Origin: Zootoca vivipara
Lineage: Eukaryota
Assembly (NCBI RefSeq): GCF_963506605.1
Contig: NC_083278.1
Location: 74,834,001-74,898,000, forward strand
Length of the DNA: 64,000 nt
Direction: 5' to 3'
Under the pieces are notes generated by a model that was not told where the DNA came from, did no database searches, and saw only the letters and a list, made by a program, of their open reading frames with translations. The translations under genes were made by a program, and so were the position numbers. This document shows positions 1 through 64,000 of this stretch, piece after piece (position 1 is the first letter of the stretch; each line of letters starts with the position of its first letter).

Positions 1-460
1 CCAGCTCTACAATATCCTTTTTGAGGTCAGGTGATCAGAACTGTACAGAGTATTAAAAATGTGGTTGCATCCTATATTTGTATAACCTCATTGTGATATC
101 CACAGTTTTATTTTTAACTGCTTTCCTAATCTTCCCTAGCATGAAAATTGCCTTTTTACCACCCATTCACTCAGTTTGGAGATGTTATTTTGGAGCTCTC
201 TGCAATCTCTTTATTTTAACAGCCCTGAACAATGTAGTATCATCAGCAAACTTGGACACCTCATTGCTTACCCTCAACTCTAGGCTGTTTATGAGCAAGT
301 TAAAAAGCACAGTGCGCCCCATACCAATCCTTGGGAGACTCCATTTTCTACATCCCTCTATTCAGAGAACTACTTCCTACTACTTAAGCAATTCCTGATC
401 CACAAGAAGACCTCTCCTCTTATCCCATGACTGCTAAGCCTAAGTCTTTGGTGAGGTACC
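1..460 (-). mobile_element. CR1 LINE reverse-transcriptase fragment (degraded)
   Basis: Minus strand near 235-270 reads SNEVSKFADDT (RT F/YADD motif). A CR1-like 'ctgtacagttctgatcacc' segment lies near the window start. Boundaries approximate. Confidence 0.7.
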
Positions 461-702
461 TGTCATAATAGTATGAAAACTTTCTTACTGAATGGAGATT
501 CATAGAGTGCTAGAAGAGATTCAAATGAACCCAACCTACTCCTCACAGTCAGGATTATCCAGTATCAAAAGCACTCTGAACAGATGAGGGTATAATTGCT
601 TCTTGAAAATATCTAAACACCAATTGGCTTGAGTATATGTGTTTTTGTGTATATGTTCTACCCCCAGAAGGCAAACCTTGTGCAAGACACTAGTTACCTG
701 TA

Positions 703-910
703 CAGTGGTACCTCTGGTTACGAACTTAATTCGTTCCGGAGGTCCGTTCTTAAGCTGAAACCGTTCTTATCCCGAGGCATGCTTTCGCTAATGTGGCCTC
801 GGGCGTGCGATTTCGGTTCGCATCCTGGGGCAAAGTTTGCAACCAGGAGCAGCTACTTCCGGGTTAGCGGAGCTCGTAACCTGAAGTGTTCGTAACCAGA
901 GGTACCACTG
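703..910. mobile_element. Tc1/mariner (pogo/Tigger-like) MITE, 208 bp
   Basis: Perfect 23-bp TIRs cagtggtacctctggttacgaac, TA target duplication at 701-702 and 911-912, CpGs intact. Confidence 0.9.
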
Positions 911-1334
911 TAATGACAATGTGTCTAGTTGCAGCAAGGATTGCCAACCCGCTGCCCATTGGGGGTCATAGCCTTCAATTGTGGCTCTTAATAATTTTTT
1001 AGAATTGAGGGGGAGGACTCTAAGAGCAGGGCAGAGGGCTGCTGGACCCGGAAAGGCCCACCCCATAGCATTCTTATTGGTTTGGAAGGCTGTTGGAGAG
1101 AAGGAGAGACATGGCAGGAATGGCTTCCCCTCTCAGCTACTGGCCCTATCCTGCTTGTTTGTTCACTGTAGCTGGCACTTGTACCCTGTAGCTGGCACTT
1201 GCTTCACCCAAACTATCTGATTAGGGGGCTGACATACTACTTCACTCTGAAAATGCTAAATGAAAACAAAATAGCTACTATATCAACATTGGCAGTGTAC
1301 TTCAAAGTACTTCATTTCATTCTAAAAAATTTAC

Positions 1335-1444
1335 CGTAGATGGCGTTTTTTCCAAAAAGATTCTTAAAAGAAGAGTCAGCTCTTCTGAACAGGTTTTTGA
1401 GCTCATCAGAGACACCAGCAGATCCACCAGCACCTGCTGACATG
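1335..1444 (-). CDS. LYST: LYST exon 11 (110 nt; gene continues beyond the left edge)
   Basis: ttttcag| acceptor and |gtaaat donor. Encodes (A)[36 protein letters not shown], matching vertebrate LYST; phase consistent with exon 10. Confidence 0.93.
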
Positions 1445-1759
1445 CTGAAAAGCAACAGCATCATTCATTTTGAAATGTTATCAAAACTACCAAAGTTATT
1501 AAAATAAACAGCTAGAATACAAGAAGTCACCCTGTCAACCCCTCTCCCCATCCTGATAGCAGTTCTTGCATTGCTGGGTATTATTTCTCCTAAAACACAG
1601 GAAAACATCAGGAGCAACCACTGAGCCTGCAGAGAATTGTCACCAGAAAAAGACTAAAAAATCCTAATACTGTATGCATGTACAGCTGTGTACATTTGTA
1701 CAGCTAAATAAGCTCTTATAAGCCAGTATGTAAGCGTTTCGCCAACATAAAATAGTTTT

Positions 1760-1978
1760 AAAATAAAAAAATTCCTTCAGTAGCACCTTAAAGACCAACT
1801 AAGTTTTTATTTTGGTATGAGCTTTCGTGTGCATGCACACTTCTTCAGGTATCTGAAGAAGTGTGCATGCACACGAAAGCTCATACCAAAATAAAAACTT
1901 AGTTGGTCTTTAAGGTGCTACTGAAGGAATTTTTTTATTTTACTTCGATCCAGACCAACACGGCTACCTACCTGTAAC
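1760..1978 (+). mobile_element. Penelope-like element terminal fragment with inverted duplication (90-bp perfect palindrome arms)
   Basis: Arms 1759-1848 and 1853-1942 are reverse complements. 3' end cagaccaacacggctacctacctg. 14-bp TSD cataaaatagtttt at 1746-1759 and 1979-1992. Confidence 0.8.
1848..1887 (+). ncRNA. Minimal type I hammerhead ribozyme motif (Penelope-associated)
   Basis: GGUAU-CUGAAGA-A-GUGUG(CAUG)CACAC-GAAA-GC-UC-AUACC: stem I GGUAU/AUACC, core CUGANGA and GAAA, palindromic AGCU in place of stem III, predicted cleavage after C1882. Confidence 0.7.
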
Positions 1979-2711
1979 CATAAAATAGTTTTGCTACTAA
2001 CATTTCTACCCCATTGTATCCTGGGAAAACCTCAAAGTGCCTTGTCCCCAGGAGCAGGGGGCTCTCTTAGGTGGATGACAGCCTGATTAATACTTACCTA
2101 GCTTAAACAATGCAAGAGCAATATATACTATCAGACCACCTCTCAAAGCAAACTAAGAATCAAAACATTTGAACAGTAGAATTAAAGCAGCAACAAAAAT
2201 TTCTAGGAAGAAAAACAGAAACTTTTCAATGGTATGAAGAGCTACTAAAATCCTAAGTCCCATTATTTAGATACATAACATGATATTTAACCACATTGCC
2301 CCTGTGACTCAAGACAGGCTGTCACCAAACTCTTCATATCACTGTTTAGTGGATACATACTATGAAGCCAAGAGCCTAATAACGTACTATTCACGTACTC
2401 TATTATTCTTAGTTTCAATCTATGTCCTAAGAAGAAGACATTTCTGGCAGAAGACACTGTCAACCAAAAATCTTGAGACCCAAAACATAAATTGACTTAG
2501 GGCTATTGCCCCACCGTGGCTATACTTTCTTTCTTTAAACCGAGAAGCATTCAATCTTACAATTTTCTGGAATTCATTTGACACTCATTGGGCCAGTATG
2601 AATGTAATGCTAAACTCATGGCTCAGAGAGACCTAAAAATTTATAGTTAAGAGTACCTGCCCAAGTGAACAGTACCCAAAAAGGGAAATACTGCTTTTCT
2701 TTATAACTCAC

Positions 2712-2778
2712 CATGAAAATTGGAATCTGTCTGTGTCAATATGTGGATGAACCCTACCAAGAGACTCTTTACAGCTCC
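2712..2778 (-). CDS. LYST: LYST exon 10 (67 nt)
   Basis: tttttag| and |gtgagt. Encodes GAVKSLLVGFIHILTQTDSNFH. Confidence 0.92.
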
Positions 2779-3615
2779 CTAAAAATAAAAAATAACATTA
2801 TATACTGAACAATCATCTTGAATTAGCAAAATGCCCACCAAGTGATGGGGAAGTATGTCCTTAGAAAATGGGCTTCAGCTCTGTGGCTGGCTGAGTACTA
2901 GTCCCAACCTCCTTTTAAGCTGGCTTTGCCTGACCTTGTCCTGTCCCCTCAGACTTCCTCTCCCAGTTGATTACCTCAACTGCAGTTACCTCAGGCCTCC
3001 TACTCTTTGTATCCACTTGAAGACCATCCCAACGGCATTAAGATGACTACCCAAATAGAGAACAGATATATGGGAATGTGGCCTACAGATGCCCAAGTGT
3101 TTAATGAACTGCACAATGAACAGATCTTGTCTTTGTTTACTTCAAGCCTTGGAGATTGTGTCTGCGTCCTTAAGTCCAGCACTCTTACAGCATTTCCAGA
3201 AAAGAGACATTCTGGTTGTTGCTCACCTCTGCTGTTGTTCTCACCCACATTTACTCTAGACCCTTTGCTTCTAGGCCAACTGAGAATGGTATTCTGTGCC
3301 TCTTTTGCTAGTGTGAGGCAAGCTGATTCATGTGCATGCAAATAGGTCTGAGCTGGGATGTGATTTGGTGATGGGGAACACTGATGGCTCTCCTAAAACA
3401 GAGGAAAGTAATGGGGGGGGGGAATAAGAGAAGTCTAAGGGATCACACCCTTGAAAGGTTCCTTGAATTGTCTGACCTTCCCATCTTTCTATCCCAAGGA
3501 TGAGCAGAGACTTGTGAATGTGTGGGACCTTGTTGCATAACTTATTAAACATCACTACTGTATAGCACATATGTATACTATATATGTGCAAGGTCATAGA
3601 ATTGGCTTCACTTAC

Positions 3616-3842
3616 CTGCTGCATAAGCAACATTGCATTTTTTCCCTTCAGCCTGATTGCTTTCAAGAAGCTCTGGAAAACATGTGTAAGGACATCTAGG
3701 CTTGGGTTGCTAGCAGAAAGTAAATGCAATTCCAACATACAGATTTCAGGATATATTAATTCCCCTTGAATGAGGTTTTCTGCTGTGTCACTGGCAAAAC
3801 TGGAATAGCCAAAACATCCTTTTTCTTTCTTAATGTCTGTTC
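3616..3842 (-). CDS. LYST: LYST exon 9 (227 nt)
   Basis: ttctag| and |gtaagt. Encodes ...ENLIQGELIYPEICMLELHLLSAS...LLMQQ, inside ORF 3328..3858. Confidence 0.95.
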
Positions 3843-5058
3843 CTAGAAAGGAAGGCACATGGTTATCTGCTGAAATTCAGCTACTCTCTGCTGTATCTAC
3901 CTACCTATTTTGTGGAGCTTTGCCCCTACTGCCCAACTTTTAATTAATAAGGATCTGGTGTGGTTATCAGATCTTTTTAAGCATACAATTGTCATGCAGA
4001 AATGCTAAGGGACTCATCAGGCAGTGGGTTGCAGATCGACAAGCATATACACTACATGAATGCTTCACTACTACAATAATCCATTTTTTTAAATCTTTCT
4101 ATTTACTGATGTGCTTATGCCTCACCACCACTACTGCATGCAGACACTTTTGTGCCATCCTGCTTAAGGAAAATAATAACTTACAAAGTGCCTGCTTTAT
4201 AAAAGGTTGAGCTGTACACATCAAAAAAATAAAAATTACAGGTCCCATGAGAAAAGAAAAAGAAAAAAAGCAAGAGTTATGACCTGTCTACTCATTTCAC
4301 AAGTTTATAAGAAATCTGGAACCAGAGAAATACAGCAGCAGCAACTGCTGTGATTCAATAGTATTTTTTTTAATTTTGCAGATCATAGGAGATGCTGCCA
4401 CCATGCTCCTCCTCAGGCAAGCAGACTACAAAACATGAGTGAAAATAAGCAGCAAATGTGACTTTAAGATGACAGCCAGCCAAAAACCAATACAGATTTC
4501 ATCTGTAGAAGCTGTCAGAACAAATCAGCCCACAGGGTTCCAGGATTCTTACATCATGGTAACCATATTTAATGGTTTACCATGAGTGTGACAATCTCAC
4601 CCATTTTGTTCTTTCCTGCTACTGTACTGGAGTAAGAAACACGATCACTGACTTAGTGTTAATGTTTGAACTGGAGATTGTGGGTTTTTCCTCCTTCAAA
4701 CAGATGATGATCAATAGCCAAGCTATTGACTTACTGATAGTGGTTTGGAGTGAAACAAACCACAATGCCCAGTACAGACACAATGCTAATACAGGAATTG
4801 TGGTCCATTTTTTCCATGCACTCAAGGGGAGGAGCAGAGATCAGAACAATCATGGTAAACTGTTAACTATGTTTTACTATGACATGTGAACTGGACCACT
4901 GTATTTAAAGATTCACCATCAAATCATGATTCAACCATCAGAGCTGGAAAATCACTATGCCTGGTGAGTCCACACACATGTGAATGCTGCTGGAACGTAA
5001 ACCAAGGCGTATTTGAGAAAACCATGGGTGCATCACATGAAATTAAGTTCAGACTTAC

Positions 5059-5215
5059 CTTCATCCTTGCTTTCGCTGTCATCAGGATTGCTTTCACTGT
5101 CTGCATCATAGCCTTCTTCTTCAGCAAAAAATGTAAAGCTACAGCACTGGGATTCTTCAGCTTCTTCAGATATATCACCAGCCTGAGGTGCAGGTTCCTT
5201 TTCAGATTGCTGGAT
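5059..5215 (-). CDS. LYST: LYST exon 8 (157 nt)
   Basis: cacag| and |gtaagt. Encodes IQQSEKE...[12 protein letters not shown]...[15 protein letters not shown]. Confidence 0.95.
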
Positions 5216-6039
5216 CTGTGACATGCATATTTTATATGTTTAAGATCACCCATTAAAAACCTGCAGAAGATTCTGGGCTTCACAGAATATTTGACCACAG
5301 TCAAGTATTTTCAAATAGACCAGATTTGATACATCCCCTCACTTTTACTTTAATCTTTATGGATTCTATCTGTTCTGTCATCTTTGCACTTGCAATACTA
5401 TTTAACTCTTGTGCAGAGTGTAGAAGTTACATACAGTAGCAGAAAGGAGGAGATGGACCGTGAGGTTATCCTAAGAAGTACCAAGAAAACTGCTTTCAGC
5501 AAATAAACTAGATACACAAAACCCAAATGTCTTCGTGTTCAAGTCCACATAGACATCCTGGTCCACAACTTACGAAGCTCCTTCGCTTGCCCACTTTCTT
5601 GCAGTCAACAGAAGGCAGACCTTCCAGCTTATAAGGCCATAAGCGAGAATGTCCTCAAGTTCTGCTTTTCAGAACTTCCAACACATTAGGGGAATGGTAA
5701 GAAGAAGTAGTAGTAGTAGAGGTTGTTGAAAGAGTTGAATCTCTCCAGACAGCTCAATTTAAAACCACAATAATAGCAGCTCAGCTATAATGCATACCAC
5801 AGATCAGGAAAGATAGCACCAAGTTCAAGAAGATGTCAGCATGGCTAATGAGCAGATGCAAGGAGTCTATTTAAGACAATAAGGCTTCCTTCAGAAAATG
5901 GATGTCTTGTGCCCAAATGAGAAAAGGAACAGAAGAAAAAGGAAAAGAAACTTGCACAAAAAAAGGTGACTGGAGTAACTTCCCTTTGAGAAGAGATTAC
6001 AAAATTTGCGGCTTTTCCATTTACAAAAAGAAAGGTGAG

Positions 6040-6440
6040 TAAGGGGGGACATGGTAGAGGTGTCTATAATAACGCATGTTGTAGAGAAAGTGGATACAGA
6101 GATCTTTTACTTCCTCACTCATACCCAGGGCCATCACATGAAGCTGAAGGTTGGAAGATTCAAGATAAATAGCACACAGCTAAACTACGGAAATATGTAG
6201 TGATGGTTACCAGCTTAGATTACTTTAAAAGGGGATTTGAAAAATCCAGAGGATAAGGCTCCCAGCCATGATGACTATGGTCTACCTCCAGTATCAGAGT
6301 GCCAATGGTGGGGGACAACAGCAATAGCCCTCATCTCCTGCATGTGAGCTTCCTATTGCCACCGCCTTAATCACTGTGGGAAAGCAAAATGCTGGACTTG
6401 ATAGGCTTTTGTTCTGATTGAGCAGGGCTGTTCTTATGTT
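6040..6440 (+). mobile_element. CR1 LINE 3' fragment (old)
   Basis: ggggacatggtagaggtgtctat... ORF2 C-terminus-like sequence and a CR1-type 3' end (gctggacttgatagg...gctgttcttatgtt). Boundaries approximate. Confidence 0.6.
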
Positions 6441-6719
6441 AGTCCCTATATTTTCCATGCCCAGAGGTTTGAAACAGGAGAAGGCAACTTATTTTTTCTG
6501 ATGCACATCAAGTTACTCCTTCGCCATGCCCTTTGAGAGAGTTTTCTAATTCTGACCTATCTGCTATCTGAACTGTTTGTAAATAGCCTATTTTTTTCTG
6601 ATGACTGATGGTAAAAATATAACGCTTATTAATGTTCCGTAACTGATCATGAGAACTTGAATCAGGCTATCAGACAAGCAAGCAGGCAATACAAAACATG
6701 CATTTTTATCTAATTATAC

Positions 6720-6881
6720 CTTTTCTTTCTTCTCTTCGGAATGATCAAGATCAGCAAAATAGGTTCCCAAAGCAACTCGAAGCAAAGAATCAAATAAAGG
6801 CTTCACCAAGTCAGTCTCCATTATTCTAGATTTTGTAAGGTGGTCCCGCATTTCAAGTAATATATCTTCCACACACACATT
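6720..6881 (-). CDS. LYST: LYST exon 7 (162 nt)
   Basis: tgtag| and |gtataa. Encodes [54 protein letters not shown]; absent from the ORF track. Confidence 0.93.
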
Positions 6882-7185
6882 CTACATTCAAGTAGGGGGA
6901 AAATAGGCTTACAAGCTTGTCCTGGTTAAATAAAACGGTACTAAAAGCAATTATAGTTTCTTCCCTATTTAAATTCCTGGCCTTCTCGCAATTGCCAACA
7001 TCACAACATCAAGAACTAAGCATATTTGCTTTGAGGGTCCTTTGTTTTGTTTTTACAACCAAGAAGTATATAAATTTTATGAAATTAATAATGTGCTCTT
7101 TTGCATGTTATATACATGGTATATAGATCACTATAATTTCCTCCGAACAGTTCTAATTTGTAGATTTCGCACAATATATTTGGTT

Positions 7186-7262
7186 AATAATAATAATAAA
7201 TTTATTATTTCTACCCTGCCCATCTGACTGGGCTGCCCCAGTCACTCTGGGTGGCTTCCAGC
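7186..7262 (-). mobile_element. L2 LINE 3' terminal fragment with (ATT)n tail
   Basis: Reverse complement resembles the 3' end of the L2 copy at 21480-21560. Confidence 0.65.
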
Positions 7263-7678
7263 ATAAATACATAGTAAAACATTATACATGGTTCAAAAAC
7301 CTAAATGAAAAACACACCCAATTACAACACTCAAGCCTAAAAAGCGGCAAGATAATACAAAAGAAGAAGAAGAAATGTGTTGTGTGAATAAGTCTCAATG
7401 CACCTAACCTTTAGGTTACTTTCGCTACATTTCCTCAGGCTGAACACTGTGTCCAGATCTCTCTATGGAGATGCGTCTCACACTTTATGCTTAATTACTT
7501 TATTCTTATTACTGCAACAGCTTGTTTTCCTTCAACGGAACTGTCCGCTGTGTACCATTTAAAATGTTGCAATTTCACTAAATTTAATGGGAAGTTCAGC
7601 TTGCCATCTAGAAAGTAAGATGCGACTTTAAAATCCAGAACAGTTGTTTTTGTTCCTACCTCTCAAAAGGTTTTTAAA

Positions 7679-7719
7679 AGGGCGAAAGATTTATACGATC
7701 TGAAGAGAAACCAGAGTAT
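7679..7719 (-). pseudogene. 3'-truncated U5 snRNA retrocopy (nt ~1-41)
   Basis: Minus strand ATACTCTGGTTTCTCTTCAGATCGTATAAATCTTTCGCCCT matches the U5 5' end up to loop I. 20-bp TSD cctctcaaaaggtttttaaa at 7659-7678 and 7720-7739. Confidence 0.9.
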
Positions 7720-7775
7720 CCTCTCAAAAGGTTTTTAAATGACAATATGAATGTAATTATTTCATGGCAGGTTAC

Positions 7776-8721
7776 CTGGGGAAGAGACTCCATTTCGGAC
7801 TTCTGCTGGAAATTATTTGCACTGTGTAAACAAATAGCTAGCAGAGCTTCCAAGAGCCTGATACCCTGGAGCGACCACTCGTCTTCCTGCATGAAAGCTC
7901 TTTTCAATGTTGCAGTGCCATCAGCTGAATTTTGTTCCACTCCTGAATGGTCACAGGAAAGGCATTCAGGTTGTCCTGCACCGTCAAGATTCTCGTCAAG
8001 ACTATCCTGGTCTGACTGCCCTCTCTCATTACTCATCTCAACAGGCTTCTCCTGCTCCCCTTGTTCCTTGGCTCCTTTTTTGGCAAGTTTCTGAATAATC
8101 ATGGCTATCAGTTTATGACATACTTCAAAGCCACCAAGTCTATGGAACTGTCTTTGGAAAACCGAGCTGCACAAATAGATCCAGCGGCACATCGACCAAA
8201 TGTCTGCTGCTCTATGGATATGTTCCAAAGAAGGCAAAGAGAGACTTTCTGGTGACAGGCATGGGAGCCTGTGGCTCAAAGGTTCACTAGCTGTGCTGTC
8301 ATAACCTGAAGTATCTTCAGAATCATTAGTGGAATCCCGATCAGCATCTGCTTCCTTACTCACACATAAGAAAGCAACACAGAGAAATATGTTTATCATG
8401 TTGACGTGAACATCTTGACTGACTGATTTCTTCTTCTTTGGATAGACTTCTTTGAGCCCAGCATAAAATTTGGTCAGGCTTTGAGGCACATCTGAAGCTA
8501 CTTGCTGCCTATGAACCAAAGCACCTAATTCTAACGCAGACTTCTTTTGCTCATTGTCTAAGACATCTAAGTCTGGAATCACTTGGTCCGTCTGCTGGTC
8601 TCCAAGGCAAAATATTAACGTTTCGAACACTTTCAAGGAATAACTTCTTACAGAGTCCAAGTAATGCAATTCAGTCATTTGATTTATTCCATTGCAGCTT
8701 ATGAACAACTCTCTTACTATT
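7776..8721 (-). CDS. LYST: LYST exon 6 (946 nt)
   Basis: ctccacag| and cag|gtaacc. Encodes IVRELFISCNG...DSEDTSGYDSTASEPLSH...IRLLEALLAICLH...LPQ. Confidence 0.96.
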
Positions 8722-9043
8722 CTGTGGAGAAAAGCAGAAAACCAATTAGATAGAAAAGGAACCCAAAAAATTAGCATACTGTGGGTTGTATCAAATTGTG
8801 TACCTCTGCCAGGGGCAGCTGGTACTGAGGATCTGTGCCACACACCTGACCCCCTGCCAGTGAACATGATCCTATGATTATTGTGCTTACTGAGAGGGAG
8901 AGTGTCAGGGAAGCAAGCGCAGGGAGGTAAGCGCCAACCCAGCAGTCCCACCCCTGCTCCTGCACCAAATTCCCTGCTGCCCTGCCTCGTCTATGAGCCT
9001 CTGATCAAGCCCAATTCCCCAACAATTAAAAAAATTAACATAC

Positions 9044-11129
9044 CTGGATTTAAACAGCGCAGGCAGAGTCTGCAAATAGATTTGAAGCACTTCCTGAGGC
9101 AAACTCCGTTTGTGGTAGCTGCCTGCCTGGCTGATGGCTGTCGTAACGCCTAGTTGTTGAGAGTTATGAGCCAATTCAACACCTCTCTGGAGCACTGGGC
9201 TGAATATATAATTGTACAGTTTCCACTGAATGACTTCGTTGCCTTTCTGAATCAAATTGCAAACATGGCTTGCTATCTGCATGCAGCGCAGTTTGTCGTC
9301 CTCTTCAAAAACAAGGCTCTGGTATGCCTCCAAGGCATCCCACTTCAGCAACATGTCTTCAGATCCTCTGCTAGGCAAAATTCCTTGAAACCTATAGGGA
9401 GTTGAAGAACTTGATGGGGAAACGTCAGTGGCATTCCCATGCAAGACATCATCCAGTTCGGCAAGCTGATCACAGTCAATGGTACAAATGTTGCAGGAGG
9501 CCTGCGTGAGTTTTTGAGAGACCTGCGCTCCTCCCAGTTGGTCCAATATAAATTTATTAAGGATGCTTAATATATGTGGCTGAAAGTTTTTCAATACTTG
9601 TGATCTGAAAGAATGAAGTAAGGGGGTGATTACAGACCTGGGGTCCATGCAACAACATATACCCACATTATGGACACCGGACAAGATCTGAAAACATGTG
9701 CTGTTAAGTGAAACCAGCTCCAGCAGCCGCAAACACTGGTGAGCACAGACAGCGATGCAGCAGCACCGGTCAGGATAATGAACTTCCCCATCCAGCGTTT
9801 CCTCAAATGGATTCTTGGAGACTTGGTTTTTAAAAGTAGAAACTGGGAGCCCTGAGAGGTCTCTGTGGTGATGCATGAAGTGAGAGTACTCACATCGCCT
9901 GTGCCGCTTTCTCGTGCACACAGACTGATGAAGTTGCTCCGACTTCACTTTTTTGATGGTGCTGATTATTTTCATGATGCTGTTAATGAGGGCTGAGAGA
10001 TATTCCGATGCTTCCGAGTTCATCTCACTTTCCCTCACCACCAGCCATTCCATCTGCAGCACAGTGGTTTCAAACAGTCTGAATCCCTGGTGCTGTATGA
10101 ACTCATGAGCAAGATCCATCGCTTGACTGAAATAAATTGGATTGGAGGCGGCGCTCTGAAGGCAGCAGATCAGGATCTGCAGAACTCCTTCTATGAACTC
10201 CGGCAAAAGGAGGGCTCTGTGGCGGTATCTTGAGACGGCGAGGTTGCCATGGGTTCCCTTCTGTAAAGCTCCCCTTTGCCCTGAAGCAAAAGGCTCGTAT
10301 GTTTTTTCCAGCAAACATTTAGTTTTTAAAGCTGCTCTGAGCAAATCAATTAGATTTTTCCTTAAGTTGCCAGGCATGGTCTCAGCATTGTTAACATCCA
10401 CAGCCATCAGGTGCAAGACTGTCCTAAAGAGCATCCTCTGAGCCAGGGCAACGGGTTCCTCCGCCCAGCTTGAGGAAACGGCTTCATTTTCAGCAGTACT
10501 GCTTGCACTGTAGCAGTCTCCAAGTCTGGACAAAAGTTCCGTTAGTGTGCACACCACATTTGCTGCCAGCGCCGACTTGTGATTCACAGAAATATCAAAC
10601 TTGCATATTTTTTCGAGCAATGATAGTAAGACATGACACAAGTCAAAGGGAGAATTGTCCTGGCAGCTGACAGATGTTGAAGCTGGATCCTCTAAAGTCT
10701 CAGAACTGACTTTTTTGACTGGAATAACCTGTTCGGAGTCACCTAGATGCTCCCTACCAAGATTACAACTCTGGACTTCCCCATCTTCTAGAAAGCTGCC
10801 TCTCCCTGTATTGTATTGTTCCTTAGGTGGGTTTGTAAGAAAAGGCTGCAGGATTTGGGACCTCCTGTGCTTCATAATTACGGCCGTCTTCTCATCTGAA
10901 TTGCCTTCTGAATCAGAGGTGGATAGCTGGGATTTCCTTGCGTCCCTCACAGAATAGCGATGAGTAGTTTTGCGCTGCCGTCTACTTTTCCGGGAGCTTA
11001 ATTTTGCAGACACCTGGGCAGACAAATGAGGGTTTTCTTCTAGATCTTCTTTTTCCTGAGTAGATTTGAGAGAACCTGGAGTTGCCTCTTTGGTCAAGCA
11101 TATATCAACACAGAAGGGCAGATTAAAAT
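9044..11129 (-). CDS. LYST: LYST exon 5 (2086 nt)
   Basis: cgacag| and ag|gtatgt. Encodes (D)FNLPF...[18 protein letters not shown]...[30 protein letters not shown]...LFKS, hallmark LYST N-terminal sequence. Confidence 0.97.
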
Positions 11130-12239
11130 CTGTCGGAAGTCAAAAATTACAGTTAGATGATTCCAACTATGGAGCCTCAGAGCCAGTCTAAACATGATCC
11201 AGGGGTACAAAGTTATACATGCAAGTCTTGGGCTCATATGGCCTCAGCAACTACACCAAGAATCTTTAAGATGAACTGAGGCATACGTAGATAAGCAGGT
11301 CCCAGTTATTTTTATGCACCATTACCTAGGTCCTACACAAAATGGAGAGGATGTACGAAACTCACTCCCAATACACCATTATACAATTGCACTCTCGCAT
11401 TTGATACATATACATGCAAACATTTTCAGGTCCTTGAATGTTCTGTGCTAGAGATGCTCCCTGAATCAGTGCCCTACCTGCAGTGCGGGTTATTCGTGCA
11501 CTTTAAAAAGTGCATACAGGAAAATTTAGGGTGACATCCAATCCTAGCCAAGTAACTTAAGTCCACTGAATTGATTCCAGTGTCTTGTAAGCAGAATTTC
11601 ACTTGTGCAGCAGAATTCTCCTTCCTCTCCTATGCAGCACCCTATACTCCTATTCAGATCTGCTTTGGAGGGATATCCAAACCCTCCAGAACAGATGCCA
11701 GGGAATGCAGAAGGAAGGAGAAGAAGGAGAAGTCCCACTGCTCTGTTCTGCTCTTAAATGGACGTCACTGGATACAACCCATTGATTTCAACTGATCTAC
11801 TCTGTGACATCGCTCATAAGAGTCTGCAGTTATACATACATAATCTGCAGAAAAATAATGCTATTTATGTGCATAGAAAAAGCACAAGTAAGATTTAACC
11901 ACTTTGCATATGAGATATGGGAAATTCAGGGCAGTTTCCCATTTAAGCATCCTGTCAGTGCAGGGATTTTTGCTTGCACAATGGGGCATTTCCCACCCCC
12001 TCTCCTCCTGCTGTGCCTTCCACAAACCTGGCTCCAGGGGGTTGGGAGAACCTGCAAAACATATTTAGGGAGTGTGCAGGAGGAGGAGAGGGGAAGGAAA
12101 TCCTTCCACTCACAGAATGTTCACGTAGTGCCATGTTGGCTACAACTCTAAAAGACACGACCAAAATTCAGAACAAATATCCAAGTATATATCTTAAATA
12201 ACGAAGAGGCATTTCTTCATGTGTGTCAAGAACATATAC

Positions 12240-12330
12240 CTAATGCCTTTTCTTCTTGTACAGGTATTTTCCATACTAGTGGCAGAAGTGAGAGGAGGAG
12301 AGTAAGAAGGTCTTCGCGACAGGTCAGTTC
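12240..12330 (-). CDS. LYST: LYST exon 4 (91 nt)
   Basis: aaacag| and |gtatat. Encodes [30 protein letters not shown]. Confidence 0.95.
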
Positions 12331-12912
12331 CTGTTTAGGAAACAAAGGCTGTATCTTTATGGAAAGACAGAAACTGTTATCCACCACAGATTCAAAACAT
12401 TTAGTTTAAAACTTCTTTGCTTTCATTTTAATACCTTTTTCAAAGCCTCCAACATTTATTTCTCTAGTGTGACATACCAACATCATGATTTAAATTTTAA
12501 ATTCAGCTGCCCCAGTGAGAGTCAGGCTTAAAAGGCTGCAAACCAATCTAAAGGCATGTAGGTATTTAGCATATCCTTATAATAAAACTTTCCAAGCTGA
12601 AATACTTCCTCGCTCATAGAAGAACGAGGGAAAAAATGAGGGGGGGGGGGAAACAAATCACTTCTGCTGGTTTGGAGCAGTATGGCATGAGGCAAGAAGC
12701 AATTAAAATGCTGGTTATTATAACTTAACTGCCCATGGTAAAATAAATTCATTTAGAAAGTTAAACTAGTATTTCATCTACACACACGTCAAAACCAACA
12801 TTGTAACTGAAGGTCTGACATTTTTTTAAAAAACAGCTACTTTGCCACTTTGAAATGCAAGATAGATATCGAGCCAAACCTATTACAGTCGTTATGAAAA
12901 ATAAAGTATTAC

Positions 12913-13104
12913 CTGATCAAGTATGGAATTAAGTTTAGTAAGCAAAATGAATCCACGACCTTGGATAAGGTATTGCCCCAGTGCGGCTATGTGTGTTTTT
13001 TCCTCTTCCTCCTCCCTGGCCTCCACCCTTTGGTCCACTGCATTGCAAAGTTGGCTGACATCTGACAAAAATTCACGTGCCAGTGAGTTACTATCACTGC
13101 TCAT
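12913..13104 (-). CDS. LYST: LYST exon 3, first coding exon (192 coding nt; exon starts at 13111)
   Basis: [23 protein letters not shown]...[10 protein letters not shown]...[16 protein letters not shown] is the LYST N-terminus. Acceptor tatag| lies 7 nt before the ATG; donor cag|gtaata. Confidence 0.97.
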
Positions 13105-13379
13105 GTCTGAGCTATATATTTAAAAGAGAGAGAAAAAGAGAAAGAAAGTTAAAGAAATAACTAGCTTGCAGGAGCTGAAACAAAACAATTACCGTACTAC
13201 TTTTTGAGGCCACATAAATCAGCCCAGTTTTACTGGATGGCTCCATACTTAATTTCCAAGAAATTACAATTAACTATTTGCTACTGCTACACTGCCTTCT
13301 TCTCTGAGATTTTCTAACAATGTGATCTGCCATTGATATGCAGTTGTCATAATGAATGCTCCCAAAATCCAAGACTCAC

Positions 13380-13468
13380 CAGAGATTAAACTTCCTGTCT
13401 CATTTATGATATTTTGTGAAGTGTTAAATACAGTAGGTCAATTCTTGGTATGCCCTCCTGCGGCAAAC
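13380..13468 (-). other. LYST: LYST non-coding exon 2 (89 nt, 5' UTR)
   Basis: Strong acceptor ttgttttgttttgcag| and donor g|gtgagt. Size and position fit the ~90-nt non-coding exon 2 of mammalian LYST (recalled). Confidence 0.8.
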
Positions 13469-14763
13469 CTGCAAAACAAAACAATGCAAAAATCCAGAAG
13501 TTAAAACAAAATGACTAAGCTCCAAATCCCACTTCAGCCATATATTTAGCTCTCCTGCTTCCATCTTTCTACCACCTGCATCTGTGTACAGAAGCGAGCA
13601 GCACCATGTGATGGCAAGAATGCTCAGAGCTAGCAGACAGAAAGTTCATCAGAAAGCAATGCAATGTTAAAAAAAGAAAAGAAAAGAAAAGAAAAGTTAA
13701 ATGTGATCTTAGACCAGTGAAGAGGAGTTCTTAACTTTCCCAGTGCAACATCTTATCCTTGTCATATTTCATCCCCTTCCATCTCTTGTTAAGATTCCAG
13801 ATGAACACTTGCAAAGTGTTAAGGTTGTAGTCATGGGTGTGCGCAGCACATTTCATTAGACTGTGCATACACCCAGATTTTTTAAATTTATTTATTTCAA
13901 TGAAAGAAGAAGGGGGAAGCAAAACAAACAAATTAGGACAATGAAGAGGGAAAGATGCAAAATGATTTTTTTTAATAAAAAAAATCACAAGAGTGGCCAA
14001 GAAGTCCAAACAGGTAACTTTTCCTACAGAGAAAAGACCCATGCCAAGCTAACCAGGGGCATGGCACTGCAAATCTGGAGGGCCAGGGGTGGGGTGACTC
14101 CTTCTCCTGACTTGCACACCACAAAAGAAGCCCCTCATTCCCACAGATCATCCTCCACCAAAGGTGGCCAGCAGGCTTCAGATGGAGACAGAGCCTTGAG
14201 ACAGAGACAGATGTGGGCAGAAGGAAAAGTCTGGAATGGATCTGGAGCTTCTGCCAGCCAAAGAGGGAGTCCCTCCTCCCTTACTGTCATCGCTGGAGCC
14301 AATCACCCTACCACCACTTCCAGAGAAAGACACAGGCAGAAGCTGATCCATTCCAGAGCCGCTCCAGCCTTTTTATTCTGCCTTTGCCTCTCTGTCTGCT
14401 TCCCTTGGTTCCCCCCTCACACCTTTAATGTCTTTTTAAGCATTAGGTTGTGCCTGGGCACCTCCCCCCCCCCCAACATGCCTATGGCTTTGGCTGAAAG
14501 CTTAACTCAGAAAATACCCAGAAAATTCATGTGATTGATAGCTAGTGGCCTGAGCCAATATATCTAAACCATAATAAAGTTTGATACCTTGGTTTATTAA
14601 AACTAGCTCGAGTAAGAATAGGCTACAGTTTGAGAAACGTCACACTCTTCCTCTCACACACAGGCAGGAAACATGCAATCCTGAGGTTAGCCACAGTTCT
14701 TTTGCAATCATCTGGACTTCAGATGATTACCTGAAACAGGCTAATGTGTTTCAAGCTCTACAT

Positions 14764-14899
14764 CAGGCATCCCAAAACTGCAGCCCTCCAGATGTTTTGG
14801 CCTACAACTCCCATGATCCCTAGCTAACAGGACCAGTGGTCGGGGAGGATGGGAATTGTAGTCCAAAACATCTGGAGGGCCGAAGTTTGGGGGTGCCTG
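14764..14899. mobile_element. hAT-family MITE, 136 bp
   Basis: TIRs caggcatcccaaaact / agtttgggggtgcctg, 8-bp TSD ctctacat at 14756-14763 and 14900-14907, internally palindromic. Confidence 0.85.
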
Positions 14900-15193
14900 C
14901 TCTACATCATAGCACCCAAAGCCAAGCACTTTTCAGATCCATCAACAATAGGCAAGTTGGGCAAATGTTTAACTGTCCCATGCTGAACTCATTAAGTCTT
15001 GGAAGTATTACTAAAACAACACGAGAGCTACTTCTCCCCAGCTCCAATACATTACTATTATGGCATGAGAAGCATGGAAACCTGTGCATGGGACCAATAA
15101 CATCAATTCTTCCTACCCGATAACCACTAATCTGGGAGAGGCAGGGAATTGAGAGGGAAGAAACAAACCAATTTGCTGCACTCTAGACCGCCA

Positions 15194-15524
15194 GGCTTGC
15201 CTCTCTAGAGCCTAGGGCTTGCCAATCAGAAGGTCGGTGGTTCGAATCCCCGCAGCGGGGTGAGCTCCCGTTGCTCGGTCCCAGCTCCTGCCAACCTAGC
15301 AGTTCGAAAGCACCTCAAAGTGCAAGTAGATAGATAGGTACTGCTACAGCGGGAAGGTAAACGGCGTTTCCGTGTGCTGCTCTGGTTCACCAGAAGTAGC
15401 TTTGTCATGCTGGCCACATGATCTGGAAACTGTACGCCGGTTCCCTCGGCCAATAACACGAGATGAGCACCACAACCCCAGAGTCGGTCACAACTGGACC
15501 TAATGGTCAGGGGTCCCTTTACCT
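15194..15524 (+). mobile_element. Sauria SINE (slightly 5'-truncated)
   Basis: B-box ggttcgaatcc, gagctcccgttgctcggtcccagctcctgccaacctagcagttcgaaagc core, gtccctttacctt tail, imperfect TSD tagaccRcca. Confidence 0.85.
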
Positions 15525-16949
15525 TAGACCACCATACATAATTGCAACAACAAAGGAAGACACCATAGCAAAACAACTATCCACCACAAATGATTTTCCT
15601 AACACCATAAAACATTAATGATTGCTTGACTCCCAAAGGAGTACAGATTTATCATTTTAATATGTTTTAACATGTTTTTTTTCTTCTGCATCTTCATAAG
15701 TTAAATGATGGAATATGTGGTTCTAAGCAAGCACACACCTCACAGATACTTGCTTACAGAAGAAGAATGCCACTCCCCCCGCCTGCCCACCACCAAAAAA
15801 CAACCCTTTCCTACATTCTGGGAAAACGAAGTACAGGGGCGTTACTGAGTATTCACCCTGATTTCTTAGCACAAAGATTACATCAAGGTTAGGTTACATA
15901 TGGACTTCACTGAGCATTGGTTCAGATTTCTTTCTGGGGTGGTTGCAAGAAAATGAACATTCATCCTAATTTGCTTGCAGGATGTTTGCACATCTTCCCA
16001 TTAGTCATTTGTTCATCCTCCGCTTTTCATTGCATGTCCCCTTAAAGCTAAGTAGCTTTCCAAACCAGAAGAAGTCCTGGCGGGTGGGTGTCTGTAGGTG
16101 TTTAAGTGGATTTCTAGTGCTAGGATGACAAGAGTGCTTGCATGACCAAACTGCTAATCTTCAAAGGGGCTCAAATATATGGTGAATTCATCTGCTGGGA
16201 AGCGTTTCCCTGTTCACTTCAGCAGAAGAACACATTTCAAGCCACACACAATGACTTTAATGCACCCAGGTCTGACTGAGAAGTATGAGATAACACCATT
16301 TACTGACTAAGAACAATGCAACATGTAGGACTGATTATACTCAGACCTAGTGCTATCACCATACAGAGGCCAAAATACAAGTTTGGGGATGGGTACAGTA
16401 TAAGAATAGATGGCAGTGGGTTGTTTAGTAAATACCTGCAGTGCATACTTCCCAATTCTAGCCTGCCAAGAAATCCTAAGACAGTGTAAACACTGTCTTT
16501 TCCACACTAATGCATTACTGTATTTTAAATGGAAGCTATAAAGGTTTATGCTTTATTTATTTAACACACGAGTGATCCTTCAGCTGGCTCTGCTTGGCTT
16601 ACTGTCATTTTAAAAAATATGATGGGATACAGAGTCTGGCTCCAACAAGGATTTCAATAGCTGGTTTATGGCCAGCATTCTTTTAAAGGGGAAAGAAGTC
16701 TATTCTAAGATCTCCAGGCTGGTGGCTCACAAGTCAAATATATAAACTGCTAATATCCAACATTACACTGTTTACACACCCAAAGTTAATCAAATGACAT
16801 TAGCCCATGGCAGCAGAAGGCCCACCTGACTTCCATTCAGTTACTTCTTACAGCAACCTCTTGGTTTTTCCCAAACTGGAACCTTCTGCAAATTTATTCA
16901 TTCATTGAACTGCATCTACCATTCCTCACAGTTTTCACTTGCCTTTCAT

Positions 16950-17066
16950 CTGAAGGCAGCCCTGTTTAGGGAAGCTTTTAATGTTTAATAGATTGTTGTA
17001 TTTTACTGTTTTGTTGGAAGCTGCCCAGAGTGGCTGGGGAAACCCAGACAGATGGGCAGGGTATAA

Positions 17067-17114
<48 letters not shown>
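16950..17114 (+). mobile_element. L2 LINE 3' terminal fragment with (TTA)n microsatellite tail
   Basis: Closely matches 21418-21560 (ccctgtttagggaag...cccagagtggctgggga) and is followed by about 15 TTA units. Confidence 0.8.
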
Positions 17115-17857
17115 TCAGTGCAGGGAGCCACATTGCCACGTAAAGGATCGTTTGGGGGAAGAGTGAGGCATAAATAACCATAAACCATAGGTTATTTTAA
17201 ACTTTAAACCATAGTTTTAAAATATACTTTAGTCTATAATTTTAACTTCTCAAGTCAAGTAACATTTGAACCAGACCGTGGGGAGAGAAAAAGAGGCCCT
17301 GCCCCTGGACCTGTGCATTAACCGACCACAAGAGCAACATAAAATTAAGTTATGCCGTATGAAGGAGGGAGGGAGGAAGAGAGACAGAAAGACAGAGGTG
17401 GCTCACAACTCAAAAATATACATGACTACTACTATCCAACACCTGAAAATAATAAAAGGAAAGTGTTTGTTTGTATTTTACACAGGTTTAAAAATACAGC
17501 AGCATTCAGCAAGTTTTTTCCATCTACTCCAACATTTCAAAGCAGAATCCATAAAGCAAGATTGCTTCCTCCCCAAAGTCCTTTGAAGGGGGAAAATATA
17601 ATAAAATGACGTTTTAGATCAAAGATCTAAATGTTTTCATGACTCTTCTTGCCCAGTAGCATCCTTTCAAATACCTTTCAGCCCACCTCTGCTCAAAGTT
17701 GTGGAATTATGCCACATGAAGACAGACAACCTATTAAGCAGTTAGATGTCTATCCAGTTAAGCTTATATAGCATATGTCAAACACATTACTTTAGGCTCC
17801 ATCAGAATATCAGCAGAGTGCCACCAATAGATTTCAAAGCAAAGATCTCCTTCAATA

Positions 17858-18112
17858 TTGTATTGGCCCGAATATAAGCCACACCTTTAAAATTCAAGGG
17901 GGGGAGGAGAAAAAAAGACAATACCCAAATATAAGCTGCTCCCTTAAAATTCCACAGACACTCACACCCGTTCTGTTTTACTGTATGTCTGTTTCAGCAG
18001 CGATATCATAAAATCTAATTTTTGTAAGGTCATGAATTTAAGCCACACTTTAACTTTTCATGGTCAAAATTTGGAGGGGAGGGGAGTGAGGCTTATATTC
18101 AGACCAATACGG
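17858..18112. mobile_element. Tc1/mariner-type MITE
   Basis: Imperfect TIRs ttgtattggcccgaatataagcc / ggcttatattcagaccaatacgg flanked by TA. Confidence 0.7.
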
Positions 18113-20529
18113 TACATGCAGCCAAATGTGTTCTGCATCAGTGAACATTTTCTAAATAAGTCTCACTGAAGTAATCTAAACATGATTAAAGGCACAGGAA
18201 GATATCAAGGCAGCTCATCTGGACACCAGCCAGTTACAGTCCATTTCTTAGCCCATTCTGGACAGGAAAAGGCTACCCTGTACTAAAAATCAATAAAAGG
18301 AAATCTACCAGCGTAAGTATTGCGACTTCCATTATTGCTCAAAACAACCCTTAACAGGGCTGTACAATTCTTACAGCCCCCATCTCCCCTGCTTCAAGGA
18401 CTCTCACACAGACAACACACTTGTTTTATTAGGATTATTATTAGTTACTTGAACCTGTTTCACAAGATCGAGACTTAGGCAGAAAAAGAACCCTTAAGCA
18501 TGCAACATATCAGTCCCCTGAGACATGTGAAAACTATATAGGATTTAACTCTATAACAATTCATAATATACCCAATCACAGTCACTTCCTCTGTACCAAG
18601 TATAACACCCCTGAGATTATCAAAGGTAACTGATACGTTCCCCATAACCACAATGAAATGAGAGACTTGAATCACATCTATAAGCTCTTGTATCTCACCA
18701 AGAGAAACTTGTAACAGTGTAAAACTTGTAATAGTACTTGTCACTTTTTCTTGCGGCCCAATTAGTGTGCAAGCAAATCCTCCAAAACGTATCAAAATAA
18801 TACAGAGAACAGTTTGGCTATGTCCTTTCAATAACCATAACAAAACACAGCAAACCAAATCATTCAATGCAAGTCAACTATAGTGGGTCCTAACTATATG
18901 GAGTAACCATGAACAATCTAAACTTGGGTTTGCCCCAATCACATTTTTACAGGGGAATTTGGAGTTCGGTTCTTAGAATAAAAGAAGTATATATAAAGTG
19001 GAAGTTGGGACTTTGCTACAGCTTTTTGCCAAGACACTTTTCTTCAGCTAGGAAAGACATCCAAGATCAGAACCCAGCTTGGACTGGCAGAGGAGAGTGA
19101 CTTTGGAAAAGAGACTGTGGGGAGCTCACCTCAACACAAGGCGAGGCTAAGCATCTAACCATGTGCCCCTTTTGCTTGGGCCACTAGTCCTTGTTATATG
19201 TGAATACAGATAACTCAGGTTTAACCAAAAAGGTTTGCAAGCTATCATGTAGTCTGAGTTTCTGTAGAACTCAGGCTTTGTATGCATGAGGTTCTACTTG
19301 AATCCCTGGAATTTTCAGTTAAAGAGCTACAGGTAGCAAGGATTGGGGGGGGGGCGGATCTAGAGAGCTGCTGCAGTTAGGGCAGCAATACTGGGCTAAA
19401 TGGACCAGTGGTCTGAGTCAGTATAGGGCAGCTCTGAGATGTTCTGAAGAGGTGGCACCTTCATTCATTGCCATGACATGTTTATTAGCACGGGATACTA
19501 TAGATCTGTATATAACTATATGCTAAAACAATGAATTCAATTTTGTATAATCCTCAGTATGCTTTTTAAAACAAAATTTAGTAACATTGGACAAGATAGA
19601 AACAGCTCTGAATGAACATCCATCAGCTTCAGAAGACAAAGCTATCATACCAACGCCATGGAAATCTCAAGTTTAGTTTTCACACTCCTAGAATTAATCT
19701 CAGTGTAGCCTTTCATTAGAAAATGATATCCTAATACAGTTGTGACAAAACTGCTATATTAGCCTCAGAGATGAACACAGCCCAATCTGCACCTCATGTT
19801 ATATTGTGGTTTAGTCCAGGGATGCGAAACCGGTGGCCCTCCAGATGGAGCTGGACATCCACCACAGCCCCTGCCAGGGTGGCCAATGCTCAGGGATGGT
19901 GGGAGTTGTAGTCCAGCAACCACAGGTTCCCCATCCCTGGTTTACTGCTTATGTTGACATCCAAATATGTGACTGAATGCCTCTTCCCATATAGACCTGG
20001 CCAGGTGTTGAGAACCGCAGAGGAAGACCTGCTGGCAAGTCCATGGGGTTCCAGTGCATGAGAGGGCATTTTCTGTGGTGGTCCCCAGATTGTGGAATGC
20101 TCTCCCCTGCAAAGTGCATCTGGCCAGCCACATATTTTGACCTCAGGTAAAAGCGCATACAGTGTATTTGCTATAAGTGATGAGGTGAGAGATTACTTCT
20201 TTCATATCCTTATGTAGCTAACCTACCTGCTACAAGAGGAAATTGGGAGTTTGCATGTACCAAACAAACTATATACAACTTTCAGTTGCACATTTGTGTT
20301 TCTTCCTTGTACGTTCAACATCAGTAGTTACTTATTTTGATACCTGACTTCTGGTACCAACAGCAAAAGTTATTTGACTTGGAACACTAGCATTCTCTTC
20401 CCCCCCCCTTTAAATATCTTCTTTTTATCATTTACTGTATGGTGGGGCTACTTCAGCATGTTTTATTTAATTGTTTGCCACATAATGAAACGTACTTCCA
20501 TTTCATAATTACTACTAGGCAAAATAGAC

Positions 20530-20725
20530 TCAAATAAAACTTTCTGACAGTAAGAGCTGTTCAACAATTTGGACAGATTCCCTCAGCAGGTTGTGGACTC
20601 TCCTTTGGAGATTTTTAAGCAGAGGTTGGCTGGCCATCTGTCATGGATGCTTTAGCTGAGATTCATGCATTGCAAGGGGTTGGACTAGATGACCCTTGGT
20701 GTCCCTTCCAAGCCTATGATTCTAT
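20530..20725 (+). mobile_element. CR1 3' end fragment
   Basis: actttctgacagtaagagctgtt...ggactagatgaccctt...cccttcca...tatgattcta. Confidence 0.75.
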
Positions 20726-21089
20726 AAATAAAATGCTACACCAAACTGCACATTGCATTTCTACGCATGCTATTTAAAGTGTATTTTGACCTTTTCTGTT
20801 AAACTGCATTCTGCAGCAACTTTAACTTCCAAGTCAGAATCTAGATTCAAAGATCTTTCAAGATTTAAATAGACTAGGATGTACTGTAATGGAAACTCCT
20901 GAGGTTAGCTTAAAAGTAGCCTTTGAGCTGGTTGTTCAAAGATCTCTACCCAAGATTCTGCAAAAACACTATGATGGGAAGAATAAACTAAAAACACGAA
21001 CTTCAGCTTTATAGGAGGGGAAATCCATTAACAGTTTATAATGCAAACATTAGGAGGCTTCTCTTTTTTCCAGCTTAGCTTGCCTGTTT

Positions 21090-21560
21090 GTGGTCCGCCA
21101 GGACCACATAACACCGATCCTGAGAGATCTACACTGGCTCCCAGTACGTTTCCGAGCACAATTCAAAGTGTTGGTACTGACCTTTAAAGCCCTAAACGGC
21201 CTCGGTCCTGTATACCTGAAGGAGCGTCTCCACCCCCACCATTCAGCCCGGACACTGAGATCCTGCACCGAGGGCCTTCTGGCGGTTCCCTCATTGCGAG
21301 AGGTGAGGTTACAGGGAACCAGACAGAGAGGGCCTTTTCGGTAGTGGCACCCGCCCTGTGGAACGCCCTCCCAGCAGATGTCAAGGCAATAAGTAACTAT
21401 TTTACTTTTAGAAGACAACTGAAGGCGGCCCTGTTTAGGGAAGTTTTTAATGTTTGATGCTGCACTGTTTTTAATATTTGGTTGGAAGCCGCCCAGAGTG
21501 GCTGGGGAAACCCAGCCAGATGGGCGGGGTATAAATAATAAATTATTATTATTATTATTA
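21090..21560 (+). mobile_element. L2 LINE 3' portion (ORF2 C-terminus, 3' UTR, (ATT)n tail)
   Basis: DHITPILRDLHWLPVRFRAQFKVLVLTFKALNGLGPVYL then frameshifted AFSVVAPALWNALP, a typical L2-clade C-terminus. Confidence 0.88.
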
Positions 21561-22286
21561 TATAATTAACAATAAAGCAGAATCCTCATCTTTCTCATCC
21601 ACCGTCACTGAGAAGCTAGTCGCCTTTGACTGGACTTAACCATCCAGGGGTCCTTTACCTTTACCTTTTACATAAGCTAGAACTATAAAGCTACATGTGC
21701 TAGAACTCATTAAGGTAAAAATTACGAATATAAGAGAACTATCATTACAGGACTTTGAGTAGTCTTAAACTTACAGCTCATATTTTGAACAATCCCATTA
21801 AAGTTATCAAAGAAAAAATTTACTGTAGAAAGCTGCTAATGTGATTTCAACACTTTATTATAGCCTGTGAGTAGGGGAATGTATACTTTTACATATGCAA
21901 AACACCTCTATGGTGCTTTTACAAATAATACATTATGATAACGTGGTTTCTAGAAGAGAACAGCAGTAGGTAATAGGTGCAGAAGAACACATTTAATTTG
22001 TATGATGGAAAAGACTGCAATTTAAAACAGCTTGTCAATAGCTTGTAAATTACTGCACAACACAGGAGAAAATTAAACAACAGGGCTTGTCAGTGTGATG
22101 CTTTATCAGTTCAAATAATCTCAAAATACTGGATGCATCTCTCATAAAACACCAGATATAATCAAGGTGATCATATGCCTTAATTATTCAAAATCCTGGT
22201 TAAAAACAAACTCAAATGTCTGAGGCAGCATGATGCAGGAGATAAAATGTTGGGCTTTGGCCTAAGAAAATAGCTTAAAATCCCTA

Positions 22287-22497
22287 TAAAAAAATCCTTC
22301 CAGTAGCACCTTATAGACCAACTAAGTTTGTCATAGGTATGAGTTTGGTGTGCATGCACACTTCTTCAGATACCACACGTGCATGCACATGAAAGCTCAT
22401 ACCTATGACAAACTTAATTGGTCTCTAAGGTGCTACTGGAAGGATTTTTTAAATTTTGTTTTGACTGCGTCAGACCAAAACGGCTACCTACCTGTAA
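22287..22497 (+). mobile_element. Penelope-like terminal fragment with inverted duplication (copy 2)
   Basis: Same family as 1760-1978. 12-bp TSD ttaaaatcccta at 22275-22286 and 22498-22509. Hammerhead cores damaged. Confidence 0.8.
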
Positions 22498-23829
22498 TTA
22501 AAATCCCTACTCAGCCTTACACAAGTCACTACCTTTCAACCTAACCTACCTCACAAAGTTATGATAAAAATAAAAGACACCCTCGTAGTTCACCCCAGAG
22601 CTCAGCATACGAGTTTTGTAAGATTAAGGCCCCATAGGTTTCCTTCAGCAAGCACCACCTTACCTTGCAGCAGACTGAATCAAACCTGGGTCTGAGGAGG
22701 CAAGTGTCATTGCAGGCAACTGACACCTGCTCCTATTGGACTGACAGTGCTGACAGACAATCCTGTAGTACTGAAGACTAGACCTCTAAGCTGAGTAGGA
22801 GGCTCCCACGGTCCTAATCCCTACCATTTTCTTTGACCTGTCTGTGGCAGAAAGCCAAAGCAAATTTACCCAGTGGGAACCACTAGGTCACACTGAACTG
22901 AGGTGGGGTGGGGTGGGAGACCAAAGTAAAAATGTAGCATGGAGGCTAAGAAAACTGACAGTGACAATAAAAAAACAACAGTTTGCGGCAGTTGTCCAAA
23001 AATAAAAGCTCAAGAAACAGCTGCATTTCTGACAAAAGGCTTCAAGTGAAGCTTGTTTACTATCATGAAATCTTCTCCCACACTTAGTAGCTGGATTCTG
23101 TTGCCTCGTTAATGAGACTCATGCACTGTTTCCCCTCTGCACGCAACTTGGGCGCTGCTACGGCTAATTACTATCAGCGCCGTCCCTCCACCTCCTGCCG
23201 CCTGATGCCGAGAGACAGGCGCGGGGGAGTTGATGCCAGCCTAGAGTATCAAGCCGCCCAGCAAGGACCCTGTATCTCAAGGCTAGTAATGTGCCAGAGA
23301 GACAGCAGCGACCACACTCAGGAGGTGGAGGGTTGGGGCGCTGGGGCGGGAGAGAAACTCCTTCTACGTAAATGCAAACACGATCGATGCGGTACGTCGT
23401 CCATGCAAAAATTCAAAAGCCCCAAAACGAAAGTTACCACTGACTGGCCAGATCAAAACCAGCCCTCAGCCGCAAAGGAAACCTATTGTCCGAAGAGATG
23501 CATTAAAATAGAAGGGAACCCATCAGATACCTGGCGGGCAGGACTTTTTTTAAGGAAGGAAAAAGAGAAGCTCTTGACTAAGATAAGCAACATTTGGCAA
23601 CCTTGCACCGCCCGCCCCCCCCCCCCCGTCCATTGCAACTGCCACACACTGGAGTATCCATGCAATGGAGGAAGGGTGCATGTGTGTGTGTGTGTGTTAT
23701 GGGGGGGGGAATTGGCATCCCCCCACCAAGTCATGGGATGTGTCTCTCCTCCCCCCCCCCCGCAGTATGCGCACCAGTGGAGAGGATGAAGGGGAAGGGT
23801 GTGGGGAGAGAGTAAAGGGCTGCCTTGAA

Positions 23830-24420
23830 ACAAAGCGATCGGAGAGCGGGAAGGGAAGGAGAAGGAAGCGTGGCTGCGGCGGAGCAGCCCCCCTTGCCCG
23901 TGCCACCAGCGACATTCGCGGGTGCCTCCCCTTCCCCTCCTCGCTGGGCCCCGCACAGCCGCCGCAGCTGCTTCGGAGCACCTGCACTTCCTTCTCGCCC
24001 CTTACCTGTTCTTGCCGCCTCGCCCAGCCCGGCCTTCCGCCAGCCCCGCTCTTAGCCCGTTGGCGGCGGCGGCGGCCGAGCACTGCTGCCCATGGCAAGA
24101 AAGCAATCCTGCCGCCTCCAGCCCTCCCTTCCTTGGTACTTCAAGTCGCCAAGGAAACCCAAGAGCCCGCCCCCTCCAGCAGCTGCAGAAGCAGCAACGC
24201 TAACCCAAAACCACCGATTAAGCCGCGCAGGCTCACTCCGCAAACCAGTCCCTGGGAATTTTTTTTTTGCATCACGTGCAACCCAAGGACCAATGGGAAC
24301 AGCAGCCCCGAACCTTGACCTGTGTGAAGGGAAACCCTTTTATTATGCAGCAGTAGCTGGAAATCTGCGTTCTGTCATCTCGCGCTGCTCCGAGCGCTAA
24401 TCTCCGGGCTCGTACTTCTG
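23830..24420 (-). promoter_or_regulatory. LYST: CpG-island promoter of LYST
   Basis: High GC and CpG density unrelated to repeats. GC box cccgcccc at 24166-24173, E-box TCACGTG at 24272-24278, CCAAT at 24290-24294. Confidence 0.75.
24006..24110 (-). other. LYST: Probable LYST non-coding exon 1 (5' boundary uncertain)
   Basis: Consensus donor aacag|gtaagg at 24006/24005 inside the CpG island, oriented as LYST. Confidence 0.65.
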
Positions 24421-24616
24421 ACTTTTGAGTTCCTCGTGTCTTGTCTTCTCTTCTTCTTACCCAATTGCACCGCCCTGACTCCCCATACAAGCCATTATGT
24501 ACCTGCATCCTTCTCGCTTAACTTCAGCACTGCTCGTCTATGTCTTTCTTCCCCTCCTGAAGTGGGATGAAGTGGACTCTAGTTCAGAAGAGCTTGTTTC
24601 ATTTATTGTTATTACT

Positions 24617-24619
<3 letters not shown>

Positions 24620-24667
<48 letters not shown>
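24620..24667. repeat. (TAT)n microsatellite
   Basis: About 16 perfect trinucleotide units. Confidence 0.95.
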
Positions 24668-25514
24668 GTGTGTTAGGCACCACAAGGCTCTTTGTTGTTT
24701 TTGCTGCACAGAATAACACGGATGTACATCTCTGGAAGTTGTTTCCTTGTTTTTGAACAGAACAACTGATTACTGTGAACAAATAGTGACTGTTCAATAT
24801 TCATTCATTCGTTCCCCTCCTTTCCTCTGCTACTTCCCGTCTTTTACATCTCTAGTCTCATTACAGTTGCATTTCCCTGGACCTGCCTGAAGTTCACCCT
24901 GAAGGTTACAAAGCCCCAGTTCCTTATTGGCAGTTCTTGTTTGCAAATGAACTGGCATCCTCTAGAATACTTTAGATTTAGAATCCAAACTTAGGACTTG
25001 TTTTGATTAGACATGGTCTAACCAGAGTCACTAATGTGTATTGCATGCACAAAGGCAGCTAGTTGGGAGTCCTTACTTAACCGGTAGTGACTGGTGATGG
25101 TGCACAGACAGAAGTGTCAGAGCTTCCCTTTGGGAAAGTTGGGAAATAAACCGGTAGCTGTTCATCCCCATAAACAATCTCATAGTGCTTTATTATTGGG
25201 CACCAGGAAGGTAGGGAATGATCAAGATTCACATGGTGATGGGTGTGGTAAAGAACAGGTCTGTACAGTGCACTTGTCATAAGAATTTATATCCCATTGT
25301 GAGTTTCCTATACTCTTAAGCAGCTAGCTGACTCATGTGGTAAACTCATCATGTGAGTTGGGGCATCACACAAAATCTTCTGCTACCCTACCAGGAGTAA
25401 GGTTCATTGACATGTGGAGAAGCTCACATGGGTCTCACATCGACCGTTACTACTGTAAACAGTGGGAAATGTGTCATAATGTGTGTGTGAATCCTGTTGT
25501 TGAACATAGCATGG

Positions 25515-25845
25515 AAGGTTGGTGGTTCAACTCCCTGCGACGGGGTGAGCTCCCGTTGCTCAGTCCCAGCTCCTGCCAACCTAGCAGTTCGAAAGCATAA
25601 CGGTGCAAGTAGATAAATAGGTACCGCTGCAGCAGGAAGGGTAACGGCATTTCCGCACACTTGAGCACTCATCATGGTCCTCCATGCGCCAGTAGCGGTT
25701 TCGTCATGCTGTTCACATTACCTGCAAAGCAGTGGACAAACACTGGATCCCTCGGCCTGAAAGCGAGATGAGCGCTGCAACCCCATAGTCACTTTTGACT
25801 GGACTTAACCACCCAGGGGTCCTTTGCCTTTTTTTACCTTTACCT
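25515..25845 (+). mobile_element. Sauria SINE (5'-truncated)
   Basis: Same core as 15194-15524 and a tttacctttacc tail. Confidence 0.82.
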
Positions 25846-26678
25846 ATGCACATTTAACTTAGCAATCCCACTGAAAGCAATTAAACTTACCGTACTTCTA
25901 AATTGATCTACCGGTATATAGGATTGCACTATTTTATTAATTTGTTTTATTATTGTAGTGTAAACAATACACTTTTTGCCCCTAAAGAGAAAAATTAATG
26001 TACTCCATTTGTATTAGTATAAATTCAAGGATGATTCAGTAGCGACTCTTATGGGTTTCATCATGTGACTATCTATTAGAATGGGTCGTGTTTTTGCCCT
26101 TGTCTGTCATGTTGCCTACCCACAAATAGCAAAAAATATTTAGCATTCATTTACATACATGTGTGCAATGGTGAAGCAGCAGAGTTTAGAAATCACTTTT
26201 GAACTAATAAGAAGGTTGCCTTGTTGGCAAAAAAAGAGTATTTGTTTATATTATATTTTTTTTGCATTTATATCCTGATTGTAAATCTACCAGACATGTT
26301 GTTCATTTTTTCTCTCAGAGCCCCCAAACCTTGCTTTTCTTCAGTGAGGTTTTGGTAAGTCCCATGACATTTTATACTTAGCTTGCTCAGCATCTAACCA
26401 GGTGACAGGACAAAATAAATTCTGGAAAGTGCATCCTTTCGATTAGATGGAGTGAGGGATAACCAAAGATGTGACCTTGGTAGTGCTGCCCTAACTCTGG
26501 GGCATTTATCCCAGGTCTCAGCGTTTGTTGCCTACTCTTATATGAGTTGTGGCATCAACTGAAAAGAGGTTTATTTGCCCAGATCTTTTCATGCAGAATA
26601 TTGTTCTGTTTTTATCTGCTGACTGCTTTTTGCATGTGTATTTATTGCTATTTATTCCCTTTGTTTTACTATAGTTGA

Positions 26679-26833
26679 AATAGATTCAGGTAGGTAGCTG
26701 TGTTGGTCTGACACAGTCGAAATATATATCTGAAGAAGTGTGCATGCACACGAAAGCTTATACGAAGAACAAACTTAGTTGGTCTCTAAGGTGCTACTGG
26801 ACAATTTTTATTATTATATTTATATATATATTG
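26679..26833 (-). mobile_element. Penelope-like terminal fragment (copy 3) with hammerhead motif at ~26727-26762 (+)
   Basis: The 3' end lies on the minus strand (caggtaggtagctgtgttggtctg), followed by an inverted ctgaagaagtgtgcatgcacacgaaagcttata segment. 11-bp TSD actatagttga at 26668-26678 and 26834-26844. Confidence 0.75.
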
Positions 26834-27506
26834 ACTATAGTTGATAATAGAATAAAAATGTATTAAATGAATAATTAAATCAGTGAGATGAAATGAAAAT
26901 AAAATTGCTTATCATTAAATGTATGTGATAAATGGGTCACAAAGAGAACACTAGTGATATATATTCCCATGGGTGAAAATGAATGCAAACTTGTGTCACC
27001 AACTTCCTTGGAAATCCATATAGCCCTGCAAAGGGTAGCATTTGTACTAGCAGTTTCTTCACTGTGTGTAAAAACGAGTAGGTTTTGTCACTCCACGGAC
27101 TACAGATAAAGCTCTCTTTAAACTGATAGACATGATCTTATGAAGGTCAAATGACGCAAACTAGTCCCTTTAACATTAATAGAGTTTTAACTCTGACTTC
27201 AATGGGAACTGGATTGCAAACAAAGTATCCACCTATAGAATCTCTACCGATAAGGTAACAAACAATTAAATAGCTTTAGGAAGATGTGCATCATTTTGCA
27301 AATTTGCAGTTGTTGAAAAAGGACTGAAGTTCTATTCTGACTTACATTACTGACAGGCTCAACAGGAACCTGGATATATCTTAACAATGCTATACAGATC
27401 CAACCCCACACACTGCAAATCCTCTCTAAATAGTTTATAAAATAATAAAAACACTTATTTTAGCCTGCGGTCTAGGACTGCAATCCTGAGCACACTTAGT
27501 AGGGAG

Positions 27507-27957
27507 CATAGCTGCCAAGTCTCCCACTGAAAAATGCGGGATCAGCAGCGGCGCAGCACCAGAAGTTGCTTCTACGCATGTCCGGACATGCATAGAAGCG
27601 ACTTCCGGCACTGTGCTACCCATGTATGGGCACCGGAAGTCACTTCTACGCATGTCCGGACATGCGTAGAAGCAACTTTCGGTGCTGCTCTACCTGATTT
27701 TCGGTGCCCAGGCATGGGCGGAGCGGCACCGGAAGTCACTTCCATGCATTTCCGGACATGCGTAGAAGCGACTTCCGGTGCAGCGCTACCCATGTCTGGA
27801 CACTGGAAATCGGGTGGCACCAGGACCCAAAATGGAGCCTCCGTGGCAGGTAGGAAATCCAGGGGATTTCTGGGATTTTTTCCAATCCGGGCTGCCAGCG
27901 GGAAACGGTTTTAAAAACGGGGGTTTCCCGTGAAAAACGGGAGACTTGGCAGCTATG
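27507..27957. mobile_element. hAT-like MITE with three internal ~50-bp palindromic units
   Basis: 19-bp perfect TIR catagctgccaagtctccc, 8-bp TSD gtagggag/gtaggggg (7 of 8 match), CpG-rich. Confidence 0.8.
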
Positions 27958-30285
27958 GTAGGGGGTAAGGCCCTCTGAATGCAATGGAACTTATTTATGA
28001 GTAAACATACACAGAATTGTTCTGTAAGTTTATTGATCTATTTAACACAATTGGCAAGGCTACTAACTGAGGAAAAGGCAAGAACTTGTCTATTTTCTAA
28101 AATGCTTTAATGTCAATGCATCAAAAGTTGTATTTTTGTATTAGTGGTATAGCTACGTAATTTTATAATGCAATCCTAACTATGTCTACTCATAAGTAAA
28201 TCATATTGAATTCAGTGGGGCTTGCTCCCATTAAGTGGAGTTTGCAGTGCTGCCTTAGACTCCTGCTCTCCTCACAGAGCTACAATTCTTCCAATGTATA
28301 GTGTATATGGGCCTAATAGACTTATACTCACTCCTTTAGATGGAAATGTGCATAATTTCACTTACTTCAAAATGTGGTAAAACCGGCTTTTACCGCGAGA
28401 GCCGTGATCATTCAGTGGAGTGGGACTCTGGGCTTAACTGAACCACTGTTGCATCTACACATAATTAGCAAAAATATTGTCCGCATAGTCCAGACTGTCC
28501 CAAATGTGTGTTTCTTGTACTTTGTTCAAGCCAGATTTCCAGCCAGTATAATAGATTAACTCTAAACAAAGCATATCAATCAATATGGAGCACAGGTCTA
28601 GGCTCCATTAAGCTTATTCCCTACTAAGTAGGTCCATGTGTATAGGACAGTGGCCTTATTTGCATTTGCTACCTATGTCTCCCTCTGTAGGCTTCCCAAT
28701 TGCCAGTTTTAGAATTTAAGCTGCTGTGGGGAAATGAACTTGCTCTTTATTTATGAAACTGCATAAAAAGTCATGTTCAGAGGAGGAGGAGGAGGAGGAG
28801 GAAGAGGAACAACCACTACCACCTGCATTATTAATTCAAGTAAATCTGTGGAAATTATACTATTTTGTGTTTTCTTTTCTTAATTTACTGTATGTCAGTC
28901 AGTCCTAGGTCAGATCACTCATTTCTGTTGGGGTTTTTTTAAGCGTAGCCTTGTCTTCTTCAATCTTTCTCAAGAATGTACATTTTCTTCCTTTGCAATA
29001 GCAGACCATTTACCTGCTCTATCTTGCATGACTGAGCAAGTTTACTTGTAATCTTGTGATTATCTGTGATGGTACGTGATAAGCAATCTTGTTTACTTTT
29101 TAGTGGGAATAACTCCCTGCATATTACACAAACGTTACCTCTGGAATTGTAGACTTTTGTGACTCAGGAGTTTCAGACAGGATTCAGATAGTTAGCTCTT
29201 AAGGATACCGGCAATTTTTGTTTAAATAGTGTCTTCTCTTTCAATGAAGTTTATATGATTGGAAGAGGGCTGGAGAACACTGGAGAACGACCAAGGGTGA
29301 CTTTTTACCTGACAATTTTTCCATCACAGAAACAGTGTTGCTGCAAGGTTTGAGGGGGCCCTGGCAAAGTGCCATCTATCTGCTGTCCCCCATCCCTCTG
29401 CCACCTCTAGCACATGAATTAAAAACACCTGGTTTCTGGATGCCTGCCCCAATTCCACTGTTATCGGAAGGCAATCGTTCAAATATCCCGCACCCAACCT
29501 TTTTTAGTTATCATCATCATTCGTACCCCTTGATAAATACATCTGTCCAATCCTTTTCCAGAATAATCTAGAACGGCCCACATCTTGTGGCAGTGCTTGT
29601 AGTCTAAAGAAGGACTTTCTTATCTCTCTCTTGAACCTATAACAAATCAGCTGTACTGGAGGAGTGCCAGCTTTACTGTCATGAAAAAGAACAGTACTAT
29701 TTCTCTGTCTAGTCTCAATATCCAAGCAGTCTTACGTTTCCCTTAAGGCTGGTTTTTGCAAGGTTTGTTTCTCTGCATTCTACTGATTTAATAATGATGG
29801 AATTATCTTGTAAAGGTGCATAGCTTGAGGGAAAAGAGTCAGGATATATTTTTTGTTTTAATGCAGCTAATAGTAAGCATCTATTAATGTGCCTAAACTC
29901 TGTACTTTTTGTTGTATTCCCGTTATATCTGTTAGGGCCTAACTAGAACCTAGGATGTGCTGCTTGCTGCCACTGACCTACATCTCTACCCCAGTAAAAG
30001 AAAGGTGTGGTGTCAGTGCATACAACACTCATTATCTGCTGCTTACAGGTGGCAGGGAAATGTTGAATGTCATTACATTACACCATGCACCTCCTGTAAT
30101 GTCAAATTAGACTGTAAGTCATTTTGTCAGGGAACCATTTTATTTTATGTACACCAATTCAAATCTTAAATAACTAAAACCTCCATGTCTGAAGAGAAAT
30201 AATTAGGAATCCAGCAAGATGCCTCACACCAAGTTAGCCTAGCTCAGTATTGGCTTAGCTTACCCACGTTTTCTGACAGCTTTTC

Positions 30286-30299
30286 TTTCTTTTCTTTTC

Positions 30300-30330
<31 letters not shown>

Positions 30331-31010
30331 CTTTTCTGATATATTCTTTATTGAAGATTATTTAAAAGTACACAAAGGTACAAAAATATATTTTTAAAAA
30401 TCACACACATTTTAACTCATACACATAAGAATACAGAAAAAAGAAAACAAAAAAGAACTAAAACATATCCAAAATGTTACATCAGATTAAACATATGATA
30501 CTTCCAATCCTTTTCATTATACCTGATTTCTTCTATCTTTATTTTTTTCACAGGTTTTTATTACTATGTCTTCTTCTTCTTTCCTTCCTTAAATGCTTCC
30601 ATTTATTTTTATTTTACAAATATCATTCCAGTTCTGCCAATATGGGATTGTTAGTGCTATAAAGATTTATATATTATATATTATCTTTATATATCTTTAT
30701 ATATATATATATAGATAATCCACTCTCTTGATACTTTCTGTTTCTCTAATCCTCGCATCGAACCTGTCAAATTTGCCAATTGTAGATATCCTATCATCAA
30801 TATTTGCCAATCTGTATTTGTAGGGAGTATTTCACTTTTCCATTTTCTTGGTACAAGAACTCTAGCCGCAGTCAGACCATACATAAACAGTGTTCTTATT
30901 TCCTTTTTAATCTCTGGTGGTAAAGTGCCCAATAGAAAAATTTCTGTTTTTTTTCTTAAAGGTTATTTTGAATAATTTTTAAAATTACTCATAAATATCA
31001 TTCCAGTTGA
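30286..31010 (-). mobile_element. L1 LINE, 5'-truncated (ORF2 C-terminus, 3' UTR, A-rich tail)
   Basis: ORF 30687..30932 (LFMYGLTAARVL...KWK...W) resembles the end of the L1 ORF2 at 45700-46368. AATAAA and a (GAAAA)n tail on the minus strand. 13-bp TSD ctgacagcttttc at 30273-30285 and 31011-31023. Confidence 0.85.
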
Positions 31011-31821
31011 CTGACAGCTTTTCAAGGGTCTTCCATAGCTCTAGCTGAAGTGCTGGGGACTGAAGCTGGGTCCTCCTCCATTGTTTTTAAGAGAACTGAA
31101 AGTGGTACTATAGGGGCATAATTTCCTGTTGTCACTTCACAAGCCTCATTGCTGTCTCTAGTTAAACAAGTTTTGAAAGCTAGGGAAGTGCTGCAATAAT
31201 AAACTGGCAAAACTCATGAAGACATAATAGCAATGTGCAAACTCTCTAGACAATGGCGCCTCCTTCATGCTTCACCTCAGAAATAACTGCCTGTCTGTGA
31301 GTATTTGACGCTGTACTTCCACACCTGCCTATGTTTCAGGTGTCGTATAGAACGACGTATTTGACTGCCAGTTAGAAGAGTTCTGAGTTCCTGTCACAGA
31401 AACCTTAAATTTAGCCTTCTCCATCAGTTTGTCCTACACAGTATTTGATACAGACCATTTAACATCAGTGCTGCATCAGTGAAATGTACTGCGGCAAATT
31501 TTCTGCATTTCTTTCTGGCAACTGAGATCAGGGTTCTTTGTCAATAACATCTGGCTTTTCAGTTTCACAGGATAGGTTAACATGCAGAGCAATTAATAGC
31601 ACTGCCGATGGAAGGATGGAGGATAATTTCCCCCAAAAAAGGGAGCCAGATACAATAAAGATGGCTATGAATATTGCATAACGCCATGCAAGGCAAAACC
31701 AGTCCTCATTATTTCACTGAATAAGCTGGGCCCTGGAATTGTAGGAGCAAATTTTGATAGGAATATGACAGACCTATCAAATTCTAGCTGAAATGGAAGT
31801 TGAAAAAAATTATCTGCTGGT

Positions 31822-31828
<7 letters not shown>

Positions 31829-31864
<36 letters not shown>
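31829..31864. repeat. (AC)n microsatellite
   Basis: About 18 AC units. Confidence 0.95.
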
Positions 31865-31870
<6 letters not shown>

Positions 31871-32316
31871 GCTGCAAGTACTGAGTTGGTAGCTATAAAG
31901 GCTGACTCCATCAGTTTTATCCATTGATATTGTTGTATGTTAGGCAGGGGATTAATCGGCATGGTGCCTGATTCCCTTCTAATTCCCAGGGTCCTGGATC
32001 CTGCAAGGGTTAAAATCTAATGGAGGATATCAATGTTGAATTAGGCAAGGGTCATGGTTGCCATTTAAGTATGGTCCTTAGTTTAACAAAGGAAGTAGCT
32101 CTGTGCCATAGGGGAAATGGGGGGGGGGGCTGCTCCCTCACCTGATTGGTAATGAGAAAGACAAAAGCCAGTGAGTTTTTGTGAAAGCTGGGCTAGAAGC
32201 AGGCAGAAGCCAGAAAGGCAGAGCCATGCTTGATTTCTGCTTGAAGCCAAGGCATTGACACTGGGCGAACCAAGACTCTTGGGGTGTTAATGCTGTGAGT
32301 CCCACCATCAGGTGGT

Positions 32317-32767
32317 TGTTGTTGTTTAGTTGTGTCCGACTCTTTGTGACCTCATGGACCAGAGCATGCCAGGCACTCCTGTCTTCCACTGCCTCCCGCA
32401 GTTTGGTCAGACTCATGTTCGTAGCTTCAAGAACACTGCCCAACCATCTCGTTCTCTGTCGTCCCCTTCTCCTAGTGCCCTCAATCTTTCCCAGCATCAG
32501 GGTCTTTTCCAGGGAGTCTTCTCTTCTCATGAGGTGGCCAAAGTATTGGAGCCTCAGCTTCATGATCTGTCCTTCCAGGGAGCACTCAGGGCTGATTTCC
32601 TTAAGAATGGATAGGTTTGATCTTCTTGCAGTCCATGGGACTCTCAAGAGTCTCCTCCAGCACCATAATTCAAAAGCATCAATTCTTCGGCGATCAGCCT
32701 TCTTTATGGCCCAGCTCTCACTTCCATAAATCACTACTGGGAAAACCATAGCTTTAACTATATGTAC
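32317..32767 (-). mobile_element. RTE-BovB LINE 3' fragment
   Basis: MVFPVVIYGSESWAIKKADRRRIDAFELWCWRRLLRVPWTARRSN...LEKTLMLGKIEG is the BovB C-terminus; (CAA)n tail. Confidence 0.93.
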
Positions 32768-32801
32768 ATATATACAGGTTGTATATACTGTATGTGTAAA
32801 T

Positions 32802-32908
32802 CTTAAAAAGCAGAGACATCACCTTGCCGACAAAGGAGTGCCTGGCGTGCTCTGGTCCATGGGGTCACGAAGAGTCGGACACGACTAAACAACAACAACA
32901 ACAACATA
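32802..32908 (+). mobile_element. Internally deleted BovB mini-copy
   Basis: LKSRDITLPTK-coding segment joined directly to the BovB 3' end and (CAA)n tail. 11-bp TSD tatgtgtaaat at 32791-32801 and 32909-32919. Confidence 0.8.
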
Positions 32909-34606
32909 TATGTGTAAATAAATTGTATATCATAAGGGCACCGCAGCCTCCACTGTCCCCTTTTCGAAGGAAACCGAACCTTGGATAAGCACCTGGAACT
33001 CCTGCACCACTTGGAGATTGGGGTGGCATGCAACTATATCAATATTACAATTGGAAGATCAAAACCGTTCCCCTTTTTTACTGCAGGGTCTGTGAACCAA
33101 GGGTGATTGGACAAAGAACAAGAAAGAAGAAGAAATGTTTCAGTTAAGTGAAAAACAAGCAGGAAATGAGATATGGTCACTATGTAACCCTAGTCTCAAT
33201 TGTAGTCAATAAACTTTCATGGCTAGTCCCTGTAAGCATTCTTTTGCCTTGATTATAAATACATACCATTAGAAATTAATTTTTTAGAATCTTTCAGCAC
33301 TTCTTTTGTACATACTAGAATGCAGGCAAGGGGAAATAAACACACACCATTCTCTTTAATACAGATGTGGCAACTCGATGGTAGCCAGCCTGGTTGCCTG
33401 TATTGGGCCCATGGCTAACCCCATCCTGTATAAAGATGTTCTGGGACACTACTGCAGGAAAGGGAAGGCTGACAGAGAAATATGAGCCAGTCCCCCCCCC
33501 CCCTGTTTTCTGTATATGAGTTGTCTGCAGTGAGGATTTATTTCTCTTTTTTTGCTGGGTGGGGGTGGGGAGGCTTTGCTTCCCAGTGCATGCTTTGTTA
33601 ATACCAGCACCTCCTATTTGTGCTGACTGATTTCAGCTGCAGTTCTTTCACATTATGACTGATGTCATAAAAGCTGCCAGCTGCACAGCCTCTTCAGTTT
33701 TTCTGGTGATGCTGGCTGGTTTTGTTTTGTCTTTTTGCTCAACTGAGCAAATACACCTTAAACACAAAGCAAAGCCCTTAGCGAGAAAGGGTACGGAAGC
33801 TTACTTAAGCAAGCAATTTGGCAGATTGTATAGCGTTAACATATGACAATCTAATTGTTTTCATTTAAGTTATATCTGTCTTTATCCAGACTTAGTGATG
33901 GAACAGATAGCATAAGAAGAATGAGGTACAGTAAGGACACCAACCTACTCCGCTGCTGTGTTCTATTCCTTTAGTTTAGGCATCCATCATACGCAACACA
34001 GGTACCCAAATGCACTCCTATTACCTGTGTATCTTCCTTTCTGCCCTCTTCTAAGCATTGCTTTGGATATATAGCTTTAGCAGAGGTCAAATTAATCACA
34101 TCACACAGATACATTGATCTCAGTCTGGCAAACTTAGCAGAGCCATTTTATGATCATATCTTATACTCTTTTCTCACTCTCAGTTTTAATTTTACTTGTT
34201 AGCTCTTTCTGCCTTTAGCTGTCCCCAGTAGCTGAAGATCATCAGGCTCTAGCAACCCTGTTCAGCTCACCCTGCAGCATCAATGTACTACGTTAGTAAA
34301 CTGACAGTTTGAGGAAGGGGTTCAACCATATACTGGAAATTTAAGTTTGTGCAACTAAAGTGAATCAAAACACTGTAGTGCCCTAGCGCAACAAATCCAC
34401 TTTTTAAAAAAATGCTTTTGCATTTAGGAAAGTGATGGAGAAATGCACTGAAAACTGGGATAAACGATTGGTTAACAGGAAGTCATGTAAATATCTATAA
34501 ACAGATCACGATTAAGGCTTTTTGTTGCACTGTATAACCGCTCTGTAAACGAATCAGAACAAATATTCAATAATGACCCTCAATAATGACTGGAGATAGT
34601 CTAACC

Positions 34607-34847
34607 CAGGGGTCAGCAACCTTTTTCAGCTGTGGGTCCCTCAGACCATGTGGTGGGCCGGATTATTTTTTTTGGGGGGGGGAGTGAACAAATTCCTATG
34701 CCCCACAAATAACCCAGAGATGCATTTTAAATAAAAGGACACATGCTACTCATGTAAAAACACGCTGATTCTCGGACCATCCATGGGCCGGATTGAGAAG
34801 GCGATTGGGCCACATCCGGCCCCCGGGCCTTTGGTTGCCTACCCCTG
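34607..34847. mobile_element. hAT-family MITE
   Basis: TIRs caggggtcagcaacc / ggttgcctacccctg, 8-bp TSD gtctaacc at 34599-34606 and 34848-34855. Confidence 0.85.
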
Positions 34848-36749
34848 GTCTAACCACTGCCTAAGCTTTCTGAAACTAAATTAGGACAAATGCTGAATAA
34901 GGAGGTCATCTGACTGGCGAAGCCCTGTAATGGCTTCAGGCAACTGGAACTGCTTCTTGTTCTTTCTACTGAAAAGCAGCAGCTTCCCTTCTTCCTGCAA
35001 TGGGCCCCACAAATCCTAAAGCTGCTCTTGATCACAGCAAGGATTTCACAATTAAATACTTGGTGTATAAATAGAGGGAAGAATCCTGTGCAAGAAAGCA
35101 AACTACAAAAGGCCACATGTATACACACAGACACTAGGGAAAGAGGCAGCCTGGGCGTCTATTTACTCAAAGTCTGGTGTTCCAGAATCCAGAATCTATG
35201 AAAATATCCATGTGATTTTATTTCCAAGATGAATGTTGGCAGACGCTTATGAATACATTGCCAGACTCCAGTCCATGCAAAAGAAGAGGCATAGCTAAAG
35301 GATGTTTAGCTGAAGCCCATTAAAGTCAATGTGAGTCTTTTGTAATGCAATATTCATAAATTTATTAGTTAGTTGCTTTTCTACCATGTACAGGAAGTAT
35401 ATAAGACAAGCCAAACAGGATGAAACATCCCAAGTTAAAAGCAATCAAACAGTACCCAAAACAGAACAGCTATTAAAGCAATATTCTGCCTGAAGTTAAA
35501 ACATTTTTGTACTGTAAAGAAAGATTTCTTTTTAAAAAAAAAAGTTTCACATGTGTTTACCTATCAAAGAATTGCACGTGAAGGAACTAGGTGCTCATAT
35601 CTGGAAAAGGAGCCCCACAAGGTGGTCACGGCACCACTGAAATTATTAAATCTGAAAATATCAAGTTGATCACAGATCAAATTTCAGTAAAAAAGAAAAA
35701 AAGGACACAGAAAACACCCTTAAAACTGAGATGGCAGGGAGGACCAGAAGGCAACAATTACTGCAAAACAATATTATGCACCCCAAAAAGAAACTGGGCG
35801 TCTTACAAAGATTAAAACAGTCTTATAGTCTTACTATAGAAGGCATACAAATATGCAAACGAACCACCTGGGAGAGTGCTAACTAGGCTTTGGGAAAGAG
35901 ACGGGTGGACTCTAGGACCTTGTCAAAGCCTCACGCTTTCTTCCCAAAGTCCCACTTACGAAACTTTGAGACTGCAGCCCCTCAACTCAGCACCCAGTGC
36001 ATGTGCACAGCTTGCACGGCCCTAAATGCTCCCCTGCCAGTGTGTGGAGAAAGATAATAATGGCACATGGTCACCCAGAGAGCTTCATGGCCAGGTGGGG
36101 ATTTGAACCCAATGTTCAACACTCTAGCTATTATAGTACACTTGCTCTCTTGATTGTGATTATTTTGCTCATGTGAAATCTGGCTGAACACTGTGGGAAA
36201 CATGATGCCGGACTAATAGAAAGGCCCTGAGTCTGTTCTGTGGTAACAGATGGAGAAAAATTGACAACATGGGAAATGGCATGTATGTGAGAACCAGAGG
36301 TGGAAATCTTGGGCTTAAAAAAGGGGTTGTGGTATTCAAGAGAAGTGAACAAGCAGACAGAGAAAATGAAAGAAGAGAAAGGAAGGAACTGAACTGCCAA
36401 AAAGTAAATAAAGGGAGCCTGAACTGAACATAGTAAAGTAGGCACTGAGAGTCTGCAGCCTTCAAATGTTCCTGAACTACAACTCCCATCATCCATGACC
36501 ACTGGCCATGCTGCCTGGAGCTGATGAGAGTTGGAGTCCAGCAGCATCTGCAAGGCCACAGATTCCTTATCCTTGTAGCAAAGGAAGCCAGCACAAGGAA
36601 TAGTGTAGAGCGGGCTTCACCAACCTGGTGCCCTCCAGTTGTTTTGGAATACAACTCACATCAGCCCCTGACAGCATGGCCCTGCCAACTGAGGCTCATG
36701 GGAATTATAGTCCAAAACAACTGGAACACACCAGGTTGGGGGGAAACTA

Positions 36750-36960
36750 TACACTTATACCTTGAATCCTGAACGCCTTGCGAGTCAAATGTTTGGGCTC
36801 CCGAATGCCGCAAACCCAGAAGTGAGTGTTCCGGTTTGCGAACATTCTTTGGAACCCGAACGTCCAACTGGGCTTCTGCGGCTTCCGCAGCTTATGAATG
36901 TTTTGGAAATCAAATGGACTTCCGGAACAGATTCCATTCGACTTCCAAGGTACCACTGTA
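36750..36960. mobile_element. Tc1/mariner-type MITE related to 703-910 (left TIR degraded)
   Basis: Right end ...ccaaggtaccactg-ta shares the CAGTGGTACC terminus. Confidence 0.6.
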
Positions 36961-37965
36961 GTTGCTTTCAGACACAGCTACAGTGTACCCTAGAGCATGG
37001 ATTCCAGAATAATTAAAGCACTCCCCAAACTTTAATTATTAGGATCTTGTGACACTGAGGTTTGTAACAAATTAAACTGTAGACCTTTGAGGTGAGTGTC
37101 CTGGTTTCAGGCACGGAGGGAAACCTGTTCAGTTTCCTCTCATCCTGAACAAATGTATGGCGATGTTGTTGTGCAGTTCTTCTGTGAAAACCCTCAAGAG
37201 AAAACTTTCCAATTTATCTTGGGAGTGAGGCAAGCTGAAAAGGGCAACAAAACCACACTAGCTGCAGAGATGTTGACGACAAGCTTTGAAGTGAACCCAG
37301 GCTGCCGCCTCAAGTTGTAGGGAGCAGGCTGAGGCAGGAAATGAGAAGCACGCTGAATTAATCACTTGATGCTCTGATTAAGAGGCATGGGACTCTGTAT
37401 CATGTGATAGCTAAAACTCTAAGCTCCGGTCCCTCAGACATTATTTGGTACATGAGCAATTTGAATGGACAGATGGGGGTCATGAGCAGGATTACAACTA
37501 CTATTAAGCGCAAAAACAAACTGAGTCAATTATAAATGGAATGTCCGACAATCAGAAGAATATAGGAATGGCAACCTCCCATTTTGTATTGATTTCAATG
37601 TGTATGTAACAGTGTATATCATAATCACATCCCCTTTTCTGAATATCACTGAATCAGAGTAAAATCTTTGCTGCCCAAGAAACAACCTGTGTGCCAGGAA
37701 TGATCCTGCATTTCTCCTTGACTAGGCCTTGCTATCTGCCCTGCTCTTGGATCAGATTGGGGGGGGGCAGTTGCTTCCAGGGAGGGGTTGCTTCTTGCTG
37801 AGACTGGCTGCATATACACAATGTTTTCAAGCACACACCCCTCCCCAAAAGAATCCTGGGAACTGTAGTTTACCCCTCTCAGAACTGCAGTTCCCAGCAC
37901 CCTTAATAAAATACAGTTCCTTTAGGGCAAGTGTTAAATGTATGGTGTGTATGCCGCAGGCAAGA

Positions 37966-38140
37966 TAGGAATAGGAATAGGAATAGGAATAATTTATTGG
38001 CCAAGTACCAACATACTTGGAAGTTTGCTTCGGCTACACTGCAATGCAAACGTACCTTATACAAACACTGTTCCACACACAATACAATAAAACAACACCA
38101 TAAAACACTCTTAAGCTCATAAAAAAAGAACAAGTACTTT
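37966..38140 (-). mobile_element. Non-LTR retroelement 3' end with AATAAA and (TCCTAT)n tail
   Basis: About four ATAGGA units followed by tttatt on the plus strand; clade not determined. Confidence 0.45.
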
Positions 38141-38154
38141 ACAGAGCAAAAGCC

Positions 38155-39177
38155 GAGGCTGCCCTTCTCGGCGCCATCTTGGATAGTCATTGATAGCCAG
38201 GCAACTGCATCCAAACTCCTCCTTGTGAGGAAATAGCTGTGTGCCCTGAGCAGTCCTGACCTGCTGGATATTATCTGATGTGTTTCCAGATTTGTTGGGG
38301 TGGGACGGAACAAATGCTTCCAGAAAGGGAGGTGATACACAGCCCAGAACCTGTGCAGCCAGTCAGGCATAAGGTGTGGAGTCTGTTGCTTCTCCAAGAA
38401 TAGAAGATCTTCATGCAAATCGGGTCCAACGTGCAAGAGAGGGCACGCGTTGTGGGGCCCCCGGCAAACAGGTCTAGGTGTTGGGGCGGGGACAATTGGA
38501 GCAGCCACAACACCCTATTGGTGATCCATCTGACGGGGTGCAATTGGGCTGAGGGCATGCCAATCAAAGAATCAGATGGATCACTATTTAACCGTTGCAC
38601 ATGTCCATAGAGAGCTTCCTTCTCCGGAACTGTGCACCGGAACACCCGCCCACCGCTCCCTAATTTTAGGGCTTTCGCTTGACCTTGCTATGCCGTCATA
38701 TGTCATCTGCCTTTGTTGCAGGGGCACGGCAGGAATTTTTCCCACTTGGCTGATTGGCTGTTGCCACTTGGGTTTTGCCTGCAGTGTAGCAATTCGTCAC
38801 CACTTGTAAGGTTGGCGGATAGGCTCTGGTTCATGCTGATAGGGTGGAATGATCCCTTACCAGCCTATCCTCAGGTATTCCTCTTAAAGAGGGGTATTCC
38901 CCCAAGGGAAGTGTGTCCTCGCCAGAGTTCTGGGCACACATGGGGGAATCAGGACCTGGCGGTAGTCAGGTACCCCGTCCCAAGTGTGGACCTGGATGCT
39001 GACTCATGGTGCACCCTGAGTCAGTGCTACCTAGGTAGCGTTTGGAACCAGAGCCTATGCAACCACTCACTTGATTTGTATTCAATAAAGTTGTGGCCTA
39101 AATTCTGCCAAAAACCAAACCAAAAATATGAGTCATGTCTGAATTTATTTCTAGGCCTGGGTTAAAGGGCTCCACAC
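38155..39177 (+). mobile_element. Putative non-autonomous DIRS/Ngaro (tyrosine-recombinase) retroelement derivative
   Basis: IGAATT at 38495-38512 and a degenerate IK..G.W.S..FNR...P* resemble a tyrosine-recombinase C-terminus. aataaagttgtggcc near the 3' end. Flanking 9-bp direct repeat gcaaaagcc. Confidence 0.45.
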
Positions 39178-40957
39178 GCAAAAGCCTGAACCTGCTGATA
39201 CAGTAAACAGCTTTATTGAAGCCTGTTTATAAGGCGCCTTTTACTATGTGAAATGGGGTGTATGGGGTGTCAGGGGAGGGGTAGTACCTCTGGTGGGGGA
39301 CATGTCATGCTCCTTCTAGGGTTTGTCCACCTTTGGTCTCCACCCTGCACTCAGCTCTCACCTATACTATCTGATCTCCATAAACAGGGTAGCATATAAA
39401 TGTAATGAGGACTTGAATAAATGAAAGACTGAAGCTTTCCTGTTTGTAAAAGAATCCATCTCCCCCCCCCCCAACTTTTCCTTAGTTCCTATTTATCTGT
39501 ACATTTCCAACAGGGAAATAAAACTACGCAATATTAACTAAAACTTTGGTTAGTGGCGTATATTCACTTGAATATTAATGCATATGGAAATTTTTTTTTT
39601 TGGGGGGGGGATATCTGAAGCTGCTTACTGAGCCTCAACACAGGTCCATATAGTCCATTATTATTATTTACTCACTCTGGCTGTGACACTCCAAGGTTTC
39701 AGTGCCTAACTAAATGTTGAAAGTGTAGAAAAGGAAGCTGCCTAATGCAAATTGTTTGGCCCTCTAGACCTGGGGAACATTGGGGAACCTTTGAACCTTC
39801 AGCTGTCGCTGAATTGCCCTGCTATCTTATGATGAAGGGGGCAGTATATGTCTAATAAAACACCACCACTAACAACAACAACAACCAAAGCTTCCATCAT
39901 ACGAGGTCATTGGCCAAATGGTTTTATTTTGCAGCTAAAAATTTTGCAGCTAAAAATAATTTAACACAGCTAACATTATAAGTAGACTATACTAAAGATG
40001 GGTGACACCCTTTAATCTTGTTTGCACAGACTCCTATGTTTGTCATCTATAGGTTGTTCTTTGACGAGTGCTTTTGCAATCAGTCTTCCATCAGTTCAGA
40101 GGCTTGATGTCTAACTGGTTTTGCTAAGGATCAGTAATGATGGCAAATCAATATTAGGTTTAACAACATAGACTTGATTTCCACAGACTTCGGAAAAACT
40201 AATAAATAATAGGGCACAACTTCAATGGTTTCTTATCCATAAATGCTGCAACCACTGATTTTTTTTTTGTTGTTGTTTAAAGAAAACCAAGTACCTTATA
40301 GGGCTTTGACTAAAATTTAAAAACTTTAAATGTCCATTCCATCTACATGGGGCATAGCACAAGTAACTTAATTAGAAATAAGTAGAAGTGTGAGCCATTC
40401 ATGCTCCATAATCCCCACTTTGAAAGAACCTCCCAATCAGTGATACATGAGCAAAACATTGATCCTAAGGATAGGATTTTCTCAATGGCATTTTGGCCAT
40501 ATTTTATCAATATGGAATTTCAGAACATGGGGGCTTGCTGGCAAACAATACGAAAATAATGTTTATAATATTTATTCATTTACAACTCAAAAATAGGGCT
40601 GTTGACTAGTTGCTGAAAGTGTTTTTATGTGATAGAATATAACAGTTGTTATCTTAAAATAATGTGGTAGTTACCATATGGAAGCTCAGGAAATTTCTTC
40701 CCATAGTGACAGGGCTTGTCAAAATATTGAACACTTGGATGAAATGCAGAACACTTGGAAGATAGGCTTCGTTGCCTTTAAAAAGAACATGCACTGCTAC
40801 TTCCCCCTCTCCCCCCTGGTCATTTCACTCCCTCCCTCTAGTTGCGCCATGTTTGTAACTAGAAAATTTCATGGGTGGGGAGGCTTTCAATTCTATGCCC
40901 CCATGGACTAGCCAGATGGTGAGTTAGGAAGAGCCATTCATCTGAATACAATGGAGA

Positions 40958-41148
40958 ATGGCTGTAGCTCAGTGGAAGAACGCCTCCTGACCTATACACA
41001 CAGAAGGTTCCAGGTTCAGTCCCCAGCATTGCCAGGTAGGACATGAAGAGAAACTTGCCTTAAACCCTGACAAGCCAATGCACAATACTAAGCTAAGTGG
41101 ACCAGTGGTCTGACTCAGTATGTATAAGGCAGCTTCCTATGTTCCTAA
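40958..41148 (+). mobile_element. tRNA-derived SINE
   Basis: A-box gtagctcagtgg, B-box-like ggttcagtccc, 3' ggaccagtggtctgactcag...gcagcttcctatgttcct. Confidence 0.7.
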
Positions 41149-41312
41149 CAGCTTCTGAAATCTCAATTTCTCCATGCTCAGAGAATGTTAACTGAGACTC
41201 AGAAAATGTCGTACAAAATGCCAGCTGGCTGCTGTAGGCAATTGACACGAACCTCTGGTCTTCATCTTCTACTGACATTACTTAATGCTTGGATGTATTT
41301 TGCATAATTAGG

Positions 41313-41680
41313 TAAGGACCCCATGATGGTCCAATCAAAGGCGACTATGGGGTGTGGCACTCATCTCACTTTTCAGGCCAAGGGAGTCAGTGTTTGTCCA
41401 CAGACAGCTTTCCGGGTCATGTAGCCAGCATGACTAAACCACTTCTGTCGCACGGAGGACTGTGACAAGTGCCAGAGCACACAGAAATGCCACTTATCTT
41501 CCCGCCACAGCAGTACCTATTTATCTACTTGCACTTTTGAACTGCTAGGTTCGCAGGAGCTGGGACAGAGCAATGGGAGCTCACCCTGCTGTGTGGATTT
41601 GAACCACCGAACTTCCGATCAGTGAGCCCAAGAGGTTCAGTGGTTTAGACAACAGCACCACCTGCGTCCCTTTACCTTTA
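41313..41680 (-). mobile_element. Sauria SINE (full length)
   Basis: Reverse-complement Sauria core; 10-bp TSD cataattagg at 41303-41312 and 41681-41690. Confidence 0.85.
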
Positions 41681-43044
41681 CATAATTAGGGCATAATCCA
41701 AACTTGGCCGCTGCCTGGCAGGGCTTAACAGGGTGGTGGGGCCAACTGCCACATATGTAGGTGGAAGGTTGGGGGCAAGCAGATAGCTGTGCCAGTAATT
41801 TGGCCTGGATTGGTGTCAATGCAGCCACATGATGGCAATGGAGTTAGTTCAGTTCCACTGCAGAACACTTCATATTGGGGTTTTCTGCTGGATGCATTTC
41901 TGCCCACTTTCATGTTTTTGGGCAGAAGGGGCAGTGCCACACTGGCAGTGATGTTAGCTTCCCTCCACTTGCAGAGGTGAGCAGAAGGAAGGGGCAGGAG
42001 GTGGAGGGGATGGCACCAGTCCTGGTCAGTCTTTGACCATATTGGGCACAGTAGACACTGCATCCAGAGTAGGAGCATGCATTATATTTCATTATTTTTA
42101 TTGTGGAACACTGTGATTATTCTCTTCAAAGAAAAGCAGAGTATAAATATCAGTTTAACTAAGCCCTGGCTATACAACCGTTTGAGGAGATAACAACACA
42201 CAGCATGCAGACATGGGTAGTAGAACTCGTGTTTTTTTTAAAATAAAAAAATAATAAACAGCTTCAGGGGGGAACCTATACCTCTGGATACTGGTACTGA
42301 GATGTACAAGAGCAGTGTTGTCGTGGTAGACCTTGAAGAGCAGGAGCTCATCATGGCTGCCCCTATAACAACACCACATGAGAGTCCCTAGCCATGCCCC
42401 AAGAGGAATTCAAAAATGCAGGCAGCTCTGTTGCTCCAGAATTCATTTATTTTTATTGTGTTTATTACCTTTCCTTTCTTTTGTCATGGAATCCAAAGTG
42501 CCACACATGTGGTTCCCAGGCTGAGATAGAAACACCCTCCACTTGGTCATTTTTTGAATGCTTCTAAAACTGGCTGTTAAACTCTGAAAATCTGATAGCA
42601 ATAGAATTCATTAAAGAATATGTTGCAGCAAAAGTGTCTGCTTAAGGAACACACACACACCACTTTTTAAAAAAGCATATATTTATATCCCCAACTTTTA
42701 CCTAGCATAATAAATAGCATAATAACCAATTTATTAGGATCAGCTGGCAATCATGGAATAGCAGCATGTCAAGGCTTTTGCTGAGGAGGCCTGGGTTGTC
42801 ATCCCTGATTAGCCATGAAATTTGCAGACTGACTTGCCTTAGGCCAATCAGACTAAGCTGTTTCACACCTAACACACCACCCACCAACCCTCCAAACCTA
42901 CAAGAATTAGCAAATACTGCTCCAGCATATGTTATAATCTACTGTGAGAAAAAAAGTACTGCACTCCCTGCTCCACTACACCACTGTGCAGCATCCAAGC
43001 CCATTTCTAGTCAAAGCAGACAACACTGGGCTGGATGAACCAAT

Positions 43045-44171
43045 CCCACGAAGGGAAACTCCCCACTGGAGTAGAAATCATATATCGAACAGATGGAAAG
43101 CTCTTCAATCTGAGTAGGCTGAAAGCAAAGATTAAGGTTACCGTAATGTCTGTCATAGAGCTTCAGTATGCTGATGACAACGTAGTGTGTGCACGCTCAG
43201 AGGATGACATCCTAAACATCTTTGCAGAAGCTTACAAAAAGCCTGGCCTTTCACTCAACATCCAAAAAACCAAAGTGCTGCACCAACAAGTACAAAATAA
43301 CCCCTCTGCAGAGCTACAAATCCAACTCAATGGTGTAACGTTAGAAAATGTTGGTCACTTCTCATACCTAGGCAGTTATCTATCCACAAGGGCCAACGTT
43401 GATGCCAAAATCCAGCATTGCCTGAGCTTTGCAAGTGCGGCTTTCTCCCGATTGAAGTGCAGAGTGTTTGAGGACTGGGACATTCACAGGGAAACCAAAA
43501 TGCTTGTTTACAAAGCTATTGTACTACCAACCTTACTATATGCTTGTGAAATATGGACCACTTATAAATGCCATCTCCAACTCCTCGAAAGATTCCATCA
43601 ATGGTGTCTCTGAAATTTTTTACACATCACGTGGGAAGACAGGCAAACTAATATCAGTGGAAGAAGCAAAGATCACCAGTGTTGAAGCACTGCTTCTTCA
43701 ACATCAACTTTGTTGGACTGGTCATGTTGTACAGATGCCTGATGATCGTCTTCCAAAGCAATTACTCTATTCCGAACTTAAAAATGGAAAGCGCAATGCT
43801 GGTGGTCAACAAAAGAGGTTTACAGACTGTCTCAAGGCAAATCTTTAAAAAAGTAGTATAAACACTGACAACTGGGAAACACTGGCCTGCGAGCACTCCA
43901 GTTGGAGAACAGCCTTTACCACAGGTGTCATGGGCTTTGAAGAAACTCGATCTCAGGATGCAAGGGAGAAACGTGCTAAGAGGAAGGCACACTTGGCAAA
44001 TCCACACCGTTATCAACTCCCGCCTGGAAACCAATGTCCCCACTGTGGAAGGATGTGCGGATCCAGAATTGGCCTCCATAGTCACTTACGGACTCATTGT
44101 TTAAACCGTGTTTATGGAAGACAATCTTACTCGGCTGCGAGTGATCGCCAAAGAAGAAGAAGAAGAAGAAC
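43045..44171 (+). mobile_element. RTE-clade LINE 3' portion (RT with YADD, C-terminal C2H2 finger, (GAA)n tail); disrupted
   Basis: YRTDGKLFNLSRLKAK...ELQYADD...LYACEIW and CPHCGRMCGSRIGLHSHLRTH, with stops and frameshifts. Possible TSD aaccaat. Confidence 0.88.
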
Positions 44172-44874
44172 AACCAATATTCATAAGTGTCATGAAGTGT
44201 GATTTTGAGTGGAGAAAAGGCAAGGGGTGGGAAAGGGGCTCAGACCTTTCCCTTTCTGATGGTTCTCCACACCAAATAAGCAGCCCCTGCCCTTCCACAG
44301 TTAAAAACATGAATGAACAACATTTTGAATCCCTAAGTGGGAAGCAGCTGTACATCTCTTTGGAAGAGAGAAACAGTGAGAGGTGGAAGGATAACGCACG
44401 CCTTTCCCCTGGTTTCTTTTTATTTAATATTGCCCTTTCAAGCTGCTATTCTTTTTTAAAATGATAATGTGTATATCGAGGGCTTTGTCACATGTATTTG
44501 CTTGAAGTGTGTAGGCAGGCTCCAACTTGTAAGTCAGCCAGAAAGACAAACAGAATCATCTGCTAACCCTCGTGCCTGATGTAAACATAGGCATTTAACT
44601 TGCGTGTCAGTTTCCTGATGTCTGTGCTGCTCTCTTATATCTCCAGAGTTGTAATTTGAACTCCAAAGCAGAAACAAAGACTGACAAGTATATCCATTAA
44701 CCAGGCTTCACTTTAACCATCTGGATTCAGTTTCTGAACTTTCCAGTACTGTCTCTGCATCAGATGTCACAAGTATTACATCTTTCTACTACCGAAAAAT
44801 GTTAGATAGCAAAAAGGAGAAAGCAAATTCCATTGAGCAAACACACTTTTCACTGTAGTGAAGCGCGGTGAATG

Positions 44875-46585
44875 AAATGGAGAAGGAAAACACGGTATTG
44901 CAATAGCGAAAAAGGTACAATACCTGGGAATTTGGATGACAGCAAAAAATATAAACCTGTTTAATGACAATTATGAACCAGTATGGAAAGAGATAAAGAA
45001 GGATTTAGAAACATGGAACAGAATGAAGCTGTCGTTCCTTGGAAGAATAGCTGCAATAAAGATGAATGTATTACCCAAAATGTTATTCTTGTTTCAAATG
45101 ATTCCTATAATAAAGGGAACAGGACGATTCAAAGAATGGCAAAAAGTTTTGCAGAGATTTGTCTGGCAGGGGAAGAAACCAAGAATAAAATATAAGATTT
45201 TGGTGGATAGAAAAGAGAGAGGTGGATTCTCTATGCCGGACCTGAGGTTATACTATGAGGCGTCCTGTCTCTGTTGGCTAAAAGATTGGATAACATTGGG
45301 AAATACAGACTTATTAGATTTGGAAGGATACGACAACAGATTTGGGTGGCATTCATATCTTTGGTATGATAAGAAAAGAGTTCATAAAGGTTTTACAAAT
45401 CATGTGATAAGAAGGTCTTTGTTTGAGGTATGGGAAAGAAACAAATCGCTGTTACAGACTAAGACTCCATGGTGGATTTCATCAGTGGAGGTGTTGACAG
45501 TGAAAAAGATAAATATGGAAGGGAGGAGGCCTACCTATGAGGAAATATTAAGAAAATCTGAACATGGCTGGAAATTGAAATCCTATGATGAAATCAAAGA
45601 TTCTTTGACTAGTTGGTTGCAGTACCACCAGGTAAATGATGTGCTTTCAAAGGACAAAAAATAGGTTTTGAAGACAAAAGGTCTAAATTTCAAATAGAAT
45701 TGTTGGAAGGCAGAACAAAATTGTTAGAATGGTATACAAAGGATGAATTGGCAAAGGATGTGATGATAAAATGGGCAAAAGATTTTGGGTACAATATTGA
45801 GTATGATGCGTGGTTGAAGTTATGGAATCAAACATTGAAGTTTACTGCATGTACTGCCCTGAAAGAGAATGTCTGGAAGATGATGTATAGATGGTATTTA
45901 ACACCAGCAAAATTAGCTAAAATGTATAGGATGAGTAATAAAATGTGCTGGAAATGTAATGAGAAGGAAGGAGATTTTTATCATATGTGGTGGAAATGCG
46001 AAAAAGTTAAAAGATTTTGGGAAATGATATATAACGAACTGAAAAAGATCCTTAAGTATACTTTCCCCAAAAAACCAGAGGCATTTTTATTAGGAATTAT
46101 TGGACAAGAGATTGCAAAGGAGGACTATATAATATTTTTGTATGCGACAACCGCGGCTAGGACTTTATTAGCCCAAAAATGGAACACTCAGGATTTACCG
46201 ATGACTGAAGAGTGGCAGACAAAAATGATAGACTATGCGGAACTAGCGAGACTGACTAGCAGGATCCGGAACCAGGGGGAAACAAGGTTCCAAAAAGACT
46301 GGAGTAAATTTGTGGACTATATGGAAAAGAACTGTAGAAGTTTAAAGACACTTGCAGGACTGAAATAAATCCTACGAATTGATTTTAAATGGATGGAATA
46401 AAGGAACTGCGAGATAAGAGCTGAATAGAAAACCAAATGAGGGGAGGGAGGGAAGTCAAGCTCGGCAGAGCATTGAGAAGGAGAAATTTGGGAAGAATTG
46501 TTAAAAAGATAGTTGTGTGTGTTATTTGTTTTTGAATGTTTGTTTGTTTTGTTTATTGTTTTAAATGTGTTTTCCTTCTTCATTT
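44875..46585 (+). mobile_element. L1 LINE ORF2 C-terminal half plus 3' UTR, with a frameshift near 45660
   Basis: KVQYLGIW...LSFLGRIAAIKMNVLPKMLFLFQ...GGFSMPDLRLYY and the cysteine-rich motif CWKC...FYHMWWKC; two consecutive ORFs, 44936-45664 and 45700-46368. Confidence 0.9.
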
Positions 46586-47759
46586 CATCCCCGTTTCTTC
46601 ACAACAGCATTTCCCCTCCCCATTTCATAATGTCTTCCTTTCCATACCTCTATTAAACCACTAACCCACATAGTCCCACTTAAGTATTACACTGCGTGCC
46701 CAGTTGCCTCCTGACAAGCAGACTCCCAGCTTGGCAAGACAGCAGCTTCAGCCTCCAGATAGGAAGCCATGGTGCAAAGGCAAGAGAGAGCTTGCTCAGT
46801 GGTAAGGAAAGAGGAAGTGTGTTTATCTGAAGGGAGGATAGAAAGATATGTGCCCACCCCTCCAGAGTGTTGCTTGAGGCAACTGGCTCAGAAAGACTCA
46901 ATGGTAGCTCTGGCTCTGGTTCATTGCCACCAGACCCAGGAAGGCAGGGTCTCGAATACCTTCAGCTAAAAACACTGCTTATCGTGTTCAAGGTGCTTAG
47001 AAGTCATTAGAATGGGGTGGTGTTTAAGAGTTGCTGGGGGCGACATTTCAGCTTGGGGAAAAACATTTTTGCTACTTTTTGGACTATGTCCTTGTATTCT
47101 TTTTGTTAGGCCTCATTATGAATTGTTAAGTGGATTGTTTAATCAAAGTGTAGTTTTTTTAGTATGAGATGTTTTAATTAATCTATTACTGTTGTTCTTG
47201 TTATATCTTGAAATGTTATATTTTACTATGTGATTTTTTCTGATGCCGTGAGCCACTTTAAGCGTGGGTCACCATGCAAAAGCAGCATACAAATAAGCAT
47301 TGATGATGAAAAAGTGGCTTTGCTAAACCTTGTAAATAAAGGAAGACAAATCACACTTTTCTCATTATTCAAGGGTTTTGCAAAAATCCAGAAATACTTC
47401 ATTTCACATTATCTGCTTTAAAACAATGTCCGTATTTTAACTGCATCTGGATTTGGTAGCACAAAGAGGTCGTTTCAGTGAAGCCTAATCGAAATAAGAC
47501 TGGATGTAGCGTATGATTGTGTCTGAAGTCTTACTACTGTTCAGCATGCCTATTCGCATGTTAAAAACAATGTCAAGATTGTCCTTGTAAATCATTTATG
47601 CAAGGCAGCTCAGTTGTCATCGTTCTCATAGACCATAAAATGAATTTACTCAGACAGAAAGCTTTGTTATCCAAGGCTACATGTGATCGTCTCAAGGCAT
47701 GGAAAATATATTCCATGTGAGTGCAAGGACAATTAAAAAGTATTAAATCTGTTGCCAGC

Positions 47760-48218
47760 TGTCACAGATGGGTGTTGGCTACTCCCGAGTAAGCACTCCA
47801 CACATCCTCTGGATTTTCAGAGTTTTATTGTGCATGCTATATACAGTGGTGAGATGTCTCAAATCATGTCTGCTCTGCATGGGGCAGAAGCCCACAATGG
47901 CGTCTCATGGGCTCTGACCCCCCTTTTAAGACTGGGCATCCAAACGCCCCTCCTCCTTGCTCTATGGGTCCTCCGTGGTCCCAAAACAGGCTCCTGAGGT
48001 GCCGTTCTACTTACTCCCTCCTTTCCAGCCCCTGCTGAAGCTAGCTCCGCCCCTGCTTCCCTTCTCCCAGCCTGGAGCTGAGCCTCCAGGACTCTGCAGA
48101 GCCCTGGACCCTTCTTAACCCTTCCTGTTCCTGGTTTTCTCTCCCAGACTTGCTGCTGCTCTCCCATCTGATGGAAGTAAGCAGAGTGGGCTGCTCTCTG
48201 CAAGCCCTCTCTCTTACA
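47760..48218 (-). repeat. 3' LTR
   Basis: Direct repeat of 52745-53203 with one visible C/T difference; AATAAA on the minus strand. Confidence 0.95.
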
Positions 48219-49595
48219 TCCACCCCCCCTCCAGGCTCCCCCCCTTTCTGAGGCCTGGGTTGCCTGGTCTGATGTCTGTAAAGAGGGCTGGAAGCCTGAC
48301 AGGTCTTCCTCCTCTGTAGTGTGTGTAAAATCCTGTTCCCAGTCGGTGCTGGGTGGCTGGTCCGTGTAGTTCCCTCCGTTGTCATCCTCCCCCTCCCTCT
48401 GGAAAATTGCTTCCGATTCCCGGAGGGCTCCTTTGGTCTGCGTCTCCCCTGCTCCCCACCTGGGATCGCCCTCCCCCTCTGTGTTCCCTGTGCTACTGAC
48501 GTGTGGTGGTTTGGGTCTGTGGGAGAAAGGAGCGTGCAGTTCCAGTGTGCGGTCCTCCCCTTGCATGGTGTGTGTGGGTGCCTCCGCGTTTTGGGAAGCA
48601 GGAGTGCCCTGCCTGGCCATCAGACATTTTAACCCCCCCTCCCCCCACCGGGAGCCCGGACTCGCTGTGGCACTGTAGACCTCCTCCTCTTCCCTTCTTT
48701 CTGGAACGTCTTGGCTGCCTTCTCCCTCCACCCTTCTGTCTAGTGTCTTTTGTGTGATTTCCTCCCCCTCCCTCCTGTCAGCATCTTGTGTTGGATGTGT
48801 GTCACGTCCTCTGAACCTTGGGCTTTCCCTAAAGTGTGAGAGCAAAGACCTTTGACCCACGGGATGGACCTTTCTTGCTGTAGGTACTTCCCCCCTGAAG
48901 GTGACAGGGTTGATCTGTGTCAGAACCTTGAAGGGCCCCAGCCTTCTGGGTGCCAGCTTCTTCCCCCTTCCCCCCATGGGAAGGCCTTCTGACCACAGCC
49001 AGACCCTGTCCCCTCCGTTGAAGACCTTCTCCAGTCCCCTGTGATGGTCTGCCCCCTCCTTGTAAGCCTCATTGCTCCTCGCCAAGTCTCCATCCAGTTG
49101 TTGGTGTACTGTCTCCCTCCTCTCACCCCATGCCTCAATAGTTGGTCCCCCAATCTCCCCCTCCCCCTGCTCTGGGAAGGCTCTGGGGTTTCGCCCAAGA
49201 TTGGCCTTACTGGGCGTGAGCCTCGTGAAGACGTGTACTGCATGCCCCTCCATGGGGTTGTCATGATATTGCCTGAGAATCTTCCCTCTGAGGGAGTCCT
49301 GGGGTATATACAGGGCATCATTGCTAAAGAGTAACCCCTCTTTCTCTGCAAGCCCTTCCCCTGCCCCCTCTCCCTCCCTCAAGTCCCTCCGTATGTTCTG
49401 GGTAAAAGTGTCCTCTTTGGTGAGTTGGCTCAGTTTCTCTTCCTGCTTCCCCGCCTCTGCGTCGTTCCATCCGGCTGGGGAGCCGATGTGGTGCGATCCT
49501 GAGGATTCTCCTTCTTCCATTTTCATGATGGCCACAGTGGCTGTGCGCTCTCGGTATTCTCCTCCTTCCCTGCAGTGCTCCTTGTCGTCTGCATC
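47859..49595 (-). pseudogene. Gypsy pol remnant: integrase Zn-finger, GPY/F module and degenerate chromodomain; RT, RNase H and DDE core absent
   Basis: GLLFSNDALYIPQDSLRGKILRQYHDNPMEGH; GDRVWL...KKLAPRRLGPFKVLTQINPVTF...KVHPV; SRWGEGGLKCLMARQG...HRPKP. The frame stays open into the 3' LTR. Confidence 0.8.
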
Positions 49596-49793
49596 CAGGG
49601 GCGTAGCCAGGATCAAAACTAGGGGGGGGCAAGCCATGGTCATTCAGGGGCGGGGCCAAGGCACGGAAGGGGAGGGGCCACAAAGTGGGCAGGGCTAAAG
49701 GGCCAGTGGGCCTGATGACATCGTGGCGGTGGCAGCAGCGGCCACCTTGTGCTTCTGGGGCTGGTAGCGTTGGCGGCTACCCTGCTTGGCTGG

Positions 49794-50807
49794 AGAGGAC
49801 GGGAGGGTCGGGCAGGTGAGAGGGGGTGGCAGGGCGGGCGAGGGCGAGGCAAGACAAGGCCGCAGCCACGACGGCTCTGAGGCGTTGCTGCATATCAGCA
49901 TAATATTTCAACCATGGTTCAAGCCCCACCTTAGGAAAAAAATCCTGCATTGCAGGGGGTTGGACTAGATGACCCTTGTGGTCCCTTCCGACTACAATTC
50001 TATGATTCTATTGATATATTACCATAGCATATGCATCATTCTGCTTTCTTGAATTGTCCTACTCCTAGGCATAGCATCCAACTCCTAGAGGCCTAGGTGC
50101 CCCCCCCCCAATTACTGGTAAATACCGTATTTGAAAGAGTCATCCCATGTTGATGGGCTTTCTATGTGGGGCTTATCTGCCCCCCCGTATTTTATTAAGG
50201 ATGGAAGAGGGAGGGAAGGAAGGAAGAAATAGAGAGAGAGATAACTCATATTTGTGGGTGTCTCTGGATGACGCTGTGATGCTGGAACTCTGCAACAAGA
50301 GGACGGGAGGGTCGGGCAGGCGAGAGGGGGTGGCAGGGCGGGCGAGGGCGAGGCAAGGCATGGCCGCAGCCACGACGGCTCCGAGGCGTTGCTGCATATC
50401 AGCATAATATTTCAACCATGGTTCAAGCCCCACCTTAGGAAAAAAATCCTGCATTGCAGCGGGTTGGACTAGATGACCCTTGTGGTCCCTTCCGACTACA
50501 ATTCTACGATTCTATTGATATATTACCATACCATATGCATCGTTCTGCTTTCTTGAATTGTCCTACTCCTAGGCATAGCAGCCAACTCCTAGAGGCCTAG
50601 GTGCCTCTCCCCCCCCCCAATTACTGGTAAATCCCGTATTTGAAAGAGTCATCCCCCCATGTTGATGGGCTTTCTATGTGGGGCTTATCTGCCCCCCCCG
50701 TATTTTATTAAGGATGGAAGAGGGAGGGAAGGAAGGAAGAAATAGAGAGAGGGATAACTCATATTTGTGGGTGCCTCTGGGTGACGCTGTGATGCTGGAA
50801 CTCTGCA
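49794..50807. repeat. ~500-bp tandem duplication (two units, roughly 97% identical), each with a SINE/CR1-type 3' tail
   Basis: Units 49794-50294 and 50298-50807; about 13 substitutions plus poly-C indels counted by eye. Confidence 0.92.
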
Positions 50808-50852
50808 TGTACAGGAGCCTTGTAAGCAGCTTTCTCTCTGCTTGATTTACAG

Positions 50853-51188
50853 CAGGCACGTCCAACAGGTAGATTGTGATCTACCAGTAGATCACTGGAT
50901 GTCTGTGGTAGATCACTGGTAGGTCACTGGCACCCCTAAAAAAAGCTCACCCAAAATTTTCCTCCTCCCTCAAAAAAGTTGAACTATGACCTGAAGCCCT
51001 AAACAAAAATGGGCCTCCCTCCCTCCTAAAAGAAGCTCAACAAGTTTGACCTAAACCCCAAAAAACAGGGCTTCCCTTCCTTTTAAAAAAACTCAACAGC
51101 TTTGACCTGAACCCCCCAAAAGGGGGTAGATCACCCCCAGTTTTAAACTCTGAGTAGATCAGAGTCTCTTGGGAGGTGGCCACCCCTG
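50853..51188. mobile_element. hAT MITE nested inside the 2.1-kb hAT element
   Basis: cagg...cctg termini and 8-bp TSD atttacag at 50845-50852 and 51189-51196. Confidence 0.75.
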
Positions 51189-51701
51189 ATTTACAGTATA
51201 CAGATGCAGGAGGAGGGGCAGACTGGAACACCAATGCTTTTTATAAACATCACTGTGTCTGTCAAAGCTACAGCCCCCCCTTTCTTATTCACTTCTTTTT
51301 AGCCTTGCAGAGCCACCTTAGTCAAATTGAATCCTCTGAGTCTGCACCCTCATTAAATCGCCAATAGAACTCTTAATGCTCCTGAATGCTCATTAACAAC
51401 TCCCACTTAAGAACAATAGGGTGAAATGGTCAGCTATCGAATCTTGCCTGGGGATATATGCTCCATTGTCTTAACTGCTTAACTACTGGTAGCCACTTTG
51501 CTTTATTTATTTGATGTGTTTTTGTTACTGCTGTGTCCCCCCCCCCAGCAAGCGGAGACTTAGGTGCTCTTGCTAAAGCAAAGCCCTTTCCACTTCAGTT
51601 TTTGGAGGGGAAAAGTGCTGGTTATGGTCTGTAAAATACATTAATTTTTTTGCTTCTAGGGGGGGCAGCTGCCCCCTCCTGCCCCCCTGCCTACGCCCAT
51701 G

Positions 51702-52720
51702 TCTGCATCTCCAAAGGTGAGATCTCCCTGGCGCTGGCTGCCCACAGGGTCATTGTCCATTAAGTCCAAAGCTAGCACTTCTGAGTGCTTGTTCACTGTC
51801 ATCTTCCGAGAGGGGGTCTGTTGCGTGACCTCACCCTCCTGCAATTCCCTGCCGCCTACGGTCAAGACACTCATGGGCAGCTCCCTTGGGAAAATGGGAA
51901 TCTGATTCTGCTTAGCCAAGTCCACCGATAGGAAATCGTTGCTGCTGCCCCTGCAGAGAAGCCCGACTGTCTCCTGGGTCTGGCCTCTTGGCAGCTGCAG
52001 ACTCACTTCCATCACTTTGTCGTGCTGTGGGGTGTTACAGGAGGGCTCAGTTGTTGGTGCTCCGCCTGGCCCCTCCCCTCCTGATCTGGCATCCAGGCTT
52101 GTGTCTGTGCCTGCCTGCTCTCGCCATTCCTTCCTCTGGGGGCAGTGTTCCACCAAGAGGCTGGGTGCATTGTAAGGAGGCATCTCCCGCCTTTCTCTTC
52201 CCTCTGTTTTCCCGCGTCAGCGTTTGAAAGTACCCGTGCGCGGGCTTTGACCCTCTGCATCACATCTGGCTGGAGGGGTCTGTGCTGGGCTGCAGCTGCC
52301 TCCCCGGGACTGTGTGGGAACTTGTGGCCACTGCCTTTCCCCTCAGTCTGTCCCCTCTGCCCGGACTCGCTTTGCACCTCCTCCTGCACTTCCACGCCAC
52401 CATGCCTCTCAGCCTTAGAGCCAGCTTGTGCTGAGGGTCGCCCTTCAAAGTGCTGGCCCTTGGCGGCAACCAGCTCCTCAGCCCTCCCGAGTGTCCTCTC
52501 TGCTTGTCCAGCCTCCGCTCCTCCGGCCTGGCTGTGTTCAGAGCTGCTCGGTTCACCAAGCCTGGCTTCCCCTGTGATTAAGCGCCTACCTTGTTTTTGA
52601 GTTGTGCCATAGTTGCAGGGTGCTTGCTGCAGCTTGCTCTCTGCTGCTCCCCTCACGTGTGCCAATCCTTCCTCGGCATCTCTCTCTCCCCATTTAGATG
52701 CAGCTCTCTCCCCTCGGGTT
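51702..52720 (-). pseudogene. Gypsy gag and aspartic-protease remnants
   Basis: GLLCRGSSNDFLS aligns by eye with the ALIDSGAxxNFI motif, with the catalytic Asp lost. LTVGGREL..GEVTQQT follows. Gag-like FEGRP and a decayed zinc knuckle are frameshifted. Confidence 0.65.
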
Positions 52721-52744
52721 AGCCATTAAAGATTGTGGGCTTGC

Positions 52745-53203
52745 TGTCACAGATGGGTGTTGGCTACTCCCGAGTAAGCACTCCACACATCCTCTGGATT
52801 TTCAGAGTTTTATTGTGCATGCTATATACAGTGGTGAGATGTCTCAAATCATGTCTGCTCTGCATGGGGCAGAAGCCCACAATGGCGTCTCATGGGCTCT
52901 GACCCTCCTTTTAAGACTGGGCATCCAAACGCCCCTCCTCCTTGCTCTATGGGTCCTCCGTGGTCCCAAAACAGGCTCCTGAGGTGCCGTTCTACTTACT
53001 CCCTCCTTTCCAGCCCCTGCTGAAGCTAGCTCCGCCCCTGCTTCCCTTCTCCCAGCCTGGAGCTGAGCCTCCAGGACTCTGCAGAGCCCTGGACCCTTCT
53101 TAACCCTTCCTGTTCCTGGTTTTCTCTCCCAGACTTGCTGCTGCTCTCCCATCTGATGGAAGTAAGCAGAGTGGGCTGCTCTCTGCAAGCCCTCTCTCTT
53201 ACA
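52745..53203 (-). repeat. 5' LTR with TATA-like TTAAAA (52914-52909) and predicted TSS near 52883
   Basis: Direct repeat of 47760-48218; TATA-like box 31 nt upstream of ccATTG; AATAAA downstream. Confidence 0.9.
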
Positions 53204-56200
53204 CCATCCATTGACATTTTACAGCAGTAACTGATTTTGGAGATATGCAAAGATTTTATCCCAAACTCTGTTTGATTAGCTAGTAATCAGACCTTCTATC
53301 ATGTTCTTCTTTCCTATTAGCTACACAAACGGAAAGGATTCCCTATCCTTTTCATGCTTTTCATCATCTTACAGATTCTTTTCTGGGGCAGGGGCATGGA
53401 GAAATAGTTGCTTTCAACCAGCCATTTCTATAGTCGCTATTAAATATAATCACAAAGGAATAAAAACACAACATTTTCTTAAAAGAGTAAAATGATCTCA
53501 CCAAAGTATGTCTCTTTAGCTTGAGATATTAATCATCTGTTGCAGCAATCCAAGCATTGCCCTCAATCAAAGACCGGACATACTGTTCACCACACACAGG
53601 TCACAGTTCTTATCTTGTTTCTTTCTAGTTAAATCTTAGATTCATAAGCAGCAAACAACTGGGAGATAAATTAGACAGTGGAATCCAAACCACAGCACAA
53701 AATTATTGCTCAAATTCTAGAAGAGACGAGTGGTATCTATGGACCCATTCAGACATCCTTTTGCTTGTGCCATGATAGTTTCTGCTTATGAAGCTATTGG
53801 GGCAGTCATCTGCAATCCTGCTTTCAATGCTATATTTTGACCCACAAATACTGTGGGGTGATCACACAGCTTCGTTTCCAATCAGTGCATATCCTCCGGT
53901 GACATCCTGATGAAATTCTGCAATATTTCATACCATAAATATTCCAAGTGGTGCTGCATGAAGTTCCACCACTGCCCTGAGCAACTCTGTTCTGCCATGC
54001 AGCTGACCTTCGGCATGAAGCCAGTTCTCCAGGGCCCCATAAATAAGGGAAATCATACCATTGCTTGCAAACAGTTGAAGCTTCACAGCAAAAAGGTTCT
54101 ATTTGGATGTCTACTTTACAAACCATCTGTTCTGTGGCATAATATTTTGCACGCACATGCTTGCTTTAGTTCCTACAAACATATATATGCCATTATAGAG
54201 AGGGTTAAACAGGGGAACCAGGCAGGTGGGAGTTTACTGGCACATTTTGTTTTTCATACTATGCCAATCCGCTTTCATGAATTATTAGAAGACAAAACAA
54301 ACAAAAATGAAGAAACACAACCAACCCTTAGGCAGTAGGCTCTTCTACATGTATGCTTAGCCATGATACACCATTCCGTTCCATTCCCTCTCCCACTCAG
54401 TTTTCCCCCACCCACCCACCCTGTTTGTATTCTATGGCAACTGAGCACCCCCATTCTTATTTACACTGTTTTTGTCCTCCACCACACAACTAGGGTTCCC
54501 CCCTAATATTTTTTGTACTTTTGCAAACCTTGAGGTTTCCCTGTGCCTGCTGATACTTCTCTCATGTGCTGATGTGGTCATTTTGACTACATAAGCAAGA
54601 ACACACACGGGCGCATAGCTGGGGGGGGGCACAGCCCCAGGTGCATTTTTTTAGAGGGGGCATGACCAGGCACCCCCATGACAAGCTCCCTCATTGGAGC
54701 CTGACTCCGGCACATGAGGGAGCTGCTGAGGCAGCTTTCTTGCACCCGTCCGCAGCAGCTCCGCTCCTAGGACAAGCCTGACCCGGGGGGGGGGGGGTGA
54801 AGTATGGGAGAGACAGAGGCAGCGTTGCCACCCCTTTTCTGCACTGGGCTGCGCATGTGAGGGAGCTGCCCAAAAAAACCCCAAGCAAATATAACCTTTT
54901 TGGTTTTTTGTGGTGCGAAAAGCCTGTTTTTTATCTACTAGAAATAACACAACTGGACTTAACAGCATATCAGCCTTTGCAGAGAAGCCATTGGATGAGA
55001 AGAGGATCTTAAATATAGGCAATCCTTAGATCAGCAGCTTGGTCCACTAGCACAAGTCAGCATGGGCAAACTCTGCGAATTAACACACAAATAGATGCCC
55101 CAGGGCAAAGAGAAGAAGACCTCATCAAGGGAACTGTGTTTTGGGGAGCAGGGAGCTTGTTTTTGGAATTGAGCACTTTTACTGAGGCAGTTTGGAGGTG
55201 TCAGGGATGGCCAGAAATAAGTGACATAGGGTATCCATTGGCCAGTTGGCTTCCTTGGTGCTCTGCTTGTTCCCATCATGTGGGAGGGAGTGGAATCATA
55301 TGTCATGGTCATGAATGGAAACTTATCCTGTCTCCTGCTTTCATACCAAATGAATATGCATATGCCATATACAAACTGATTTTTAAACAGTGGATCTACA
55401 ATGTGCTTATTAAAACCACTGTCTGAAGAAAGACACAACTGGGTATGACGGTGGTAGCAGACCCATTTGGGGGACTATGTCTGTCCTGATGACACGTCAA
55501 GAGGGATGAGGAGGGACCTCATTTAAAGCAAAAGGGGTGCACAGATAAAGAGAACTGAGCCTGCACTTTCCCACCACCTCACCCTCTGAGCCCATCTCTC
55601 CAAGCCTAGCTCGCTTCTGGTATCAGAGCTCAACTGTAGGGGGAAAAATATGTCCGTCTGCATTGCTATTTTCCTAGAAAAAGAGGTGCCAGAACTCACC
55701 ATGAACATTGGTGAGTTCCGGCTGAAAAACAACAACCCTGTCCGCCTGGAGACAGACTATGGGAAGGTAAAATACAGATATGCAGTCACATGCAAACACG
55801 AGCAAAATCCGTATCACTGTCAGTGAAGTGAGGCCTGTCAGAGTGAGCTTAGCCATGCCATCTGTTTGCTTGTCAACCATCTGCTTTATTCCCAGGGGAT
55901 GTCATGTATATTGGCCTTAGCTAAACCCCACTGAAGTTACTGGAAGAGTTCTGGGAGCCTTCACTAGATTAGAAACAGACTCTTTATAAGCGGTGTAATA
56001 AAAATAATTATGCTTATTAAGACAGCTCAGCTAGCTTAGGCCTAAGAGTGTCAATAAACAGACATCGTTTTCTGAGAAATTGGAAATTCCATGTTAGGCT
56101 CGATGCCGAATGTTGTGACAGGAAGATCAACCGGTACAATGTTCTTCCCTGTTTGCATGCCAAACACGCGCATATAGAGCTCTCCCGCAAACCTACTTAA

Positions 56201-56934
56201 CTTCCATTAGCTGCCCTAAGGAATTATGGTACTCATCAATAGTTAAAAGGATTGAGCTCACAGAAACAATGTCTGCTGGTGACTCACCTGTTGAGTCAGA
56301 ACGAGCGGTGTGAACTATGTAATGCATCAGACTCCTGGGAATAACTTCAGCTTGATTTATTGCCAAGGATTAAATGAACAAACTGCTAGCCAATAGGACA
56401 TCCTCCTTTCGCAGAAAGCAACTCTGAAACAGCTGCACCAAAGCAAAAGAAGAATAAGAGATATTAAGTTCCCATCTCTTTCTTAAGTGATGCCTTTTAT
56501 TTGATTTACATTCCCCCAGTCCCCTTAGAAAAAGCAGAAATGTTCTAGCTAGTAAGCACAGCTCTTATTTCCACTGCACTGACATGTACCGGAACAGCAC
56601 ATAAATCAGTGTGCATGAATGTGGGAGCAGAAATGTATGCTTATTGTAAAGCCTAGCTGAAATTTCTCAAAGGGTGCGTGGGTGGAATAATATTCTTCAA
56701 CACATGTATTTATTTATTTATTCATTCATTCATTCATCTAAGTTGATAGGGACCCCTGAGCTACAGAGCTACAATTCTTAGAATGGTTTAGTAATCAATC
56801 CCTTTCCCCAGGAAACTTCATTGGAGAAGGTATCTGTCCTACTGGTGTGGGAGCAGTGGTCTTTATATTGTGTTCTGGGGTGACTGAAAACTTATCACAG
56901 GATCTTCACTATGAAGATCAGTAAATGGCTAATA

Positions 56935-57293
56935 AAAGGTGAAGGTAAAGGGACCCCTGACCATTAGGTCCATTCGTGACCGACTCTGGGGTTGCGCGCT
57001 TATCTCGCATTATTGGCCGAGGGAGCCGGCATATAGCTTCCAGGTCATGTGGCCAGCATGACAAAGCCACTTCTGGCAAACCAGAGCAGCACACAGAAAC
57101 GCCGTTTACCTTCCCGCTGTAGCGGTTCCTATTTATCTACTTGCATTTTGATGTGCTTTCAAACTGCTAGGTTGGCAGGAGCTGGGACCAAGCAACGGGA
57201 GCTCACCCCGTCACAGGGATTCGAACCGCTGGCCTTCTGATCAGCAAGCTCTAGGCTCAGTGGTTTAACCCACAGCGCCACCTGGGTCCCTTT
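56935..57293 (-). mobile_element. Sauria SINE (full length)
   Basis: gggacccaggtggcgctgtgggttaaacc 5' end on the minus strand; 13-bp TSD taaatggctaata at 56922-56934 and 57294-57306. Confidence 0.9.
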
Positions 57294-59769
57294 TAAATGG
57301 CTAATAGGCTTCCCTAAAAGGAAGCTTGCTTAGCACCCTTCACCTTTGTGTGTAATGCTTTGCCTAGGGAGGTGTTTGGCATATGCTCAGTTCACATGAG
57401 GCAGTGGTCAGTCCCAGAAGGCCTGGTTGGTGTCTTGCATTATGAGGTCATGTACACACTACCTATAAAGCACATTTGAAGCACATTCAAATGTGCACTG
57501 CAGTTTACCCTTCCCAGAGTTACAATTCCCAGCAACTCTCTGTCTCTGCCTATATATACAATATGTATTGCTGGATTCAATTAATGAGCTTCATCAGCCT
57601 GGGCAAGGATGCTTGCTTGCAAAATGGGGCTTTCCCCTCCTCTTCTCACCCATGTCCCCCAGGAGTCAGGAGAACCTCATAGAGATAACAAATTAAGAAC
57701 TGATATTTTTCTATCCTTTCAATCCATTCAAAATCAGCTGTCTGAAGAAGCTGTGTCACTCTGCCTAATGGTAGGGCTGCCCCTCGGACGAGGTAGACAT
57801 TTGTGTATTGGTCAGTGCAGTGGATTGGTAAATGAGAAAGAGTGTTCATTGGAGGCAAACCAAAAACCAGAGAACCAAAATGTTCAGCTTGGGTCCACAA
57901 AGCTCAAGTTTAAGTCCACCCACATTCAGCTTGGTTCAGCTTCATGGAGAAATTGAGGAATACCAACACCACCACAAACACTTTCCTTGCATTATGTTTG
58001 CCTGTGCAACTTCAGAAAGTAACGCTGGAAGTGTTGCAGAGGCAAACCAGTGTGCTGGAAGTAATTCAAGACCAGGCCTCCTTTCGTTATCACAGGAGAG
58101 GTTTATATTACTGAAGAAAATGTGAGACAAAGGAATAAGACTTATAAGGTGTAGAACCACAACCAATATATTCCATCTAATTTTCATCAATCCTTAACTC
58201 ATGAATTGTACTGAATTGGTAGCCATTCCAACAAGTGGGACCTGCAACGAAATGTTGCAGGGGGGAGTATTGCTGTTGAGGATTCCTAACAATCTATTCC
58301 ATCCCCCTTGTTCCCATTACCCCCCCCCCCCAGAAAAGTCAGTCATTATTCTGTGGCCACTTGAGTATGCTTGTTCCTGATTGGTCTGTTATTATTGGGG
58401 TACATACTCCATCCCCATTTAGGGCTTTTGTTTGTACTGCTGCAAATGCGCTTGTGCGTGGGTGGTGTCATTTGGTTACGTAAATGAAAGCACTCAAAAG
58501 CCTGAGCATCAGAAATAAAAGAAATTATTATCATTGGTTCACATTTCCTGTGTCACTTCCTTGAGACATTCAGGGAGGAGAGAGGGAGGGGGAGACTTTG
58601 CATAACACTCTGTCCTCATTTATTTGGCACCAACTGGAATAAAAAGAAATTTTACGTATTTCTATTCCACCTTCCGGGGCAATCTTTCACAAGGTGGCTT
58701 CCAATAAATTGTTAACGGCAACACAATGATGAAGTAAAGAATATGCTATATAAAACCATCAGGGGTGTGTGTAGTGTGCAATAAAATCAATAAAAAGCTT
58801 AATGGAATAAAAGCAAAAGTTCTATTCACATATTCATGCTGAAATCAATTAGACAAGAAGCATGGAATAATCTCAGATGTATTTGGGGGGGGGAGAGAGA
58901 AGGAAAAGTAATGTGGAATTGATATGATCTGGGAAGAGGCATTTCTCCAGAATTGCCTCTAAATGAACATGGTGTGTGCGTGCCGTGTGAGTCCATTAAC
59001 ATCAATATGCATGCAAGTATGCTGGGAAAAAGAAGAGAAGATGCACAAGAGAATGTACTTTGCAAACTCCCCTTCCAGCTTTCCTTTGGGCAGTGGAGCC
59101 TCTGAATGACGCACACAGAGACAGTGTTCACTCAGCAGAGCAAGACAGCATAACAGATGGGCTGGCACAATACCTATTTTCTTTTCATTTTTCTTTTTTT
59201 AAAGGATGCCCTATTTAGCTGGGTTTCATTATCTGAGTGGTTTTTATCTTCTCCTTTTAACACTTCGTTGGTTTTTTACATGGCAACGAAATAATAACAA
59301 AACAAAGGGCATTAGAATTGGTTCCAGGCAGGGATATAAATGGAATGATTGGAAGTCACATAAAGGAAGAGGGTGAAAAGGCAGCAGAGGCAGCCTTTAT
59401 GTGATGGCCATTTTCCTTCCTACCTAAGATACATTTCTTCCATTACATGATGTAGAATAACCCATACTTAGGAGAGCAAAGTAAACATTTCATGGAAAAC
59501 GCATGTAACAGTTTTAAGGGGCGCTGTTGGGAGGTTACTATCATCAGAGTCTTGGAAGGGGAAGGACAAGATGGCGCCCCCCCCCCGACGTGATGACCAC
59601 ACTGGCAGCTGAACCCTAGGGAATGTACACACTACATGACCACGTGCTTTCAGTGTTTGATGCAGGCACCTTTTAGGGGCTGCTGTACATACAACAGCAT
59701 CCCCATGTTGTCTGTGTCCTCTACTATTTGTCAGTCTAATGCACATTTTTCTGAAACAGTTATAATCAA

Positions 59770-59814
<45 letters not shown>
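59770..59814. repeat. (GTT)n microsatellite
   Basis: About 14-15 units. Confidence 0.95.
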
Positions 59815-60075
59815 GAATGCACCTAATGTACTTGCTGCATACATGTGCACACAGTGAGTGCCCTCTCCCAAGGAGGCAGAGTCGTAGAGATGTTCCACTC
59901 CCCTTCACCATCTTCAACTTGACTGTGAATGAAATGGGCAAAACCAGGAGGTGGTAAAGTAACTTAGCTGTCTCTGTATACCAACATAAATATCCGCTGT
60001 TTATCAGTATATCAATATACCACTTTCCGGCCAGCCTGTGTTTTTAAACTGCCAAAAAACTTTTTTTAAAAAAGG

Positions 60076-60674
60076 TGTCAGGAGCTGGAGTGGGCGTAGG
60101 TCAACAAAATAAATAAAGCATCCGATGTCAGTGAAGTTAACTCTTTATTCAAAGAAACCAAAACAACACAGGCCTAGTGATCCCAGCAACTCTTCTCAGT
60201 AGGTCTTGCCCCAATGAAGCAGTTGTAAAGACTGAAGGTCCCCTCCTCTCCTGAGTTTTTTTTTTTTTTACAAGCAATCGGGAGACTGCATCTGCACACA
60301 CAACCATTCTCTCCTCTGCTCTTTTCATTTCTCTGTGTGTTCTGGGAGACCAGGGAGGAGGGAAGCCGGTTGCAGCAGGAGGCAGAGACTCCCTGGCTTC
60401 TTCAGCAGCCTGCCTCATCTGTGTCTCCTGACCTTCCTCCGCTCCTGCCCCTGATTCTGGACTTTTCTCTGCCACAGCCTCCCCCCACTCCCAAAGCCCT
60501 GTTACCTCTCCAGCCTCTGACACCTCCCAGTCTGCTTCCTCTTCTCCCTCTGACCACCCATTGCTGTCCCTTCACCAGTCCCCTGGCTCTGAGCTTTCTT
60601 CCCCTGGGGGTTCACTTGGGGGTTCCCCAGTGGGTGCTTCCCACCACTCTTCTGCATCCAGCCAGCCCAAGACA
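60076..60674 (-). mobile_element. Probable Gypsy solo LTR
   Basis: TGTC...GACA termini with imperfect inverted ends (tgtcaggagctgg versus tgtcttgggctgg), AATAAA on the minus strand near the left end, purine-rich U3-like tract. TSD poor (aaagg/tcagg). Confidence 0.55.
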
Positions 60675-61814
60675 TCAGGTCTGTGGAAACACCAATCAAA
60701 AGGGGGGGTGGGGAATAGACAACACTGCTGCACTGTTTGAAAACAGGCCCATGTGTGTAGAGACAACATTGATAGTAGCTACCACTTTATATGCCATTAT
60801 CACACAAAGGTTTGCACAATTACAAACAGCTACGTGAAGCCAAAAATGAGGAAGAACAAAGCCCAAAGGACATACTTAAGGAAGGAAGGATTTTCTTGCT
60901 ACAGCTCAGGACCAACAATATCTGCAAGGGTTTCATTTTTTACTTAGACTGCTGAAGAGCAAGTGTCTTTGAAAAAGTAGACAATGGTAGAAGCACATGA
61001 ATTCTTAAACATAAAGTGCTCACATACCTGAGATACATACATACTGAGACACTCCATTGTCTAATTGTACTTTCTGGAAACAACAGAAGCTCTTCCAGCT
61101 GAATAAAAAGGTCTCTGCCATAAATGTTCATTTTCTATTGTCTTTAAATATATCTCCAGTTATTTTTGTATTGTTTTTAAAACTGTTTTTTTAGATGTCT
61201 TTATTATATTCTTTTATTATATGGCAATTTACACACACACACACATGCACAAACTTTCCTGTCACAGTACATTCCTGATATATTTTTTTTGCAACCACAA
61301 GCATGGAGCCTTCCCACATGATTGGAACCACTGAGATAAGTGGATTTAAAATGTTATGGCCTCCTCATATGCACATGTGGTTGCTGTTGCGTTTGGAGAA
61401 GAACAGCCCTATTTAGTCAATCAAAATAGGACATAATCTTCCCACAGAGCAAGGGGTTATGATCATGTCTTATGACCCTGCCACCAACTTCATGCATCCA
61501 TCTGGCTCTTCAGCACAAAGCACTGACTCTCTGGAGATTATTGCGCAAGTAGGTGAAATTGCAGTAAAAATGTAAAACACTGTGCCTCAAAATGCCATAT
61601 TGTTGAGGGAAATTGAATCTGTGGAACCAGAGAGCCCTCTAATGGTGGAAGACATAGAGGGCTGCCCAGGAATTCAGTAAATTGATGGTGTTAAGTACTG
61701 TGGGAAGGAGGTTTTCTACAGGCCAGAGGAGAGTGTATCTAGAAGATGAATTACACAAGAATGAAACGAGATGCATCCAAGCAGGAAAGGAGGATGCCAT
61801 ACCGTATTTTTTTA

Positions 61815-62038
61815 AAAAAAGATTCCACCTAAACATTAGGAAGAACTTCCTGACAGTAAGAGCTGTTCGGCAGTGAAATTTGCTACCAAGGAGTGTGGTG
61901 GAGTCTCCTTCTTTGGAGGTTTTTAAGCAGAGGCTTGAAGGCATATGTCAATAATGCTTTGATGGTTTTCCTGCTTGGCAGGGGGTTGGACTGGATGGCC
62001 CTTGTGGTCTCTTCCAACTCTATGATTCTATGATTCTA
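61815..62038 (+). mobile_element. CR1 3' end with (ATTCTATG)n tail
   Basis: RFHLNIRKNFLTVRAVRQ ORF2 end; cttccaactctatgattctatgattcta. Confidence 0.85.
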
Positions 62039-62225
62039 ATATTGACAGGTATTAGGACATAAGTAAGAGAGGCTAACTAAAAAAAGGAAGAACAGCTGGG
62101 TAGTATGGGAGACCAGCAATCCTTTTGGCCTAAGGAAGCAACTAGGACAGCAAGAGGTTTTTAATATGTGGGGGTCAGCAACAAGGGTTTTACATAACAT
62201 CGTGTAATAACATTCTCTGAAAGGA

Positions 62226-62375
62226 AGCTGGGATAGCTCAGTTGGCAAAGCTTGAAACTCTTAATCTCAGGGTTGTGGGTTTCAACCCCATGTTGGGCGT
62301 AGGTTTCCTGCATTGCAGGAGGTTGGACTAGATTACCCTCATAGTCCCTTCCAACTCTACAATTCTGTTTCTATG
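62226..62375 (+). mobile_element. tRNA(Lys)-like SINE with CR1-derived 3' tail
   Basis: gggatagctcagttgg...actcttaatctcagggttgtgggtttcaacccca head followed by a ggactagat...cccttccaactctacaattct tail. Confidence 0.75.
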
Positions 62376-63834
62376 AAGGATGTTTCCATCATATCATAAT
62401 CCCTGTTATGCCTATTACAATGACACCACTCCACAGCTCCTTGATCAAAGGAAGAGGATATTCATTGGATATTGTGGTTTTATTGAGGGCCCTCTAATAA
62501 TTACAGGTGCAAAGGTCTCTAGCTTTCCTCTTAACTGAAAATATGGGGAGGGATGGCATAACCTTCTCTTTAGGTTGATGTCTGTAAAATATTTCAAGGT
62601 GACTAGTTCTGACTCTGACGATCTGCATGCAGGCACCAGCTGGATAGCGCAATTGTAGGGCTGACTGGGGTTGAGGGTTGCTGGTTGGCTCCCTTCTTTT
62701 CAAACTTGTATCATTAGGCGTGATATTTCTTGGGGAGGACCCTGGAGTTAGAAGCAGGTTGGGAGTGTGGCCTGAGAACCTCAGATGAGGGTGCGGCAAC
62801 TGCATATACTGTATATGAATTGAGAATGATTTTCAGGATGTGTCCTTGAAGCAACCCCTCGCCCCTTAAGCTCCTTTATCATGTAGATTTGGTGGGGATG
62901 GAGGACACCTTGCTTTAGTGTCCCCCAGAATTTAGTGGAGAGACACCACAGGACCCCACCAGAGTCCCCTTCCAGCAGCACAAATATAAGATGGGGGACG
63001 CCTGGCTTGCCTGTAGCACAAGTTTAACTTGAGTCAACTGTGTGATGCTGCACTTGTGTAGTCTGGACTGAGGGGACGGGGAAAGGATGAGTTGCTGCTG
63101 TTGTCTATACTAACAGAACTTCCTGGCACTGATTGTCCCTTATCAAAGTAATAACAGTGCTCTTTAGTCCCGAGGCCAGATGCATGCACCAGCCAGCCAG
63201 ATTATCTCCTCAGAAATGACAGCGATCGGGTTTGTAACAACAAAGGAAGCATTATTCATCATCCAGAGATAAAGGCATACAAGGCTACATCTGCAACCGT
63301 TGTGACACTCACTCTTGCTCCTCCATTCCTGTGTCTTCAGAATACAACCTCCCTCTAGTGGCTGTTCCTTCATGTTACAATCATTCCTGCCGCCACCATT
63401 CTGACTGTCCGATCTGTGATTCCAGCTGGCTTCAGATAGACGTTAAATAAACTTGTGGCTTAGCTGGCTTTGTGATTCTGGCAGCTTCCTTTCCAGGCAA
63501 GAGAGCAGGGAGGATAACGTAATTGAGATGATTTTTGGTGGCTTTGGGTGGTATTGTTAGATAGCAGGGGCTTCTAAGCACATGCAATACTGGCCCACCT
63601 TAGATGAAGAGATCATTCCCATGGACTGTACTTCTTTACCCCCGGGAAACCACCCTTTGCTGTGGCCTTTGTCCCCAGGGGCATGGCACTCCATCCTTTT
63701 ACCAACAGACCCTGTCCCTAGACCCAGTTTTTTGACACCTATCGGATCCCATGCCTTTTTCTCACCTGTCTCCATGCTGGGGGTCCATGAAGTTCCAGAA
63801 TGTTGCCATTCAAGAGCTGTCAACTCTATTCATG

Positions 63835-64000
63835 TACAAAGCAAGGGGCAAGTAGATAAATAGGTACCGCTCCGGCGGGAAGGTAAATGGCTTTTCCATG
63901 TGCTGCTCTGGTTCGCCAGAAGCGGCTTAGTCATGCTGGCCACATGACCTGGAAGCTGTCAGCGGACAAACGCCAGCTCCCTCGGCCTATAGAGCGAGAT
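63835..64000 (+). mobile_element. Sauria SINE 3' half (runs off the window)
   Basis: caagtagataaataggtaccgctccggcgggaaggtaaa...gtcatgctggccacatgacc. Confidence 0.8.

Follow-up and report, generated by a model that had tools for sequence, protein, structure and literature searches.

An 11-base LTR/primer binding site complement, and fossil traces of its likely use in self-priming, in a non-autonomous Tf1/sushi-type element of Zootoca vivipara

Following up a preliminary description of a possible self-priming retrotransposon, we analyzed a 64,000-nt stretch of the Zootoca vivipara genome (GCF_963506605.1, NC_083278.1:74,834,001-74,898,000), here called the window, in which all coordinates below are counted. 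Its minus strand carries a Ty3/gypsy chromovirus of the Tf1/sushi kind (Table 1), whose two LTRs differ at a single position (52906; 3′ LTR, 48218-47760). The element is interrupted by a 2.1-kb insertion that lies between 8-bp target-site duplications (TSDs) at 51709-51702 and 49595-49588, and that is unique to the window copy, being absent in 20 other copies compared; from the size of its terminal inverted repeats (TIRs) and TSD, we take it to be hAT-like. It contains an internal 504-bp duplication (94–97% identical) holding what is presumably a LINE-like 3′ tail fragment, and its TIR motif occurs at 1,340 sites genome-wide. Elsewhere in the window, LINE reverse-transcriptase fragments were recognized by eye on the plus strand at 43011-46368.

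Table 1. Features of the element in the window, with the basis on which each was assigned
Feature	Position	Strand	Basis
Left target-site copy GATGG	53204..53208	-	sequence
5′ LTR, 459 bp, TG...CA	52745..53203	-	sequence and LTR alignment
TTAAAA, TATA-like, at −31	52909..52914	-	sequence; T-rich tract instead in coding sister families
U3 arm, could pair with R nt 2–10 (hairpin over predicted start)	52890..52898	-	folding
Predicted self-primer, R nt 1–11	52873..52883	-	complementarity and covariation; start suggested by fossil errors
R nt 12–14 (CTG), complementary to CAG 52746-52744 with one bulged base	52870..52872	-	20/22 rows
AATAAA polyadenylation signal	52809..52814	-	conserved in all families aligned
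U5 arm, U5–leader helix	52761..52774	-	covariation
GC spacer, LTR end to PBS (dinucleotide that integrase would trim)	52743..52744	-	sequence and TSD bases
PBS, 11 nt, complement of R nt 1–11	52732..52742	-	sequence and family alignment
Leader arm, U5–leader helix	52713..52725	-	covariation
Leader with a degenerate region derived from gag/protease; no Pfam family matched	51702..52712	-	weak protease-region matches in other copies only
hAT-like non-autonomous insertion, 2.1 kb	49596..51701	.	16-bp imperfect TIRs, 8-bp TSD
pol remnant: integrase zinc-finger start fused to integrase C-terminal SH3/chromodomain region	48276..49520	-	43% amino acid identity to coding sister
Polypurine tract (PPT), GGA at its end before LTR	48219..48240	-	sequence
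3′ LTR	47760..48218	-	LTR alignment
Right target-site copy GCTGG; single difference is the element's own GC end	47755..47759	-	TSD comparison

The window copy belongs to a non-autonomous family with a typical length of about 3.3 kb. A search of the animal's own genome returned 927 first-look candidates, 40 of which were scored, and 20 copies were fetched whole; 19 of these have both LTRs in range (17 of 3.2–3.4 kb, one of 2.8 kb and one of 5.6 kb), and in 5 of the 19 the LTRs are identical. A pattern that leaves the primer binding site (PBS) free finds at least 131 junctions of this family, with the same PBS in 91 of the 100 listed. In the window copy, tblastn and Pfam detect no reverse transcriptase (RT), RNase H or integrase core; the three are missing in all seven copies tested, the window copy and six others; foreign pol pieces in one copy (L042) are located in an insertion. 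Measured against the Pol of a coding relative, residues 591–683 and 875–1166 are retained at 43% identity, with the chromodomain below Pfam detection and its homologous C-terminal region still in place. The preliminary description had held that the priming signal stays intact despite the loss of the enzymes. The enzymes are indeed gone, but ‘despite’ misstates the case, as non-autonomy and recent mobility mark the family as a whole, and for that reason the signal would be needed, and rewritten from the primer, in each cycle. Many copies also contain an open frame of 685–783 codons (L031-L050; window 47859-49643). The best frame has 1–5 stops where about 28 are expected, with pN/pS of 0.43–1.02, and drifts near neutrally, perhaps with selection acting against stops and not in favour of a protein.

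A search with a Tf2-type SH3 domain led to coding relatives, 11 of 20 loci belonging to one family of 5.8 kb that has LTRs of 428 bp, a long gag frame and a long pol frame, and is 72–74% identical to the window's integrase tail. In this sister family the gag and pol frames are separate and Gag-Pol is full, with RT, RNase H, integrase, SH3 and chromodomain in Pol, in the chromovirus order PR-RT-RH-IN with the chromodomain C-terminal; against the PDB, Pol has Ty3 as its best match, and Gag has no match. The RT was placed by its best protein matches, which are chromodomain-bearing gypsy proteins, and is 68–73% identical to lacertid, 52–54% to Anolis gypsy proteins, and 45–52% to fish, amphibian and fungal chromoviruses. 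Since the sister shares its U5 end, GC spacer, PPT and 5-bp TSDs with the window family, it is the likely helper, and the window family probably borrows its enzymes. The junction pattern common to both occurs at 1,739 sites in the genome against 0 for the control pattern, a few of them chance matches. Miniature derivatives of the coding families (L237 and L259; 1.6 kb and about 1 kb) have two LTRs and an intact PBS. We take the window family to be akin to LARD/TRIM-like non-autonomous LTR derivatives, with which it has in common intact LTRs, PBS, PPT and TSDs, deleted enzymes and many young copies, and from which it differs in its length of about 3.3 kb, its 685–783-codon frame and a primer unlike that of its presumed helper.

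A search by RNase H was dropped as a route to the helper, as it gave tRNA-primed gypsy families instead: 15 of 20 loci are gypsy elements with ordinary TGG sites, which we kept as a control set. Some of these families (L083-L099) are very young, with single frames of about 1,386 codons, identical LTRs and at least 150 RNase H matches. An unrelated gypsy family (L123, L124, L126-L129) has a 10-bp self-complementary PBS with a C after it, and in 6 of 9 loci the 10-bp self-complement is accompanied by ATAAAA at −31.

On the minus strand, the LTR of the window copy is followed by a 2-nt GC (52744-52743) and then by AAGCCCACAAT at 52742-52732, which is the exact reverse complement of ATTGTGGGCTT at 52883-52873. 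Shuffling the LTR with its dinucleotides preserved yields an 11-nt complement to the stretch 0–5 nt past the LTR in 20 of 20,000 trials. Pairing ends at A52883, where the next pair would set C opposite C; the base before A52883 is C, and TTAAAA begins 31 nt 5′ of it, at 52914. The preliminary description had reported the 11-nt complement, its beginning at a pyrimidine-A 31 nt downstream of TTAAAA and the lack of a TGG tRNA-type PBS past the 5′ LTR, and all three are confirmed, with no TGG in the first 18 nt. Its use of TTAAAA as a promoter cue fares less well: the motif is present at −31, but lends weak support, as the coding sisters have a T-rich tract there. A DPE-like motif, AGACAT at +28, occurs in the window family only and was set aside.

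If this complement is used, changes in R should be compensated in the PBS, as the preliminary description had proposed, and such changes are present both within the window family and across the sister families. All 26 window-family junctions fetched first pair at 11 of 11 positions, and in one of them R and PBS are both changed. The identical double change recurs in another copy that is more divergent. All loci fetched together show eight types of primer and PBS, each perfectly complemented. In a set of 148 aligned junctions, enriched for variants and with a few loci counted twice, 130 pair 11/11, 14 depart from this at the last PBS base alone and the remaining 4 have one wobble or mismatch each; R begins 139–150 nt before the LTR end throughout, and the base at −1 is C in all 148. 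Covariation was measured on 22 representatives picked from perfectly paired rows, in which only the covariation, and not the pairing itself, can bear weight. Here 6 of the 11 pairs of the central R/PBS duplex are changed on both sides. In a helix between U5 and the leader, pairing reaches 92% and both partners have changed in 3 of 13 pairs; slid controls are 27–49% paired. One base of the leader arm in the window copy is unlike most family copies, which weakens the helix here. The 3-bp CTG/CAG helix 5′ of the PBS is kept in 20 of the 22 and does not covary.

The compensated changes are also repeated. On a tree of 47 sister rows, built after removal of primer and PBS, the 13 rows compensated at nt 2 do not group as a single clade (p-AU 5e-49), and for one type at least 4 changes are required on starred branches, though recombination between copies could break clades too. 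PBS base 10 was tried as a control and dropped, as its 45 matches proved mostly to be further subfamilies (all 22 examined are compensated); 2 of the 45 are non-elements and none belongs to the window family.

Equilibrium folding of the RNA does not lend support. When the first 184 nt are folded, the structure of minimum energy includes the R/PBS duplex (z −1.5). With a further 60 nt of leader, the probability of the duplex falls to about 0 for the window copy, and it is ≤0.06 in 7 of 10 representatives; the model is nested and cannot hold a pseudoknot, so it is forced to choose between the R/PBS duplex and the U5–leader helix. A hairpin of U3 and R across the predicted start (52898-52874) is expected in the RNA only where it is copied from the 3′ LTR, and in one copy (L019) the U3 arm, R and PBS all have the matching change. 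As a general masking device this hairpin was rejected, as it beats shuffles (≤7/100) in only 6 of 12 representatives.

Transcripts were sought in three raw RNA runs, of each of which about 6% was read, and in one contig set; one run was also mapped to a closer copy. In run X16, 283 and 300 reads lie over U3, R, PBS and leader, almost all in one orientation, which for a stranded library of the usual kind would be the sense strand of the element. No pile-up of starts is seen at the predicted +1 in 300 reads of this run, where a 5′ start is hidden because reads from 3′ LTRs cover U3. Among the matches listed for the stretch, none is recorded as RNA.

These data leave some room for the same 11-nt primer acting in trans, either as the 5′ terminus of another RNA packaged with the first or as a piece cleaved out of the R of the 3′ LTR. 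Covariation and the copying errors described below are blind to cis versus trans, and nested folding does not favour a cis duplex. However, the U5–leader helix covaries as the cis structure of Tf1 would, none of the 148 junctions mixes the R of one subfamily with the PBS of another, the sister's primer differs from the window PBS at 4 of 11 bases, and the 3′ R copy of the window family is predicted to be masked by U3. We therefore regard a primer in trans as improbable, and return to pairing in cis.

The plus-strand strong stop of LTR elements regenerates the PBS by copying the primer. Errors at the end of a self-primer could be left in integrated copies. A genome-wide search for changes at the last PBS base gave 15 matches, one of them a non-element; all 14 elements read A at this position and none C or G. 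Nine are substitutions (five in the window family), three are insertions of an extra A and two are junctions of one tandem array, and in all of them R is unchanged. The five window-family variants are not one clade (p-AU 0.0015, 55 rows). At the base after the PBS, 24 junctions are not C and 21 of these are G, the complement of U3 −1. Complementarity to U3 extends over 1 nt in 7 of the 21, over 6–9 nt in 12, a class that is partly chance similarity, and over all of U3 in 2; in two junctions (L188 and L196) the letters past the PBS follow copy-specific letters of U3. The 19 short extensions need 17 changes on the tree and are polyphyletic (p-AU 1e-11). All 21 are in the sister family and the window family has none.

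The two long G extensions end at the LTR boundary and so are read as fold-backs of plus-strand DNA, with the 3′ PBS on R; for these two the boundary ends favour fold-back over transcription from upstream starts, while for the 19 short extensions an upstream start and a DNA fold-back look alike. Products in which an LTR and PBS are followed by an inverted U3 are integrated at L188/L240 and L192/L244 (about 255-820, reverse strand), and one fold-back product lies between the copies of a 5-bp TSD, as an insert with U3 at either end. In the window family, the sequence of one copy (L176) jumps to U3 directly after PBS base 11. A sister locus (L309) consists of three tandem LTRs joined by spacer, PBS and GGA with a period of 444, lacks an internal region and has a 5-bp TSD. 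A cap-templated origin of the C after the PBS was also considered and put aside as inseparable from plain conservation.

The other end of the primer is recorded in target sites. The 5-bp TSDs are perfect in 61 of 70 elements, and in the other nine (the window copy, L027, L043, L044, L047, L130, L236, L238 and L248) all 14 mismatched positions carry the unprocessed terminal bases of the element itself (GC from its U5 end or GGA from its U3 end), which suggests that integrase overhangs were retained during repair. The GC bases fit DNA synthesis starting beside the PBS. Taken together, the fossils place the end of the copied primer at A52883 and have DNA begin at the GC spacer, by routes that we infer.

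Fold-back itself offers another explanation, in which R and PBS came to match as a side effect of DNA fold-back or of conversion and some other host RNA primes. Fold-back of the plus strand onto R did happen (L188, L192) and could copy R into the PBS. The recorded fold-backs run past the PBS, though, and leave it unrewritten; a host primer would fix the PBS, yet eight PBS forms track R; and the errors cluster at the base opposite +1. We hold this to be less probable again than a primer in trans. A tRNA 3′ end or half-tRNA as the primer, or use of the TGG that is present 19 nt after the LTR, is scarcely credible and already largely refuted, even with a tRNA set that is partial (33 tRNA-like sequences, 9 amino-acid types): no CCA end fits, as there is no TGG at offsets 0–5 past the LTR, the best internal match of a tRNA to the PBS is 6 nt (5 nt at the downstream TGG), that TGG is an arm of the U5–leader helix and missing in most sister copies, and eight PBS types cannot share one tRNA.

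We conclude that the window holds the 5′ end of a non-autonomous element of Tf1/sushi type that very probably primes with 11 bases of its own LTR, a reading the preliminary description had offered and that the compensatory changes and the best matches of the relatives' RT, which are to fungal and vertebrate chromoviruses, support. In the cycle we envisage, Pol II would start at A52883, a position we infer, and nt 1–11 would pair with the PBS beside the U5–leader helix, as the covariation suggests. By analogy with Tf1, the helper's RT/RNase H would cut past nt 11, and minus-strand DNA would begin at the GC spacer, leaving the GC of the cDNA end that is recorded in target sites. Plus-strand strong stop would then recopy the primer into the PBS and halt at base 11, rewriting the PBS from R; the errors and fold-backs seen exactly at PBS base 11 may be left by this step. 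Finally, the integrase of a putative helper would insert the element, which bears the 5-bp TSD.

These steps resemble known systems. Tf1 RNA pairs with its PBS through the first 11 bases, which RNase H removes (PMC7175516); about half of its cDNA keeps a single-stranded PBS, some PPT bases are kept and its RT adds non-templated bases (PMC11042837), three properties that match the fossils described here. A ‘pretzel’ structure of three duplexes has been described, in a source that equates the chromovirus cluster of fungi and vertebrates with Tf1/sushi (bioRxiv 2022.12.06.519325), and the choice of start site matters in Tf2 (PMC5341516). Like Tf1/Tf2 of Schizosaccharomyces pombe and Tj1 of S. japonicus, the element is of the chromovirus lineage, has an 11-nt complement between the start of R and the PBS and no tRNA site, and has candidate counterparts of the flanking ‘pretzel’ helices, of which that between U5 and leader covaries and the other is 3 bp. 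Unlike Tf1, it lives in a vertebrate host, its family is without RT, RNase H and integrase core, the sister has separate gag and pol frames, and start and cleavage are predicted here. Self-priming has been ‘implicated’ from fungi to vertebrates (PMC4600332, PMC6317226) and was predicted for vertebrate Tf1/sushi elements (Butler et al. 2001, via citing papers); PMC3601003, PMC3035444 and PMC7472051 add little. Sushi-ichi and Amn-ichi/ni/san (GyDB V-clade) are alike in their predicted self-priming and probably related to the sister in RT, while the elements here add to complementarity independent compensated changes, errors at the primer end and fold-backs. In the literature covered, which leaves the primary papers and most subscription journals outside, we found nothing on self-priming in squamates or on fossil footprints of it.

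Self-priming is proven in fission yeast and, in that literature, only predicted for vertebrates. The mechanism itself is thus already known, and the repeated compensations and fixed intermediates are the new part. On balance we lean towards reading some 1,700 young junctions as a fossil record from which the two ends of a self-primer in a vertebrate can be mapped with no experiment. In this record the last step of RT on the primer (a misread or skipped cap-adjacent A, the fold-back of the single-stranded PBS onto R) and unprocessed cDNA ends would have been fixed, and a helper with a different primer would process its parasite by shape and not by sequence. If true, this would be the first mechanistic evidence of tRNA-free priming in an amniote and would open a genome-only route to confirming self-priming in any group. 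A large and recently mobile amniote group here supplies a short RNA for a direct test of the prediction. Silencing by 3′ tRNA fragments is described for tRNA-primed elements (PMC7472051), and self-primed elements would escape it.
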